Shown: one piece after another, positions 1-64,000 of the stretch
Numbering within the stretch: position 1 is the first letter of the stretch
Layout of the letters: every line of letters starts with the position of its first letter
Assembly: GCA_000004695.1 (NCBI GenBank)
Contig: CM000152.2
Span: 3,136,001 to 3,200,000 of the forward strand
Source of the DNA: Dictyostelium discoideum
Taxonomy: Eukaryota
DNA length: 64,000 nt
Direction of reading: 5' to 3'
Notes under the pieces: model-generated
Told to the model about the DNA's origin: nothing
What the model saw: the letters and a program-made list of their open reading frames with translations, nothing else
The model's database searches: none
Made by a program: the position numbers and the translations under genes

Positions 1-183
1 TTAATTTATATCCCTATATAGTTTTGATTCAATTAAAAAAAAAAAAAAAAAAGTTATTACAAATTTATTTTTATTACTACTATTATACAATGGAATAATC
101 CTATTCTGTTTTTAAATGAATCTGATGCGATATTGTTGAAAAAATAAAAAAAAAAAAAATAAAAAAAAAAATTTAAAAAATAG

Positions 184-221
<38 letters not shown>

Positions 222-364
222 AAAAAAAAAAAATCTGAAAAAAAAAGGATTATTTGAATTAAAACAAAAAAAAAAATAAAAAAAAATAAAATATAATGTA
301 TATCTTTATTTATTATTTATTATTTATTTGATGTGATTATTAACTATTTTTTTTAAAAATCTAA

Positions 365-399
<35 letters not shown>

Positions 400-579
400 A
401 TTACTATTTGTGTTTGGGTAATTAATTTGCGCAGTTTGTGTTGCAAAAAAAAAAAAAAAAATAAAAAAATAAAAAAAAATAAAAAAAAAATAAATAAAAA
501 TAATTAATATTTGAATATAAAAAAATAATTAAACTAATTTTTAATTACAAATTTCATTGTTGTGTATTTTCTTTGTTTT

Positions 580-614
<35 letters not shown>

Positions 615-904
615 CATATAAATAATTAAAAATAATTTTCCATTGATTCAATTTCATTTAATTTTTTTTTTCCTAATTAAATCTCCAATACAACCAAATA
701 TATTTTTAAAAAATTAATATGCACACACACATATATATAAAAAAATTTATATTACCATATAAATTTCATTTTAAAAATTACTATTAACTTATAAAAATAA
801 ATAAAAAATAAAAAACAAATAAAAAAATAAAAAATAAATAAAATAAGAAATTTTAGGGAATAGAAATTAAAATAAAATTTTATTTTTATTTATTTAATAA
901 AGAA

Positions 905-944
<40 letters not shown>

Positions 945-948
<4 letters not shown>

Positions 949-1289
949 TCAAAGGAAGTTGCAATATAATCAGCTCTAAGAGAATAACATAAATTTTCTT
1001 CCCAAGTGTAGAAAACAGCATTGAAACCAGTGGTGGTGATATCTTGAGCTTGGACACCACAACGAATTTGGAATGATTTGTCAGGATTTTGACCAGCAAC
1101 ACAATCGATGTGATCCAAAGTTAAGCAAACCTTTGGTGTAGTTCCAAATGGGGCATCGAATTTAACAGGTACAATCACTTCACGTTTACCAACAACTGGT
1201 CTATTCAATAAGCAATCATTACCGGTATATAAGTCTGAACCAGTTTCAATATGACATTTTGTATTTTTTTTTTTAAAAAAATATTTCAA
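945..1289 (-). CDS. Terminal exon encoding an H-type lectin domain, discoidin I/II-like. Partial gene: no upstream discoidin (F5/8 type C) domain exon was found.
   Basis: The ORF translation [30 protein letters not shown]...[27 protein letters not shown] aligns along its whole length with the C-terminal H-type lectin domain of Dictyostelium discoidin I (..[26 protein letters not shown]...[27 protein letters not shown]). The stop is TAA at 945-947. There is no in-frame ATG. The ORF track start is a TTG, and the poly-K stretch comes from an A-run, so an upstream exon or acceptor near 1290-1300 is needed. Confidence 0.6.
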
Positions 1290-1753
1290 TTTGTTCTTGG
1301 AAAAAAAAAAAAAAAGTAAAAAAAAACTTAATTTATACCTCCCCCTTTTTTTTTTCGATTCGAATTTGAGATCTTCGTTGAAATAATTTAATTAATTTAA
1401 ATTTTTTAAGTTCAATTTCCTTAATTGGAAAAAAAAAAATAAAAAAAATAAAAAAAAATATTTTAATTACTAAAAAAAGAAAAATGAATATATAAAACAA
1501 AAAAAAATAAAAAGAAAAAAAAAAAAAAAAAAAAAAGTGTGGTGTGGTATCGCCTAAAAATAAAAATGAAAAAATTTATCCGAGTTTATTTTTAATTTAT
1601 CTTTGTGATGTTACTAATTAAAAAAAATGAAAAAAAAAAAAAAAAAATTATTAATTATTTTAAATTAAAATTAAAATATTAAACATATTATACGCATAAT
1701 TTAGAGTAATGCTTTTTTTTTTTTTTTTATTAACAAGTTAAACTTTCTTTTTT

Positions 1754-1791
<38 letters not shown>

Positions 1792-2543
1792 ATGATTATT
1801 AATTCTAAAAAAAAAATTGTTGTGTCTCTTTACGAATGCAGGGGACATTTTATTTTTTTTTTTTTTTTTTCTTCTTTAGTAAAAAAAAGATGGACTCATT
1901 GACACAAAGAAATGATTGGGTGGTTAAATAAAAATTAAAAAAAAAATTCGAAAAAAAAAAAAAAACACAATTTCAACTTTTCTTTTTTTTGTCAAATAAA
2001 CATCCGAAAATAAAGGGCTCTTAACTGAACCCAGTGTCATCTAAAAACTATTTGGTTTTTTTTATTCTGGTCAATTATAAAAAAAGATAAAAAGAGAGAA
2101 AAAAAAAAATAAAAAAAAAAAAATATAAGAAAAAAAAAAAAAATATAAGAAAAAAAAAAAAAAAGAAAGAAAAGTTATTTATAAATAAATTAAATTATTA
2201 TAATTTTTTTTTTTATTTATTTTTATTTTTTTTATTTTTATTTTTAATTTTTTTTTTTTTTTTTTTTTTTTTTAAACAAAGATAAAAATAATTTTTCAAT
2301 TAAAAATTTTTTGGGGTTTTGTTTTTTGATTAAATATATTCATTTTCTAAAAAGTTTTTTTTATTTTAATTTTTATTTTTATTTTTATTTTTTAATCCAA
2401 TTCCACACACAAACAGGTCGGTTTTAAAAAATTATAATTAATTTTTTTATAAAAAGTGTTTTTTTAAAAAAAAGTATTAAAATTAAGGATTAGTTTTTAA
2501 ACATGATTATTTTTAAATTTTAAATTTTTTTTTTTTTTTTTTT

Positions 2544-2591
<48 letters not shown>

Positions 2592-2803
2592 TTTTTTAAC
2601 TTTTTTTTTTTTTATTTTTTTATTTTTTTATTTTTTCGATTACAACATTAAATTAAAAAAAAATATATTTTTATTCGGTATGTGTGGTTAAATTTAAATA
2701 AAAATTTTAATATCTTTTTTTATAAAACTAATTAATTTTTTTTTTTTTTTTTTTTTTAGTTAACCTTTAGTTTCTTAAAGTAAAATTATAAATTAGATTA
2801 ATC

Positions 2804-3214
2804 ATGGGTGCAAAGGTAATTAATATTTATTATTTGATCATTATCTTTATAGTCTTAATACTAATCAAAATATATATATTTTTTTTAAACAGGAACATTT
2901 CATGCCATCAGCAATTCCATCTTTGGAAAAGAATGTTATGATTATATGTGGTATTTTAGATTTCTTCTGTATGTATTTTGAAAATCTAAAAAAAAAAAAA
3001 TCTTAAAAATAACTTTAATTCTAATTTTTTATTATTATCATTTTTTATTTATTTCAATCTAGTTTTTGGTGTTGGTACAATTATTTTAGGTGCTCTCGAT
3101 GACTGTAATGTTTGGTGTGTTCTCATTGGTGTTTTACAATTATGTTTACCATTCGTTGGTTGGTTCTGGTCCATCATTTGGGGTGTTTTAATTCTCTTAA
3201 AAGCATTAGCTTAA
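2804..3214 (+). CDS. Small two-TM proteolipid, Pmp3/UPF0057 (Lti6/YqaE)-like. Exons: 2804..2815, 2893..2968, 3090..3214 (70 aa).
   Basis: Exon 1 is ATG GGT GCA AAG followed by a GTAATT donor. The first acceptor is ..aaacag|GAACAT. The second donor is TTC TTC T|GTATGT (phase 1). The second acceptor is ttattttag|GTGCTC, which gives ...ILDFFCALDDCNVWCVLIGVLQLCLPFVGWFWSIIWGVLILLKALA*. The hydrophobic pattern (GC...FW...LG..P.II) resembles the Pmp3 family. The track ORF at 3112..3294 is in another frame over the same DNA. Confidence 0.4.
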
Positions 3215-3340
3215 ATTATTATTATTATTATAAACTTCATTTACATATAATTACCTTAAACTCCATCATCTCTGTTTGTGATGGTTTTTTTTAAAAAAAA
3301 AAAATAAAAAAAAAAAATAATAAAAAAAAAGAAATGTATT

Positions 3341-3379
<39 letters not shown>

Positions 3380-3656
3380 TTTCTGTGTGATTATTAAAAA
3401 AAAAAAAAAAAAAAAATGTTTATTTTTAGTTTTGTTGGACCGATTATTGATTTGTTTATAAATCTGTTAGATATTAAAAAAAATATCCAAAGCAATTGTT
3501 TTATTTATTCAAAGAAAAAAAATAAAAATAAAAATTATTTAGTATAAGGTTACAACTTTTTTTTATTTTTTATTTTTTATTTTTTATTTTTTTTTTTTTA
3601 AATTTTAAGTTTTTGATCATTGTAAAATATCCCATATCACTTGATAACTTATTATT

Positions 3657-5535
3657 TTAAGTTGTAATAGTTTTTAATAGTATACAACTTGTTTCTATTG
3701 ATGAATTTAAAATTGATAATTTCATTGATTTCGGCTCAAATAAATTTAAATCTAAAATATCACCAATTTTATTTTCTTCAATATTAATACAAGAATTATT
3801 ATTATTATTATTAATTTGGAATAATTGATCAATTAAATCTAAATTTAAATCACTATTTAAAAGTAATAATTTAATAATATCTTTAATTGATTTTTGTAAT
3901 GATTTTATAATTAAAACCTCTTTAATTAAATTTGTTGATAATGATGATGATGATGATGATGATGAATTTTGTTTATTTTTAATTAATTCATTTAATAAAT
4001 TAATTATTATAAATTCAAAATTTGAAGAAGAACCAACAAATTTAAAATCATCATCAATTATAATTGATCTAAATATTGTTAATAATGATTCTAAACCGAG
4101 TTTAGCCTCTTTTAGGAATTTTTTACTTGAGCCTTTCAATATAATAGTTTGAGTATCACTAAATTGACAACCCTCAAATAATTCATATGATTTTTTACCA
4201 ATTATAATTTGTTTATATTTTTTACAAGTTCCATAAAATGATGAATCTAATGATAGATTTTGTAAACTTGATTGAGTATTACCACCAATTGATTTTTTAA
4301 TAAATTCAAATTCATTTATATTATTAATTGAACCAATACAATTAATTTTATTATTATTATTTTGATTTTGGCTACTTATTTTAACAAATTCTTGAATTGC
4401 TAAATCACCAATTACTTTTTTATTTAATATTAAATTTATATTTAAATTGTAAATATTTTCCAATTGTTTTGAAATTAATGATTTCTCTGCATTTATAAAC
4501 TCTAAATAATCATTAACATTTGAAATTTCAATATTTGCAAACTCTTTTTGATGTTTTAATTCAATTTCATAATCTAATAATAATATTTTAGGATTTTCAA
4601 TTACTTTAATTAATTTATCTCTACCTGCAAATGAAAATTTAGATTTTATTAAAATTCCATTTAATAATTTAATTTCAATTTCATCATTATCATCATCATC
4701 TTCCTCTTCTTTTTTTTCATCTTCATCTTCATTATTATTATTATGATCTTCATTACTTGAAATTATAGTTTTAATTTTAATTTTATTTTTATCTAAATTG
4801 GGTAAAATTTTAATTAACTTTTTAAAAATTTTAGAAATTCTTTTAAAATAAATTGATAATATATTTTTTGATAAATTGGTTTTTATAATTGATTCTAATA
4901 ATTGATCATTTTTACCACCACTACTACTAAATATTTCATCTTTTAAATTTATAATAAATCTTTCATTAAAATTATTTTTAATAAATAATCTGCATTCTTG
5001 AAATATATTTAATATTTGATTTATTGAAAATGTTGATGTTGATGAAGATGATGAACCTTTATTATTAATTAATTTTATTGATCTTTTTAATATATTATTT
5101 GTTAATATTATATATTGTGAAACACCACACCCAAATCTATTTTTTATATAATTTGATTGTTGTAATATAATTTTATAATATGGTGAATCATTATTTAATG
5201 ATTTAAATATCAATAGCCCATCTTTTTTTTTTTTTAAAAAAAAAAAATAAAATTTTAAAATTAATATGTTAATGATTTAAAGATTAAAAATAAAAAAATT
5301 AAATAAAAATAATAAAATATAGTAAAGAAAAAAAAAAAAAAAATCTATATTAAATAAACTTACCATTTGTAAATATAATTTTTTGTGTGGAATTAACAAC
5401 ATTATCATTCTCACCCTCATCATTTTTATGATCAAAAACTTGTGATATTAATTTTAATTTACCATGAATTCCAAAACTTGATTCTATAAGTTTCGCAATA
5501 TTATCAATTATTTTAAATTCTTGATAATTATTCAT
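3657..5535 (-). CDS. Divergent, Asn-rich TCP-1/cpn60 chaperonin-family-like protein. Exons: 5535..5364 and 5221..3657.
   Basis: Exon 1 reads MNNYQEFKIIDNIAKLIESSFGIHGKLKLI...TNG and ends before a GTAAGTTTATTT donor (phase 1). The acceptor aaaaaag|AT completes the codon GAT, and the frame continues DGLLIFKSLNN... in the 518-aa ORF. The motifs AKLIESSFGIHGKLKLI, ILLLDYEIELK...ISNVNDYLEFINAEKSLISKQLENI and ILKGSSKKFLKEAKLGLESLLTIFRSII resemble the CCT equatorial and intermediate domain motifs LGPKGMDKM, LLEGSLEYKKGES and [20 protein letters not shown]. Confidence 0.45.
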
Positions 5536-5581
5536 AATAAAAAAAAAAAAAAAAAAAAAAAAAAATGGAAAATCAAAAGTG

Positions 5582-5625
<44 letters not shown>

Positions 5626-5942
5626 TTGAGTAAAATTAATTAATTGTAAAAAAAAAAAAAATAATAAACAAAGTAAAATAAAAAAATAAGTAAATAAAAT
5701 GAAATGAATTAAAATATAGAAAAAAATAAAAAAAATTTTAAAAACTTAAAGTTATAAACTTGTAAAAAAAAAAAAATTATTGGTTAAAAAAAAAAATTAT
5801 TGTTAAAAAAAAAAAAAAATTGATAACGAAAAATTTTGATTTTTTTTTTTTTGAAAAAAAAAAAATTTCGAAATCAACCGTGCGGGGAAAAAAAAATGAA
5901 AAATTTCAAATTGTTATTTGTTTGTAGCTAACCAATCACACA

Positions 5943-6654
5943 ATGAAGTATGTCACACTCGTGTTATAATATCACATATCACCCTTTAAATTCACTGTCA
6001 TATATTATATAAAAATTATAATGATAATGCAATAATAATATATCATAAAAGATAATCAACACAATTGAATGATAATTATGATAGATTAAAGATTGATGAT
6101 AGTGGATATAAGATTAAAGATTAAAGAGAAAATTTATAAATAAAATTATATAAATATTAATCATAAACTTTTATTATAGGACCTCTCTTTGCAACTACAG
6201 TGAATTCAAAATCTACCCAGCTCGTGGTATGTATAATAATATTTAGGTTTAGGATTATATAGGATATTAGGCAGGATTTAGGGAATTTTTTATATTAATC
6301 AATCAATCAATTCAATATTTAGGTATGAAATTCGTTAGAGGTGACTCTAAAGTTTTCCACTTTATCAACACTAAAGTTGAATCTCTCTTCTTCAGAAAGA
6401 TCAACCCAAGAGATATTAGATGGTCAATGGTTTACCGTAGAATCTACAAAAACACCACCACTGATGTTTCAGCCAAAAAGAAGGCCAGAAAGACCAAGAA
6501 AGTCGAAAGAAACATCGTCGGTGCTTCATTAGAAGTCATCCAACAAAAACGTGCCCAAAAACCAGAAGTCAAACAAGCTGCTGCCGAACAAGCCAAAAGA
6601 GAAATCAAAGAAAAGAAGAAAGCTGCTGCCAAAAAAGCTGCCCCAAAAAAATAA
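5943..6654 (+). CDS. rpl24: 60S ribosomal protein L24e. Exons: 5943..5947, 6180..6226, 6323..6654 (127 aa).
   Basis: The 5-nt first exon is ATGAA followed by GTATGT. The first acceptor is ttattatag|G. Exon 2 encodes (K)TSLCNYSEFKIYPARG followed by GTATGT (phase 1). The second acceptor is tatttag|GT. Exon 3 encodes GMKFVRGDSKVFHFINTKVESLFFRKINPRDIRWSMVYRRIYK...KPEV... This matches the eukaryotic L24e pattern MKxELCSFSGYKIYPGHGRR...DGKVFQF...NPRQINWTVLYRRKHKKG...QKPEV. Confidence 0.85.
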
Positions 6655-7610
6655 ATGATTAAATAAACGTTGGATCATTATTGTTTTAAAAAAAAAAAAT
6701 ATTATATTTAATTAATTTGAGAAAATTGAATAATTGGTGGATAGGATAAAAATAAAAAAAAAAAAAATTTATTTCAGTGTTTATTTTTAAAAGAAATTAT
6801 TTGTTTTAAAGTTTCTATTTTTTTTTTTTTCCTTTGTTTTTAATTTGATGTTTATTTAAATTTATTAAAGTATATTAAATATTTATAGTTTATTTAAGTG
6901 GAATAATATGTTTTTGAATTTATTATTTTTTTTATGTATTTTTATAAAATGGAAATTTTTTGGCTGTAATCGCTATGTCCAAATGGTTTAATTATTAGCT
7001 ATTACAGTGAGATTCTGTAAAATACTTTTTCATGGATGCGGTTATAGTGAGTTGTGTGTGTAATTCTTTTAATCTCTTCAAAGGGATTTGAGATTTGCCA
7101 ATTTCTACACGGATAGATTTAGGCCAAGTTGGAGATAATAAATATAGGTCTTGATTTTAGTTTTAAATGGATAGGTGCAGCTGTGCTGTAGTTGGTAATG
7201 ATGGATTGGTATTGCCCATTCCGTGGGTATTTTCATTTTTCCAGAAGTGTTTTCTTGTGGTTTGTTGAATTTGGTTAGGTTTCAATTGTCCACTTGTTTT
7301 TTAACTAATTTTTGTTTAATTGGATAGCGCAATTCTGGGTAGCTTCTCATTGAGATGCTAGATCTCATTTTATTTGTAATATATTTATAGGGCCTCTGAA
7401 AGAGGGGGTTAGTTTTCTTACCTTATATTATTATTTTTTTTATTTGTTTTTTTTTTTTTTTACAAATGTTCGCAAAAGTTCCCAAATTGGGTGCTTTTTT
7501 TTTCTTTTTTTTTCTTTTTGTTATTATTATGGATGTAGTAATTTTTTTATTACTATTATTTTCAATTTTTAACTAATATTTTTTACTATTATGAAAAAGT
7601 TTTCATCAAA

Positions 7611-7692
7611 GACATCGTAGCAAAGTGGTCTAATGCGTCTGACTAGAAATCAGATCCCTTCGGGGGCGCAGGTTCGAACCCTGCCGATGTCG
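7611..7692 (+). tRNA. tRNA-Ser(AGA), class II with a long variable arm.
   Basis: The sequence folds as a class II cloverleaf. Acceptor stem GACATCG pairs with CGATGTC, plus discriminator G. D-stem is 3 bp (GCA/TGC). Anticodon stem TCTGA/TCAGA carries loop CTAGAAA, giving anticodon AGA. Variable arm TCCCTTCGGGGGCG is 14 nt. T-arm is GCAGG TTCGAAC CCTGC. A box is AGTGGTCTAA. B box is GGTTCGAACCC. Confidence 0.85.
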
Positions 7693-7721
7693 ATACATTT
7701 TTAATTAGAAGCCTATTACCC

Positions 7722-7732
7722 GAAGTTCGCAT
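7722..7732 (+). promoter_or_regulatory. Putative external B box (ex-B) about 30 bp downstream of tRNA-Ser.
   Basis: GAAGTTCGCAT resembles the B-box core GGTTCGAA. Dictyostelium tRNA genes often carry an extra B box 20-40 bp downstream of the tRNA 3' end. Confidence 0.35.
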
Positions 7733-8775
7733 TTCTTATGAGGTTATACTCTGCCCACGAATTATTTTAATCTACCAAAATAATAATTGAATTTTAAGTA
7801 AACCTATCGATTCATGTTTTTTTACTTCAATGGGCAAATATCGATATATTGAAAGAAAAGAAAAAAAAAAATATTTGTTAATAATTTTTGAAATTTCTTT
7901 TTTTTTAAAACTAAAAATCAATTCAATCATTCAATATAGTTATAAAGAAGGTTCTGTTGCTGACGAGTCATAGAAATGTATCAAGTACACATGCTGTTCT
8001 TTCTTGTAATATTGGTGAATTAATATTATCAATTTCTAAATATTACAATATTATGGAAAATTGAAATGTGGAAATCTGTATCTTTGATTTGTAAATCCAT
8101 TTTTAATAAATTAAAATTGCAACATCAACAACAACAACAACTTCATGAAAAAGAGGATCACTTTTTAAAACATCTGCAATATGATGAAAATGTTTTATTT
8201 TCAAAAAATATAGATGCAAAATCATTATCTAAAATGCATTTACAAACTGATAATAAAGAAAATTTTACCACTTCAATTATGAATCCATTATGCAATTTAT
8301 AAATATTAAATAATAGTAATGTAAACAATTCGATAATATTAATTCAGGTATACCAGAGAAATTTTTGATACATTCAAAATCAAAAAAAAAAAATTTTGAT
8401 CAACTAGTTTAATTTTTTTATTTTTTATGTAGCTCCCTTTAATAAAAATACCGAATTTTTTTTTTTTTGTTTTTTTCCCCACCATTCTTGTTTAATTAAA
8501 AAAAATAAAATAAAATAAAATCCACTTATTCTGCCACCAAAATAAATTTTTAATCTGAAATCATTTGTTTCGTTTTTTTTTTTTTTTTTTTTTTTTTAAA
8601 ATTTTGTTAAAGATTTTTAATACCTGATGTCATTTGTTTTATTTTTTTTGCAAAACTTTATTTTTTTTTGGTTTCTAAAAAAAAAAAAAAACGGTTCGAG
8701 TTGTTTTCCACCTCATAACAAAACGTTTTTCCCACCTAGCTGTGGCGTTTAAAAAAAAAAAAATGAAAATAAAAA

Positions 8776-8783
8776 TCCCACAA
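8776..8783 (+). promoter_or_regulatory. DUSE-like motif TCCCACAA, about 106 bp upstream of the ATG at 8889.
   Basis: Matches the Dictyostelium upstream sequence element consensus [AT]CCCA[CT]AA. It lies in an unusually GC-richer stretch (8690-8790) that also holds a B-box-like GGTTCGAGTTG at 8693-8703. Confidence 0.25.
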
Positions 8784-8888
8784 CCCGGGTTACATAACGA
8801 ATTTGATCAATTTTTTCCACTATAAATTGTTTTTTTTTTTATATATTTTTTTTTTATTATTTTTTACATTATAAACAAAGAATAAAAA

Positions 8889-10310
<1,422 letters not shown>

Positions 10311-10637
10311 AAAAATAATAAAAAAAATTATTTAAAAAAATTTTAATATTATCTAGTTTTTATTTTAATTCTAAAAATAGTTATTTTTAAAAATTTAATA
10401 ACTTTACTATTAATGGTTATTTCTAAATTGTTAATAATAATTTAATTTTTTAAAAAATTTCATAATATTTTATTTTTATATATTTAATAAAAAAATTGAA
10501 AGAGTTTTTAATTATATATATATATGTATATATTTTTTTTTTTTTTTTTAAATTGTTTATTTGATTTGATTTTTTATTTTTATTTTTTATTTTTTTTAAT
10601 ATATTTATAAATTTAAATTTTGAATAAAAAAAAGGAT

Positions 10638-10914
10638 TTAACCCAAGATAACCTTTGTTTTACCGCCAGAAGTTCTCTTTTTAAGTTGTTTTTGATATTC
10701 TTTCTCATCTTTCTTTCTTTGTTGTTCAGGAGTTAATTTACCAATTGCTTCTTTTTCTTTTAATTTCTTTTCGAATTTCTTTTTTTGAATTTCTTCTTGT
10801 CTTTCTAATTGAGCTTGTTTTTCAATATTTTCTTTTGCTTTATCTCTAAGTTTATCTGCTTTTGCTTTATACTATTTAATTATTAGTTAAATGTAGGTAT
10901 ATATATTGAAAATA

Positions 10915-10985
<71 letters not shown>

Positions 10986-12033
10986 AAACATTTTTTGGTA
11001 ATTCAAGATTAGCAACTACATCAATGTAATGAAGTGCTACTCTAGTTAAAAGTACTAATTTATCCATTTCAGAAGCTTTTGGAATTTTGAAAACAAATTT
11101 AAGAGCTTTTGGGTATTTTGGATTAATTAAACTATGATCAGTAAAGTGAAAAAGTTCAATTAAATTCTCATTTTGATTGATAACTTGAATTTCTTGTTGT
11201 TTTAATAATAATGATGGAAGGATATCAGTGTCACATAAAACTCCAAAACTATTTGATAAGGTATTAATACTTGATCCTGTATATTTTGAACAGAATAAAT
11301 CCTAAATATAATATATTTTTTTTATTTATTAATATTATTATTATTATTTACAAGTAAAAATAAAAATATACACATACGACATCACTATTATCAGATTTAA
11401 ATTTCTTTAATGATTTTGTTTTTACTAATGCAAATACTAATGGATCCATATTTTCTTTATTCATTGCAATTTCAAGAGTCATACGATCAGGATTACCATA
11501 ACCAATGAAATCTAATAAAATTGAGAATAGATCATGTCTTTTCTTTAAATCCAATGAAGCTTGTAAACCAAAACAATTGTTTCTACCAGTTGCAATGAAT
11601 GAATATGAAGATGGATTCACTTTTAAAATTGTGAAATCACCTCTATTACCTGTTTTTGAAAAATTTGACATGAAAACTGGTTGTAATTTAGCTCCCCATA
11701 ATTGAATTAATTCACGATTTGCTTTTGATCCAATGAAATAATTTGCAATATATCCAATAATTATTAAAATAAAACAACTTTCTAAAATCCAATTATTTGG
11801 TTTCTTTGGTGTTGGTGTTGATGGAATTTTATCATTATCTGTTGTTGTTGTTGTTGGTGGTGGAATTTTATCTTCTGGTGCTTCACTACCACCATCATAA
11901 TTTATAAATTCTTCACTATCTGTTGTTACATCCTTTTATTATAAATTAATTATTAGTATTATATTGTTGTACAAAAAATAAATAAAAAAAAAAAAAAAAA
12001 AAAATTTTATTTTCATACGAGAATGAAGATCAA

Positions 12034-12072
<39 letters not shown>

Positions 12073-12177
12073 TTTATAAATAAAATTTAAACTTACATTT
12101 GATTGTGAAATTGATAATGAAAAAAGTGAAAATAATAAAACAAATAATGCAAATATTATTAATTTATTGATTTTCAT
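10638..12177 (-). CDS. CCDC47 (calumin/DUF1682, PAT complex) homolog, an ER membrane protein. Exons: 12177..12097, 11932..11378, 11301..10990, 10871..10638 (about 393 aa).
   Basis: Exon 1 is the signal peptide MKINKLIIFALFVLLFSLFSLSISQSN followed by GTAAGT. Exon 2 has an acidic, Thr/Pro-rich region and then the TM segment LESCFILIIIGYIANYFIGSKANRELIQLW, which matches human CCDC47 [30 protein letters not shown]. The segment GRNNCFGLQASLDLKKRHDLFSILLDF...MDPLVFALVKTK matches [29 protein letters not shown]...MDTYVFAVGTRK. The C terminus is Lys/Glu-rich. Donors are GTATGT and an unusual GTTTGT that opens an (ATT)n intron. All phases are 0. Confidence 0.75.
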
Positions 12178-12497
12178 TTTTTTTTATTTATTTTGTTTTT
12201 TTTTTTATTTGTATAAAGGTTGAGGTGGCAAATAAAAAAAATGAATAGTGATGACTTTTTTTTTTTTCATTTTTTTTTTTTTCATTTTTTTTATTTTTTA
12301 TAAAATTAAAAAATTTTATTTTAAAAAAATAAAAAAAAATTGAAAGCGAATCTGTAAAAAAAAAAAATAAAAAAATAAAAAATTAAAAAATAAAAAACTT
12401 TCATATTTTACATTTTTTTGTTTGTGTGTGTACAAATAATTTTTAATTCTTTATATATATTTTATTTATTTATTTCTCAATAAAAGTAATTGAATAA

Positions 12498-13553
<1,056 letters not shown>

Positions 13554-13781
13554 AATTAAAATTAAAAATAAAAATAAAATTAAATATAAAAATCTGAAAA
13601 AAAAAAAAAAACGAAGTTCTTATTTTTTTATTTTTTTTATTTTTTGTAAAATTTTGAAAAAAAAAAAAAAAAAAAAAAAAAAAAGTGTTTTGTGTTTGTT
13701 TTTTCAATTTTTTTTATTTTTTTTTTATTTCAAATTTTTCATTTTATATCTTTTAATATATATAAAATTTAAAATTAAAAA

Positions 13782-14375
13782 ATGTTACACCCACAACAAA
13801 TGCAAGAGCAGCAACAGCAACAACAAGAAGCTCAAGCTGCATCAATCATACCAGAACATTATGAAATGGAATATATTCAAAGAAATAATAAAACTGTTTC
13901 ATTTTGGTAATAATCAATATTATAATAACCATAGTTATTTTATTATTATTATTATTATTATTTTAAATATGTTTAGTATTTTACTAATTAAATTTAATTA
14001 AATTTAAAAATTTTAGTCAAATTCCAATTTCAATTTTAGGAGGAGCAATTGCAGGTGTTATTGGATTTTCAGGAGTTTATGGCTTTTTATTTTATTTTTT
14101 TATATATATTACATTTTGTTCATTATTTACATTAAAAGAAAACAAAAATTTACATTTATATTTTCCAAATCCAAGATCAATTTGGTTTGATAGTATTGGT
14201 GCAGGTTTAATGGTATGTTTATTAAACATCCAAAAATATATATATATATTTATATATCACCCCTTCCAAAATCCTATTCCCAAAATTACTAATCCTATTT
14301 TTTTTTTTTAAAAATTACTTATTTTATGATTACTTTAATATTGTTATTTAGCCATATATTTTATTTTGGACGTAA
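13782..14375 (+). CDS. ER membrane protein complex subunit 6 (EMC6/TMEM93) homolog. Exons: 13782..13906, 14017..14212, 14352..14375 (114 aa).
   Basis: The protein reads MLHPQQMQEQQQQQQEAQAASIIPEHYEMEYIQRNNKTVSF + C QIPISILGGAIAGVIGFSGVYGFLFYFFIYITF...IWFDSIGAGLM + PYILFWT*. This matches EMC6 ...[31 protein letters not shown]...[21 protein letters not shown]. Donors are TG|GTAATA (phase 2) and ATG|GTATGT (phase 0). Acceptors are ttttag|T and tatttag|CC. Confidence 0.7.
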
Positions 14376-14569
14376 GTGGAAAAAAAAAAAAAAAAAAAAA
14401 AATCTTCAAGATATTTTCCATAATTAGCAATTACTAATTTTAAATTTCTATTTTTATTTTTTAGATTTTTATATAATATAATACATATTTATTAAATTAA
14501 TTGGGCTCAAAATGTTTTGTATATAAATATAAATATAAATAAAATACATCTATACAGTGCGTTTGGTGT

Positions 14570-14614
<45 letters not shown>

Positions 14615-15037
14615 GAAAAGGCTTCAAAATTTATTTTTATTTATTTATTTTATTTTATTTTATCAAGTCCAATAATCAAATCATCTTAAATCTAATTTTA
14701 TTTATTTTTATTATTTTTTATTTTATTTTCCCATAACTTTTTCGTTTGTTTTTTTTTTTTTTTTTTGTTTTTTTGTTTTTTTTTTTTTTTTTTATTTTAC
14801 AAAAAATAATAATAATTACAAGTTCACTTCACTTCACCCACTTTCTATTTTTTTTAATTTTTTTTTTTTTTATTTTTTTTTTCAATATTATTATATTATT
14901 TTTTTTTTTTAATATTATTATTACAACATATAAAAAAATAATTAATTTTTTTTTAATTTTTTATTGTTTTTTTTTTTAATTACAACACACACATATAAAA
15001 TAATTAAATTTATACATATTTATTTAAATAAATAAAA

Positions 15038-16966
15038 ATGATAATAATAATTAATCAAAAATATTTAATTAAAAAAATATTAAATTATTATTTATCATTT
15101 TATTCAAAATATGGTGATGAAGAGAATGGTATATTATTTTTAAGTTATTCAATAATGAAATTAAGTTCAATTTGTAAAGATTGGAAAAGGGATTTAGTAC
15201 GTAAATTGACATACCCAAGAATTGAGATTACAAATATGGAAGTATTAGCATACGTAGTTGAATGGATTGAAAAGTTGAAATTACCAATAAACAATCTCAA
15301 ATTCCCATTCCATCAACAGAAAACCATGTTTAAAGATGATTTCCTATCACCACAATTAACCGAATCAGTACCAATAATTGCGGATCGTATTAGATCAATT
15401 TCATTCAGATCTGGTAAAATCGATTACGGTGGTACCATTCTGTTAACAGAGAGTATAGAGAGTGCAAGTTTTGGTGTTTTCAATAATAAAGAGTATCAAA
15501 AGTTTTGTAATATCCTAGTAAACTATAAAGAAGTAATTAAAAAATCATTAACATCATTAACATTAACTACAATCCTATATGAATGTGATATCGATATTCA
15601 AGATATTAAAGAATCAATTAAATCATTACAAGTACTTGACTCTTTAATTTTAGTAAGTTGTTTTCAAAATCAAATTCAATCATTAGATTTAATACCACAA
15701 TTATCAAAAACTTTAAGAAAAATTAAATTATTATATATAAATATAGAATATGAAATGTTATTAAATATGATTAAATTAATAATTGAAAATCAACAAAAAT
15801 ATAATAATAATAATAATATAGGTGGTGATGATGATGAAATTTGTAATATATCATATTTTGAATTAAATGCAAAATTTTTAAATCATCATCTTTTAAATAA
15901 TAACAATAATAGTGGTAGTAAAATTAATAATAGTGATAATAGTAATCAATTACCTGATAATGGCGTATTATGGGAGGATGAAGATAAATTTAATCAACAA
16001 TTTTCAGAATCTTCAAATTGCTTTTATTTAGATGGTGTTTTTGAATTATTATCAAATTGGAAATCTTTAAAATCTTTTAAAATTATAATGCCTGACGAGA
16101 CTGTAAACGTTTCAAGCGTTTTAAATTTTTTAGGTTGTCAAGAAAATTTAAAAAAATTCACTTTTATTGTCAAATTAAATGATGATATTAATAAAAATAA
16201 AAATAATAATGAATATATAACATCAATTGATAATTTAAATTATTCAGTTAAAAAGATAATGATTAAATCATTTATTGAAAATGATAAAGATTGTATACCA
16301 ATGATATGGAATAAATGTAAAGAATTGAATAGATTAGAATTACATTTAGAAGGTGATACAATTGAAAGTGATAAATTTTATAGTTTTAATGATAGTGATA
16401 ATAATAATAAATCAGATTTAGAGATTAAAATATTTAGTTTAAATCATCCATATTCAAATAGATTATTTAATTCAATTCATTCAAATTTAAATGTAGTTTC
16501 AGTTACAATAATTAATGAACAAGATGAATTGGATTCTTTAAGAGAGGTATTGTTATGGAATCATCCAACTATTAAAACTTTGAATTTCAATAAATCAGAT
16601 TGTAAATCTCCACAAACTTTATCACTTATAGACCCAATAATTAATAATAATACAATTGAATTCCTTTATATTGCTGGTGTATTACAAAAAGATTCACTCT
16701 ATCCTCAACATGATAATTTAGAACTATTAATTCAAATTCTATCTCGTAATAATACTTTAATTCATTTAGATTTTAGTTTTAATTCATTACCATCGAAAAT
16801 GACTGATGATGAATTATCTAAACTTTTAAATGCAATTCAATCAAATAAAACAATTCAATCACTAACTTTAAATGGTTGTTGGGATATATCCTCAAAATAT
16901 ATTAATATCATTAATAAAACATTATTAATATGTGGTATATTATCAACTTATTGTGATCCATTTTAA
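15038..16966 (+). CDS. F-box-like, leucine-rich-repeat (RNI-like) protein. Single exon, 642 aa.
   Basis: The ORF is continuous. The N terminus (FLSYSIMKLSSICKDWKRDLVRKLTY) resembles an F-box. The C-terminal half has degenerate LRRs (LxxLxLxxN..., LDFSFNSLPSKMTDDELSKLLNAIQSNKTIQSLTLNGC). A typical Dictyostelium Asn-rich insertion is present. Confidence 0.55.
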   Translation: MIIIINQKYLIKKILNYYLSFYSKYGDEENGILFLSYSIMKLSSICKDWKRDLVRKLTYPRIEITNMEVLAYVVEWIEKLKLPINNLKFPFHQQKTMFKDDFLSPQLTESVPIIADRIRSISFRSGKIDYGGTILLTESIESASFGVFNNKEYQKFCNILVNYKEVIKKSLTSLTLTTILYECDIDIQDIKESIKSLQVLDSLILVSCFQNQIQSLDLIPQLSKTLRKIKLLYINIEYEMLLNMIKLIIENQQKYNNNNNIGGDDDEICNISYFELNAKFLNHHLLNNNNNSGSKINNSDNSNQLPDNGVLWEDEDKFNQQFSESSNCFYLDGVFELLSNWKSLKSFKIIMPDETVNVSSVLNFLGCQENLKKFTFIVKLNDDINKNKNNNEYITSIDNLNYSVKKIMIKSFIENDKDCIPMIWNKCKELNRLELHLEGDTIESDKFYSFNDSDNNNKSDLEIKIFSLNHPYSNRLFNSIHSNLNVVSVTIINEQDELDSLREVLLWNHPTIKTLNFNKSDCKSPQTLSLIDPIINNNTIEFLYIAGVLQKDSLYPQHDNLELLIQILSRNNTLIHLDFSFNSLPSKMTDDELSKLLNAIQSNKTIQSLTLNGCWDISSKYINIINKTLLICGILSTYCDPF

Positions 16967-17115
16967 AAATAATAAAAAAATAAATAATAATAAATAATAA
17001 ATTTAAAATAATTAAAAAAAAAAAAAAAAAAAACATCCTTTAAATATAATTTATTTATTTTATTTTTATATTTATATTTAAAAAAAAAAATATATACACC
17101 TCCTTATTATATAGT

Positions 17116-17574
17116 TTATTTATTTATAATTTGATCAAATTGTTGGATTAAATTTAGAGGTGAATGTAAATCATTTTCAAGTGTTGGTAGAGTAATATTC
17201 TCTTGAATTGATTTTTCATTTGTTAAATCTTTTAAAGAATCTGGAATATTTAGAAATAAATCCTCATTCAAATTTGGTAAAATAAAACTCTTATTATTAT
17301 TATTTCCTTCAATATTAGTTGAAATAATATTATTTGAGTTATAATCATTGTCATTATTACTATAATTTGTTATTGGTAACAATGATAAATTTGATAGGGG
17401 TGATTGGAAATTGATACTATTATATAATTGTAAGAATTGATTAAAAAGTGTATCCATTATTTCTCTATTGGAATTCAATTGATTGAATAATTGTTTAATA
17501 TTTTCAATTGGCAATAAATTATTTAAATCAATATTGTTTGTTGTAGTTATTGTCGTTGTTGATATGTAATTCAT
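17116..17574 (-). CDS. Hypothetical Asn-rich protein, about 152 aa from the first true ATG.
   Basis: The ORF is 17116..17625. The track start is a TTG. The first in-frame ATG gives MNYISTTTITTTNNIDLNN... There is no recognisable domain. Coding status is uncertain. Confidence 0.3.
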   Translation of the reverse strand: MNYISTTTITTTNNIDLNNLLPIENIKQLFNQLNSNREIMDTLFNQFLQLYNSINFQSPLSNLSLLPITNYSNNDNDYNSNNIISTNIEGNNNNKSFILPNLNEDLFLNIPDSLKDLTNEKSIQENITLPTLENDLHSPLNLIQQFDQIINK

Positions 17575-17714
17575 TTTCTTTAATTTTTTATAATTATTGT
17601 TTTTATTGTTGTTACTACCATCCAATAATGGTTCAATTGAATTTGTAATTGGATTTGGTTGAAAATGATGAAATTTTTGAACTTTAAATTTATCTTTATG
17701 TTTTTAAAATAATA

Positions 17715-17748
<34 letters not shown>

Positions 17749-18237
17749 AATTTAGATTAAATTAATTAATCTTTTCAAATTCGGTCCAATTTTTTTTTAA
17801 ATTTTATAATTTACCAATTTGATAAGGTAATTTTCTCTTTTTAATTTGATTTGTTTGATTATTTTTCATTTCAATTGATCTTAATTTTATATAATTATCT
17901 CTTTTTTATTTGTTATTGTTATTTTTTAAAAAAAGAAAATATTGTTTGAAATTTAGAATAAATAAAAAAAATAATAATGAAAAAAAAAAAAAAAGCTATT
18001 TATACTTCCATTTTAATAAATTTTTTTAAAAAATAAAAAAAATAATAAAAAAAATAATAAAAAATAAAAAATAAATAAAAAATAAATTAAGTTAATTATA
18101 AAATTATTATCCAAATGAAGATATTTTTTTAAATTTAGAATAAGGTGGTTTTCTATGATTTTAAATATTTATATATATATTTTTCCTAAACCAGAGGTTT
18201 TTTTTTTTATTATTATTTATTAATTTATTTTATTTAT

Positions 18238-19321
18238 TTATTTATCAACTAATTCAGCTTCTTTTTCTTCAAATTCAATAACATTTGAAATTAATTTAGA
18301 TTGTTTATCATCCAAAAGTGACATAGAATCCATATTCTTTATGACATCATTGAAATCGAATTCATTTGGACGATTAGTAAATGTTTGCATAATTTTATAT
18401 TTATTATCATCCAAGAGATAAGTTTGAAGTTGGTTATAAAGATATTGAGCTTGTATATTATTTAAAACTTCTCTATAATTTTTTTTTAATAATAAAAAAA
18501 ATTAATAAAAGGGGGTCACATTAAAAAATTAATTAATTTTATTTTATTTTATTTTACTTACAAATTTGGTTCAGCTCTCATTAAAACGATTTCTTTAGAA
18601 TCAATAAAATCGATATAGTGTGAAGCGACCATCCATGGTACAGCATTGACTGTATGTTTTTTATATTGTTCTAAATAGGTGAAAACAAAATGATCACCTT
18701 GATTTTGATATAACATTGAAATAAAACCTTTATCACCTGGAAGTGGGAAAATAAAGATTGGACTATGTAAATTCACAAAACACAAAATAAAAAAAAAAAA
18801 AGAATTATTAAATATAATAAAATAATAATAATAATAATAATATTGTTCACTTACCATGCTTTTGATCTTTCAATTAATTTTTTATAAATATCTTTTGGAA
18901 TTACAGCACAAAGGCAATCTTTTTTTAAATGATATTGTAACCAAATATCTTTGATTGTGGCAACATCTTCTTTTTCCATTAATTCAATCTTTACAACTTC
19001 ATTTAGTTTACCTGGTGGACCCAAGAATGGTTTATCTGCTTTATAATCTGGTTTAGTTGTATAAAATTTATTACCAATTAATGCTTGCGCGCATTGTGAC
19101 ATTGGTGTGGTTGTAGTTGTTGATGGTTTGGTAATATTATTATTATTATTATTAACTTTTGATGGTGTTGCTAATTTTTTATTTTGAAACATATTATTAT
19201 TATTAATTGCTTTATTTGTTAATAAATTGAAAGAAGTTGTTGTTGTAGTTGTGGTTGTGGTTGAATTAGTAGTCTTTTTTAATAAAGATCCTACTGTGGA
19301 TAATCTATTTACTAAATTCAT
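18238..19321 (-). CDS. ATP synthase mitochondrial F1 complex assembly factor 1 (ATP11/ATPAF1). Exons: 19321..18855, 18762..18562, 18472..18238 (300 aa).
   Basis: Exon 1 (MNLVNRLSTVGSLLKK...) looks like a mitochondrial presequence and ends ...LNEVVKIELMEKEDVATIKDIWLQYHLKKDCLCAVIPKDIYKKLIERSKA, followed by G|GTAAGT (phase 2). The acceptor catag|T gives CPIFIFPLPGDKGFISMLYQNQGDHFVFTYLEQYKKH...IVLMRAEPN, which matches human [22 protein letters not shown]...IVLMTAEMD. Exon 3 (LEVLNNIQAQYLY...TNRPNEFDFNDVIKNM...) matches ...NLRPNEFKYMSVIAEL. All three phases close. Confidence 0.85.
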
Positions 19322-19624
19322 CTAAACAATAGTTCGTTTTTTATGAAAATGAATTGGGTTTTTTTTTTTTTTTTTTTTTTTTTTGGAAAAATAAAAAAAA
19401 TAAAAAATAAAATAAAAAAAAAATGAAAAAAAAAATAAAATAAATAAAATTTTTTTTTAATTAAAATATCAGAAAAAAAAAAAAAAAAAGTAATTTATTT
19501 GTAAAAGTGATGATGATAGTATTACTCATTGTGGAAATGTGAAAATTAAAAGAGTGGTTTAGATATATATATATATAAATTTTTAAAATTGATTTAAAAT
19601 TTTGTGGGTAATTCATTTTTATAA

Positions 19625-19658
<34 letters not shown>

Positions 19659-20252
19659 GTTATTATTATTATAATTAAACTGTTATTTTAAATTATTTTT
19701 ATCTCTTTTTTTATTTTATTTTTATTTTATTTTATTTTATTTTATTTTATTTTATTTTTTAGATTATGTCTGGTAAAAAAAAAAAAAAAATAAACCAATT
19801 TTACAAAGTGGTGGGGAACTGATAAAATTGAGATAATTTGTTGTTTTTAATTTTTTTTTTTTTTTTATAATTTTATTTTTTTTGAATTAAATTTTTTTTT
19901 TTTTTTTTTATTTTAAATTTTATATTTTTTTTTTTTTTTTCATTTTCTTATTAATTTATAAATTCCTTCCTTCATAAAACTACACAATTTAAAAATTTTA
20001 TTATTCCATCTTTAATAATAATAATAATAATAATAATAACAGTAAAATAGAAATAAATAAAAACAAAAAAATAGATAAATAAAATTTTAATAGATACAAA
20101 TAAAAAAAAAAAAAAAAAAAAAAAAAATAATTTTAGTTACATATATACACACATTAACATAACATATATATAAAATATAAACATATATAAAAAAAATAAA
20201 AAAAAAAAAAACAAATAAAAAATAAAAATAAAAAAAAACAACTTGTAAATAA

Positions 20253-20283
<31 letters not shown>

Positions 20284-20311
20284 AAAAATTTAGATTTAAA
20301 ATACAAAAAAA

Positions 20312-20566
20312 ATGAATATAATTAGAACTACCCAAACATTAAATGCTCAATCAAAGCAATTGTTTAGGTCTTATTCATCACTTACACCATCACAACATCT
20401 TCCAAAGAAACTTAATTTCCCAATAAAAAACAAATTTCATCCAGTAGATTCTATTAAAGCAGTAAATAAAACACGTCATTCAATATTTAAAGCAAGAAAA
20501 TCATTAGATAGAGGTTTATTAAAAAAAGCAGAAGATTTGCTGTGTCATCTGTCAGAGATTTTATGA
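20312..20566 (+). CDS. 84-aa ORF with a mitochondrial presequence-like N terminus. It may be the 5' exon or exons of the downstream TPR gene, or a separate small gene.
   Basis: It starts at a true ATG at 20312. The N terminus MNIIRTTQTLNAQSKQLFRSYSS is basic and hydroxylated. It ends in TGA immediately before a GTAAGT at 20569, so simple splicing to the next exon requires a frame change or an internal donor such as GCA|GTAAAT at 20462. Confidence 0.25.
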   Translation: MNIIRTTQTLNAQSKQLFRSYSSLTPSQHLPKKLNFPIKNKFHPVDSIKAVNKTRHSIFKARKSLDRGLLKKAEDLLCHLSEIL

Positions 20567-20664
20567 AGTAAGTTTTATTATTATTATTTTTTAAAATTAA
20601 TTTAAATCATAAAACTAATTAATTTTATTATTATTTATTATTTTTTATTATTTATTATAAATAG

Positions 20665-21836
20665 AAAAATTGATTTAGCATCATCATTATATGCATATCC
20701 AACATATGCACTTGGATTAGTTTCATTAAAAAAAGGTTATTATTCGACTAGTGAAGATCTTTTAAGAGATTCTTTGAGAAGAAGTGAAGCAATCGATAAC
20801 ATTAGTAAAAATGTTAGAAAGAATATGATAGAGTCTACAAATGATTTAGGTTTAGCATTATTAAGACAAGGTGACTATGGAAAATCTTTTTCAAATTTCT
20901 CTAAAGCAGAAGAAATGGTCAAAGAAGAAATGCTTAACGATAATATTGATCTGTAATTATCTATATTAATTATTACTTTTAAAAATTTTAAAACACTAAT
21001 TTATTTAAACTTTTTTTTTTTTTTTTTACAGTTACTTTTTACTTCCAGCAATTTACTCAAATATTGGCGAATATTATAGAGAATTTCATTGTTATGATAC
21101 ATCGATTGAGTTTCATGCAAGAGCACATAATTGTTTATTAGCATTTCCAGAAGAACAATTAAATTTAGCAAGATGTCTCCTTAATAGAGGACAATTATAT
21201 AGAATATCCAATCAAATCGAGGTAGGCAAAGAGTTTTTAGATGCTGGTCAAAAGAAATTGATAAGTTATTTGAACTCTATAGACTCAAGACCAACACCAA
21301 ATCATATGGATTGGTCAAAATTTTTAATGGAGTATGGACATTATTATTTCAGTATAGGTAATATTGAAAAAGCTAGAAAAAAGTTTACCTCTGCAAAAGA
21401 TCATTTCATATCAATGGATAATTCAGAAACACCAGATGCAATTATAAACATGATCAATCTCGCCATCATTGAAAAAAATTTCCCAACCTTACCATCAGCT
21501 CAATCCGACACTTACATCTCTGAAATTTTAGCTTCCATTCAATCACCACTTCACAAATTAAAGAATCAAAGATTCAATTTAGATTCATATGAAATAGATT
21601 CAGCAATTCAAAGTTTAGTGAATGATCCAATTCAAACAACAACAACTACAACAACTACAACAACACCAAATCACAATAACAATACTAAAGCGGCATCCAA
21701 AAATACTAACATCACTTTTAAACCAGAAATCACTTTTAAACCAGAACCAAGTAAAGTGAAATTAGTTGAACCACTTGCATTCCAATTAATGTTTATTGAA
21801 TCTCAAACTCAACCAAGCTTCGGGTTAAAATATTAA
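20665..21836 (+). CDS. TPR-like repeat protein, 5' end unresolved. Exons: 20665..20952 and 21032..21836.
   Basis: The acceptor is aatag|A at 20663-64, with an incoming phase-2 codon. It encodes KIDLASSLYAYPTYALGLVSLKKGYYSTSEDLLRDSLRRSEAIDN...KSFSNFSKAEEMVKEEMLNDNIDL, then CT|GTAATT. The second acceptor is tttttacag|T at 21030-31. The gene continues LYFLLPAIYSNIGEYYREFHCYDTSIEFHARAHNCLLAFPEEQLNLARCLLNRGQLYRISNQIEVGKEFLDAGQKK...KFTSAKDHF. Helical repeats of about 34 aa with small and aromatic residues suggest TPR. A TTC19-like mitochondrial protein is possible but unverified. Confidence 0.5.
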
Positions 21837-21961
21837 TTTAATAAATTGTTTGATTGATTTATTATTTTGTATCATATTAAAAAAAAGATTCACTGTTTTT
21901 GTTTTTTTTTTTTTTTAATTTACAAATAATTGATTAAATTAGAATCTTAGATTTTTTTTTG

Positions 21962-22217
21962 AAACCTGAGTTCATTGAGAAGAAGTAGAAGAAGAGGGTA
22001 TCTACTACTTTAAAATGATTTAATTTTGGTAAGGCCAAATCTCTTTTCTTTTTTTTCTGGGAAATTTCATCTAAATTAAATTGGCTGCTACCAAAATCTA
22101 AAATGTGTTTTAATAATACAATTATACAATACTTATTTAGATTTAAATACTCCAAAATAATTATTTTAAAGTAGTAGATACCCTCTTCTTCTACTTCTTC
22201 TCAATGAACTCAGGTTT
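21962..22217. mobile_element. MITE-like element of 256 bp: perfect 55-bp terminal inverted repeats (21962..22016 and 22163..22217) around a 146-bp spacer.
   Basis: The left arm AAACCTGAGTTCATTGAGAAGAAGTAGAAGAAGAGGGTATCTACTACTTTAAAAT is the exact reverse complement of the right arm. There is no coding capacity. It lies in an AT-rich intergenic region. Confidence 0.55.
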
Positions 22218-22658
22218 TTAACTTTGTTAACATTGTACACCAAAATTGAAAAGTAAAATTTATATTTCCCTAATAATTTTTAAATTATAAAGTTTGTGGT
22301 ATTTTTATTTTTATTAATTTTAAATAGGCCTCTTTTAAATTTAATTAACATTTAATTTAATTGAAATTAATATATTAATAAAAAACTCAATCTAATCCCA
22401 AAAAATTCATTTTAGGAATTAAACTTGTTTCAGCCATTAAACTATTTTTTTTTTTTTAAAATAGTTTATAATATAATTAATAAAAAATTATGATAAAAAT
22501 TAAGAAAATCTAATGAAAAAGAAAAAAATAAACCAGATAGTTAAAAACAATAATAAATTTATATCAATCAAATTTTTGTTGAATAATATTAAATATTTAA
22601 TATTTAATAAAATTTATTTTTTTAAAATTAAACTTGATTTTAAAAATGGATAGGTGGT

Positions 22659-23132
22659 TTAAAAAGAAACAGATAAAACATCCAAATTTGCAGGTTGAGT
22701 ACCTTCAAGAATGAAACCAAATGTAAAGGAAGCATGGGCATTGATTGATGGTTGGTATGATGGAAGAGTGAGAATACCGTTTGGTAAAAGGTTAACATTC
22801 CAGATTGAAGTATTTGAATGATCTCTTAATCTTAAAGTGTAATCAGTGGCAATGTAAATTTGTTTAATATTTGTATTTAAATTATTTGTGATTGTAATAT
22901 CATATTGAGTGAATCTTTTATTACCACGTGAACCATCTACCCAAGTACCAATTACCTTTGTTGATAATGAAACTTCATGACAATCATTAATTGGAATACA
23001 ATTACAAACACCATTATCAATTCTACAAACTTGACCATATTGACAACTATATGGGCCACATTGGTATGGGAAACTTGCTGAAGCAAATGCAATTGTTAAT
23101 AATAAACTTAATAAAATAAGGATTGATCTCAT
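22659..23132 (-). CDS. Secreted Cys-rich protein with a CBM49-like beta-sandwich domain, 157 aa. This is an inverted paralog of the three tandem genes at 58-62.5 kb.
   Basis: The protein has a signal peptide MRSILILLSLLLTIAFASA and a 6-Cys motif CGPYSCQYGQVCRIDNGVCNCIPINDC. It continues W..G....FTQYDITITNN.NTNIKQIYI....IWNV.LLPNG.LTLPSY, reminiscent of the Dictyostelium CBM49 cellulose-binding module. It is 95-97% identical to the ORFs at 58120, 60112 and 62023. Confidence 0.7.
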   Translation of the reverse strand: MRSILILLSLLLTIAFASASFPYQCGPYSCQYGQVCRIDNGVCNCIPINDCHEVSLSTKVIGTWVDGSRGNKRFTQYDITITNNLNTNIKQIYIATDYTLRLRDHSNTSIWNVNLLPNGILTLPSYQPSINAHASFTFGFILEGTQPANLDVLSVSF

Positions 23133-23697
23133 TTTAATTATTAAAAAAAACTCTTTTATTATTTGTTTTTATATATATATATTTTTTTTTGGAATGAATG
23201 GTTTAAAAAAAAAAAAATAACTATTTATACAAATATTTTTCTTCTTTAAAAATTAGAAATATAATTTTTAAATAATATTAAAATTGTGTTTTTTAAAATG
23301 GGAATCAAATGATTAATAATCAAATCCATTTGCCATAAATATTAAATAATTAAAAAAAAAAAAAATAAAAAATAAAATAAAGTGTATAGGTTATAAAATA
23401 AACCTTTACCGCAATAGTTTAATTAAAAAAAAAAAAAAATTATCTCTTATTTGTTAAAAAATATTATCTAGAAAAAAAAAAAAAAGTAGCACAATTTATC
23501 TCTTCGATACAATTTTGGAATCAATATAATTAATAATGAAACTTCCTTTATTCCAAATTTAATTTAAATTATACTTTTATTTCAAAGAAAGCCATACAAA
23601 AAAAAAATTCCCAATATCTTAAAAATACCTAAAAGAACGATTAATATTTGTTTATTTATTCAATTATTTTTTCTTTATTTTTTATTTTTTTTTTTTC

Positions 23698-23737
<40 letters not shown>

Positions 23738-23771
23738 GGGTTTGGTGTTATCTTAACAATTAATTAATTTA

Positions 23772-23882
<111 letters not shown>

Positions 23883-23962
23883 TTTATTTTTATTATTATT
23901 ATTATTTAATTTTAATTTAAAATTTATATTCAATTTTTATATATTATTATTGTTATTATTAA

Positions 23963-24430
23963 TTATTCACTTGAACCAGAAATAGGTGTAGTAGAATAAG
24001 GTGAATGTCTACCACTATATAATACAGGACTTCCTTTGTGCAATAAATTTGTGGTTTCATCATCGGAATCATAACGTTGTGGATCCAAAAATAATCTTGA
24101 AGGTTGTTGTTGAATGATTCTACCGGGTATGACAGCTGTTTGAGGTGGATATGCAAATGAATTAACATTTTTATTTCTTCTGGCTAGACCACCGATATGA
24201 GTGGTTGGTATTCTCCAAAATAAAACTAAAATTAAAATATATGGTAAAATCTCCCATACTAAATATGTAAAGAAAACGGTTAAATTCTCTCTTAATGATA
24301 ATTGATCACTTAATGATATATTAACTTTTCCAAATGCTGCAATAAAATCATAAACACATCTACTTGTAAAACATAAAAATATGAAAAATGTAATTGGTAT
24401 AATTGATAATGGTAATTGAGATTGTAACTA

Positions 24431-24463
<33 letters not shown>

Positions 24464-25380
24464 TTTGATTAATATCTGGTATCTGTTATCTATTATCTGT
24501 TAACTTTTTTTTTTTTTTTTTTTTTTTTTTGATCTACACTTACATGACGATTTGTATTTTGCTTAATAATTCTTAACTTCCAACCATAAAATGCTAAAAT
24601 TGAAACTAATAATAAAAATACAACACCATTCAAAATCGATTGAATTTGTGTTAGCAAAGACATATCTGAATATTTTACATATATTGCTATCCATACTGCG
24701 TACATTTAAAAAATGATAAAAATGATAAAAATAATTAATATTTATGATTTACTTAATTTTTTTTTATTATTTGTTATTTGAGAATATTCTCCTCAAAGGA
24801 AAAAATAAAAAAATAAAAAAGGGAGGGGGTAGGTTGACTTCTTTATAATTTTCACAGTGAGAATGTCATTGGTGATGATGATATTTTTTTAATTTGTAAA
24901 ACTTACCAATTTGTAAAACTAATAAAATTATATTGACAGATGAATAAACTATTGTGAATCTCATCCTAGTGAATCTTTCCCATGTTGTTCTATGTACTAC
25001 ATGAGCATAAAATAAAACTAAAAGTGAAAATGTTGCGAATTGAATATTGATTGGAATTAAAAAAAAGGTAGTTAAAACTGCTTTATTTGAACTAAAAATA
25101 TCAAAAAATCCCCAAAATATTGCTCTTAATAATCCCCATATAAATCCAAGTAATAGAAATCCAAATCTAAATGAAAATATATTATGCCTATAGGTATTTG
25201 TTTTAAAAAATTTTATTTGTTAATAAAAAAATACATTGTTATTTCTTTATTTCTTCTGATTCTAAATAACTATACATACTTATTGTAAAGAATTCTTACT
25301 ATTTGAAATGATACAATAAGTGTTAAAGATGAATATAGTATTAATAAAGGGAAAGGTATCCCTGAAAAATATGATGTCAT
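23963..25380 (-). CDS. 7TM protein of the THH1/TOM1/TOM3 (DUF1084) family. Exons: 25380..25280, 25187..24907, 24695..24544, 24427..23963 (about 332 aa).
   Basis: Exon 1 is MTSYFSGIPFPLLILYSSLTLIVSFQIVRILYN + AA, then GTATGT. Using the earlier GTAAGA at 25299 instead breaks the phase. The acceptor tatag|G gives KHNIFSFRFGFLLLGFIWGLLRAIFWGFFDIF...FATFSLLVLFYAHVVHRTT, which matches Arabidopsis TOM1 LVQLIRIQ...VRAVLFGF...FSAYTLLVLFWAEIYHQARS. Donors are GTAAGT and GTAAGT. Acceptors are cgcag|TA and aaaatag|TTA. All phases close. The stop is at 23963-65. Confidence 0.75.
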
Positions 25381-25391
25381 TTGCTATATTT

Positions 25392-25431
<40 letters not shown>

Positions 25432-26631
25432 TATGTTAAAAAAAAAAAAGAGTCGATTAAATAAAAAAGTGTATAAATCGGTATAGTTCTTATTTATTGA
25501 TAAATGTATGTTTTATTATTAGTTGATGTTGTATGTATTTGTATATTATTATTATTATTATTATTATTTATTTGAAATTTTCAATGTATGTATATATATA
25601 TAATGTAGGTAATAAGTGTTTATAGTTGTTAAATTTTTCTGTCCATGGGAGATTAAAAACGATAATATATTATATAATATATATATTCTTATCTTTTTAT
25701 TTATTCTCTATATTTAGATTTTTTATTTACAAAAAAAAAAATTACAAAAAATAAAAAAATAAGAAAAAAAAAAAAAAATAAAAAATAAAAAAATTGATAT
25801 TATTTTTTTTTAAAAAAAAAAAAAATCTTTTTTTTGTTTTTCCTTTTCTTTTTCTTTTTTTATTTATTTTTATTTTTATTTTATTTTATTTTATTTTTTC
25901 GTTGTTGTGATATTTTTATCCTTTATTATAAACAAGTTTGATTTTATTTGTTTAAATATTTATTTATTTATTTAATTAATTAATTAATTATTCTTATTTT
26001 TTTATGTTTTATGGCAAATCATTAAATAAAAATTTAATACCTCGCACAATATTTGCAATTCGCCTGGTTGAAAAAAAAAAAAAATAAAAAAATAAAAAAA
26101 TAAAAAAAAAAAATAAAAATAAAATAAAATAAATTTTCAAAATTCGTTATCCAATTTTTTTGAGTTTTACCGCTTGCTGTTTTTTTTTATTTTCACACCC
26201 CTTTCTAGTTTTGTTATTACTTCTTTTTTTAAAAAATTATTATTATTTTAATTTATTCTCAAAAAAATGAAAAAAAAAAAAATAAATAAATAAAAATATA
26301 TATACAAATAAATAAAAATAAATAAAAAACAAATAAAAAATTAAGATTAAAATTTAGTATAACCAAATATTTTTTTTTTTTCCATGTTTTTCCATGTTTT
26401 TCCAACTTTACCAAAAAAATAAAAAAATATGAATATATAAAACAACCAAGGTGACAAATTTATATTTTTTTTTCTTAATAATTTTTTTTTTTTTTTTATT
26501 TATTTATTTATATAATAATTTTTTTATTTGATTTGAAACGAATTAGCTTTTCAAATCAAAATTATTTTGTTTTGTTTTTTTTTTTTTTTAAAAGTTTATA
26601 TACATAAGAAAAGAAATGGTTTGTGGATCGG

Positions 26632-26665
<34 letters not shown>

Positions 26666-26670
26666 CTTTT

Positions 26671-26788
26671 TTATATCATTGTATCATCCATAATTAAATC
26701 ATCATTATATTGATGATTGTTTATCATGATTGAGTCATTGCTATTACTTTTATAAATACCATTGTTTAAAGTTGGATTTGGGTGCATA

Positions 26789-26824
<36 letters not shown>

Positions 26825-27072
26825 GGTGGTTGATGGATAATATATGAACCATTACCATTACTATGAGAGGATGTTTGTGATGAACGAGAGGATTGAGATG
26901 ATACTGATGAAGTTGGTGATACTATTGGTACCATTGAGACATTAGAATGATGTTGTAATTGTTGGTGTTGTAATTGTTGTTGCTTATTTTCAGTAATTGT
27001 TGGTGAAATTCTTGATATTGGTCTCTTTACAGCAGCGGTAGTTGAGGATTTATTATTAACAATATTTTGTTG

Positions 27073-27108
<36 letters not shown>

Positions 27109-28284
27109 TAAGTTTGTATTTAATGAGAACTGAATCTTTTTTTTATTATTTGGTGACAATTTTGAAGCGGCAGTTGAACGATTACTATTAGTACCTGGTG
27201 TATTTGTTAAAGATTTAATTGGAAGTGGTGAAAGTGGTGATCTTTTCTTAAGTAATGTTTTTGTTGAAAGTGCCGATGAATATGGTGATTGTGTTAAATT
27301 CTCAAGTGTTGATTTTGATTTTGGTGTTTTTGGTGTTGAAGGTGTTTGAACACTTTTAAAAACTCTTGATGATGTTGGTGTTTTTGGTCCATTATTATTA
27401 TTATTATTATTATTATTACTACTAATATTACTACTATTTATATTATTATTATTATTAAAGGTAGTTGAAGTGGATTTCTTTATTGGACCACCAACACCAT
27501 TACCATTACCATTTATATTTACATTATTACCATTATTACAATTGATAGCATTTGATTTCATTTCATCAACTTTATTTTGTTTTTCTCTTTCTTTTCTTAA
27601 CTTTTCAGTTTCTTTTAATTTCTTCTCATTATCAGCTTGTTGTTGCATAACTTCTAAATAATTAAAACCTTCATATGTAAATGGTTGACCATATGTTTTA
27701 TCCCAAATTAATAATTGTTTCTTTAAATTATCTTCAATAACTGGTAATTTTTGAAATGCTGTACTTAACTAATAATGATGATGATGATGATTATTATTAT
27801 TATTAATAAATATTTTTTTTTATTTATTTATTTTTAAAAAAAGATTTTTAAACTTACTTCTTTTTCTTTTTCAAATCTAGCACGATCGAATTTTTTACTT
27901 AATAAACGTTCTTTATCACCTAAAATAGTTTGTTCATATTCTATTTTATAATTTCTAATTGTTTCTCTTTTTTCAATTAATAAAAGTAATGGTTTTGAAA
28001 TTTCATAAAGTTTACCAACACGTGTTAGTTCCAATTCATAAAGTTCTAAAAGTTCTTCAGAATCATTATTTATATCTAAATTATTATCGATAACCAATTT
28101 CTTTAATTTTTCAATTGGTAAATGTAAATGATTATAAAATGTTTGAATCTTTTCAACCACTTTTTTAATTAAATCTGATAAACAATTATTTCTAATTTCT
28201 TCAACTCTTTCTAATTCTTCTCTACACTATAAAAATAAAATAAAATAAATAATAATTATTGAATAAGTACCAATTATAATGTAT

Positions 28285-28332
<48 letters not shown>

Positions 28333-29464
28333 TAGTTAGTTACTTACAGCTTCAATTACATCAAAACCAAGACCAGAAGTTTTTGCAAAAAAAGAATCTC
28401 TTTCATCGGTAGGTATTTCTAATTTATTCCAAAGTAAAGTGATCTGAGTAGCATATTTACAAACCATTTCTTCATGTTCGGCTTTAATAATATATAATCT
28501 ATACCTCTTTTGTTCCAATGCTGTTAGAGTAGCTTGACCAAGTGGTATTGGTGATACTTTATCAATTGTAGATTGAGTCATTAATAAAATTGATTTCTCT
28601 AATTCTGTATCTGGTGAAACTCTTAATTCTTCCCATAATTGAACAATTTCATTTGATATTTTTTGAACTTCAAAAAATAATTCATCCTATAATAATAATA
28701 ATAATAATAATAATAAATTAATAAAATAAATTAATAAAACAGCAATAAATAAATAATGAAATACCAATAAAATAAAGATTTACATACTCTTTGAGTTTTT
28801 AAAATTTTTAATTTTCTTCCAAGTGAGGATATTTTATCCATAGAGTAATCATTACCTTGCATTGCACTTTCGTCTATAGTACTTTGATGTAAATCTTTTA
28901 ATTCCATTTCTTTTGAGTAATCGTCAATTCCAGCTTCCAATTCTTCAATTATCGCCATTCTATCCTCTGTTCTTTTTCTTAATTTACTTTTTTCAATCTC
29001 AATATATTCTAATCTTTGAAAAAGTGTCATTGATGATAATGTTTGATGATTCTATATTTTTAAAATTATTTAATTAGTTCTTTAAAAAAAAAAAAAAGGA
29101 ATAAAATAAAAATTATAAAAATTATAATATTAATAATAACTACATCATTAACAGTTTCACCTAATTCAGTTGACATTGAACATAATGATTCTAAACCAGA
29201 GATAATATCTTTAATTATATCCTCTTTATATTGTTCTTCTTTTTTTAATAATGAATTATAAATTTCTATGATTTTTTCTGATGCTCTATTATTATTATAA
29301 TTATTATAAATGTATTAGTATTATTATTAAAAAAAAAAAAAAAAAAAATATTATACATACGTATCAATTTGATTTTTTCTATATGCTTGATCAATTCCTA
29401 GCTCATCCCAAATTTTAGCCACTTTGACTAAAACCTCTTTAATTATTTCGGATTCTATTGTCAT
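26671..29464 (-). CDS. PRC1/Ase1/MAP65-family microtubule bundling (cytokinesis) protein. Exons: 29464..29361, 29285..29144, 29051..28788, 28686..28348, 28226..27858, 27768..26671 (about 771 aa).
   Basis: The N terminus MTIESEIIKEVLVKVAKIWDELGIDQAYRKNQID matches PRC1 ...ALNHLREIWELIGIPEDQRLQRTEV. Further matching blocks are LFQRLEYIEIEKSKLRKRTEDRMAIIEELEAGIDDY, VQLWEELRVSPDTELEKS...YATQITLLWNKLEIPTDER, the spectrin-fold blocks YELELTRVGKLYEISKPLLLLIEKRETIRNY...ERLLSKKFDRARFEKEKE, and GFNYLEVMQQQADNEKKLKETEKLRKEREKQ. The tail is long and Ser/Thr/Asn-rich. Donors are GTATGT, GTAGTT (unusual), GTATGT, GTAAGT and GTAAGT. All phases are consistent. Confidence 0.7.
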
Positions 29465-29869
29465 TTTTTCTAGTATAAAATAAAATAAAATAAAATAAAA
29501 TAAAATATATATATAAATTTTTCTAATTAAATAAAAAATATATTATTTATTCATAAAATTATTATTATTATTATTATTATTGTTTCTTTTTTTTTTAAAT
29601 TTTTTTTTTTTTTTTTTTTAAATTATTTTATTTTATTTTATTTGTTGCTTCTTAATAATATGCCAATGAACAATTAAAATATAGTTATGAAAAATTTTAG
29701 TTTTGGAATTAAAACAAATTATTTTTTTTATTTTTTTTTTTTTTTAAAAAAAATAATGGACTTTTTTGAAAATTTAAATTTTTTAGCGGGTGAAGTGATT
29801 TAAAATTTAAAAAATAACTGTCAAAAAATTAAACAATAAAGGAATATTTTTTTGATTTTGATTTTGATT

Positions 29870-29915
<46 letters not shown>

Positions 29916-29970
29916 TTTTATTTATTAATTTATTTATTTATTTATTTATTATAATTAATTAATTAATTTA

Positions 29971-30945
29971 TTAATTTGAAATTTCTTTTAGAGTTTTATC
30001 CATTATATTTAAAATTTTAACACCAACTACTTTTGCAGTATTTATCATTTGATTTATTGTAGTTGGATCTAAACCATCGATACCACCTTTTTGAATACTA
30101 CAAATGTTTGCAAGTGAATTAACACCAACGGTTAAACGAGCATTCATACAAAGTTCTTCTTGTAATGTCGTATCGATTACGAATTGATTACCAATCTTTG
30201 TTAGAGTGACACAAATTGGTACATTATCAATTGATAATGATAATGTATCTTCTGGGTCGTCAGACACTTCAAATGTAATCTCTTCATATTCGCCTTGAAT
30301 TGCTTTCACTCTTGGTATTCTTGTATTTTGTAAGGCAGATCTACATGCAATTGATAATGCATCAAATAAATTACCATCTGAATCCAAAACAATTGCATCA
30401 ACATATAATGTCCAATAATATTTACCTGAAACAATTGAAAAACAATTATCATCACCACTATTTGTTATAATATCTCCTTCTTTTTCTTTTTCTTTTCCCT
30501 CCTCTGCTTCTTTTATTTTATTATTATTATTATTATTATTTGATATAATTGGATTTGTTAATTTTAAATTTTTAATAACATTTGGATGTGAATATAATCT
30601 TTCTAATTGTTTTGATAATTCTATATTTAAAAATTCTGATCCTTTTCCTTCAAATTCTGGTGATGCTGATGGACAACAATTCACCGAGAATACTAATCTC
30701 TTTGATGTATCTGATTGTTGTAAATTTGATGTGATCTCTGATTGAATATGTGTAATCTCTGCTTTAACTCCAACCAATACTTCGGTTTGTGATAACTTTA
30801 CTCTTGCTGACCCATTTGCATGTATAATCTCACCAGTTTCAATTGCAAAATTTCTATAATCTACACGATTTCTACCATCACTTCTAATATTATTTTCAAC
30901 ACCTTGCTGTATAAATAATGATTCTGATGGTGATATCTTTTGCAT
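29971..30945 (-). CDS. Exosome complex component RRP42 (EXOSC7-like), RNase PH fold. Single exon, 324 aa.
   Basis: The blocks GSARVKLSQTEVLVGVKAEI, CCPSASPEFEGKGSEFLNIELSKQLERL, YWTLYVDAIVLDSDGNLFDALSIACRSALQNTRIPRV and SLSIDNVPICVTLTKIGNQFVIDTTLQEE align with human EXOSC7 blocks GSARVKLGHTDILVGVKAEM, NTRIPRV and RLSVENVPCIVTLCKIG. Confidence 0.85.
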   Translation of the reverse strand: MQKISPSESLFIQQGVENNIRSDGRNRVDYRNFAIETGEIIHANGSARVKLSQTEVLVGVKAEITHIQSEITSNLQQSDTSKRLVFSVNCCPSASPEFEGKGSEFLNIELSKQLERLYSHPNVIKNLKLTNPIISNNNNNNNKIKEAEEGKEKEKEGDIITNSGDDNCFSIVSGKYYWTLYVDAIVLDSDGNLFDALSIACRSALQNTRIPRVKAIQGEYEEITFEVSDDPEDTLSLSIDNVPICVTLTKIGNQFVIDTTLQEELCMNARLTVGVNSLANICSIQKGGIDGLDPTTINQMINTAKVVGVKILNIMDKTLKEISN

Positions 30946-31017
30946 TGTGTTGTATTGTGTTTTTTTTATTTTACAAAGTTTTGATTAAATTCGATGCCTT
31001 TTTTTTTTTTTCGTTTT

Positions 31018-31065
<48 letters not shown>

Positions 31066-31510
31066 CAAAATTATTTTTATTTTTTTTAATTTTTTATTTT
31101 TTTTAATTTATTTTTATTTTTATTTTTATTTTTTATTTCTTTAAATCTTGGAAAATTAATAAAAAAAAAAGAAAAAAAATAAAAAGAAGAGATAATTCAA
31201 TAATACATTTTTAAAAAATAAAAATAAAAAAAAAAAAAAAAAATTATTGTGACCTAAATCAAATTAAAAAATAAAAAAAAATAAAATAAAAATAAATTAT
31301 TTGTTATTATTTAAATTCCAAAATAAATAAAAAAATAAAAAAGGAATATATTAAAAAGGAAATAAAAAAAAATAAAAAAAAAATGAAATCTTTTAAAAAC
31401 CTTTTACCCAATTTTATTATAAATATTTCAAACATTTTTATTTTTTTACTTTTTTTTTTAAAACAGAATTTTCAAAGCAAAAATAAAATTTTTTTTTTTT
31501 CCCACAAAAA

Positions 31511-31545
<35 letters not shown>

Positions 31546-31631
31546 TTTTTTTTTTTTTTAAAATTTATTTGTAACTTAAAAAAAAACCACTAACCAAGGG
31601 GGAGGGGGTATTCTTAAATTTATAAATAAAG

Positions 31632-32134
31632 ATGGAGGATAATGATATTAGTTTTAGTATTTTTGGAAATAGTGATGACATTTTAGATAATACAAAAAAG
31701 AGTAAATCCAATATTAATAATAGTGGCAGTAGTATCTTTGGTAATGGCAATGAAAATAATAATAATATGAACACTAATAATAATAATAGCAATCAAAATA
31801 ATAATGATATCAATTACAATAATAATAATAATAATAATAATAACAATAATAGTAACAATAGTAACAATAGTAATAATAATAATAATAATATTAACAATAA
31901 TAATAATAGAAATAATAATAACTTTAATAATAATAACAATAATAATGTTAACTACTTTGAACAAGATGTAGATTTTGGTGAAAATGCCCATTCTTCAAAC
32001 TATGGCGATAACAATAATATATTTTCAGATGAATCAAATAACTACAATAACAACAACAATAATAATGATTATAACAACAATAATTATTATGATAATAACA
32101 ATTATAATGAAAATTATAATGAAAATTATAATGA

Positions 32135-32218
<84 letters not shown>

Positions 32219-35153
32219 TAATAATAATTACTATAATGAAAATAATAATCAACAACAACTACAACAAAACTATAGCAACAATAATTACAACAATGAATAT
32301 ATAAATAACTTTAACAACAATGATAATAGTTACAACAATAATAATAATAATAATAATAATAATAGTAACTTCAACAACTACAATAATAATAATAATGGTT
32401 ATGACAATAGTTATAGTAATAGTAATAATAATAATTATTATGATAACAGTAATAACAACTCTAAAAATGATAATCAATATAACCAACAACAGCAATATTA
32501 TCAAGAAGAAGAACAACAACAACAACAACATGAAGAATTTGAAAAAGAAATTGAACAAAAAGAACAAGATTCAAGTCCAATTAATGTTAATAGAAATCCA
32601 AATAATTCAGTTATGATAAAGATTGGTGAAGTTGAAGTACCAGAGGATATTTATAATCAAAAAGTTGAAAAATGGAGAAATGATTTTAATAGTATTTTTA
32701 GAAATCTTGAAACATTGGAGATTGATTATACAAAAGCAACATTTGGTTTACCAAAAGATACAACAGTTAGAAGTATTTTTTGGAGAATTGCATTAGGTAC
32801 CTTATCAAAAGATCCAACCACTTGGGTTGAAAGAACAAATTCAAGTAGAAAGAAATATGAAACATTTAAAAAGAATTATATTATTAATCCAAGAAATTCA
32901 AAAGATCAAGATGCAGATCTTCAACAACAACAGCAACAACAACAACAACAACAAAGAAAACCAGTATCATTAATTGATGACCCATTATCACAAAGTGAGG
33001 ATAGTTTATGGAATCAATTTTTTGATAATGAAAATGCACAAAGAGAGATTAGTCATGACATTTCAAGAACGTATCCAGGTTTAGGATTTTTCGAAAGATT
33101 AGATATTCAAGATATAATGATTAGAATATTATTTATATTTAGTAAACAATATCCAAAGATTAAGTATCTTCAAGGTATGAATGAAATATTGGCACCAATT
33201 CTATACTCTGTCTACAACGATTCACATTGGTTCAATAATAGAGATGTATTCTCAAAGAAAAACTATGATAAAAAGAATAAACAATATGAACATTTCGATT
33301 TTGTATTTGATCAACAATATCAACAAGATTATTATCCAGATGGTCCAATTCAGTATCCAACCAATAGTAATAATTTTAATGGTGCTGGTAGCAGTGGCAG
33401 TGGTGGCAGTGTCTCAAGAAAGGATGGAGGTATTGGTGCTTTTCTTAGAGATCCACAATATTTCGAACATGATTCTTATTTCATTTTCGAATCATTGATG
33501 ACAATCGTTGGCAAGTGGTTTACTTCACCACCATCATCACCACAGCCACCACCAAGAGTTCAAGGCCAATTTAAGAAGCTTTATGATCTCTCTGAGCGTG
33601 ACGCCTCTGACCAAGCTGTTAATATTGTGGTTGTAGATCAATGTCTTAGAATGTTTGAAGATTTGAAATTTATTGAACCACAACTTTACAGTTACTTAAA
33701 ACAAGATCTCGGAATTGAACCTCATCTCTATTCACTTCGTTGGATTAGAATCATTTTGGCTCAAGTATTTCCATTGGATTCTCTATTGATACTTTGGGAT
33801 TCAATCTTTAAAGAATCGGTAACAGAATTCTTACCATACATCTGTTTGACAATGTTAATTATGATCAAAGATCAAATCATCGAAAAGGATTATTCCGAAT
33901 GTTTACAAGTTCTCTTTCATTATCCTGTCACTCAAGATATGCCAATGTTATTAAATACAGCTTATTCAGTCCGTGAAAAAATTCAAATGGCAAAACAACA
34001 ATACAATATTCCAATTAGTACTCCTGTATCAACACCTTTACCAACTTCTTTATCAAGACGTTCAATTAAAGCTTATCCTGTATCAACTTCTTCAACTATA
34101 GTAAATCAATCAACTACTACTAATAGTAGTAGTAGTAGTACTACTACTTCAACAACTTCTGCCAATAGAGGTTTATCACATTCTTCACAATCATATAGAT
34201 CAAGTAGTGGTAGTGGTAGTGGTAGTATTAGTAATCAAAATAAAGGAAATGGTCAATCTGGTATATTTTCATCATTCACATCAACATTTAAACAAATTAT
34301 TAATGATTTAAATGAATATAATGAAGAATTCCAATTAGCAAAAGAGAATGAACAATTAAAACAACAAAAATCAAAATTACAAAAAGAAGTTGATACATTA
34401 AAAGAGACTCAAACTCATGTCATTAGTAGATTAGAAAGAATTTTATTCTCATTTGTTGATTTTAAACAAAAACATATTCATGATCAAGATAACTTTGAAT
34501 CTGTTGATGCAATGGAAAAAGAAGTAACTTCAATCTTGAATGAAGTTTTAAATAGTCAAACAACAATTGCAAATTTAAATAACAGTAAAAATAGATTGCC
34601 AAATAAAAGTGTACAACAATCAACTATTTCACAACAATCAACTACTCCACAACAATCAATCACTCAACAAACATCTTCTCCAAATATAGTATTAAAACAA
34701 CAACAACCAATCACTGTTATTTCACAACAACAACAATCACAACAACAACAATCTCTACAACAAGAACAACAGCAATCTACCCAACAACAACAATCTACAC
34801 AACAAGAACAGCAATCTACACAACAAGAACAACAGCAATCTACACAACCACAACAATCACAACAAAATAACGATAATAGTCCATTCCAACAATATAATAA
34901 CGATAATAGACAAGAAAAAATATCATTAGAAGATGAAGTCTTTTTTGATAATCAATTTGTATCAGTTCAATCAACAAATAAAGAATTTCAATTGAAAACA
35001 TTATCACTTCCAAATGTAGAGATTCATGAAGATGATTTGGTTGAAGTTAAAACTCATGATAGTACAGTCGATGAAGATGAAGATGGTAATCCAATCACTG
35101 AACAATATAATTACAAGCAACAATTAGAAGCAAGATGGGGTTTTAATAAATAA
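31632..35153 (+). CDS. TBC-domain Rab GTPase-activating protein with a poly-Asn N-terminal region and a C-terminal coiled coil or Gln-rich region. Single exon, 1173 aa.
   Basis: The ORF is uninterrupted. TBC signatures are present: RIFWRIALG, the Arg finger ISHDISRTYPGLGFF (IxxDxxR) and the Gln finger KYLQGMNEILAPI (YxQ). An in-frame (AAT)n encodes about 35 consecutive Asn near 32150-32230. Confidence 0.8.
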
Positions 35154-35358
35154 AATAAAATAATATGACATAAAATAAAAATAATTTGAAAGAAGAAAAA
35201 AAAAAAAAAAAAATTTACTCATTGGATTATTTTTAATTATTTCTATTTATCCTTAATTTTATAATTATTTCTATTTATCTTTAATTTTTTTTTTTTTTTT
35301 ATTTTTTTTTTTTATACAGCTTATAAATTTTTTTTCTTTTTTTTTTTTCTTTTCTAAT

Positions 35359-36577
35359 TTATTCACTTAAGAATTGAAGAGCAGTAGTTTTTTCAGCAAC
35401 TAATTCTTCAGTTGTTAGATTAATTAAATTTTTACTCAAATCATCCATTTGTAAACCTTGAACGATAGTGTATTTACCATTTGCACATTTAACTGGGAAA
35501 GAAAAGATAAGACCTTCTGGAACACCATAGGAACCATCGGAATAAACACCCATTGAAACGTATTCACCTTCAGCAGTACCAAGTACCCAATCATGCATAT
35601 GATCAGTGATTGCTTTTGCAGCGGAAGCGGCAGAAGATAATTTTCTGGCGGCAATAACTGCAGCACCTCTTTTTTGAACGGTTGAAATGAATTCACCTTG
35701 TAACCATTTTTCATCTTTGATTGCAGTACTGATTGGAGTTTTACCAGTGCTAAGATTAATATAACCACAACGATAATCTGGATATTGAGTTGATGAATGG
35801 TTGCCCCAGATAATTACATTGTGGACATCCTTGACATTTACACCTGCTTTCAAGGCTATTTGAGATTTGGCACGATTTTGATCGAGACGAGTGAGACATG
35901 TAAAGTTCTCCTTTGGAATGCCATTGGCTGATACTTGTGCAATGAGTGCATTGGTATTGGCTGGATTACCAACTACCAATACTTTAACATTCTTATTTGC
36001 ATGTTCGGCGAGTGCTTTACCTTGAACTTTGAAGATTGCTGCGTTTGCTTTCAAAAGATCAGCTCTTTCCATACCTTCTCTACGTGGCATAGCACCAACT
36101 AAAATTGCATAATGTACACCAGTGAATGCTTCTTTAACATCGGCAGTTATAACTGTATCAGCGATCAATGGATATGCACCATCTTGAATCTCCATTACAA
36201 TACCTTTCAATGAGTCTACCATTTGTGGAATATCTAAAAGATGTAATTTAATACGTTGATCTAAACCAAACATATCACCTTTACATACATTGAAAATTAA
36301 TGAATATGCAATTTGACCTGCTGCACCAGTAATTAATACATTAATAACTTCATTGCTCTATTGTATTTTATTTTATTTTTTTATTTTATTTTATTTTTTT
36401 TTAATTTATATAATAATATAAATAATATTATATTATTTAAATAATATAAAATAAAATATTAATATCGGAAATTAAATATCGGACATATAATTAAAATAAT
36501 AAATAAAATGAAATTAAATTAAATTAAAAAATAAAATGAAAAATAAAATAATTAAAATAAAATAAAGTATTTACCAT
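35359..36577 (-). CDS. Cytosolic-type NAD malate dehydrogenase (MDH1-like). Exons: 36577..36575 and 36357..35359 (333 aa).
   Basis: The first exon is just ATG, followed by GTAAAT. A 218-nt AT-rich intron ends at acaatag|AGC. The spliced N terminus M|[44 protein letters not shown] matches human MDH1 [44 protein letters not shown]. Throughout there is more than 60% identity, for example [30 protein letters not shown] and [12 protein letters not shown]. Confidence 0.9.
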
Positions 36578-37382
36578 TTTATATATTTAATTATATTATA
36601 TTATATTATTTTTTTTATTTGTTTGGAAAAATTATGAAGAAGAAAAAAAAAAAAAAATTGTGAACAACACATGACCTGTTTTTTTTTTTTATTTTTTTAT
36701 TTTTTTTTTTTCAATTATTTTTTTTTAATTTTAATTTAATTTTTATTTTATTGTGCGAACCCACCAGCCCCAATTTTACTTTGATATTTTGGAATAAAAA
36801 AAAAAAAAAAAAAAAAAAGGTTGGAAAAATGTGAATTCATTGAAGATCTTTGAACACAATTGCAAACGAAAAAAATTTTATTATAATCCAAAAAAAAATG
36901 ATTTTTCATTTTTTTGGAAATTATTTATTTAAAAAAAAAAAGATATTTTTATCTTTTTTTTATCTTTTTTTTAGAACTAATAAATAAATAAAAAGTTTAT
37001 TAACCAACGATAATAAAAACAAATTCTTTTTTTTTTTTTATTTTTTTTTTTTATTTATAAACTATTTATAATTAAAAAAAAAAATAAAAATAAAAATATC
37101 CACTAAAACATTTTCAAAAAATTTAAATAAATAAAAATAATAAATAAATAAATAAATAAATTATAAAATTTTTAGGTATATCAATTTTAAAATTATAGTT
37201 AGAACCAAAAAAAAAAAAAAAAAAAAAATGAAAATTTAGTCACAAAAAAAAAAAAAAATAAAAATAAAAAAAAAAAACCAACTGATTTCCTTCGTTCGTT
37301 TTTTTTTTTTTTTTTTTTGCTTTATTTTTTTTTTTTTATTAATTTTTTTTAAACAAAAACTATATTATTAATCTTAAAAAAT

Positions 37383-38731
37383 ATGGGTGAAATACAAAGA
37401 GGTGGATTTAGAGGAGGAAGAGGTGGAGGATTTAGAGGCGGTAGAGGTGGAAGTGGTGGTGGTTTAGATAGAGGTGGAAGAGGTGGTTTCAGAGGTGGTA
37501 GAGGTGGAGGTGGTTCAGATAGAGGTGGAAGAGGTGGTTTTAGAGGCGGTAGAGGTGGAAGTGGTGGTGGTTCAGATAGAGGTGGTAGAGGTGGCTTCAG
37601 AGGTGGATTTAGAGGTGGTAGAGGTGGGGGTGGTTCAGATAGAGGAGGTAGAGGTGGATTTAGAAATGGTGGTAGAGATGGATTTAGAAATGGTGGAAAA
37701 GATAATGAAGATAGTTTCAAAAAAAGTGAAGAAAATAACAACAACCAAGCAACAGCTATTAAAAAAACAAATAATAAAAGATCAGCTGATGATTTAGATG
37801 ATAATATCGATACAACTTGGAAGAAACAAAAGTTTGAAGTTGACCCAAATAATGAATTTGAAAACACAAGTGATATTGAAACTGAAGGGGGTGATGATAA
37901 AAAAGCCACTAAAAAACAACCAAAACCACCAAGAAAAACACCAAAACAAAAGAATTTAGGTGATTTAGATCCAAGTATTGAATTTATGTCAAAAGAGAAT
38001 CAAGCAATCATGTTTACAAGAAAGAATGCAGAATTTTTAAAATTAAATACATCAAATGCTACCTCATTCAAAGAATCACATTTTATTGAACCAAAGGCAG
38101 ATATTGAAGATTTATCAAATTTCATTAAATCAATTCATCCATTATTACATACATATCCTGATAGAAAGAAATATAAAGTTCAAAATGGTGCACCACTAGT
38201 TATAATTGCAACTTGTTCTGCAACTAGAGCAATTGGTATTTCAAAGTAAGATTTTTTTTTTTTTTTTTTTATTTATTTATTTTATTTATTATGTATATAA
38301 ATAAATAATAGTTTTATTAACTTTTTTTATTTTTTATTTATTTATTTAGAGTTTTAAGTGAATTTAATATATTTACAAAAGTTGGATTATATTTTGCAAA
38401 ACATAAAAAGATTGAAGAACATACAGAAGTATTAAATAATTATCCAGTTAGAATTATTGTTGGTACACCAAATAGATTATTAAAATTAGTTGAGAATGGT
38501 TCATTAAAACTTAAAGGTTCAGTATTAGTTCAAGGTGATAAAAAACAACAAGCTCAAAATGCACTCATTGAAACTGATGAGGAAACTCGTTATTTAATCA
38601 TTGATAAAAGTTTTAAAACCTTAAAAGGTGAAGATTTATTCAGAATCAGTGGTACTGATTTATTTGAATTTTTCGATAAATCTTGTAAAGAGTTAGTTTT
38701 ATCTGGTAAAATGAAAGTATCAATAGTTTAA
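37383..38731 (+). CDS. CMS1 (CMSS1)-like protein with an N-terminal RGG/GAR repeat domain. Exons: 37383..38245 and 38350..38731.
   Basis: The N terminus has about 9 tandem GGFRGGRGG(SGGGSDRGGRGG) repeats. The C-terminal region PLVIIATCSATRAIGISK|VLSEFNIFTKVGLYFAKHKKIEEHTEVLNNYPVRIIVGTPNRLLKLVENGSLKLKG resembles the helicase-like fold of CMSS1 (..CLIVTSSALRAVEL...KLFAKHFKVEEQ...LGVGTPGRI). The donor is AA|GTAAGA (phase 2). The acceptor is tttatttag|A. Confidence 0.55.
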
Positions 38732-39235
38732 CCAATTTTAAAAAAAATAAAATAAAAAATAAAAATAAAAAAAATAAAAATAAAAGGAACATTTGGTGTA
38801 TGTGTTTTTCCCACTTTTTATTAAATTTTCCACTTTTTTAAATAATTTAAAAATAAAAAAAAAAAAAAAAAAAAAAAACAATTTTACAAACACCAAGCAC
38901 ACTAACACACTTCATACAACCATATTGTTTTGTTTACCAAAGTGTTTTTATTATAATTTAAAAAAAAATTCAAAATGATTTAATAGTTGGAATTAGCGCG
39001 TTTATTCAATTTGTCGGTTAAAGTGAAAATTTTCCCTCCCAACTTTTTTTTTTATTTTTATTTTTTTTTATTGCCGACTAGATTTTTTTTTTTTTTATAA
39101 ATTAAAAAAAAAAATAAAAATCTTTTTTTTTTAAAACATTTATTAAAACTTATTGTGTACATATATATATATATATATAAAAAAGTTAATTAGTTAATTA
39201 ATTAATTTATTATCAATTAAAAAAATAAAATAAAA

Positions 39236-39548
39236 ATGGGTCTTGATATTCAAACAGAAATCGATAAAATTGTAATTGAAAAGGTTAAACCAGAAGTTGA
39301 ATACTATGACGTTATGGGTGGGTCACATAGATGGGAAGTCAAAGTGCACGACCATGGTAAAGTTGCATTAGTCGATACTATGCCAAGATTAGCACCAGTT
39401 GGTCAAACCGCCGATTTCTCAATTTGTCAAGCAGCAAGAGTGTCATATGGTGCCGGTACTAAAAAAGTCACTGAAGATAAAGGTTTAATTCGTTATCTTT
39501 ATAGACATCAACATACTTGTAAGTATATAAATAAATAAATAAATAATG

Positions 39549-39579
<31 letters not shown>

Positions 39580-40238
39580 ATTAACAATTTTTAATTTTTA
39601 ATTTTTTAGCACCATTTGAAATGGTAGAATTTAAATTTCATTGTGTAATGCCAGTATTTATCGCACGTCAATGGATTAGACATAGAACAGCAAATGTCAA
39701 TGAATATAGTGCACGTTATTCAGTATTACCAGATAAATTTTATCATCCATCAATTGAGGAAGTTAGAAAGCAATCAACATCAAATAGACAAGGTGGTGAA
39801 GAAGCATTGGAGCCAAAAACCGCCCAAGAGTTTTTAGACTATTTAGATAAAGTTGAAGAAAACTATAAAACCTATAATGAACTCTTAGAGAAAGGTTTAT
39901 CACGTGAATTGGGTCGTATTGGGTTACCAGTTAGTATCTACACTGAATGGTATTGGAAGATCGATTTACATAATCTTTTCCATTTCTTAAGACTTCGTAT
40001 GGATAGTCATTCTCAAAAAGAGATTAGAGATTATGCAAATACAATATTTGCTCTCATTCGTCCAATTGTACCAGTTGCTTGTGAAGCATTTATAGATTAT
40101 GCTTTTGAAAGTTTAAAACTTACACGTTTAGAAATTGAAGCAATTCGTACTGGTAGTCCACTCAATACTACAAATAAAAGAGAAATAGAAGAATTTGAAG
40201 AAAAGAAGAAATTATTATTCCCAAATACTCAAGCCTAA
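39236..40238 (+). CDS. thyA: Flavin-dependent thymidylate synthase ThyX. Exons: 39236..39518 and 39610..40238 (303 aa).
   Basis: The ThyX signature RHRTANVNEYSARY (RHR-x7-S) is in exon 2. The donor is ACT T|GTAAGT (phase 1). The acceptor is tttttag|CA, giving ...[31 protein letters not shown]... Dictyostelium is the classic eukaryote with a ThyX-type thymidylate synthase (established knowledge). Confidence 0.9.
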
Positions 40239-40427
40239 AAAAAATCACAAAACACAAAACACAATTATTTAATTAATTAAATAATCTTCATCCTTTTTTG
40301 TATATAAAATAAATAAAACAAATATTATTAATGTATTGTTCATTTTGTTATGAAACAATTCATTTTCTAAATAAAATATATATGTTATCACAATAAAATT
40401 ATTTATTTATATTTATTTTTTAAAAAA

Positions 40428-40857
40428 TTAATCATCAAGAATGATTTCAGAATCATCTTGGTATTGTTGTTGTTGAGGATTTTGTTGTTGTTGAAGTCTA
40501 TTATTATTACGTTGATTTAATTGTTCTTTTTGTAATTCTTCTAAATTTCCAGAATAGGTTGAAACATCCAATTCTTTTAAAGTTTCATTTGTAATTTCAG
40601 TATCTTGGGTTATTATTTTTATTAAATTATCATAGATTTTATTTTGTGGATTATCAAATGCTGGTGGTAAATTGGATAATGGACTGTTTGAATTTGGATT
40701 ATAACAATATGTATTCTTTACAAAGTTTTCTTTTTTAATTTCCAATGCATCTTGAATTGTAAAATTTTCTTTTAAATTATCTTTATTTTTAAATTTATAA
40801 ATTTCTTTAAATCTATCTTCAACTTTTTTAACTTCTTCATTTGTATATAAACTATAA

Positions 40858-40944
<87 letters not shown>

Positions 40945-42108
40945 TAATAAACATATTATATATATATATATATATATAGTTTAGTCTTTTTTTTTTTTTA
41001 CATACTTTGAAAATAATTCAGGATCTAATGGTTTTTTAGTTGGACTATTATATGTTTCTGAAATATGTTTAGTTTTACTTTGAATTAATATCCATTGTGG
41101 ATCATAACATAATTTTAATGGTTCACCAATTGGTACTTTTTGTTCAAATTCAAGTACCTGTAAGAAATCACGATTTGGTAAAACTTTATCTAATCCAAGG
41201 AATCTTGTAAATTCATTTGTATTAGCTTTATTTGTATTTGTTTTTTCAATTGATGGTTCATTAGTTTTATTTGTAGGAGAAGTGGTAGGATTATTATTAT
41301 TATTATTATTATTATTATTTGAAGACTCTGTATTAGTAGTTGTTGTTGTTGTTGTTGTTGGATTATTTTCTTTATTTTCATTATTTTCATTATTTTCATG
41401 TTCAACCAAAGCAGCAAATTTTGCATGCAAATGAGCAGAGAACCAAAATTTTGGTTTTAAATGTTTTAAAGTTGCCATTGTAGCTGGATTACCTAATTCA
41501 CCTTTTTCAGAATCTTCAATTAAACCCTTTTTATAACGTAATAATGAATTACGATCACCATAATCAATTATACCCATTGGCCAATCATGAGAGATGATAA
41601 TTTCTAGTGTTGGATCGGTGATTTGCATAAATTTGAAAATATCCAATTCTCTAATATGGTATACACTACGTAGATGGTCGTCAGAGAATGGTTTGGTTTC
41701 AAAATAACCTTTTTGATAATCGTATTCCTTAAAGATACCTGACAAACCACCAATACGGATACCACCAAATTGAACAACATTTGATCTGCCCATGAAATAG
41801 ATATTCTCGCATAACCAACCACCATTATTGATTTCAGAGAAATGATTGGACGATTCATGATTACCACCAATCACTAATGTTAACATTGGTGCTTTAAGTT
41901 CACCACTATAATATTTATAAAATGATCCCATAGTTTTATATTTTGGTTTAACTGCTAATGATTTTAAATCATGTAAATTCCTCAATGCTTCATAATCGCC
42001 ACAACATAATAACAAATCAACCTTTGTTCCTGTAACCTTTTCTATATTAATTATTGAATTATAAATTGTTTCAATTTCACCATGACAACATCCTTCAATT
42101 GCAATCTT

Positions 42109-42150
<42 letters not shown>

Positions 42151-42260
42151 TATAAATAAAAATAATAATAAAAAAAAAAAAAAATTAATATTAAAATTTA
42201 TAAATAATAATAAATAAATAAATAAATAATAATAGTAAATTAATAAATACATACTTTCAT
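40428..42260 (-). CDS. dbr1: RNA lariat debranching enzyme DBR1. Exons: 42260..42255, 42105..41006, 40851..40428 (about 509 aa).
   Basis: The 6-nt first exon is ATGAAA followed by GTATGT. The acceptor aaaataaag|ATT gives MKIAIEGCCHGEIETIYNSI...VDLLLCCGDYEALRN..., matching human [20 protein letters not shown]...VDLLLCCGDFQAVRN. Metallophosphoesterase motifs GGNHESSNH, GGLSGIF and SHDWP are present. The second donor is AA|GTATGT (phase 2). An (ATT)n intron ends at ttttatag|T. The last exon has an acidic, Gln-rich tail. Confidence 0.85.
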
Positions 42261-42566
42261 TATTATGTGTATATTTTGTTTTGTTTTTGTTTTTGTTTTA
42301 GTTTTGTTTTTTTTTTTTTTTTTTTTTTCTTTTAAATGTATATATATATTAAAATGTTTGAATGAAATAATAAAAAATATTATGAATATATTGAATGAAT
42401 TTCACAAAAAAAAGAAAATTAAAAAATGAAAAAAAAAAAAAAAAAAATAAAAACATTTTTATTTTTAATTTTATTTTGTTTTAATTTTAATTTTATTTTG
42501 TTTTATTTTTTTTAATTATTTTTTAATTATTTTTTAATTATTTTTTTTTTTAAAAATTTAAATAAA

Positions 42567-44486
42567 TTAGGATCTAAAATCTAATACACAAACAGTACTA
42601 TTAGAATAGCAAGCACTAATTTTATCACCAGAACTATTCCAACAAACTTCAAAAATACCACCACTACCTTTATAACTTTTAACAAGGGAACCATCTTTAA
42701 CAGACCAAATATGAAGATACTTATCAAAGGAACCACTTGCAAGATATTCACCATTTGGAGAGAAGGAAACAGTGTAAACTGGATCCATATGTTTCTTTAG
42801 ACTATATATACATTTACCAACGTCGACATCCCACAATTTGATGGTATTATCGAAGGAAGCACTGGCCAACACCAGATTTTTATTGGGATTGTTTGAATCG
42901 GGCCCCGTAGGAGACCATTTTATAGTGTAGATCTCTTTTGTGTGATCCTTGAAATCGAATAGACAACCACCAGTTTTCATTGACCAAATTTTGGCAGTAT
43001 AATCATCGGAGCACGACGCTAGCAGGGTGCCAGTAGGGTCCCATTTAATTGCATTGATTTCGTCGTGGTGACCTTGGAAATTCATTATAGGTTTCTCTTT
43101 ACCAATTTCACAAACGTAGATCATCTTATCGGTTGAACATGTCGCAAATTGTGTATTATTTCTCCAATCTATATCCAACGTTGGTGCCGTATGAAATTCA
43201 AATTGTTGTTTCACCCCTCCTGTCTTTACATCCCATACAATCGAAGTTTTATCAACACTACCACTTAATAAATAATTACCTTTTTTATTCCATTTCAATG
43301 AAAATATTGGAGCTTGATGTTGTTCTAAAATATATATTAAATTACCATTCTTATTCCAAATTCTACCTAAACCATCATATGATCCTGTTGCTAATAATGA
43401 TCCATCTGACTAAAAAAAAAAAAAAAAAAAAAAAAATTTAAAAAAAAATTAAAAAAAATTGAAAATTAAAAAAAAAACAAAAAAAGTGTTGTGGGGATGT
43501 ACATACACTCCATTCTAAAGTTGTAACATCTATTGTTTTTTCATTATAATTTGGATTACGATGATTTAATACAAGTGAAGAAACTTGTTCTTTTGAATTT
43601 TCACAAGGCCCTGGCGGAATTTTCCAAATTCTAGCAGTACTATCACCACTACCAGATGCTAATAATGATTGTGAAGGGTTCCATGCACAAATAAATACTT
43701 CATTACTATGTCCTAAAAGTGTTGTAACTTGAGAATCCGGTATCTCGATTGAATCTATTATTTATTATTATTACCATTATTATTATTTTTTTATTATTAT
43801 ATTATGAATATCATTAAGTGAAAATTAAATTTACCTTCTTCTTTCATTTTAACATCTCTATCATATTTATCTTTTTCTTTATCATGTTTATCACTACTAC
43901 TACTACTACCACCACCACCACCACTACCACTACCAACACCAACAACATTAATTCGATGAGTTATTGATGACCATGATGATGATGATGTAGTTGTTGTATT
44001 TGTATTACTTTCTTTTTTATCTTTTTTATCTTTATTTGAAGAATTACTGTTGGTATTGATATTATTACTATTGTTATTGTTGGTACCACTATTTAATGAA
44101 TTGTTTTTATTATTAGAGGATGATGATGATGAGGATGAGGATGAGGATGATGATATTGAATCATCTTTCTCTTTAATGGTTGTATTTTTTTCATTCTTTT
44201 TCTTTACTTGACAAACATGATTTGAAACTAATGAAAATGGTTCTGTACAATTGATTTCAGTACCATCTTCTTGAAGGTGCGCTTCAACCTCCATATATTG
44301 AAGACCTTTTTGAAGTACTGAAACTAAACTACCATGTGGTACATTCGATGCATTTATATCGGACTTAGATACTAAACTTTCATTATAAAAACTAAATGCT
44401 GCATGTTGAAATCCACTCTCTAATAAATATTTATAAATTAAGAAATTAATTTCATCACTTGTTATATTAATTGTTGATGATGACAT
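42567..44486 (-). CDS. TBL1/TBL1XR1 (Ebi)-like LisH + WD40 corepressor subunit. Exons: 44486..43835, 43754..43507, 43409..42567 (about 580 aa).
   Basis: The LisH N terminus [70 protein letters not shown] matches TBL1 [64 protein letters not shown]. WD repeats include [30 protein letters not shown] and [22 protein letters not shown]. The C terminus [31 protein letters not shown] matches [31 protein letters not shown]. Donors are G|GTAAAT (phase 1) and AGT|GTATGT (phase 0). Confidence 0.85.
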
Positions 44487-44724
44487 GTTTGGGTTTTTCT
44501 TTTTCTTTTATAATTATTATTATTAATATTATTATCAATTCATAATCTATAGGATATGTTTATTTTATTTTATTTTATTCTTCTCTTTATTTTTTATTTT
44601 TATTTTTTTATTTTTTATTTTTAATACAACTTTAAGTTTATTTCTTTTTTTTTTTTTTTTTATTATTTATTTTCTTTACCCCACCTCTTTTAGATTCTTT
44701 GGTGATAGGAAATAATTTGAAACA

Positions 44725-44758
<34 letters not shown>

Positions 44759-44768
44759 CAATTTTTTG

Positions 44769-44826
<58 letters not shown>

Positions 44827-44860
44827 AAAACCATCCGTTAAATTTAAGTTAAAGTTTGAA

Positions 44861-44898
<38 letters not shown>

Positions 44899-44986
44899 TT
44901 GTAATAATAATTAATACCAATTTTATTTTGTTTTATTTCATTGAACTTTTTTATTTTTTTATTTTTCTTAATAGAAAAAATTAAGT

Positions 44987-46048
44987 TTACAATCTCTTAT
45001 AAACTCTAACATAATCAACAGTCATGTTTTGAGGGAAAATGGTTGAATCAATTGGATTTCCACCCCAATCACCACCTACAGCAACATTAAAAATTATATA
45101 AAATGGAGTTGTTGTTGGTAATGGTAATTCAGTTGTTGGTTCAATTTTAAAATATGGAATATTATTAATCATCCAAATAATTTGATTTGAATCCCAAATA
45201 ACACTATATAAATTAAAATCTGAACTAAATGATTCAGTGATAGTTTTACCTCCACTTTCTTCATTTTGATTACATTGTGTACTATAATGATATGTACCAT
45301 AGATTGTATCATCTTGACCTAAATTCTCCATAATATCAATCTCTCCACCTGTTGGCCAACATAGATTTGTCTCTGGCATTAACCAAAAAGCTGGCCAATA
45401 TCCTGGAATTCAAAAAAATAAAAAAAAAATAAAAAAAAAATAATATTATTAAAATTAGTAAATTTTGACTAAGCACCCCTCCCTACCCATCACCTCCTTT
45501 TTTTATTATGTAATATTTAACATACCTTGACCATATGGTAATTTAATACTTGCTTCTAATCTACCAAATGTTGTATTAAATTTACCTGATGATGTAATTT
45601 TACCTGATGTATAATTATGACCCTTTGGAGAGAAAAAAAAAAAAAAAAAAAAAGAAATAAAATAAAAATAAAAAATGGTTAGTATTGGTGTGATTGATAA
45701 ATTTTAAAAATAAAAAATAAAATATTTATAGCATACTTGATATTCTTGTTGTTTGGCAATAATATTTAAATAACCATTTTCAACAATGATATTTTCAGGA
45801 ATATAATCTTCCAATTCAGCATTGTAATCATATGATTGGGAAATTTCATTCCAAATTGATAAATCTAATGAATCACCTTCAAATTCATCTTGAAAAATTA
45901 GATTCCATCCATCATATGATATTGGTTCTGTTGATGAGGATGATGATGATGATGTTGATGAGGATGATGAGGATGATGAGGATTCAACATCTTTAATAAA
46001 AACTATAAAAAGAACAAAGAAAATAAATAATTGAATATACTTGTTCAT
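44987..46048 (-). CDS. Secreted glycoside hydrolase family 16 (beta-1,3(4)-glucanase/laminarinase-like). Exons: 46048..45737, 45622..45526, 45402..44987 (about 274 aa).
   Basis: The signal peptide is MNKYIQLFIFFVLFIVFI, followed by a poly-Ser linker. Exon 2 GHNYTSGKITSSGKFNTTFGRLEASIKLPYGQG|YWPAFWLMP matches the GH16 block YTS.R...KF...YGR.EAR.KLP.G.G.WPAFWMLG. The catalytic motif is GEIDIMENLG (ExDxxE). The C terminus ends FYIIFNVAVGGDWGGNP...VDYVRVYK. Donors are CAA|GTATGC and G|GTATGT (phase 1). Acceptors are ccaaag|GG and ttccag|GA. The upstream ATG at 46111 is preceded by an A-run and is less likely to be the start. Confidence 0.75.
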
Positions 46049-46302
46049 TTTTTTTTTTAGAATTGGTGAATGGTCGTGGTGTTTCAAAAAAAAAAAAAAA
46101 AAAAAAATCAATTTTCATAATTTTTCAGATATTTTAGATTTTTTTTTTGATTCCATTTAATTTAATTTTTTTTTAATTTTATTTTTATTTTTTTTTTTAC
46201 CCTTATTTTTTTTTAATTTTATTTTATTTTTTTATTTATTTTTATTTTTTTCAAACATTAATTAATAATAAAAAAGAAATTTCTGAATAGTGGAAAAAAA
46301 AA

Positions 46303-46845
46303 ATGATTGAAAATATTGAAACGGAAAGATTAGTTTTAAGGGATATGAAATTAGAAGATAAATATGACATTTTTGAATATAGGTCAGATGGTGAAACTAA
46401 TAAATACCAAAGTTGGATTCCAAAAACTATAGATGATGTTCAAGAATTTATTAAACGAAATCCAAATGAATTTAATAAACCTGATACTTGGTATCAAATA
46501 CTAATTATATGTAAAGATAATAATTGTATAATTGGTGATATAGGTATTCATTTTATTGATATCGGTAATAATAAACAAGTTGAGATTGGTATAACATTAA
46601 ATAAAAAATATCAAAAAAGAGGCTATGCAATTGAATCGTTAAATGGAATAATTCAATACCTTTTTAAAACATTAAATAAACATAGAATTACTGCATCTGT
46701 TGATCTAAATAATACAAATTCAATAAAGCTATTTGAACAATTACATTTCAGAAAAGAAGCTCATTTTAAAAAAAGTTTATTTATTAACAATGAATGGGTA
46801 GATGATATTATCTATGCATTACTTTCTGAAGAATGGTTAAAATAA
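46303..46845 (+). CDS. GNAT-family N-acetyltransferase (RimJ/RimL-like). Single exon, 180 aa.
   Basis: The N terminus TERLVLRDMKLEDKYDIFEY is typical of RimL-type acetyltransferases. The acetyl-CoA binding core is IGITLNKKYQKRGYAIESLNGIIQYLFKTLNKHRITASVDLNNTNSIKLFEQLHF (Q/RxxGxG/A-like). There are no introns and the architecture is bacterial-like. Confidence 0.75.
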   Translation: MIENIETERLVLRDMKLEDKYDIFEYRSDGETNKYQSWIPKTIDDVQEFIKRNPNEFNKPDTWYQILIICKDNNCIIGDIGIHFIDIGNNKQVEIGITLNKKYQKRGYAIESLNGIIQYLFKTLNKHRITASVDLNNTNSIKLFEQLHFRKEAHFKKSLFINNEWVDDIIYALLSEEWLK

Positions 46846-46855
46846 AAAAATAAAT

Positions 46856-46915
<60 letters not shown>

Positions 46916-47212
46916 TGATAATTAAAAAAAGTATTAATAAAATAAAAAAATTGAAAAATATTTAAAATAAAATAATTATTGAAGAATAACAAAAAAAGAA
47001 AAAAGTATTTTTAGTATAATTTCATAATTATTGGAAACCATAAATCGTTTGGGGATTTTCATGTCCTTAAAAACCCAAATTATTTTATTTTATTTTATTT
47101 TTTTTTTTTTTTTTTTGTTTTTTATTTTTTATTTTTAATTTTATTTGAATTTATAAATAATAAATAATTTTTTTTTTCTAATTAATAATTTGGGTCTCCC
47201 TTGAAACAAATT

Positions 47213-47251
<39 letters not shown>

Positions 47252-47978
47252 GTTCCTTTACCACATGGAATACTATTACGGAATTTTCCTATTTCTTAAA
47301 GAACATTAATATTATTATAAATAAAAATTCGAAAAATAATCTTATACTGCTTATATTTGTAATTATTTTGGGATTTAAGATAAAAAAAATAAATAAAATA
47401 AAAAAATAATTAAAAATAATAATTATTTGAATGGGAAAAAAAAAACTAATAAAAAAATAATTAAAAAAATAATTAAAAATGAAAAAATAAAATAAAATAA
47501 AATTAAAAAACAATGTTACCACACTAAACATAAAGGAATTGTTTTATTTTTTTTTTTCTTTAGATGTAAAATTAAAAATTTTATCCTAACTGAAAGAATA
47601 TTATTATTATTATAAAAAAAAAAAAAAAATTAATTTTTTATTTAAATTTATATGTAACAACCCCCCATCTAAAAAAAGAAAAAAAAAAAAAAAAATTTTT
47701 ACTGTTATTATAATCCAGCCCTGTCAATTAATTTTTTTTTTTTTTTTTTTTAATTAAATTATTTTTTTTTTTTTTTTTTTTTTTTTTTATTTTTTTTTTT
47801 AAATCAAAATTTTTTTTTTTTTTTTTTTTCATTTCATTTTAAATTCTTTTTAGGAACACATCTATATTTATATATATTTAATGATTTAATTCTTTTTCTT
47901 TTTTTTTAATAAAAAAAATCTTTTCCTTTTTTAATAAATAATTAATAAATTGTAAAATAATAATAATAAAAAAACAAA

Positions 47979-48240
47979 ATGGTTTATGCAAATAATAATA
48001 TTGATCCAAATGCACCATGCTATGTATCTGAGTGTGCCGAACTTTTATCAGATAAAGTAGGTGGTGTTGTTCTTGGTTGTACTGACCAATGGTTTGCTGA
48101 ATGTGTAAACCTCATTAAACACTCAGCTCCAGTTTGGGATGCTGAAAAATATGTTGATACAGGTAAATGGATGGTATGTATAATTGAAATTTAACAAGAA
48201 ATTTAGCTTTTAAAAAACTCTATCAATTCAATTTCAAAAA

Positions 48241-48274
<34 letters not shown>

Positions 48275-49233
48275 AAAAAAAAAAAAAATTTTCAATTCCA
48301 AAAAATATCTTTTTTTTTTTTTTTTTTTTTTTTTTTCAAAAAAATATCTTTTTTTTCAACTTGTGCTAATATTTTTTTTTATTTTTTTTTAAAAAGGATG
48401 GTTGGGAAACAAAAAGACATAATCCAGATCATGATTGGTGTATTATTAAATTAGGTATTCCAGGTGTAATTTATGGATTTGAAATTGATACAGCCTATTT
48501 TACAGGTAATTATCCACCACATGCATCAATTGAAGCACTTTGTGATGATAGTGATCCAAATTTCAACACATTGAAAGAATCAAATAATTGGGAAGTAATT
48601 TTAAACAAATCCGATCTTGGCTCATCATGTAAAAAGTATTTTGAGTGTAAAGTTGAAAAACGTTTCACTCATATTAAATTTAGAATTTATCCAGATGGTG
48701 GTGTTGCAAGATTACGTGCCTACGGTAGGGTTGTTAAGGATTGGACATTAGTGATTCCAGGTGAATTGGTTGATTTGGCTGCCATTGAAAATGGAGGTTT
48801 AGTAACTCAAGTAAGTGACCATTTCTATGGCAATAAAAACAATATCATCATGCCAGGTCGTTCAGTGAACATGGGTGATGGTTGGGAAACCAAGAGAAGA
48901 AGAGGTCCAGGAAATGATTGGTTAACTGTAAAATTAGCAAAAGAAGGTATTGTCAAAAGAATTGAAGTCGACACCAATTGGTTCAAAGGCAATTTCCCAA
49001 CATCTTGTTCAATCGATGCCATTCATTCAAGTTCTGCTCCAGATGAAACTCATCTTCAAGATTATGAATGGACAAATATTCTTCCAAACTCTCCATTATG
49101 TGGCCATCGTCGTCATTTCTTCCAAAATGAATTGGTAAACAATGATAAACCTTTCACTCATATTCGTTTAAATATTTTCCCAGATGGTGGTGTTAGTAGA
49201 TTAAGAATTAATTGTTCATTACCAGATTCAAAA

Positions 49234-49274
<41 letters not shown>

Positions 49275-49311
49275 CAGTAATAGTTTTAAAACCTCAGATA
49301 GACAACAATAA
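47979..49311 (+). CDS. Allantoicase (allantoate amidinohydrolase). Exons: 47979..48173 and 48397..49311 (369 aa).
   Basis: There are two allantoicase repeats, each starting DGWETKR (DGWETKRHNPDHDWCIIKLGIPGVIYGFEIDTAYFTGNYPP and MGDGWETKRRRGPGNDWLTVKLAKEGIVKRIEVDTNWFKGNFP) and each ending with a THIKFRIYPDGGVARLR / THIRLNIFPDGGVSRLR block. Exon 1 ends GKWM|GTATGT, and human ALLC has FGKWMDGWETRR across the same junction. The acceptor is aaaaag|GAT. Confidence 0.85.
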
Positions 49312-50150
49312 AATAATTAATTTTTTTTTTTTTAAGAAAATAAAAAAAAATAAAAAAAAAAAATAAAAAAATTAAAACTTCCAATTATTTTTTTTTTTTT
49401 TTGGAAATTTCCAAAAAAAGAATTTTTTTTTTTTTTTTCAAAATAAGAAACAGAATTAAAAAAAAAATGCATCTCTATTTTTATTTCTTTTTTTTGATTT
49501 ATATTTTCGTGTTTTTTTTTTTTTTTTTCAAAATTTTTTTTTTTTTTTGTTTTAGATATTTTTCCCCAGTGACGGAGTGTTTATAATAATTTTAAAAAGA
49601 ATTTTGTATTAAACATGTTTGTGTACCAAAAAGGGGCCAATTAACCACAGAAAATTTCAAAATTTCTGCGTCCGTTTTTTTTTTTTGATTTTTTTTTTTT
49701 TTTTGATTAATTTTAATTTATTTTATTTTTTTTTTTATTTTTTTTTTTTTTTTTATTTTTTTTTATTTTTTTTAATTTTTTTTTTTTTCTCTGTTTAACA
49801 CCAGTGTTTTTTTTTTTTCTGGTCATTGTTGATACTGCATAATTATAAGGGTAAGTGCACATACAAACATATAATAATATTTTTGATCATTTTTTTTTTC
49901 TTTTTTGGTAAAATAAAAATTACCACAAAAAAAAAAAAACCAAAAAAAGAAAAAAATAAAAGATGAAAAATCAATTTTTTTCAGTTTTATAAAAATAGTT
50001 TAAAAAAACACCTCAAATATCTCACCTACACATTAATAGTTGGTTTCTTTTATTTTTTTTTAATTTTTTTAATTTTTTTTTTTTATTTTTTATTTTTTAC
50101 TGGTACTGGTGTTTGTTGTTTGACTTGTTTATTTTAATAATTTTTAAACC

Positions 50151-50185
<35 letters not shown>

Positions 50186-51405
50186 TATTCTATTAATAAT
50201 TTTTTATTTTTACTTTTTTATTTTTTTATTTTTTTTTATTACAATTTCAAAAAAAAAAAAAAAACAATAAAAAATAAAAAAAAATGAAATAAAAAATTAA
50301 AATAAAAATGAAATTAAAAATTTTAAAAAAAAAAAAAAAAAAATAATAATGTGAAAATAATATAAAAAGATAAAAATGAAATGTGTGGTCAACAAACAAT
50401 ATGTTGATAATTTTTAAATTACCAAACATAAAATCTATTTATTTTTAATTTTCTCAATTTGAAAATTTTATGCTATTTGTAGATTGAATGTGGGGATTTG
50501 TGGTGATTTATCCCCACATTTCACCACATATAGTTTTAAAAAACAAATTTCCAAATCATTGTGTTGACAAAAAGGGAGGGTGTGATGGAGAAATTTAAAA
50601 AAAAAAAATTAATAAATAAAAAAAACTCACATTTCAAAAATGTATTTTTTGCACTATTATAGGCAAAAATAAAAAAAAAAAAAATTTAAAAAAAATAAAA
50701 AAAAAAAACCCCTTTGTTTTTGTGATATCAAATGATTATATCATTTTTGTTTTTTTGTTTTTTTTATTTTATTTATTTTTTTTTTATTTTATTTTTTATT
50801 ATTATTTTTTTTTTTTTTTTAATTCTTTTCAATTTAAATGAGCAATTTGAAAATTTCATCCAATTTTTGTATGTCTAAATTCAAATTAATTTATTTTTAT
50901 TTTTATTTTAATTTATTTTTATTTTTTTTTTTTAAAAGTTTGTTTAGATAAAAAAAAAAAAATAAAATTAAAAATAAAAAAAAAAAAAAAAAAAAAAAAA
51001 AATTACATTAGAATACACTACAATATTTATTTATCTGGTAATTAAATAAACCAACATATTCCTTTTATTAGTATTTTTTTTCAATTACATTTAAATATTC
51101 ACGTTTACGCCTTTTCCTGTTAATTGTTGTTATAATTTAAAAAAACCCAAAATTTCAAACAGCGATAAAAGATACAACAAAAAAAAAAAATAAAAATAAA
51201 AAAGAAAAAGATAAAAAAAAAAAAAAAATAAAACACAGGGTAAACCTTTTATATTAGATTGCATGGTTTTTTATTAATTTTTTTTATAAATTTTAATTTT
51301 AATTTATTTTTGTATTAATTTATTTGTTTTGATAAAAACACATACCAATATAATTATTTTTATAATAAACCAACCAATCGCACTTTTTTTTTTTTTATTT
51401 ATTTG

Positions 51406-51444
<39 letters not shown>

Positions 51445-52088
51445 TTTTATTATTTTTTTATGGTTTTCTTTCTTTTTTTTTCTTTTATTTTAAAAATTTA
51501 TCATTTGGAAATATAACATATATATAACAAGTGTGTGTGCGTGTGAAATATTTTTTTAAATTTTTTAAAAAAAAAAAAAAAAATTTATTGTGTATGGTAT
51601 TATTAAATTAGTTATTATTCATATTCAATTTCAATTTTTCGATTTCCACTGTTATTGTTTTAATTAATTCCATAGTTTTTTTTTTTTTTTTTTTAATAAA
51701 AATTAATTTATTTTAATTTTATTTATTTGTTTTATTAATTTAAAATATATTTTTTTATTTTTTTTTTTTTTAAAAAAAAAAAAGGACCTAATTATTAATA
51801 TATTTTAATTTTTTTTTTTTTTTTCCAATTTTATTTCTTCAATTTCCATTTCCAAATTTCAAAACCTTTATTATATTATTATTTTATACTATTACAATTA
51901 TATAATTTCATACCCCCAATTCTTCACTTTTTCAAATCTTTATTTTTTTTTTTTTTTTATTTTTTTTTAAAAAAAAAAATAGAAAATTAAATAATATTTA
52001 TTTTTTTGAAAGATAATTTTTAGGATATATACAACAGATTAAACTCAAACGAGAAATTATTTAAATTGATTAATTATCTAAGAGGAGG

Positions 52089-52127
<39 letters not shown>

Positions 52128-52253
52128 AATAACCCCCACCCCCACAAATATCCAATATATCTTAAAAATAGTTATATATAAAATAAAATAAAATAAAATA
52201 AAATAAAATAAAATAAAATAAAATAAAATAAAATAAAATAAAATAAAAAAAAA

Positions 52254-64000: not shown

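Follow-up and report, generated by a model that had tools for sequence, protein, structure and literature searches.

The window that we analysed is a stretch of 64,000 nucleotides from Dictyostelium discoideum AX4, and near its beginning the minus strand carries a reading frame with an H-type lectin domain. The locus is annotated as DDB_G0280223 (gene iliF, protein Q54VN9, XP_641316.1, 121 aa), and the database name of the protein is 'H-type lectin domain-containing protein'. The gene name iliF is taken from a supplementary table (PMC6198379), and 'ili' is short for 'induced after Legionella infection' (PMC6902447). The lectin frame is open from 1391 to a TAA at 947..945. According to Pfam, the H-type lectin domain makes up the C-terminal 100 residues of this open frame, with the H_lectin family PF09458 scoring 73.5 bits (cut-off 24, E 1.5e-20) over profile positions 2-67 of 67. 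The coding part that concerns us most is the following:

945..1253, minus strand: H-type lectin coding remnant of 102 codons plus the stop at 947..945 (CAT ATT GAA ... TTT GAA TAA), read from its sequence as the 3' part of exon 3 of an ancestral discoidin-like gene

The closest solved structure to the frame is discoidin-1 A (PDB 2w94, residues 160-254, E 4e-30), and after it come discoidin II, the Helix agglutinins and coral SLL-2. When the window is searched by tblastn with DscA, using the 2w94_A sequence as the query, the match has 52% identity over 111 aa (1280..948, E 9e-31) and the homology reaches the last residue. The lectin domain coincides with the C-terminus of the protein in Pfam, the structure match and tblastn, as it does in the discoidin family. 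Both sugar-pocket aromatics of DscA, W235 and Y241 (bioRxiv 10.64898/2026.06.18.733164), are kept in the 12-residue AX4 segment that aligns with FYTWNENKVYSL. The original prediction had described a domain which aligns end to end with that of discoidin I at about 50% identity, and the protein and translated searches against the discoidins bear this out, with discoidin-1 A as the best match and discoidin II also matching. It had also described A/T-rich DNA upstream, no DS exon and no in-frame ATG, all of which we find again. GC ranges from 0.07 to 0.24 upstream and from 0.29 to 0.42 in the exon, and it is 0.13 in the flank compared with 0.37 in the lectin remnant; tblastn with DscA and DscE finds no discoidin (F5/8-C, DS) domain in all 64 kb; and there is no in-frame ATG across the entire open lectin frame.

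A word-index protein search with the lectin product gave no match, and a representative protein search returned only distant H-lectins with at most 45% identity. Both of these searches missed discoidin I, although an exact look-up finds discoidin I and many other Dictyostelium proteins in the same collection, so that the two negatives reflect blind spots of the tools and not biology. The exact look-up of lectin products with a TTG start, with a GTG start or with a repaired frame found none on record.

The public gene model of this locus connects the lectin frame with a small exon further upstream:

1834..1848, minus strand: annotated exon 1 (MSPAF), probably spurious; the model with this exon is XP_641316.1

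1296..1833, minus strand: annotated intron of 538 nt with the donor GTAAAG at 1833 and the acceptor CCAAG at 1297..1296, probably not real

Joining MSPAF (1848..1834) to the exon 1295..945 reproduces XP_641316.1/Q54VN9 residue for residue. We enumerated all minus-strand ATG-to-GTA mini-exons in 1290..2800, and the only one which is frame-compatible with CCAAG, the sole plausible acceptor, is MSPAF (ATG TCC CCT GCA TTC and then GTAAAG). An H-lectin-only gene with a tiny, far 5' exon was one of the readings offered in the original prediction, and it matches the public annotation exactly, but the comparative evidence favours the truncated pseudogene that was offered as the alternative. The upstream DS exon which would have made this an ordinary discoidin-like gene was found neither by tblastn nor among the listed mini-exons. 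An alternative model via the AG at 1328 was also considered and is absent from every database checked. Only genome annotations and protein databases record the 121-aa product; it is listed in no Logan assembly or contig, a literature search for DDB_G0280223, Q54VN9 and iliF returned no paper, and the supplements of PMC5282741 and PMC6902447 hold no entry for the gene.

Also in the 90% cluster of Q54VN9 are two longer proteins (260 and 264 aa), which come from two 'Dictyostelium cf. discoideum' assemblies. These are intact orthologues, KAM9985430.1 (260 aa) and KAM9992853.1 (264 aa), whose loci we call L001 and L002. The orthologous proteins (P0121 and P0122) are composed of F5_F8_type_C and H_lectin, whereas the AX4 protein (P0120) has H_lectin only, and P0122 is 61% identical to DscA over its full length, including both domains. 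The intact gene has three exons and two introns. Its lectin part is 93% (L002) and 91% (L001) identical to AX4 at the nucleotide level, without indels. The order of the genes is common to AX4, L001, L002 and L003, the last being a second, chromosome-level D. discoideum assembly (GCA_054883475.1), and runs RPL24e, Cpn60/TCP1-like, the lectin gene, a gene of about 2150-2220 aa, Vps55 and HSP90. The term paralog, which the original prediction had used, has to be withdrawn: the locus is orthologous to an intact gene and has lost its DS domain in place, and it is not a partial duplicate. Two further 'D. discoideum' assemblies, L004 and L005, are the closest to AX4 in the identity of the flanks, followed by L002 and then by L001. 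In a neighbouring coding exon, the divergence of the assemblies named 'D. discoideum' and 'D. cf. discoideum' from AX4 is about 2-4%, and in intergenic DNA it is 6-25%. The distance between L001 and L002 is as large as that of either to AX4, and the two names cover several distinct lineages.

The window contains other genes that deserve a short description. The RPL24 (eL24) gene at 5944..6654 (plus strand) has three exons, the first of which is only 5 nt long (ATGAA and then GTATGT), and its spliced product of 127 aa does not differ between AX4, two wild D. discoideum assemblies and one 'cf. discoideum' assembly. At 2804..3215 (plus strand) a three-exon gene encodes the 79-aa membrane protein DDB_G0280225 (Q54VN8; Pfam Spec3, 34 bits), which is conserved to D. 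purpureum and Polysphondylium violaceum and is uncalled in several new Dictyostelium assemblies (L001-L006). Towards the other end of the window, at 58120..58593, 60112..60585 and 62023..62496 (plus strand), there are three tandem ORFs of 157 aa, each with a CBM49 domain; they are spaced by about 1.9-2.0 kb and form a tandem gene array.

The alignment of AX4 with the intact loci and with L004 and L005 identifies several features of the ancestral gene around the lectin remnant:

1300..1337, minus strand: retained core promoter, TATAAATTA (1337..1329) and then a T-run (1326..1301), aligned base for base with gggtataaattaagtttttttattactttttttttttttt of the intact L002

1258..1299, minus strand: retained ancestral 5'UTR, CCAAGAACAAATTGAAATA...AAAAATACAAA, homologous to the interval from the T-run to the ATG in L002, L004 and L005

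1246..1257, minus strand: ancestral start codon fused to the lectin frame, with the ATG at 1257..1255 and a 3-codon ORF, ATG TCA TAT TGA

1537..1560, minus strand: C/A-rich block TTTTTAGGCGATACCACACCACAC, kept in AX4 and L002 and still discernible in L001, L004 and L005; possibly a regulatory element belonging to the ancestral promoter

1885..1921, minus strand: upstream block CCAATCATTTCTTTGTGTCAATGAGTCCATC, nearly identical in all five genomes aligned

880..944, minus strand: 3' flank with a poly(A) run and then TTTATTCTTTATTAAATAAATAAAAATAA, the motif past the A-run being kept in L001, L002, L004 and L005; likely the polyadenylation region

The minus strand 5' of the domain reads GGTATAAATTAAG-T9-AC-T15-CCAAGAACAAATTGAAATATTTTTTTAAAAAAAAAAATACAAA-ATG-TCA-TAT-TGA. 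A TATA box followed by an oligo-dT run is the usual core promoter of Dictyostelium genes. In a nucleotide alignment AX4 is nearly base for base the same as the promoter and leader sequence of L002, gggtataaattaagtttttttattacttttttttttttttcccaagaacaaattaaaataaatagtttttaaaaaatacaaaATG. The ATG at the end of this leader stands in good context (ACAAAATG) immediately 5' of the domain and was overlooked in the original prediction. The alignment pairs it with the start codons of L001, L002 and L005 and also with the exon-3 '...caaaaatcagttcatattgaaactgg'. It is one base out of frame (ATG-T-CAT, +1 relative to the lectin frame), and its product is Met-Ser-Tyr-stop. A continuous ORF from the gene's own start codon is thus missing in AX4, where ATG TCA TAT TGA ends at once and the lectin frame lacks an ATG. 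Further upstream, GC-containing blocks at 1885..1921, 1995..2045 and 1537..1560 (minus strand) are conserved in AX4, L001, L002, L004 and L005, an example of the C/A-rich sequence being GGCGATACCACACCACAC, and they are surrounded by an otherwise A/T-only, divergent intergenic region of 1.5 kb. From this conservation we suggest that the three blocks are probably regulatory elements. An Rfam scan of window positions 1..3600 gave no match.

Past the ATG, the homology resumes in exon 3 at 'TCATATTGAAACTGG'. The distance from the ATG to '...caaaaatcagTTCATATTGAAACTGG' is 688 bp in L002 and 655 bp in L001, and the AX4 deletion amounts to about 0.65-0.69 kb compared with the intact orthologues. What is lost in AX4 comprises exon 2, the two introns, the remainder of exon 1 and that part of exon 3 which encodes the DS domain. 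In BLAST alignments the homology to L001 and L002 begins at window position 1254, and the junction can be placed at the 'TC' of 1254..1253. Here AX4 reads ACAAAATGTC and then ATATTGAAACTGG; the 5' parent (L001, L005) reads ACAAAATGTC and then TAC, and the 3' parent AAAAATCAGTTC and then ATATTG. The two breakpoints have a 2-nt microhomology, TC, in similar ACAAAA(A)T contexts, and a microhomology-mediated deletion would be expected to leave such a pattern. L003, an independent assembly, has exactly the same junction and the same ORF throughout, and differs only in homopolymer lengths.

The locus is transcribed late in development and with enrichment in spores. In a 0-24 h series the transcript takes the values 0, 1.6, 9.3, 9.0, 12.2, 77.7 and 134.6, and it is found at 54.3 in prespore against 10.3 in prestalk cells (Parikh et al. 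2010, tabulated in PMC6198379 supplement 5). RNA-seq tables by cell type give a TPM of 19.9 for spore, 0.25 for cup, 0.17 for stalk and 0.15 for vegetative cells. This late, spore-enriched transcript suggests that the retained promoter is active. Neither Q54VN9 nor the gene ID occurs in the supplements of a life-cycle proteome from 2026, which is weak evidence against a protein in the case of a small, spore-enriched one.

The lectin ORF of AX4 shows no stop or indel over its 102 codons. Compared pairwise with the intact orthologues, this ORF has a dN/dS of 0.19-0.24, which is also the level found when the two intact genes are compared with each other. On the AX4 branch we count about 5-6 synonymous versus 3-5 non-synonymous changes, which is fewer non-synonymous changes than under the neutral expectation (p ~0.02). 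Over the 226 columns common to five sequences, AX4 has only 3 private substitutions (2 non-synonymous, 1 synonymous) and no indel, compared with 15 in L004 and 11 in L005, where changes shared by these two are counted together with their own (relative-rate p 0.005 and 0.03 against AX4). The dN/dS values, the branch pattern and the few private changes suggest that the AX4 copy was under purifying selection until recently. At the level of sequence, the low number of changes fits a very recent deletion and a continuing selection on a translated lectin equally well.

The gene has had a different fate in neighbouring lineages. In L004 and L005 the ATG is changed to ATA and the TATA box to TATGAAT, intron 1 has a (TAA)n expansion, neither exon 2 nor the part of exon 3 for the DS domain is left, and the lectin domain itself contains 3-5 indels. 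None of these lesions is common to AX4, so the inactivations were independent. The long (TAA)n microsatellite in the intron 1 remnant lies at about 5100..5330 in L004 and about 5010..5230 in L005, and is absent in AX4, L001 and L002. In D. citrinum only fragments are present at the syntenic place and in D. dimigraforme only a faint 3' trace, while D. firmibasis and the rearranged region of D. purpureum yielded nothing. To judge from these comparisons, the gene is evidently dispensable and has been lost repeatedly.

We consider it likely that the iliF locus is a recently truncated, still transcribed unitary pseudogene with a doubtful gene model. The AX4 locus is the orthologue of a three-exon, discoidin-I-like gene with DS and H-lectin domains. 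One deletion in the AX4 lineage, of the size given above, took away the whole stretch which lay between the start codon and the last codon ahead of the lectin domain. The ATG itself stayed in place, as did the native TATA box, T-run and 5'UTR, and the retention of the native promoter can explain why the locus is still transcribed late and with spore enrichment. The transcript would then start at the native promoter and be neither spliced nor translated into a lectin: translation from the native ATG would stop after Met-Ser-Tyr and the lectin ORF lacks an AUG of its own, so the RNA is most likely non-coding. As in a unitary pseudogene, there is an intact syntenic orthologue (L001, L002) and a disabling lesion in comparison with the intact gene. 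We infer the loss of function only from the frame, and the remnant ORF is without secondary lesions. A partial duplication of discoidin I was rejected as an origin, as full-length orthologues lie at the syntenic position and the locus still has their promoter and ATG.

The main alternative is that the annotated model is real, with a transcript start upstream of 1848, splicing from 1833 to 1296 and an H-lectin-only protein of 121 aa. In that case a single-domain lectin like the Helix pomatia agglutinin would have arisen by domain loss. The model is deposited in GenBank and UniProt, the locus is transcribed, and the donor GTAAAG leaves phase 0 where the acceptor gives phase 0, so that the frames are compatible. 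The ORF is intact with a low dN/dS and few private changes, the residues equivalent to W235 and Y241 of DscA are conserved, and stand-alone H-lectins of about 100 aa do exist (HPA with 101 aa; P0013, P0026, P0078 and P0104 with 97-99 aa). Against the model, the intron spans the ancestral TATA box, the T-run and several conserved upstream blocks and has its acceptor within the ancestral 5'UTR. The acceptor is AAG, whereas all six unambiguous introns that we read in these loci end in TAG (5/6) or CAG (1/6), and at 538 nt the intron is long compared with a mean of about 146 nt in this genome. The ATG of MSPAF is missing at the homologous site in both intact-gene genomes, L001 and L002, the GT donor is missing in L001 as well, and L004 has one base less between the ATG and GTAAAG. 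Moreover, the model translates the former, poly(A)-rich 5'UTR (1258..1299) as the 13-14 N-terminal residues. L002, L004 and L005 have a TAA in the same leader frame, which AX4 lost via a small indel; this left the upstream frame open and made the annotated model possible. The product is also absent from the Logan contigs, from sources besides genome annotations and from the life-cycle proteome supplements. On balance we regard the annotated model as unlikely, and it was probably gene prediction that gave rise to the 121-aa database protein, whose exon 1 and 538-nt intron bridge the ancestral promoter. It is similarly doubtful that the domain loss created a functional, spore-enriched and infection-responsive mini-lectin of the HPA type, by means of a neo-exon or an unconventional start, although this would explain the absence of ORF decay.

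There are two further explanations, and we give both of them very little weight. The lectin ORF might be translated from the unspliced native transcript, either by a +1 frameshift at UAU UGA A or by non-AUG initiation. The UGA stands three codons past the native ATG, and a ribosome that passed over one base at this point would be in the lectin frame exactly from its first conserved residues on, with Met-Ser-Tyr-Glu-Thr-Gly... as the product; the intact ORF is compatible with translation, and the geometry of a shift at a stop codon resembles antizyme or RF2 sites. On the other hand, a chance deletion explains the junction, the intact orthologues need no frameshift, and there is no conserved stimulatory element, nor could there be one at a junction that is unique to AX4. 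We know of no precedent for frameshifting three codons after initiation, and find this route highly improbable. Slightly less probable still is an artefact of assembly or sequencing which hides a full-length or in-frame AX4 gene. The A/T-rich Dictyostelium DNA is prone to homopolymer errors and the window differs from L003 in several A- and T-runs, but the junction lies outside a homopolymer, it is identical in GCA_054883475.1 together with the coding part, and what is missing is about 0.7 kb and not one base.

That the locus is annotated was already known, and what our analysis adds is its origin and its probable mis-annotation. If the pseudogene reading is correct, the record of DDB_G0280223/iliF/Q54VN9 should be corrected, as a function-unknown entry in the proteome of a model organism would in fact be the stump of a discoidin-I-like gene. 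The locus would also be a natural example of gene death under way, with an active promoter, an untouched ORF and a junction that is resolved to single bases. Neighbouring lineages are losing the gene independently, and the intact version in sibling species allows for a functional comparison. In the study of discoidins, which are cytosolic lectins, it would count as one more member of the family that is missing from the laboratory strain.

Among known systems, the closest is discoidin I (DscA/DscC/DscD, PDB 2w94), to which the intact orthologue P0122 is 61% identical across both domains. The AX4 copy differs from it by lacking the N-terminal F5/8-C domain and an in-frame start codon, and the ancestral iliF gene differs by its two introns and its separate, single-copy locus. 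Discoidin I is expressed in early development, whereas the expression of iliF is late and spore-enriched. The D. cf. discoideum genes KAM9985430.1 and KAM9992853.1 are orthologous by position and have the promoter, 5'UTR, start codon and lectin sequence in common with AX4, but theirs are intact three-exon DS and H-lectin genes, while AX4 has the internal deletion and the frameshift. Helix pomatia agglutinin (2ce6) and coral SLL-2 (3wmp) belong to the same Pfam family and have about 100 aa, as the AX4 ORF would have if it were translated; they are only weak matches to this ORF, with E ~1e-3, and both are secreted and have a start codon and a signal peptide of their own. Transcribed unitary pseudogenes are likewise single-copy, have an orthologue that is intact in sister lineages, carry a disabling lesion and retain promoter activity. 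In comparison with these, iliF would be a very young case, in which the remaining ORF is still without secondary lesions.

Follow-up and report, generated by a model that had tools for sequence, protein, structure and literature searches.

What is the GC-rich island just upstream of the tRNA-Ser(AGA) gene of Dictyostelium discoideum: transposon debris, an RNA gene or part of a host gene? Within the window (the whole 64-kb stretch of DNA that was analysed), GC content is 0.331 across 6961-7440, compared with 0.125 in the left flank (6656-6960), 0.176 in the right flank (7441-7610) and a mean of 0.138 in the window outside stop-free stretches of 60 codons or more. Outside such stretches, just three 200-bp patches reach a GC of 0.30: the island, the tRNA and a short first exon at 62981-63180. 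The island is the sole non-coding patch of such GC in the 64 kb apart from the tRNA. Its plus strand consists of 42% T, 24% A, 22% G and 12% C, and the minus strand is therefore A/C-rich. No ORF longer than 43 aa (ATG/GTG/TTG starts) occurs within it, and its longest stop-free run, 58 codons, is ordinary when compared with shuffles. The lower AT content and the lack of an ORF had both been pointed out in the preliminary description and both hold, and every string quoted there is found in the sequence. That description left a choice between a retroelement remnant and an unannotated structured RNA.

The island very likely represents a nested pair of truncated, decayed TRE5-family non-LTR retrotransposon copies, not an RNA gene. 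There are two elements rather than one, an older piece (e1) and a younger piece (e2). Both are 5'-truncated, with the minus strand as sense strand and their 5' ends toward tRNA-Ser(AGA). In biological terms the relevant unit extends beyond the GC island: it is an inserted block at about 6931-7565 (Table 1). An interval of about 170 bp had been described between island and tRNA, and the drawn edge does lie 171 bp upstream, but this gap is misleading: the AT-rich stretch belongs to the insertion block too, which continues to -46. The sense strands of TRE elements are rich in A and C, at about 30-35% GC. Because native Dictyostelium intergenic DNA has about 14%, the island looks GC-rich. The GC-rich part is mostly decayed ORF2 coding sequence, rather than a UTR module or an LTR.

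Table 1. Features of the inserted block and of the adjoining tRNA gene (window positions; e1, older piece; e2, younger piece; TSD, target-site duplication; L007 to L010, compared D. discoideum loci)
Feature	Position	Strand	Basis or remark
Deletion junction, distal end of e1	6931..6943	.	about 415 bp of L010 missing
e1, older 5'-truncated TRE5 remnant, probable decayed ORF2 C-terminal coding region	6944..7297	-	orthology and blastx
Internal deletion junction in e1	7059..7061	.	128 bp of L010 and L009 missing
Internal deletion junction in e1	7252..7258	.	about 135 bp of L010 and L009 missing
e2 TSD, distal copy TTTTTAACTAAT	7298..7309	.	exact 12-mer, repeated at 7566-7577
e2 A-rich tail AAACAAAA (minus strand)	7310..7317	-	where the L007 and L008 copies have A7-A30
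e2 3'-terminal C-module-type module, TRE5 family	7318..7452	-	blastn and five-way alignment
e2 proximal (5') part	7453..7565	-	within TSD-bounded insertion; missing from L010 empty site
e2 TSD, proximal copy TTTTTAACTAAT	7566..7577	.	-45 to -34 from tRNA
tRNA-Ser(AGA) gene	7611..7692	+	ARAGORN; Rfam tRNA, 61.5 bits
ex-B-box-like motif GAAGTTCGCAT	7723..7733	+	+31 to +41, 31 nt past tRNA

The younger piece is delimited by an empty site. In the divergent D. discoideum assembly GCA_054859355.1 (locus L010), e1 is joined straight to one copy of the TSD, followed by the tRNA, and e2 is missing. In this allele e1 ends about 47 bp from the tRNA; in the window, the 5' end of e2 at 7565 lies 46 bp from tRNA position 1. 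TRE5 elements occupy a position 47+/-3 bp upstream of tRNA genes, with reference copies 37-211 bp upstream (PMC5391098), and TRE5-A generates TSDs of 10-16 bp (PMC9012585). When compared with the fixed position and orientation of TRE5 (PMC5391098, PMC3159450), e2 combines the -46 position with a 12-bp TSD, an A-rich tail and homology to the 3' module. The orientation agrees as well: the tRNA is on the plus strand, and the C-module and ORF2 homologies are on the minus strand with their 3' ends distal. A retroelement remnant, and TRE5 among the families named for it, had been put forward from the sequence, and this part of the preliminary description is borne out by homology, TSD, empty-site allele, position and orientation.

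Homology of e2 to known element ends is direct. By blastn, 7309-7452 matches a solo copy at L008 9503-9357 (81.8%, 148 nt, E 2e-33) and 7294-7461 matches L007 6962-6802 (72%, 172 nt, E 1e-17). The latter segment (L007 6802-6962) is the 3' UTR of a full-length element, directly after the stop (6781) of an RVT_1-containing ORF2. A shared core of the 3' module is visible in a five-way alignment, and the tail of e2 comes after the conserved element end ...GCGCTATCCAATT. The strings GGATAGCGCAATTCTGGGTAGC and GGGCCTCTGAAAGAGGGGG (the latter including CTGA), to which attention had been drawn earlier, are the reverse complement of this C-module. The proximal part is A-rich on the minus strand and contains an internal A-run, a CCCAAATTGGG palindrome (7481-7491) and GTTCGCA (7469-7475); the A-run corresponds in the alignment to the internal poly(A) that follows ORF2 in L007 and L008, and for the rest of these 113 bp no element part was matched by homology. 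The module is repeated in the genome: sampling of copies covered two other loci, unlinked in D. discoideum, and yielded at least three more C-module-type copies, in addition to a micro-copy in L009. The TRE5-A.1 C-module is marked by T15, C26, A35 and C38 counted from the 3' end (PMC3159450). Read by eye, all four bases fit in e2 and in the L008 solo copy, and three of the four in the L007 copy; as evidence for TRE5-A the pattern is weak on its own, recurring by chance at 6961.

The older piece makes up the bulk of the GC-rich island and carries three lineage-specific deletions. Orthologous blocks at 86-91% identity are present in L010 and L009, both divergent D. discoideum assemblies; the window blocks 6944-7059, 7061-7252 and 7258-7313 correspond to L010 4908-5021, 5150-5346 and 5482-5539. 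The L010 copy runs from 5522 to 4535 on the minus strand (about 990 bp) and has a C-module-like end. It matches residues 726-908 of the TRE5-type ORF2 protein P0061 (RVT_1) by blastx with stops present (E 4.9e-6). A direct blastx of the window copy against P0062 gives colinear weak matches at residues 751-812 (E 0.054) and 884-892 (NHLDIAITA vs NRLDIPLTA). e1 thus probably derives from ORF2, an assignment that rests mainly on the better-preserved L010 orthologue, direct protein similarity being weak (E 0.054). No convincing TSD was found for e1, and a local alignment of e1 to the element of D. cf. discoideum was no better than chance.

The deletions account for what the window copy lacks. At the distal end, homology to L010 stops at window 6930 (L010 4492) and restarts at 6944 (L010 4908); by MAFFT, the extra bases at this junction number 307+95 in L010 and 409 in L009. 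In L010 the missing segment holds the remaining ORF2 C-terminus, the 3' UTR and the C-module-like end. The 128-bp segment includes a decayed CCHC zinc-knuckle part of ORF2; since the ORF2 alignment of L010 is colinear across it, the segment is ancestral and the window allele is the deletion. Window and L010 are 89.6-89.7% identical in e1, 93.9% in the introns of rpl24 and 99.7% in its exons. The divergence of e1 is neutral, at least as fast as that of introns.

Can the remnants be placed within the TRE5 family? Such a placement is tentative, also as regards TRE5-A rather than TRE5-C. Like TRE5-A (formerly DRE), they point their 5' end at a tRNA gene from about 47 bp upstream, and they share with it frequent 5' truncation, TSDs of 10-16 bp, a C-module of about 135 bp at the 3' end, all four diagnostic C-module bases in e2, and the arrival of new copies at the same site, displacing older ones from the tRNA. 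In TRE5-A the 3' UTR has a B-module of 290 bp and, after it, a C-module of 134-137 bp. In contrast, no B-module is recognised between the A-rich stretch of e2 and its C-module, as judged without a B-module reference sequence, and e1 and e2 are dead fragments without promoter or ORF. The published primers for endogenous TRE5-A (Rep-190, Rep-109Q; PMC5391098) have no match in the block, L007 or L008; two of the TRE5-A primers of that paper may target a codon-adapted ORF1. The full-length elements, putatively of TRE5-B/TRE5-C type, at L007 and L008, also loci of GCA_054859355.1, carry ORF1 and ORF2, are about 76% identical to each other, and have their 5' ends facing tRNA-Ser and tRNA-Lys genes. 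The C-terminus of their ORF2 is the protein homologue of e1, by way of its L010 orthologue, and their layout after ORF2 is that of e2: an internal poly(A), a module of about 110 nt ending in ...AATTGCG.TA..C.ATTC, and a tail. They differ in sequence, with 72% nucleotide identity to e2 (L007) and about 27% amino-acid identity to the decayed e1 orthologue.

Several earlier readings of single stretches were dropped. The 43-aa ORF (7236->7105), considered as the N-terminus of TRE5-A ORF1 in the B-module, is without homologue and is not a called gene. The interval 6961-7009 was considered as a non-LTR 3' end on account of a three-stem hairpin, an A6 and matches at C-module bases 15, 26, 35 and 38; these are coincidence, the interval being decayed ORF2 codons (LNHLDIAITAKKFPF vs LNRLDIPLTANAIAI) and the true C-module lying in e2. 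A reading of the block as an A-B-C recombinant TRE5-A was dropped despite fitting the block length.

Could the island instead be an RNA gene? A lineage-specific ncRNA gene on the minus strand, transcribed by Pol III or Pol II from a DUSE-like upstream element, might be a long ncRNA, a cluster of snoRNAs or an RNA of the telomerase type templated by CCCCCUCU. In favor of such a gene are the near-DUSE ACCCAATT about 63 nt upstream of the right edge of the island, the scarcity of T-runs on the minus strand and the position of CUAACCCCCUCU close to the putative 5' end; Dictyostelium rDNA telomeres are reported to consist of AG(1-8) repeats. Folding of the minus strand gives a z-score of -2.3 (-0.87 on the plus strand), which is not informative. 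However, the DUSE-like word, CCCCCUCU and the hairpins all fall inside the homology to the TRE5 3' module, and ACTAACCCCTCTTTTAGAG is present in the L008 copy too; the telomerase template was dropped, as its string is a conserved part of the C-module. The DUSE itself reads [AT]CCCA[AT]AA and lies about 60 nt upstream of transcription starts (PMC3188802): no exact copy occurs near the island, near-matches inside e2 reach 6/8 and 7/8 only, and the window as a whole holds 15 copies against 23 expected, with no enrichment. The gene would also straddle two independent insertions with a TSD between them. It is missing from five related species, none of which has an island homologue at the syntenic site. 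Between strains it outpaces introns in divergence and tolerates deletions of 128-415 bp. A scan of 5500-9000 with Infernal/Rfam at E <= 1, the check proposed earlier, returned the tRNA only, as did Rfam on the five related loci. The structured RNA suggested in the preliminary description thus finds neither a family match nor conservation, and an ncRNA gene here is extremely improbable. Its box C-like and box D-like strings fare no better. A box C/D snoRNA has box C (RUGAUGA) near its 5' end and box D (CUGA) near its 3' end, with the boxes 70-120 nt apart and a terminal stem. Here AATGATGG is without the final A of box C, and the CTGA lies about 200 nt away in the other insertion (e2); no snoRNA match was returned at their coordinates (Rfam, E <= 1). 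Both are chance words within decayed transposon sequence, and GGATAGGTGCAGCTG..., CCATTCCGTGGG and AATGATGG all lie in the decayed ORF2 fragment.

Two further readings keep a transposon of another kind or a host gene. DGLT-A, Skipper-2 and TRE3 likewise target tRNA genes in D. discoideum, and a length of about 465 bp would suit an LTR. But a solo LTR or LTR-retrotransposon fragment (DGLT-A/H3R or Skipper-2), or a TRE3 element, is hardly credible when the pieces lie at -46 and beyond: DGLT-A inserts 13-33 bp upstream, Skipper-2 8-23 bp downstream and TRE3 about 100 bp downstream of the tRNA (PMC5006619). Terminal TG...CA repeats with a TSD were not found around the island, and its sequence matches a non-LTR ORF2 and C-module rather than an LTR. 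As to host genes, a PF02458 transferase gene occupies the corresponding place in D. purpureum, on the minus strand between rpl24 and the tRNA, and the strand bias of the island resembles that of the sense strand of expressed genes. A decayed protein-coding gene of this kind has next to no likelihood, nor does a GC-rich UTR of rpl24 or a neighbour. In tblastx, the D. purpureum transferase gene gives low-complexity matches only; exhaustive HMMER of the best frame (105 codons) against 1.84 billion proteins returned one spurious repeat-protein match, and word-based searches found no host protein. Conservation of the rpl24 3' flank stops by about 6845-6930, short of the island, and the D. discoideum assembly annotation has no gene there. 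A literature search with island twelve-mers found no Dictyostelium paper.

Two nested TRE5 insertions suggest the following history, whose mechanism is borrowed from published TRE5-A work. The elements would recognise the Pol III transcription complex on the tRNA gene and integrate through target-primed reverse transcription at a point about 47 bp upstream, the 5' end always facing the tRNA and copies often being 5'-truncated. An old truncated copy, e1, would have inserted first, at about -47 of tRNA-Ser(AGA), with the last 280 or so ORF2 codons, the 3' UTR and the C-module. It would then have decayed neutrally, the window lineage losing three pieces including its own 3' end to leave the present remnant. 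Later, in the window lineage only, the severely truncated e2 may have inserted at the same spot, bringing 256 bp (A-rich stretch, C-module and short A-rich tail), duplicating 12 bp of target and shifting e1 away from the tRNA.

Other strains and species have used the same site. In L009 it holds a separate insertion, a C-module reduced to its last 30 or so nt and followed by A11. At the syntenic site D. cf. discoideum carries a TRE5 fragment of its own, whose ORF2 C-terminus shares 77% identity with P0061 across 57 aa (E 2.5e-26), and interspecies homology breaks off at about -46. One tRNA gene has thus served as a repeated landing pad, with three independent insertions among close strains and one more in a sister species. 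This recalls the pile-ups of Ty1/Ty3 solo LTRs at yeast tRNA genes, where one Pol III gene is likewise reused as a safe landing site and layered dead fragments differ between strains; the yeast elements, however, are LTR elements that use integrase, whereas e1 and e2 are non-LTR and would have inserted by target-primed reverse transcription. That TRE5 fragments lie upstream of tRNA genes in Dictyostelium has been known since 1989. The feature is of an ordinary, already understood kind that adds no new principle and has little weight for genome biology. [quoted passage not shown]

The C-module of TRE5-A has weak antisense promoter activity and is bound by CbfA. By analogy, the dead e2 might retain a working C-module pointing along the plus strand to the tRNA gene 290 bp away, although this is very unlikely. 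If true, the module could give rise to a strain-specific Pol II transcript that crosses the promoter region of tRNA-Ser, or could attract CbfA to it, and strains with and without e2 would differ in expression of tRNA-Ser or neighbouring genes.

As a Pol III target, the tRNA gene draws the insertions to this place. Its assignment as tRNA-Ser(AGA), made in the preliminary description, is confirmed by both tRNA predictions, and the gene is kept downstream of rpl24 in six dictyostelids. Judged only by its chromosome and approximate position, the gene is probably AX4 SerAGA-7 on chromosome 3; SerAGA-7 (chr3 3143611-3143692) took tagged TRE5-A integrations in experiments (PMC5391098 Table S2). An ex-B box is an external B box downstream of a Dictyostelium tRNA gene, with a B-box-like GTTCG core a few tens of bp away and under constraint. 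The ex-B-like string reported downstream gains support from cross-species comparison: the motif is kept as GAAGTTCG(C/T)A or GAACTTCGTA in D. discoideum, D. cf. discoideum, D. citrinum and D. dimigraforme, and D. firmibasis shows GAGTTCGAACCCC about as far from the tRNA. The flanks do not align between species, whereas the core is kept in 4-5 species, a pattern that fits a candidate ex-B box.

The GC-richer island upstream of tRNA-Ser(AGA) is very probably a pair of nested, dead TRE5 retrotransposon fragments at a repeatedly used tRNA landing site: an older insertion (e1), which forms the bulk of the island, and a younger one (e2). The feature is real but ordinary, being of a kind already known. 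Its preliminary description as GC-richer and ORF-less holds: 6961-7440 has 33.1% GC, compared with 12.5% in the left flank (6656-6960), 17.6% in the right flank (7441-7610) and a mean of 13.8% for the 64-kb window outside long stop-free stretches. No ORF inside the island exceeds 43 aa, and its longest stop-free run matches shuffled-sequence expectation. The plus strand is enriched in T and G, and the minus strand is therefore A- and C-rich. Only three 200-bp patches in the window reach at least 30% GC outside long stop-free stretches (the island, the tRNA gene and one short first exon); the last of these (62981-63180) is coding rather than a non-coding island. Chromosome CM142509.1 of GCA_054883475.1 is 99.65% identical to the window over 22 kb, with 5900-9000 identical.

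The family is indicated by two minus-strand ORFs of the D. cf. discoideum block, which match the C-terminal ends of P0061 (77% identity, 57 aa, E 2.5e-26) and P0062 (71% identity, 48 aa), both reverse-transcriptase-domain proteins of D. discoideum. The loci of these proteins, L007 and L008, are non-LTR elements with ORF1 and ORF2; the 5′ end of L007 points at a tRNA-Ser(AGA) gene and that of L008 at a tRNA-Lys(UUU) gene, and a 5′ end toward the tRNA gene is the published TRE5 arrangement (PMC3159450; PMC5391098). BLASTN of the window against both loci gives two strong matches, both in minus orientation, which bear out the retroelement remnant that had been proposed as one alternative. In L007 the matched segment comes straight after an internal poly(A) and the stop codon of ORF2, and the L008 segment is a ~140-bp solo 3′ end flanked by its own repeats. 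A five-way alignment yields a 3′-terminal core that precedes an A tail: ...CCTGTA...AATAAAATGAGAT...CATCTCAAG.AGAAGCAACTA..AATTGCG.TA..C.ATTC. The bases named in the TRE5-A.1 C-module (T15, C26, A35 and C38 from the 3′ end, PMC3159450), read by eye, are present 4/4 in the window copy and the L008 solo copy.

Positions of the principal features in the window
Feature	Position	Strand	Detail
rpl24	5943-6655		three exons; upstream of island
e1	6944-7297	minus	older TRE5-family remnant
Match to L007 6962-6802	7294-7461	minus	72% over 172 nt, E 1e-17 (BLASTN)
Target-site duplication (TSD), 12-mer TTTTTAACTAAT	7298-7309, again at 7566-7577		complement follows tail on minus strand
Match to L008 9503-9357	7309-7452	minus	81.8% over 148 nt, E 2e-33 (BLASTN)
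e2	7310-7565	minus	younger TRE5-family remnant
e2 tail	7317-7310	minus	AAACAAAA, directly after module end
e2 module end	7318	minus	...GCGCTATCCAATT
tRNA-Ser(AGA)	7611-7692	plus
Short first exon	63017-63128		ATG at 63017, ~37 codons, GTGAGT splice donor ~63129

The 5′ end of e2 lies 46 bp from the first tRNA base; published TRE5 values are 47+/-3 bp, with TSDs of 10-16 bp and common 5′ truncation (PMC5391098; PMC9012585). The four assemblies labelled D. discoideum that carry this RPL24 differ at the e2 site. L010 (GCA_054859355.1), ~9% divergent from the window in non-coding sequence, is an empty site: e2 is absent and a single copy of the 12-mer region abuts the tRNA upstream sequence. L009 (GCA_054859385.1) carries a different insertion of ~55 bp (5540-5595) at the same -46 site, comprising only the last ~30 nt of a C-module (AAGCAACTGATAATTGCTTTATCCAATTC) and A11, and this is a third, independent TRE5 micro-insertion.

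The older e1 is 86-91% identical in L010 and L009, where three extra segments (~415, 128 and 135 bp) interrupt it. On the minus strand of L010 it starts ~47 bp upstream of the tRNA and runs for ~990 bp to a C-module-like end; its translation, with stops, is colinear with P0061 ORF2 residues 726-908 (E 4.9e-6). Because this alignment includes a decayed CCHC knuckle within the 128-bp segment absent from the window, the extra segments are ancestral and the window allele reflects three deletions. Window e1 itself aligns weakly but colinearly with P0062, at residues 751-812 (E 0.054) and at 884-892. Window-L010 identity is 99.7% in rpl24 exons, 93.9% in introns, 92.9% in the 3′ flank and 89.6-89.7% in e1; as e1 falls below introns and flank, its rate of change equals or exceeds that of unconstrained sequence. 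The left edge (6961-7009), a hairpin followed by A6, was considered as a retrotransposon 3′ end and rejected, since it encodes a decayed ORF2 peptide, LNHLDIAITAKKFPF (intact counterpart LNRLDIPLTANAIAI). The window's lineage has lost the true 3′ end of e1 by deletion.

The other alternative proposed was an RNA gene. DUSE-like CCCAAATTGGG, B-box-like GTTCGCA (7469-7475) and CUAACCCCCUCU all fall within e2, CUAACCCCCUCU being a conserved portion of the C-module, and the DUSE pattern is no more frequent in the window than chance. Fold z-scores of the island are unremarkable and an Rfam scan at E <= 1 matches the tRNA only; the island is very probably not an RNA gene. Syntenic rpl24-tRNA intervals were retrieved with RPL24 as anchor from five species (D. 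firmibasis, L001; D. purpureum, L002; D. citrinum, L004; D. cf. discoideum, L005; D. dimigraforme, L006). In every one, tRNA-Ser(AGA) follows rpl24, no sequence aligns to the island, and the stretch ahead of the tRNA holds GC-richer, ORF-poor material that differs from species to species. Homology with D. cf. discoideum (~86% identity across genes, introns and spacers) ends ~190 bp past the rpl24 stop and restarts at about -46 from the tRNA. So sharp a break on either side of a conserved tRNA favours insertions over base substitution.

Downstream of the tRNA, four species share the motif GAAGTTCGCAT (7723-7733) in the form GAAGTTCG(C/T)A or GAACTTCGTA, and the corresponding region of D. firmibasis reads GAGTTCGAACCCC. 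This conservation, within a flank otherwise unalignable between species, supports reading the ex-B-box-like motif noted initially as an ex-B box, a conserved element beside the two TRE5 fragments at this tRNA. Judged only by its chromosome and rough coordinate, this gene is probably SerAGA-7 on chromosome 3 of AX4, at which tagged TRE5-A integrations have been obtained experimentally (PMC5391098).

Beyond the tRNA, the next 1 kb (7735-8755) is also lineage-specific, with no D. cf. discoideum alignment, and contains a plus-strand 78-aa ORF (8066-8302). TRE5-A is known to target isolated B boxes, and one B-box-like GGTTCGAGTT stands alone at 8692-8701, ~1 kb past the tRNA, where the next gene has its promoter region.

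L009, L010 and L012 (GCA_054859205.1) differ by 6-9% from window 5900-6930 in introns and spacers, with identical RPL24 protein, and on these comparisons resemble divergent lineages more than variants of a laboratory strain. L012 has e1-like sequence after rpl24 (4638-5011, 69% identity), yet its 7.7-kb locus lacks tRNA-Ser and the genes further downstream (Pirin, ependymin-like) are not the same, which suggests that the transposon/tRNA site was rearranged.

In D. firmibasis, a ~200-bp unit with B-box-like GTTCGAATC and the tRNA-like T-arm word GTTCAAGTC occurs twice upstream of tRNA-Ser (L001 7457-7600, 7641-7790) and once more, inverted, downstream (9110-9320); the 9000-9400 patch (43-53% GC) has no Rfam match. 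The D. citrinum annotation places a 132-aa "gene" in the rpl24-tRNA interval (L004 6223-6621); it is an (AAT)n microsatellite read as poly-Asn, almost certainly an annotation artefact. In L008, a ~2-kb, very AT-rich insertion (7020-9087), bounded by inverted repeats and containing tandem repeats (TAATTAATTAATAATTACATT...), splits the C-terminus of the full-length TRE5-type ORF2 and may be another mobile element.

Follow-up and report, generated by a model that had tools for sequence, protein, structure and literature searches.

The 256-bp element at positions 21962-22217 of a 64-kb stretch of Dictyostelium discoideum chromosome 3 (to be referred to as the window) consists of two perfectly complementary arms around a loop. 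It is probably a young, lineage-specific inverted duplication of the local non-coding spacer, produced most likely by a template switch during replication. One arm and much of the loop have collinear counterparts in related genomes, and the other arm is the reverse complement of sequence that is found nearby.

Structure of the inverted repeat

The left arm (21962-22016) is the exact reverse complement of the right arm (22163-22217) in the window sequence, with 55 of 55 positions matching. The perfect arms enclose a spacer of 146 nt (22017-22162). If one mismatch is accepted, the inverted repeat widens to 59 nt at 98% identity (21962-22020 and 22159-22217), with 138 nt between the arms. The only matches to the arm in the 64-kb window at up to 3 mismatches are the two arms themselves, and none is found in 100 shuffles. 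A scan of the 64 kb for inverted repeats of normal complexity within 5 kb finds no other long one; the next perfect one has arms of 20 nt.

Both strands are predicted to fold strongly. The RNA fold of positions 21940-22240 has an energy of -119.6 kcal/mol (z -14.8) for the plus strand and -113.4 kcal/mol (z -14.0) for the minus strand. The DNA fold of positions 21962-22217 has an energy of -73.2 kcal/mol (z -17.9).

The inverted repeat is a real feature of this genome. A second assembly (GCA_054883475.1, locus-tag prefix ACTFIT; to be referred to as L001) contains an identical 256-bp element and an identical 822-bp spacer between the neighbouring genes. Over 12.5 kb, L001 and the window are distinguished by 6 substitutions and 8 indels. 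The perfect 55-bp inverted arms described in the first-pass annotation of this DNA are thus confirmed. The same annotation described the sequence between the arms as AT-rich and devoid of ORFs. There is indeed no meaningful ORF in it, the sole one being a TTG-started ORF of 73 aa on the minus strand that crosses one of the arms. The description of the base composition has to be qualified, however. The G+C content is 32.7% in the arms and 22.6% in the spacer between them, compared to 13.8% in the remaining intergenic region, which makes the element less AT-rich than the DNA around it.

Genomic setting

The element is located in the spacer between two convergent genes. The upstream neighbour, on the plus strand, is a TPR-like gene (20312-21836), recognized from its ORFs and called as a gene in L001 and in four of the related genomes described below (L003, L004, L006 and L010). 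It encodes a protein of 449 aa in L001, and its stop codon is positioned 125 nt before the hairpin. The 3′ flank of this gene (21837-21961) is conserved. It carries an AATAAA at 21840 and ends with a run of nine T residues followed by G (21952-21961), placed directly against the new arm. The first 124 nt past the stop codon have 94% identity to L004, and this similarity continues right up to the left arm. Over the proximal 70 nt, the identity to D. citrinum is 88%.

The downstream neighbour, on the minus strand (22659-23132), encodes a cellulose-binding domain (CBM49, Pfam PF09478). An exact protein look-up of the ORF identifies it as XP_641328 / EAL67349 of strain AX4. The stop codon of the CBM49 gene is 441 nt from the hairpin, and an AATAAA is present at 22613-22618. 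The element sits in the fast-evolving middle of the spacer, with the conserved 3′ flanks of both genes on either side.

A few other features of the window can be recorded here. At position 20536 the TPR-like gene reads GATTTGCTG, and L001 reads GATTTTGCTG, a difference of 1 nt. No clean 449-aa product can be obtained from the window, because exon 1 meets a TGA ahead of the GTAAGT donor. Either the reference is in error here or the frameshift is real. The window also contains three further CBM49 paralogues at positions 58117-62500, which form the staA/staB stalk-protein cluster and have DNA identities of 93-96% to the gene at 22659-23132. A tRNA-Ser(AGA) at positions 7611-7692 is the sole Rfam/ARAGORN match in the window.

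Orthologous loci in related genomes

Orthologous loci were found through exact-sequence protein clusters in five other genomes. Two of these are labelled D. discoideum (L003, ACTFIW; and L004, ACTFIR), two are labelled D. cf. discoideum (L010, ACTFIY; and L009, ACTFIZ), and one is D. citrinum (L006). They share the gene order THH1-like, CBM49, spacer and TPR-like, followed by ATP11 where the fetched DNA extends far enough. The inverted repeat is absent from all five loci. Low-stringency blastn comparisons of the spacers are noisy in this AT-rich DNA, and they were superseded by stricter local alignments with shuffled controls. Homologue searches with the last TPR-like exon and with a THH1-like exon gave no match. 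Four other members of the CBM49 cluster (P0011, P0002, P0014 and P0013) belong to the paralogous staA/staB cluster rather than to the orthologous site, and they were used as background DNA only.

L003 and L004 each contain a single homologue of the arm. Of the 59 aligned columns 51 are identical, the differences being 5 substitutions and a 3-nt indel. In position and orientation this homologue corresponds to the right arm of the window (22163-22217), and the outer flanks of the two are also collinear. The homologue in L010 (L010:7800-7880) is more diverged and has a (GAA)n(GAT)n expansion inside it. This expansion indicates that the core of the arm is mutable, purine-rich, microsatellite-like spacer that is not under constraint.

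Viewed in the orientation of the loci, the segments in L003, L004 and L010 have the order X-A-B-C-D-E-F-Y. Segment A is the single arm. Segment B, GATTTAATTTTGG(+18 nt)TAAGGCC, adjoins A in all three genomes. Segment F (TTAAATTAACATTTTCAAGTTAAC, 24 nt in the orientation of the loci) occupies the position of the new arm and is conserved among the three genomes, and Y corresponds to the conserved flank 3′ of the TPR-like gene. In the AX4 type, the order is X-A-C-(4 nt)-E-rc(B')-rc(A)-Y.

The segments of the element can be assigned on this basis. The left arm (21962-22016) is a derived copy, the reverse complement of ancestral arm A. It is followed by B' (GATTTAATTTTGGTAAGGCC, 22017-22036), which was copied along with the arm and belongs to the same derived inverted block. 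The next 46 positions (22037-22082) are segment E of the loop, ancestral spacer in its original place, orthologous to 'AATTTAATTTAGATGAAATTTCC.CAGAAAAAAAGAAAA.AGAT' in L010 and L003. Four nucleotides of filler (22083-22086) mark the junction of a lineage-specific deletion, where roughly 190 nt that are present in L003, L004 and L010 (segment D) are missing. Segment C of the loop (22087-22162) is again ancestral spacer in place; it is collinear with L003 and L010, and its identity to L004 is roughly 83%. A itself, in its original position, forms the right arm (22163-22217), and L003 and L004 have single-copy homologues of it in the same place and orientation.

The reverse-complement origin of the new block is evident from direct alignment. 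The derived 77-nt block matches the relatives as its reverse complement at 61 of 71 positions in L003, 61 of 71 in L004 and 47 of 67 in L010. Its best forward matches cover 20-30 aligned positions (17-22 identities) and are located in unrelated places. B' adjoins only the new arm in the window, whereas the homologous B of the relatives has the opposite orientation and is located on the other side, beside A. B' is now part of the loop because its partner, the original B, has been lost. The boundary 22162|22163 is the junction of this deletion and falls between two AAAAT direct repeats. At the junction between the derived block and E only TTT is shared, a microhomology that carries no weight because the DNA is T-rich; the other end of the block is ambiguous.

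Polarity and age of the duplication

Neighbour joining on 1300 gap-free columns of the THH1-like gene places AX4 as the sister of L003 and L004, with a divergence of 2.6%. L010 is located outside this group at 5.1-5.6%, followed by L009 and then by D. citrinum. The CBM49 tree has a different topology, which may be due to the short length of CBM49 or to gene conversion among its paralogues, and the AX4 state is still derived in it. Segments B, D and F are common to the sister lineage and the outgroup and are thus ancestral. With L010 (ACTFIY) as the outgroup, the right arm (22163-22217) is evidently the ancestral arm, and the left block (21962-22036) is evidently derived.

The arms have no differences from each other over 55 positions, while A differs from its L003/L004 orthologue by the 5 substitutions and the 3-nt indel over 59 columns. 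The duplication is therefore much younger than the split at 2.6%. The first-pass annotation had taken the perfect arms as the sign of a very recent event, and the comparison with the orthologue bears this out.

The divergence of the THH1-like gene from the AX4 type is 2.6% for ACTFIW and ACTFIR and 5.6-7.6% for ACTFIY and ACTFIZ. L001 differs from the window by only roughly 0.1% (14 sites over 12.5 kb), and therefore these four genomes probably represent distinct lineages.

Proposed origin by template switching

A template switch is the most likely origin of the element, because the derived block is the reverse complement of nearby parental sequence and has been written over a prior segment. 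Starting from the ancestral order X-A-B-C-D-E-F-Y (in the orientation of the loci), a reverse complement of A and B, roughly 75 nt in length, would have replaced the 24-nt segment F on the AX4-type branch. The resulting intermediate, X-A-B-C-D-E-rc(B)-rc(A)-Y, would have had a perfect stem after this one step. The original B (20 bases) would then have been deleted between the two AAAAT direct repeats, and roughly 190 nt (D) would also have been deleted from the loop. The perfect arms are limited to 55 nt because the junction of the B deletion (22162|22163) sets their inner end. The copy was made while B was still beside the old arm, since the new arm brought B' with it, and yet this sequence is now found only beside the new arm.

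Three lineage-specific changes are clustered within roughly 250 bp: the gain of the inverted copy and the deletions of B and D. A single clean template switch leaves the losses of B and D unexplained, and therefore several events or one complex event are needed. We infer the molecular mechanism (a template switch as opposed to break-and-repair), as well as the order and the number of the events, from the comparison of the present-day sequences. A simple inversion with duplicated breakpoints is excluded, as C and E retain the ancestral orientation relative to both flanks.

Template-switch mutations are known to create perfect stems in one step, even where there is no pre-existing repeat (PMC10710096). 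The expansion of inverted repeats by template switching has also been described in yeast promoters (PMC13100816).

A separate inverted repeat was observed in D. citrinum (GCA_054859325.1, L005:6558-6654). It is perfect, with 36-nt arms and a 25-nt spacer, and is located in intergenic DNA downstream of a CBM49 paralogue in a CBM49 cluster of the staA/staB type. The other D. citrinum assembly (L008:7568-7693) matches the right arm and flank of this repeat at 90%, and the inverted match is just 86%. The repeat in L005 may be another lineage-specific inverted-repeat expansion.

Potential as a small-RNA locus

Judged from the sequence, the hairpin is most likely a neutral, very young by-product that amounts at most to a proto-small-RNA locus, as opposed to an established gene. 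A dedicated function at present is unlikely. A transcript across the region, from either strand, would nonetheless form a perfect duplex of 55-59 bp and would be a substrate for the Dictyostelium Dicers. The most plausible source of such a transcript would be read-through from the TPR-like gene, with its poly(A) signal roughly 120 nt upstream.

There is a small chance that the hairpin has the same origin but is already in use, as a new miRNA-like or hairpin-siRNA gene whose RNA is expressed and processed. The hairpin would then be transcribed by read-through or from a start at the T run and G, and DrnB or DrnA would dice the RNA into 21-nt products. The perfect stem of 55-59 bp, with roughly -120 kcal/mol on either strand, is consistent with this possibility. 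The folding energy of roughly -0.40 kcal/mol/nt (over 301 nt) is within the range given for miRNAs, below -0.2 kcal/mol/nt (PMC6161686). In D. discoideum, transcription of primary miRNAs begins at a G that follows T-rich sequence, and the T9+G that abuts the new arm resembles these start sites (PMC6161686). Precedents are available among the Amoebozoa as well. The dfi-mir-1190 locus of D. firmibasis is 256 nt in length and has a folding energy of -142.8 kcal/mol. Its duplex contains 0 unpaired bases, and the locus is represented by roughly 10^5 reads. A perfectly paired D. discoideum candidate, ddis_Cluster_1861, has 21-nt reads, and long hairpins with no mismatch were read by the authors of that study as newly evolved miRNAs (PMC11014262). 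In primates, hairpins produced by template switches have become miRNAs (PMC10710096).

Other observations argue against a processed locus, however. The T9G motif occurs 48 times in the 64-kb window and is therefore not a specific signal. An AATAAA is found near the stop codons of both neighbouring genes, and the sequence from which the arms derive is unconstrained spacer. The arms are also absent from the miRNA sequences in the supplements of Liao 2018 and Edelbroek 2024. For this comparison, probes of 8-10 nt were placed such that almost all 21-mers of both arms include one of them. The Liao 2018 supplement contains no arm probe, whether spelled with U or with T. In the Edelbroek 2024 supplement, where mature miRNAs are printed in U, all six U probes are absent, and the only match to the five T probes is a chance one in a PCR primer. 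Among the D. discoideum candidates compared from Table S3 of Edelbroek 2024, the loops have 41-102 nt, and none of these candidates has the loop of at least 138 nt that is needed here. In Table S4, the sole miRNA on chromosome 3 is ddi-mir-7097, which has a different sequence.

Searches of other kinds agree with these results. The 13-16-mers of the arms, searched in the full-text literature, are found in two unrelated papers only. There is no target in the window for the 21-mers of the arms at up to 3 mismatches. Rfam at the gathering threshold gives no match at the element, with the tRNA-Ser as the sole match in the window, and a relaxed scan of the spacer gives scores at the level of chance (15-21 bits, compared to thresholds of 37-170). 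A scan for promoters and terminators of the bacterial type, a method that is not apt for a eukaryote, finds nothing. The first-pass annotation had also suggested a long hairpin RNA locus. The hairpin potential in this suggestion is borne out by the RNA fold (roughly -120 kcal/mol), but the arm sequence is absent from both of the miRNA catalogues searched.

Alternative origins of the element

In another scenario the inverted repeat would be old. Gene conversion between its arms would have maintained their identity in the AX4 lineage, and deletions would have degraded the repeat in the relatives. The first-pass annotation had named gene conversion as an alternative to a recent event, and we consider it very unlikely. 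It would be in line with two similarities in the relatives. Their segment F has a weak similarity to the A/B junction when the latter is reverse-complemented (roughly 15 of 17 positions, with two gaps), and in L003 and L004 the core of A pairs imperfectly with the downstream segment D. In L004, for example, the purine-rich core of A (L004:4893-4920) can be paired with D (TGGAATAACTCATTCTAATTCTT, 5052-5076), roughly 150 nt downstream, at roughly 20 of 25 positions; L003 has an equivalent. This pairing is weak (fold z of -0.6 to -1.8), and D is the segment that is deleted in the AX4-type sequence.

Neither similarity is clearly above the level of shuffled sequences. No significant inverted copy is found in the relatives, as their best reverse-complement scores are matched or beaten in 24 of 300 and 10 of 300 shuffles. 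One of the two best matches, that of L004, is located elsewhere in the spacer and spans C and D. Moreover, gene conversion needs a shared loss, or two independent losses, in the sister lineage and the outgroup, plus homogenisation in AX4 only. The conservation of F among L003, L004 and L010 is a further point against it. With the second arm absent from both the sister lineage and the outgroup, maintenance by gene conversion becomes unneeded.

The first-pass annotation had favoured a MITE or another non-autonomous DNA transposon. The geometry of the element is that of a MITE or foldback element, inserted either recently or in an ancestor, with a unit of 256 bp, terminal inverted repeats of 55-59 nt and no real ORF. 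D. discoideum is also known to carry DNA transposons, some of which are a source of miRNAs (thug-S; PMC4894637). Such an insertion is nevertheless highly improbable at this site. The search for target-site duplications proposed in the first-pass annotation finds no direct repeats of 2-12 bp on the two sides of the element, whichever symmetric trimming of 0-6 bp is applied. A copy count, which it had proposed for the genome, finds no dispersed copies of the arm over the 64 kb of the window and 93 kb from related loci. An exact-match scan of metagenome contigs with the 36-nt core of the arm gives 0 matches.

Insertion of a transposon would bring both arms and the loop at once, and it is therefore disfavoured by relatives that hold one arm and the loop. 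In L003, L004 and L010, one arm and much of the loop are collinear with the flanks, and there is no empty site. The new arm carries 20 nt of neighbouring spacer (B') that is found beside the old arm in the relatives, which is unexpected for a transposon, and the outgroup marks the second arm as a local derived copy. The assignment as a MITE was abandoned for these reasons. This result is also a caution for the annotation of repeats, as perfect terminal inverted repeats are by themselves insufficient for the identification of a MITE.

Finally, an assembly or cloning artefact (a fold-back chimera) can practically be dismissed: some types of library are known to yield inverted duplications, but L001 shares the 256 bp and the 822-bp spacer in full, although 14 other sites over 12.5 kb distinguish it from the window.

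Significance

The local inverted duplication reconstructed here adds a further case to a known kind of event. It bears on the birth of small-RNA loci, as amoebozoan miRNAs turn over fast, and long, perfectly paired hairpins have been suggested to mark new ones (PMC11014262). For the origin of such hairpins in these very AT-rich genomes, this locus offers a before-and-after pair. The ancestral spacer, found in ACTFIW, ACTFIR and ACTFIY, represents the state before the event, and the derived hairpin in the AX4 type represents the state after it. One local inverted copy can turn anonymous spacer into a stem with the quality of a Dicer substrate.

The element may even be a small-RNA locus at 'age zero', although we hold this to be unlikely. 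In such a case, a template switch would have written a perfect stem of 55-75 bp into the termination zone of a gene, and this stem would be transcribed, by read-through or from the T-run+G start at its base, and already diced into 21-nt RNAs. It would then be the first amoebozoan hairpin RNA whose birth is traced base by base, and sequenced relatives would display both the ancestral and the derived state. If the hairpin is silent, the locus represents a well-documented neutral structural mutation.

Comparison with known systems

The element shares with MITEs and with the DNA transposons of the thug-S type in D. discoideum its small size, its inverted termini and the lack of an ORF. It differs from them in having no target-site duplication and in being single-copy in the DNA searched (64 kb and 93 kb). 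In addition, one of its arms is ancestral and in the original place, and neighbouring spacer was copied together with the other arm.

Inverted duplication is also the starting point of a class of small-RNA genes. In the model of Allen et al. 2004, young plant MIRNA genes are said to be formed by inverted duplication, with arms that copy the future target gene. Hairpin-siRNA loci in animals are likewise formed by inverted duplication. As at these loci, an inverted duplication has produced here a long, perfect fold-back that could be processed by Dicer, and the perfection of the arms marks its youth. There is one clear difference from the plant model, however. The arms of the present element copy anonymous local spacer rather than a target gene, and as a result there is no built-in target in trans.

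The closest small-RNA counterparts are dfi-mir-1190 of D. firmibasis and ppo-mir-1226 of Physarum, long hairpins of more than 200 nt with no or one mismatch that have been interpreted as newly evolved miRNAs (PMC11014262). The two loci differ from the element in having abundant and precise small-RNA reads, whereas the locus here is known from its sequence and is absent from the D. discoideum lists. The sequence of dfi-mir-1190 (UGAGGACAUUUGAUAAUUUUGA, on D. firmibasis chromosome 1) is unrelated as well. The similarities are in the architecture and the distribution. Both the element and this comparison group include a group-4 dictyostelid locus of roughly 256 nt, with a perfect duplex, a large loop and a very negative folding energy, and there is no homologue of the hairpin in close relatives.

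The element can also be compared to the template-switch mutations described by Monttinen, Frilander and Loytynoja in 2023 (PMC10710096) and to the inverted-repeat expansions in yeast promoters (PMC13100816). The block in the present element is larger than usual (roughly 75 nt, with its source 150-350 nt away), two further deletions are present, and the mechanism is deduced from comparative anatomy. In the other respects the element resembles these mutations. The descendant carries, in place of an earlier segment, a stretch that is the reverse complement of ancestral sequence nearby, the stem is perfect from the start, and the change is found in one lineage, in non-coding DNA that had no significant prior repeat.
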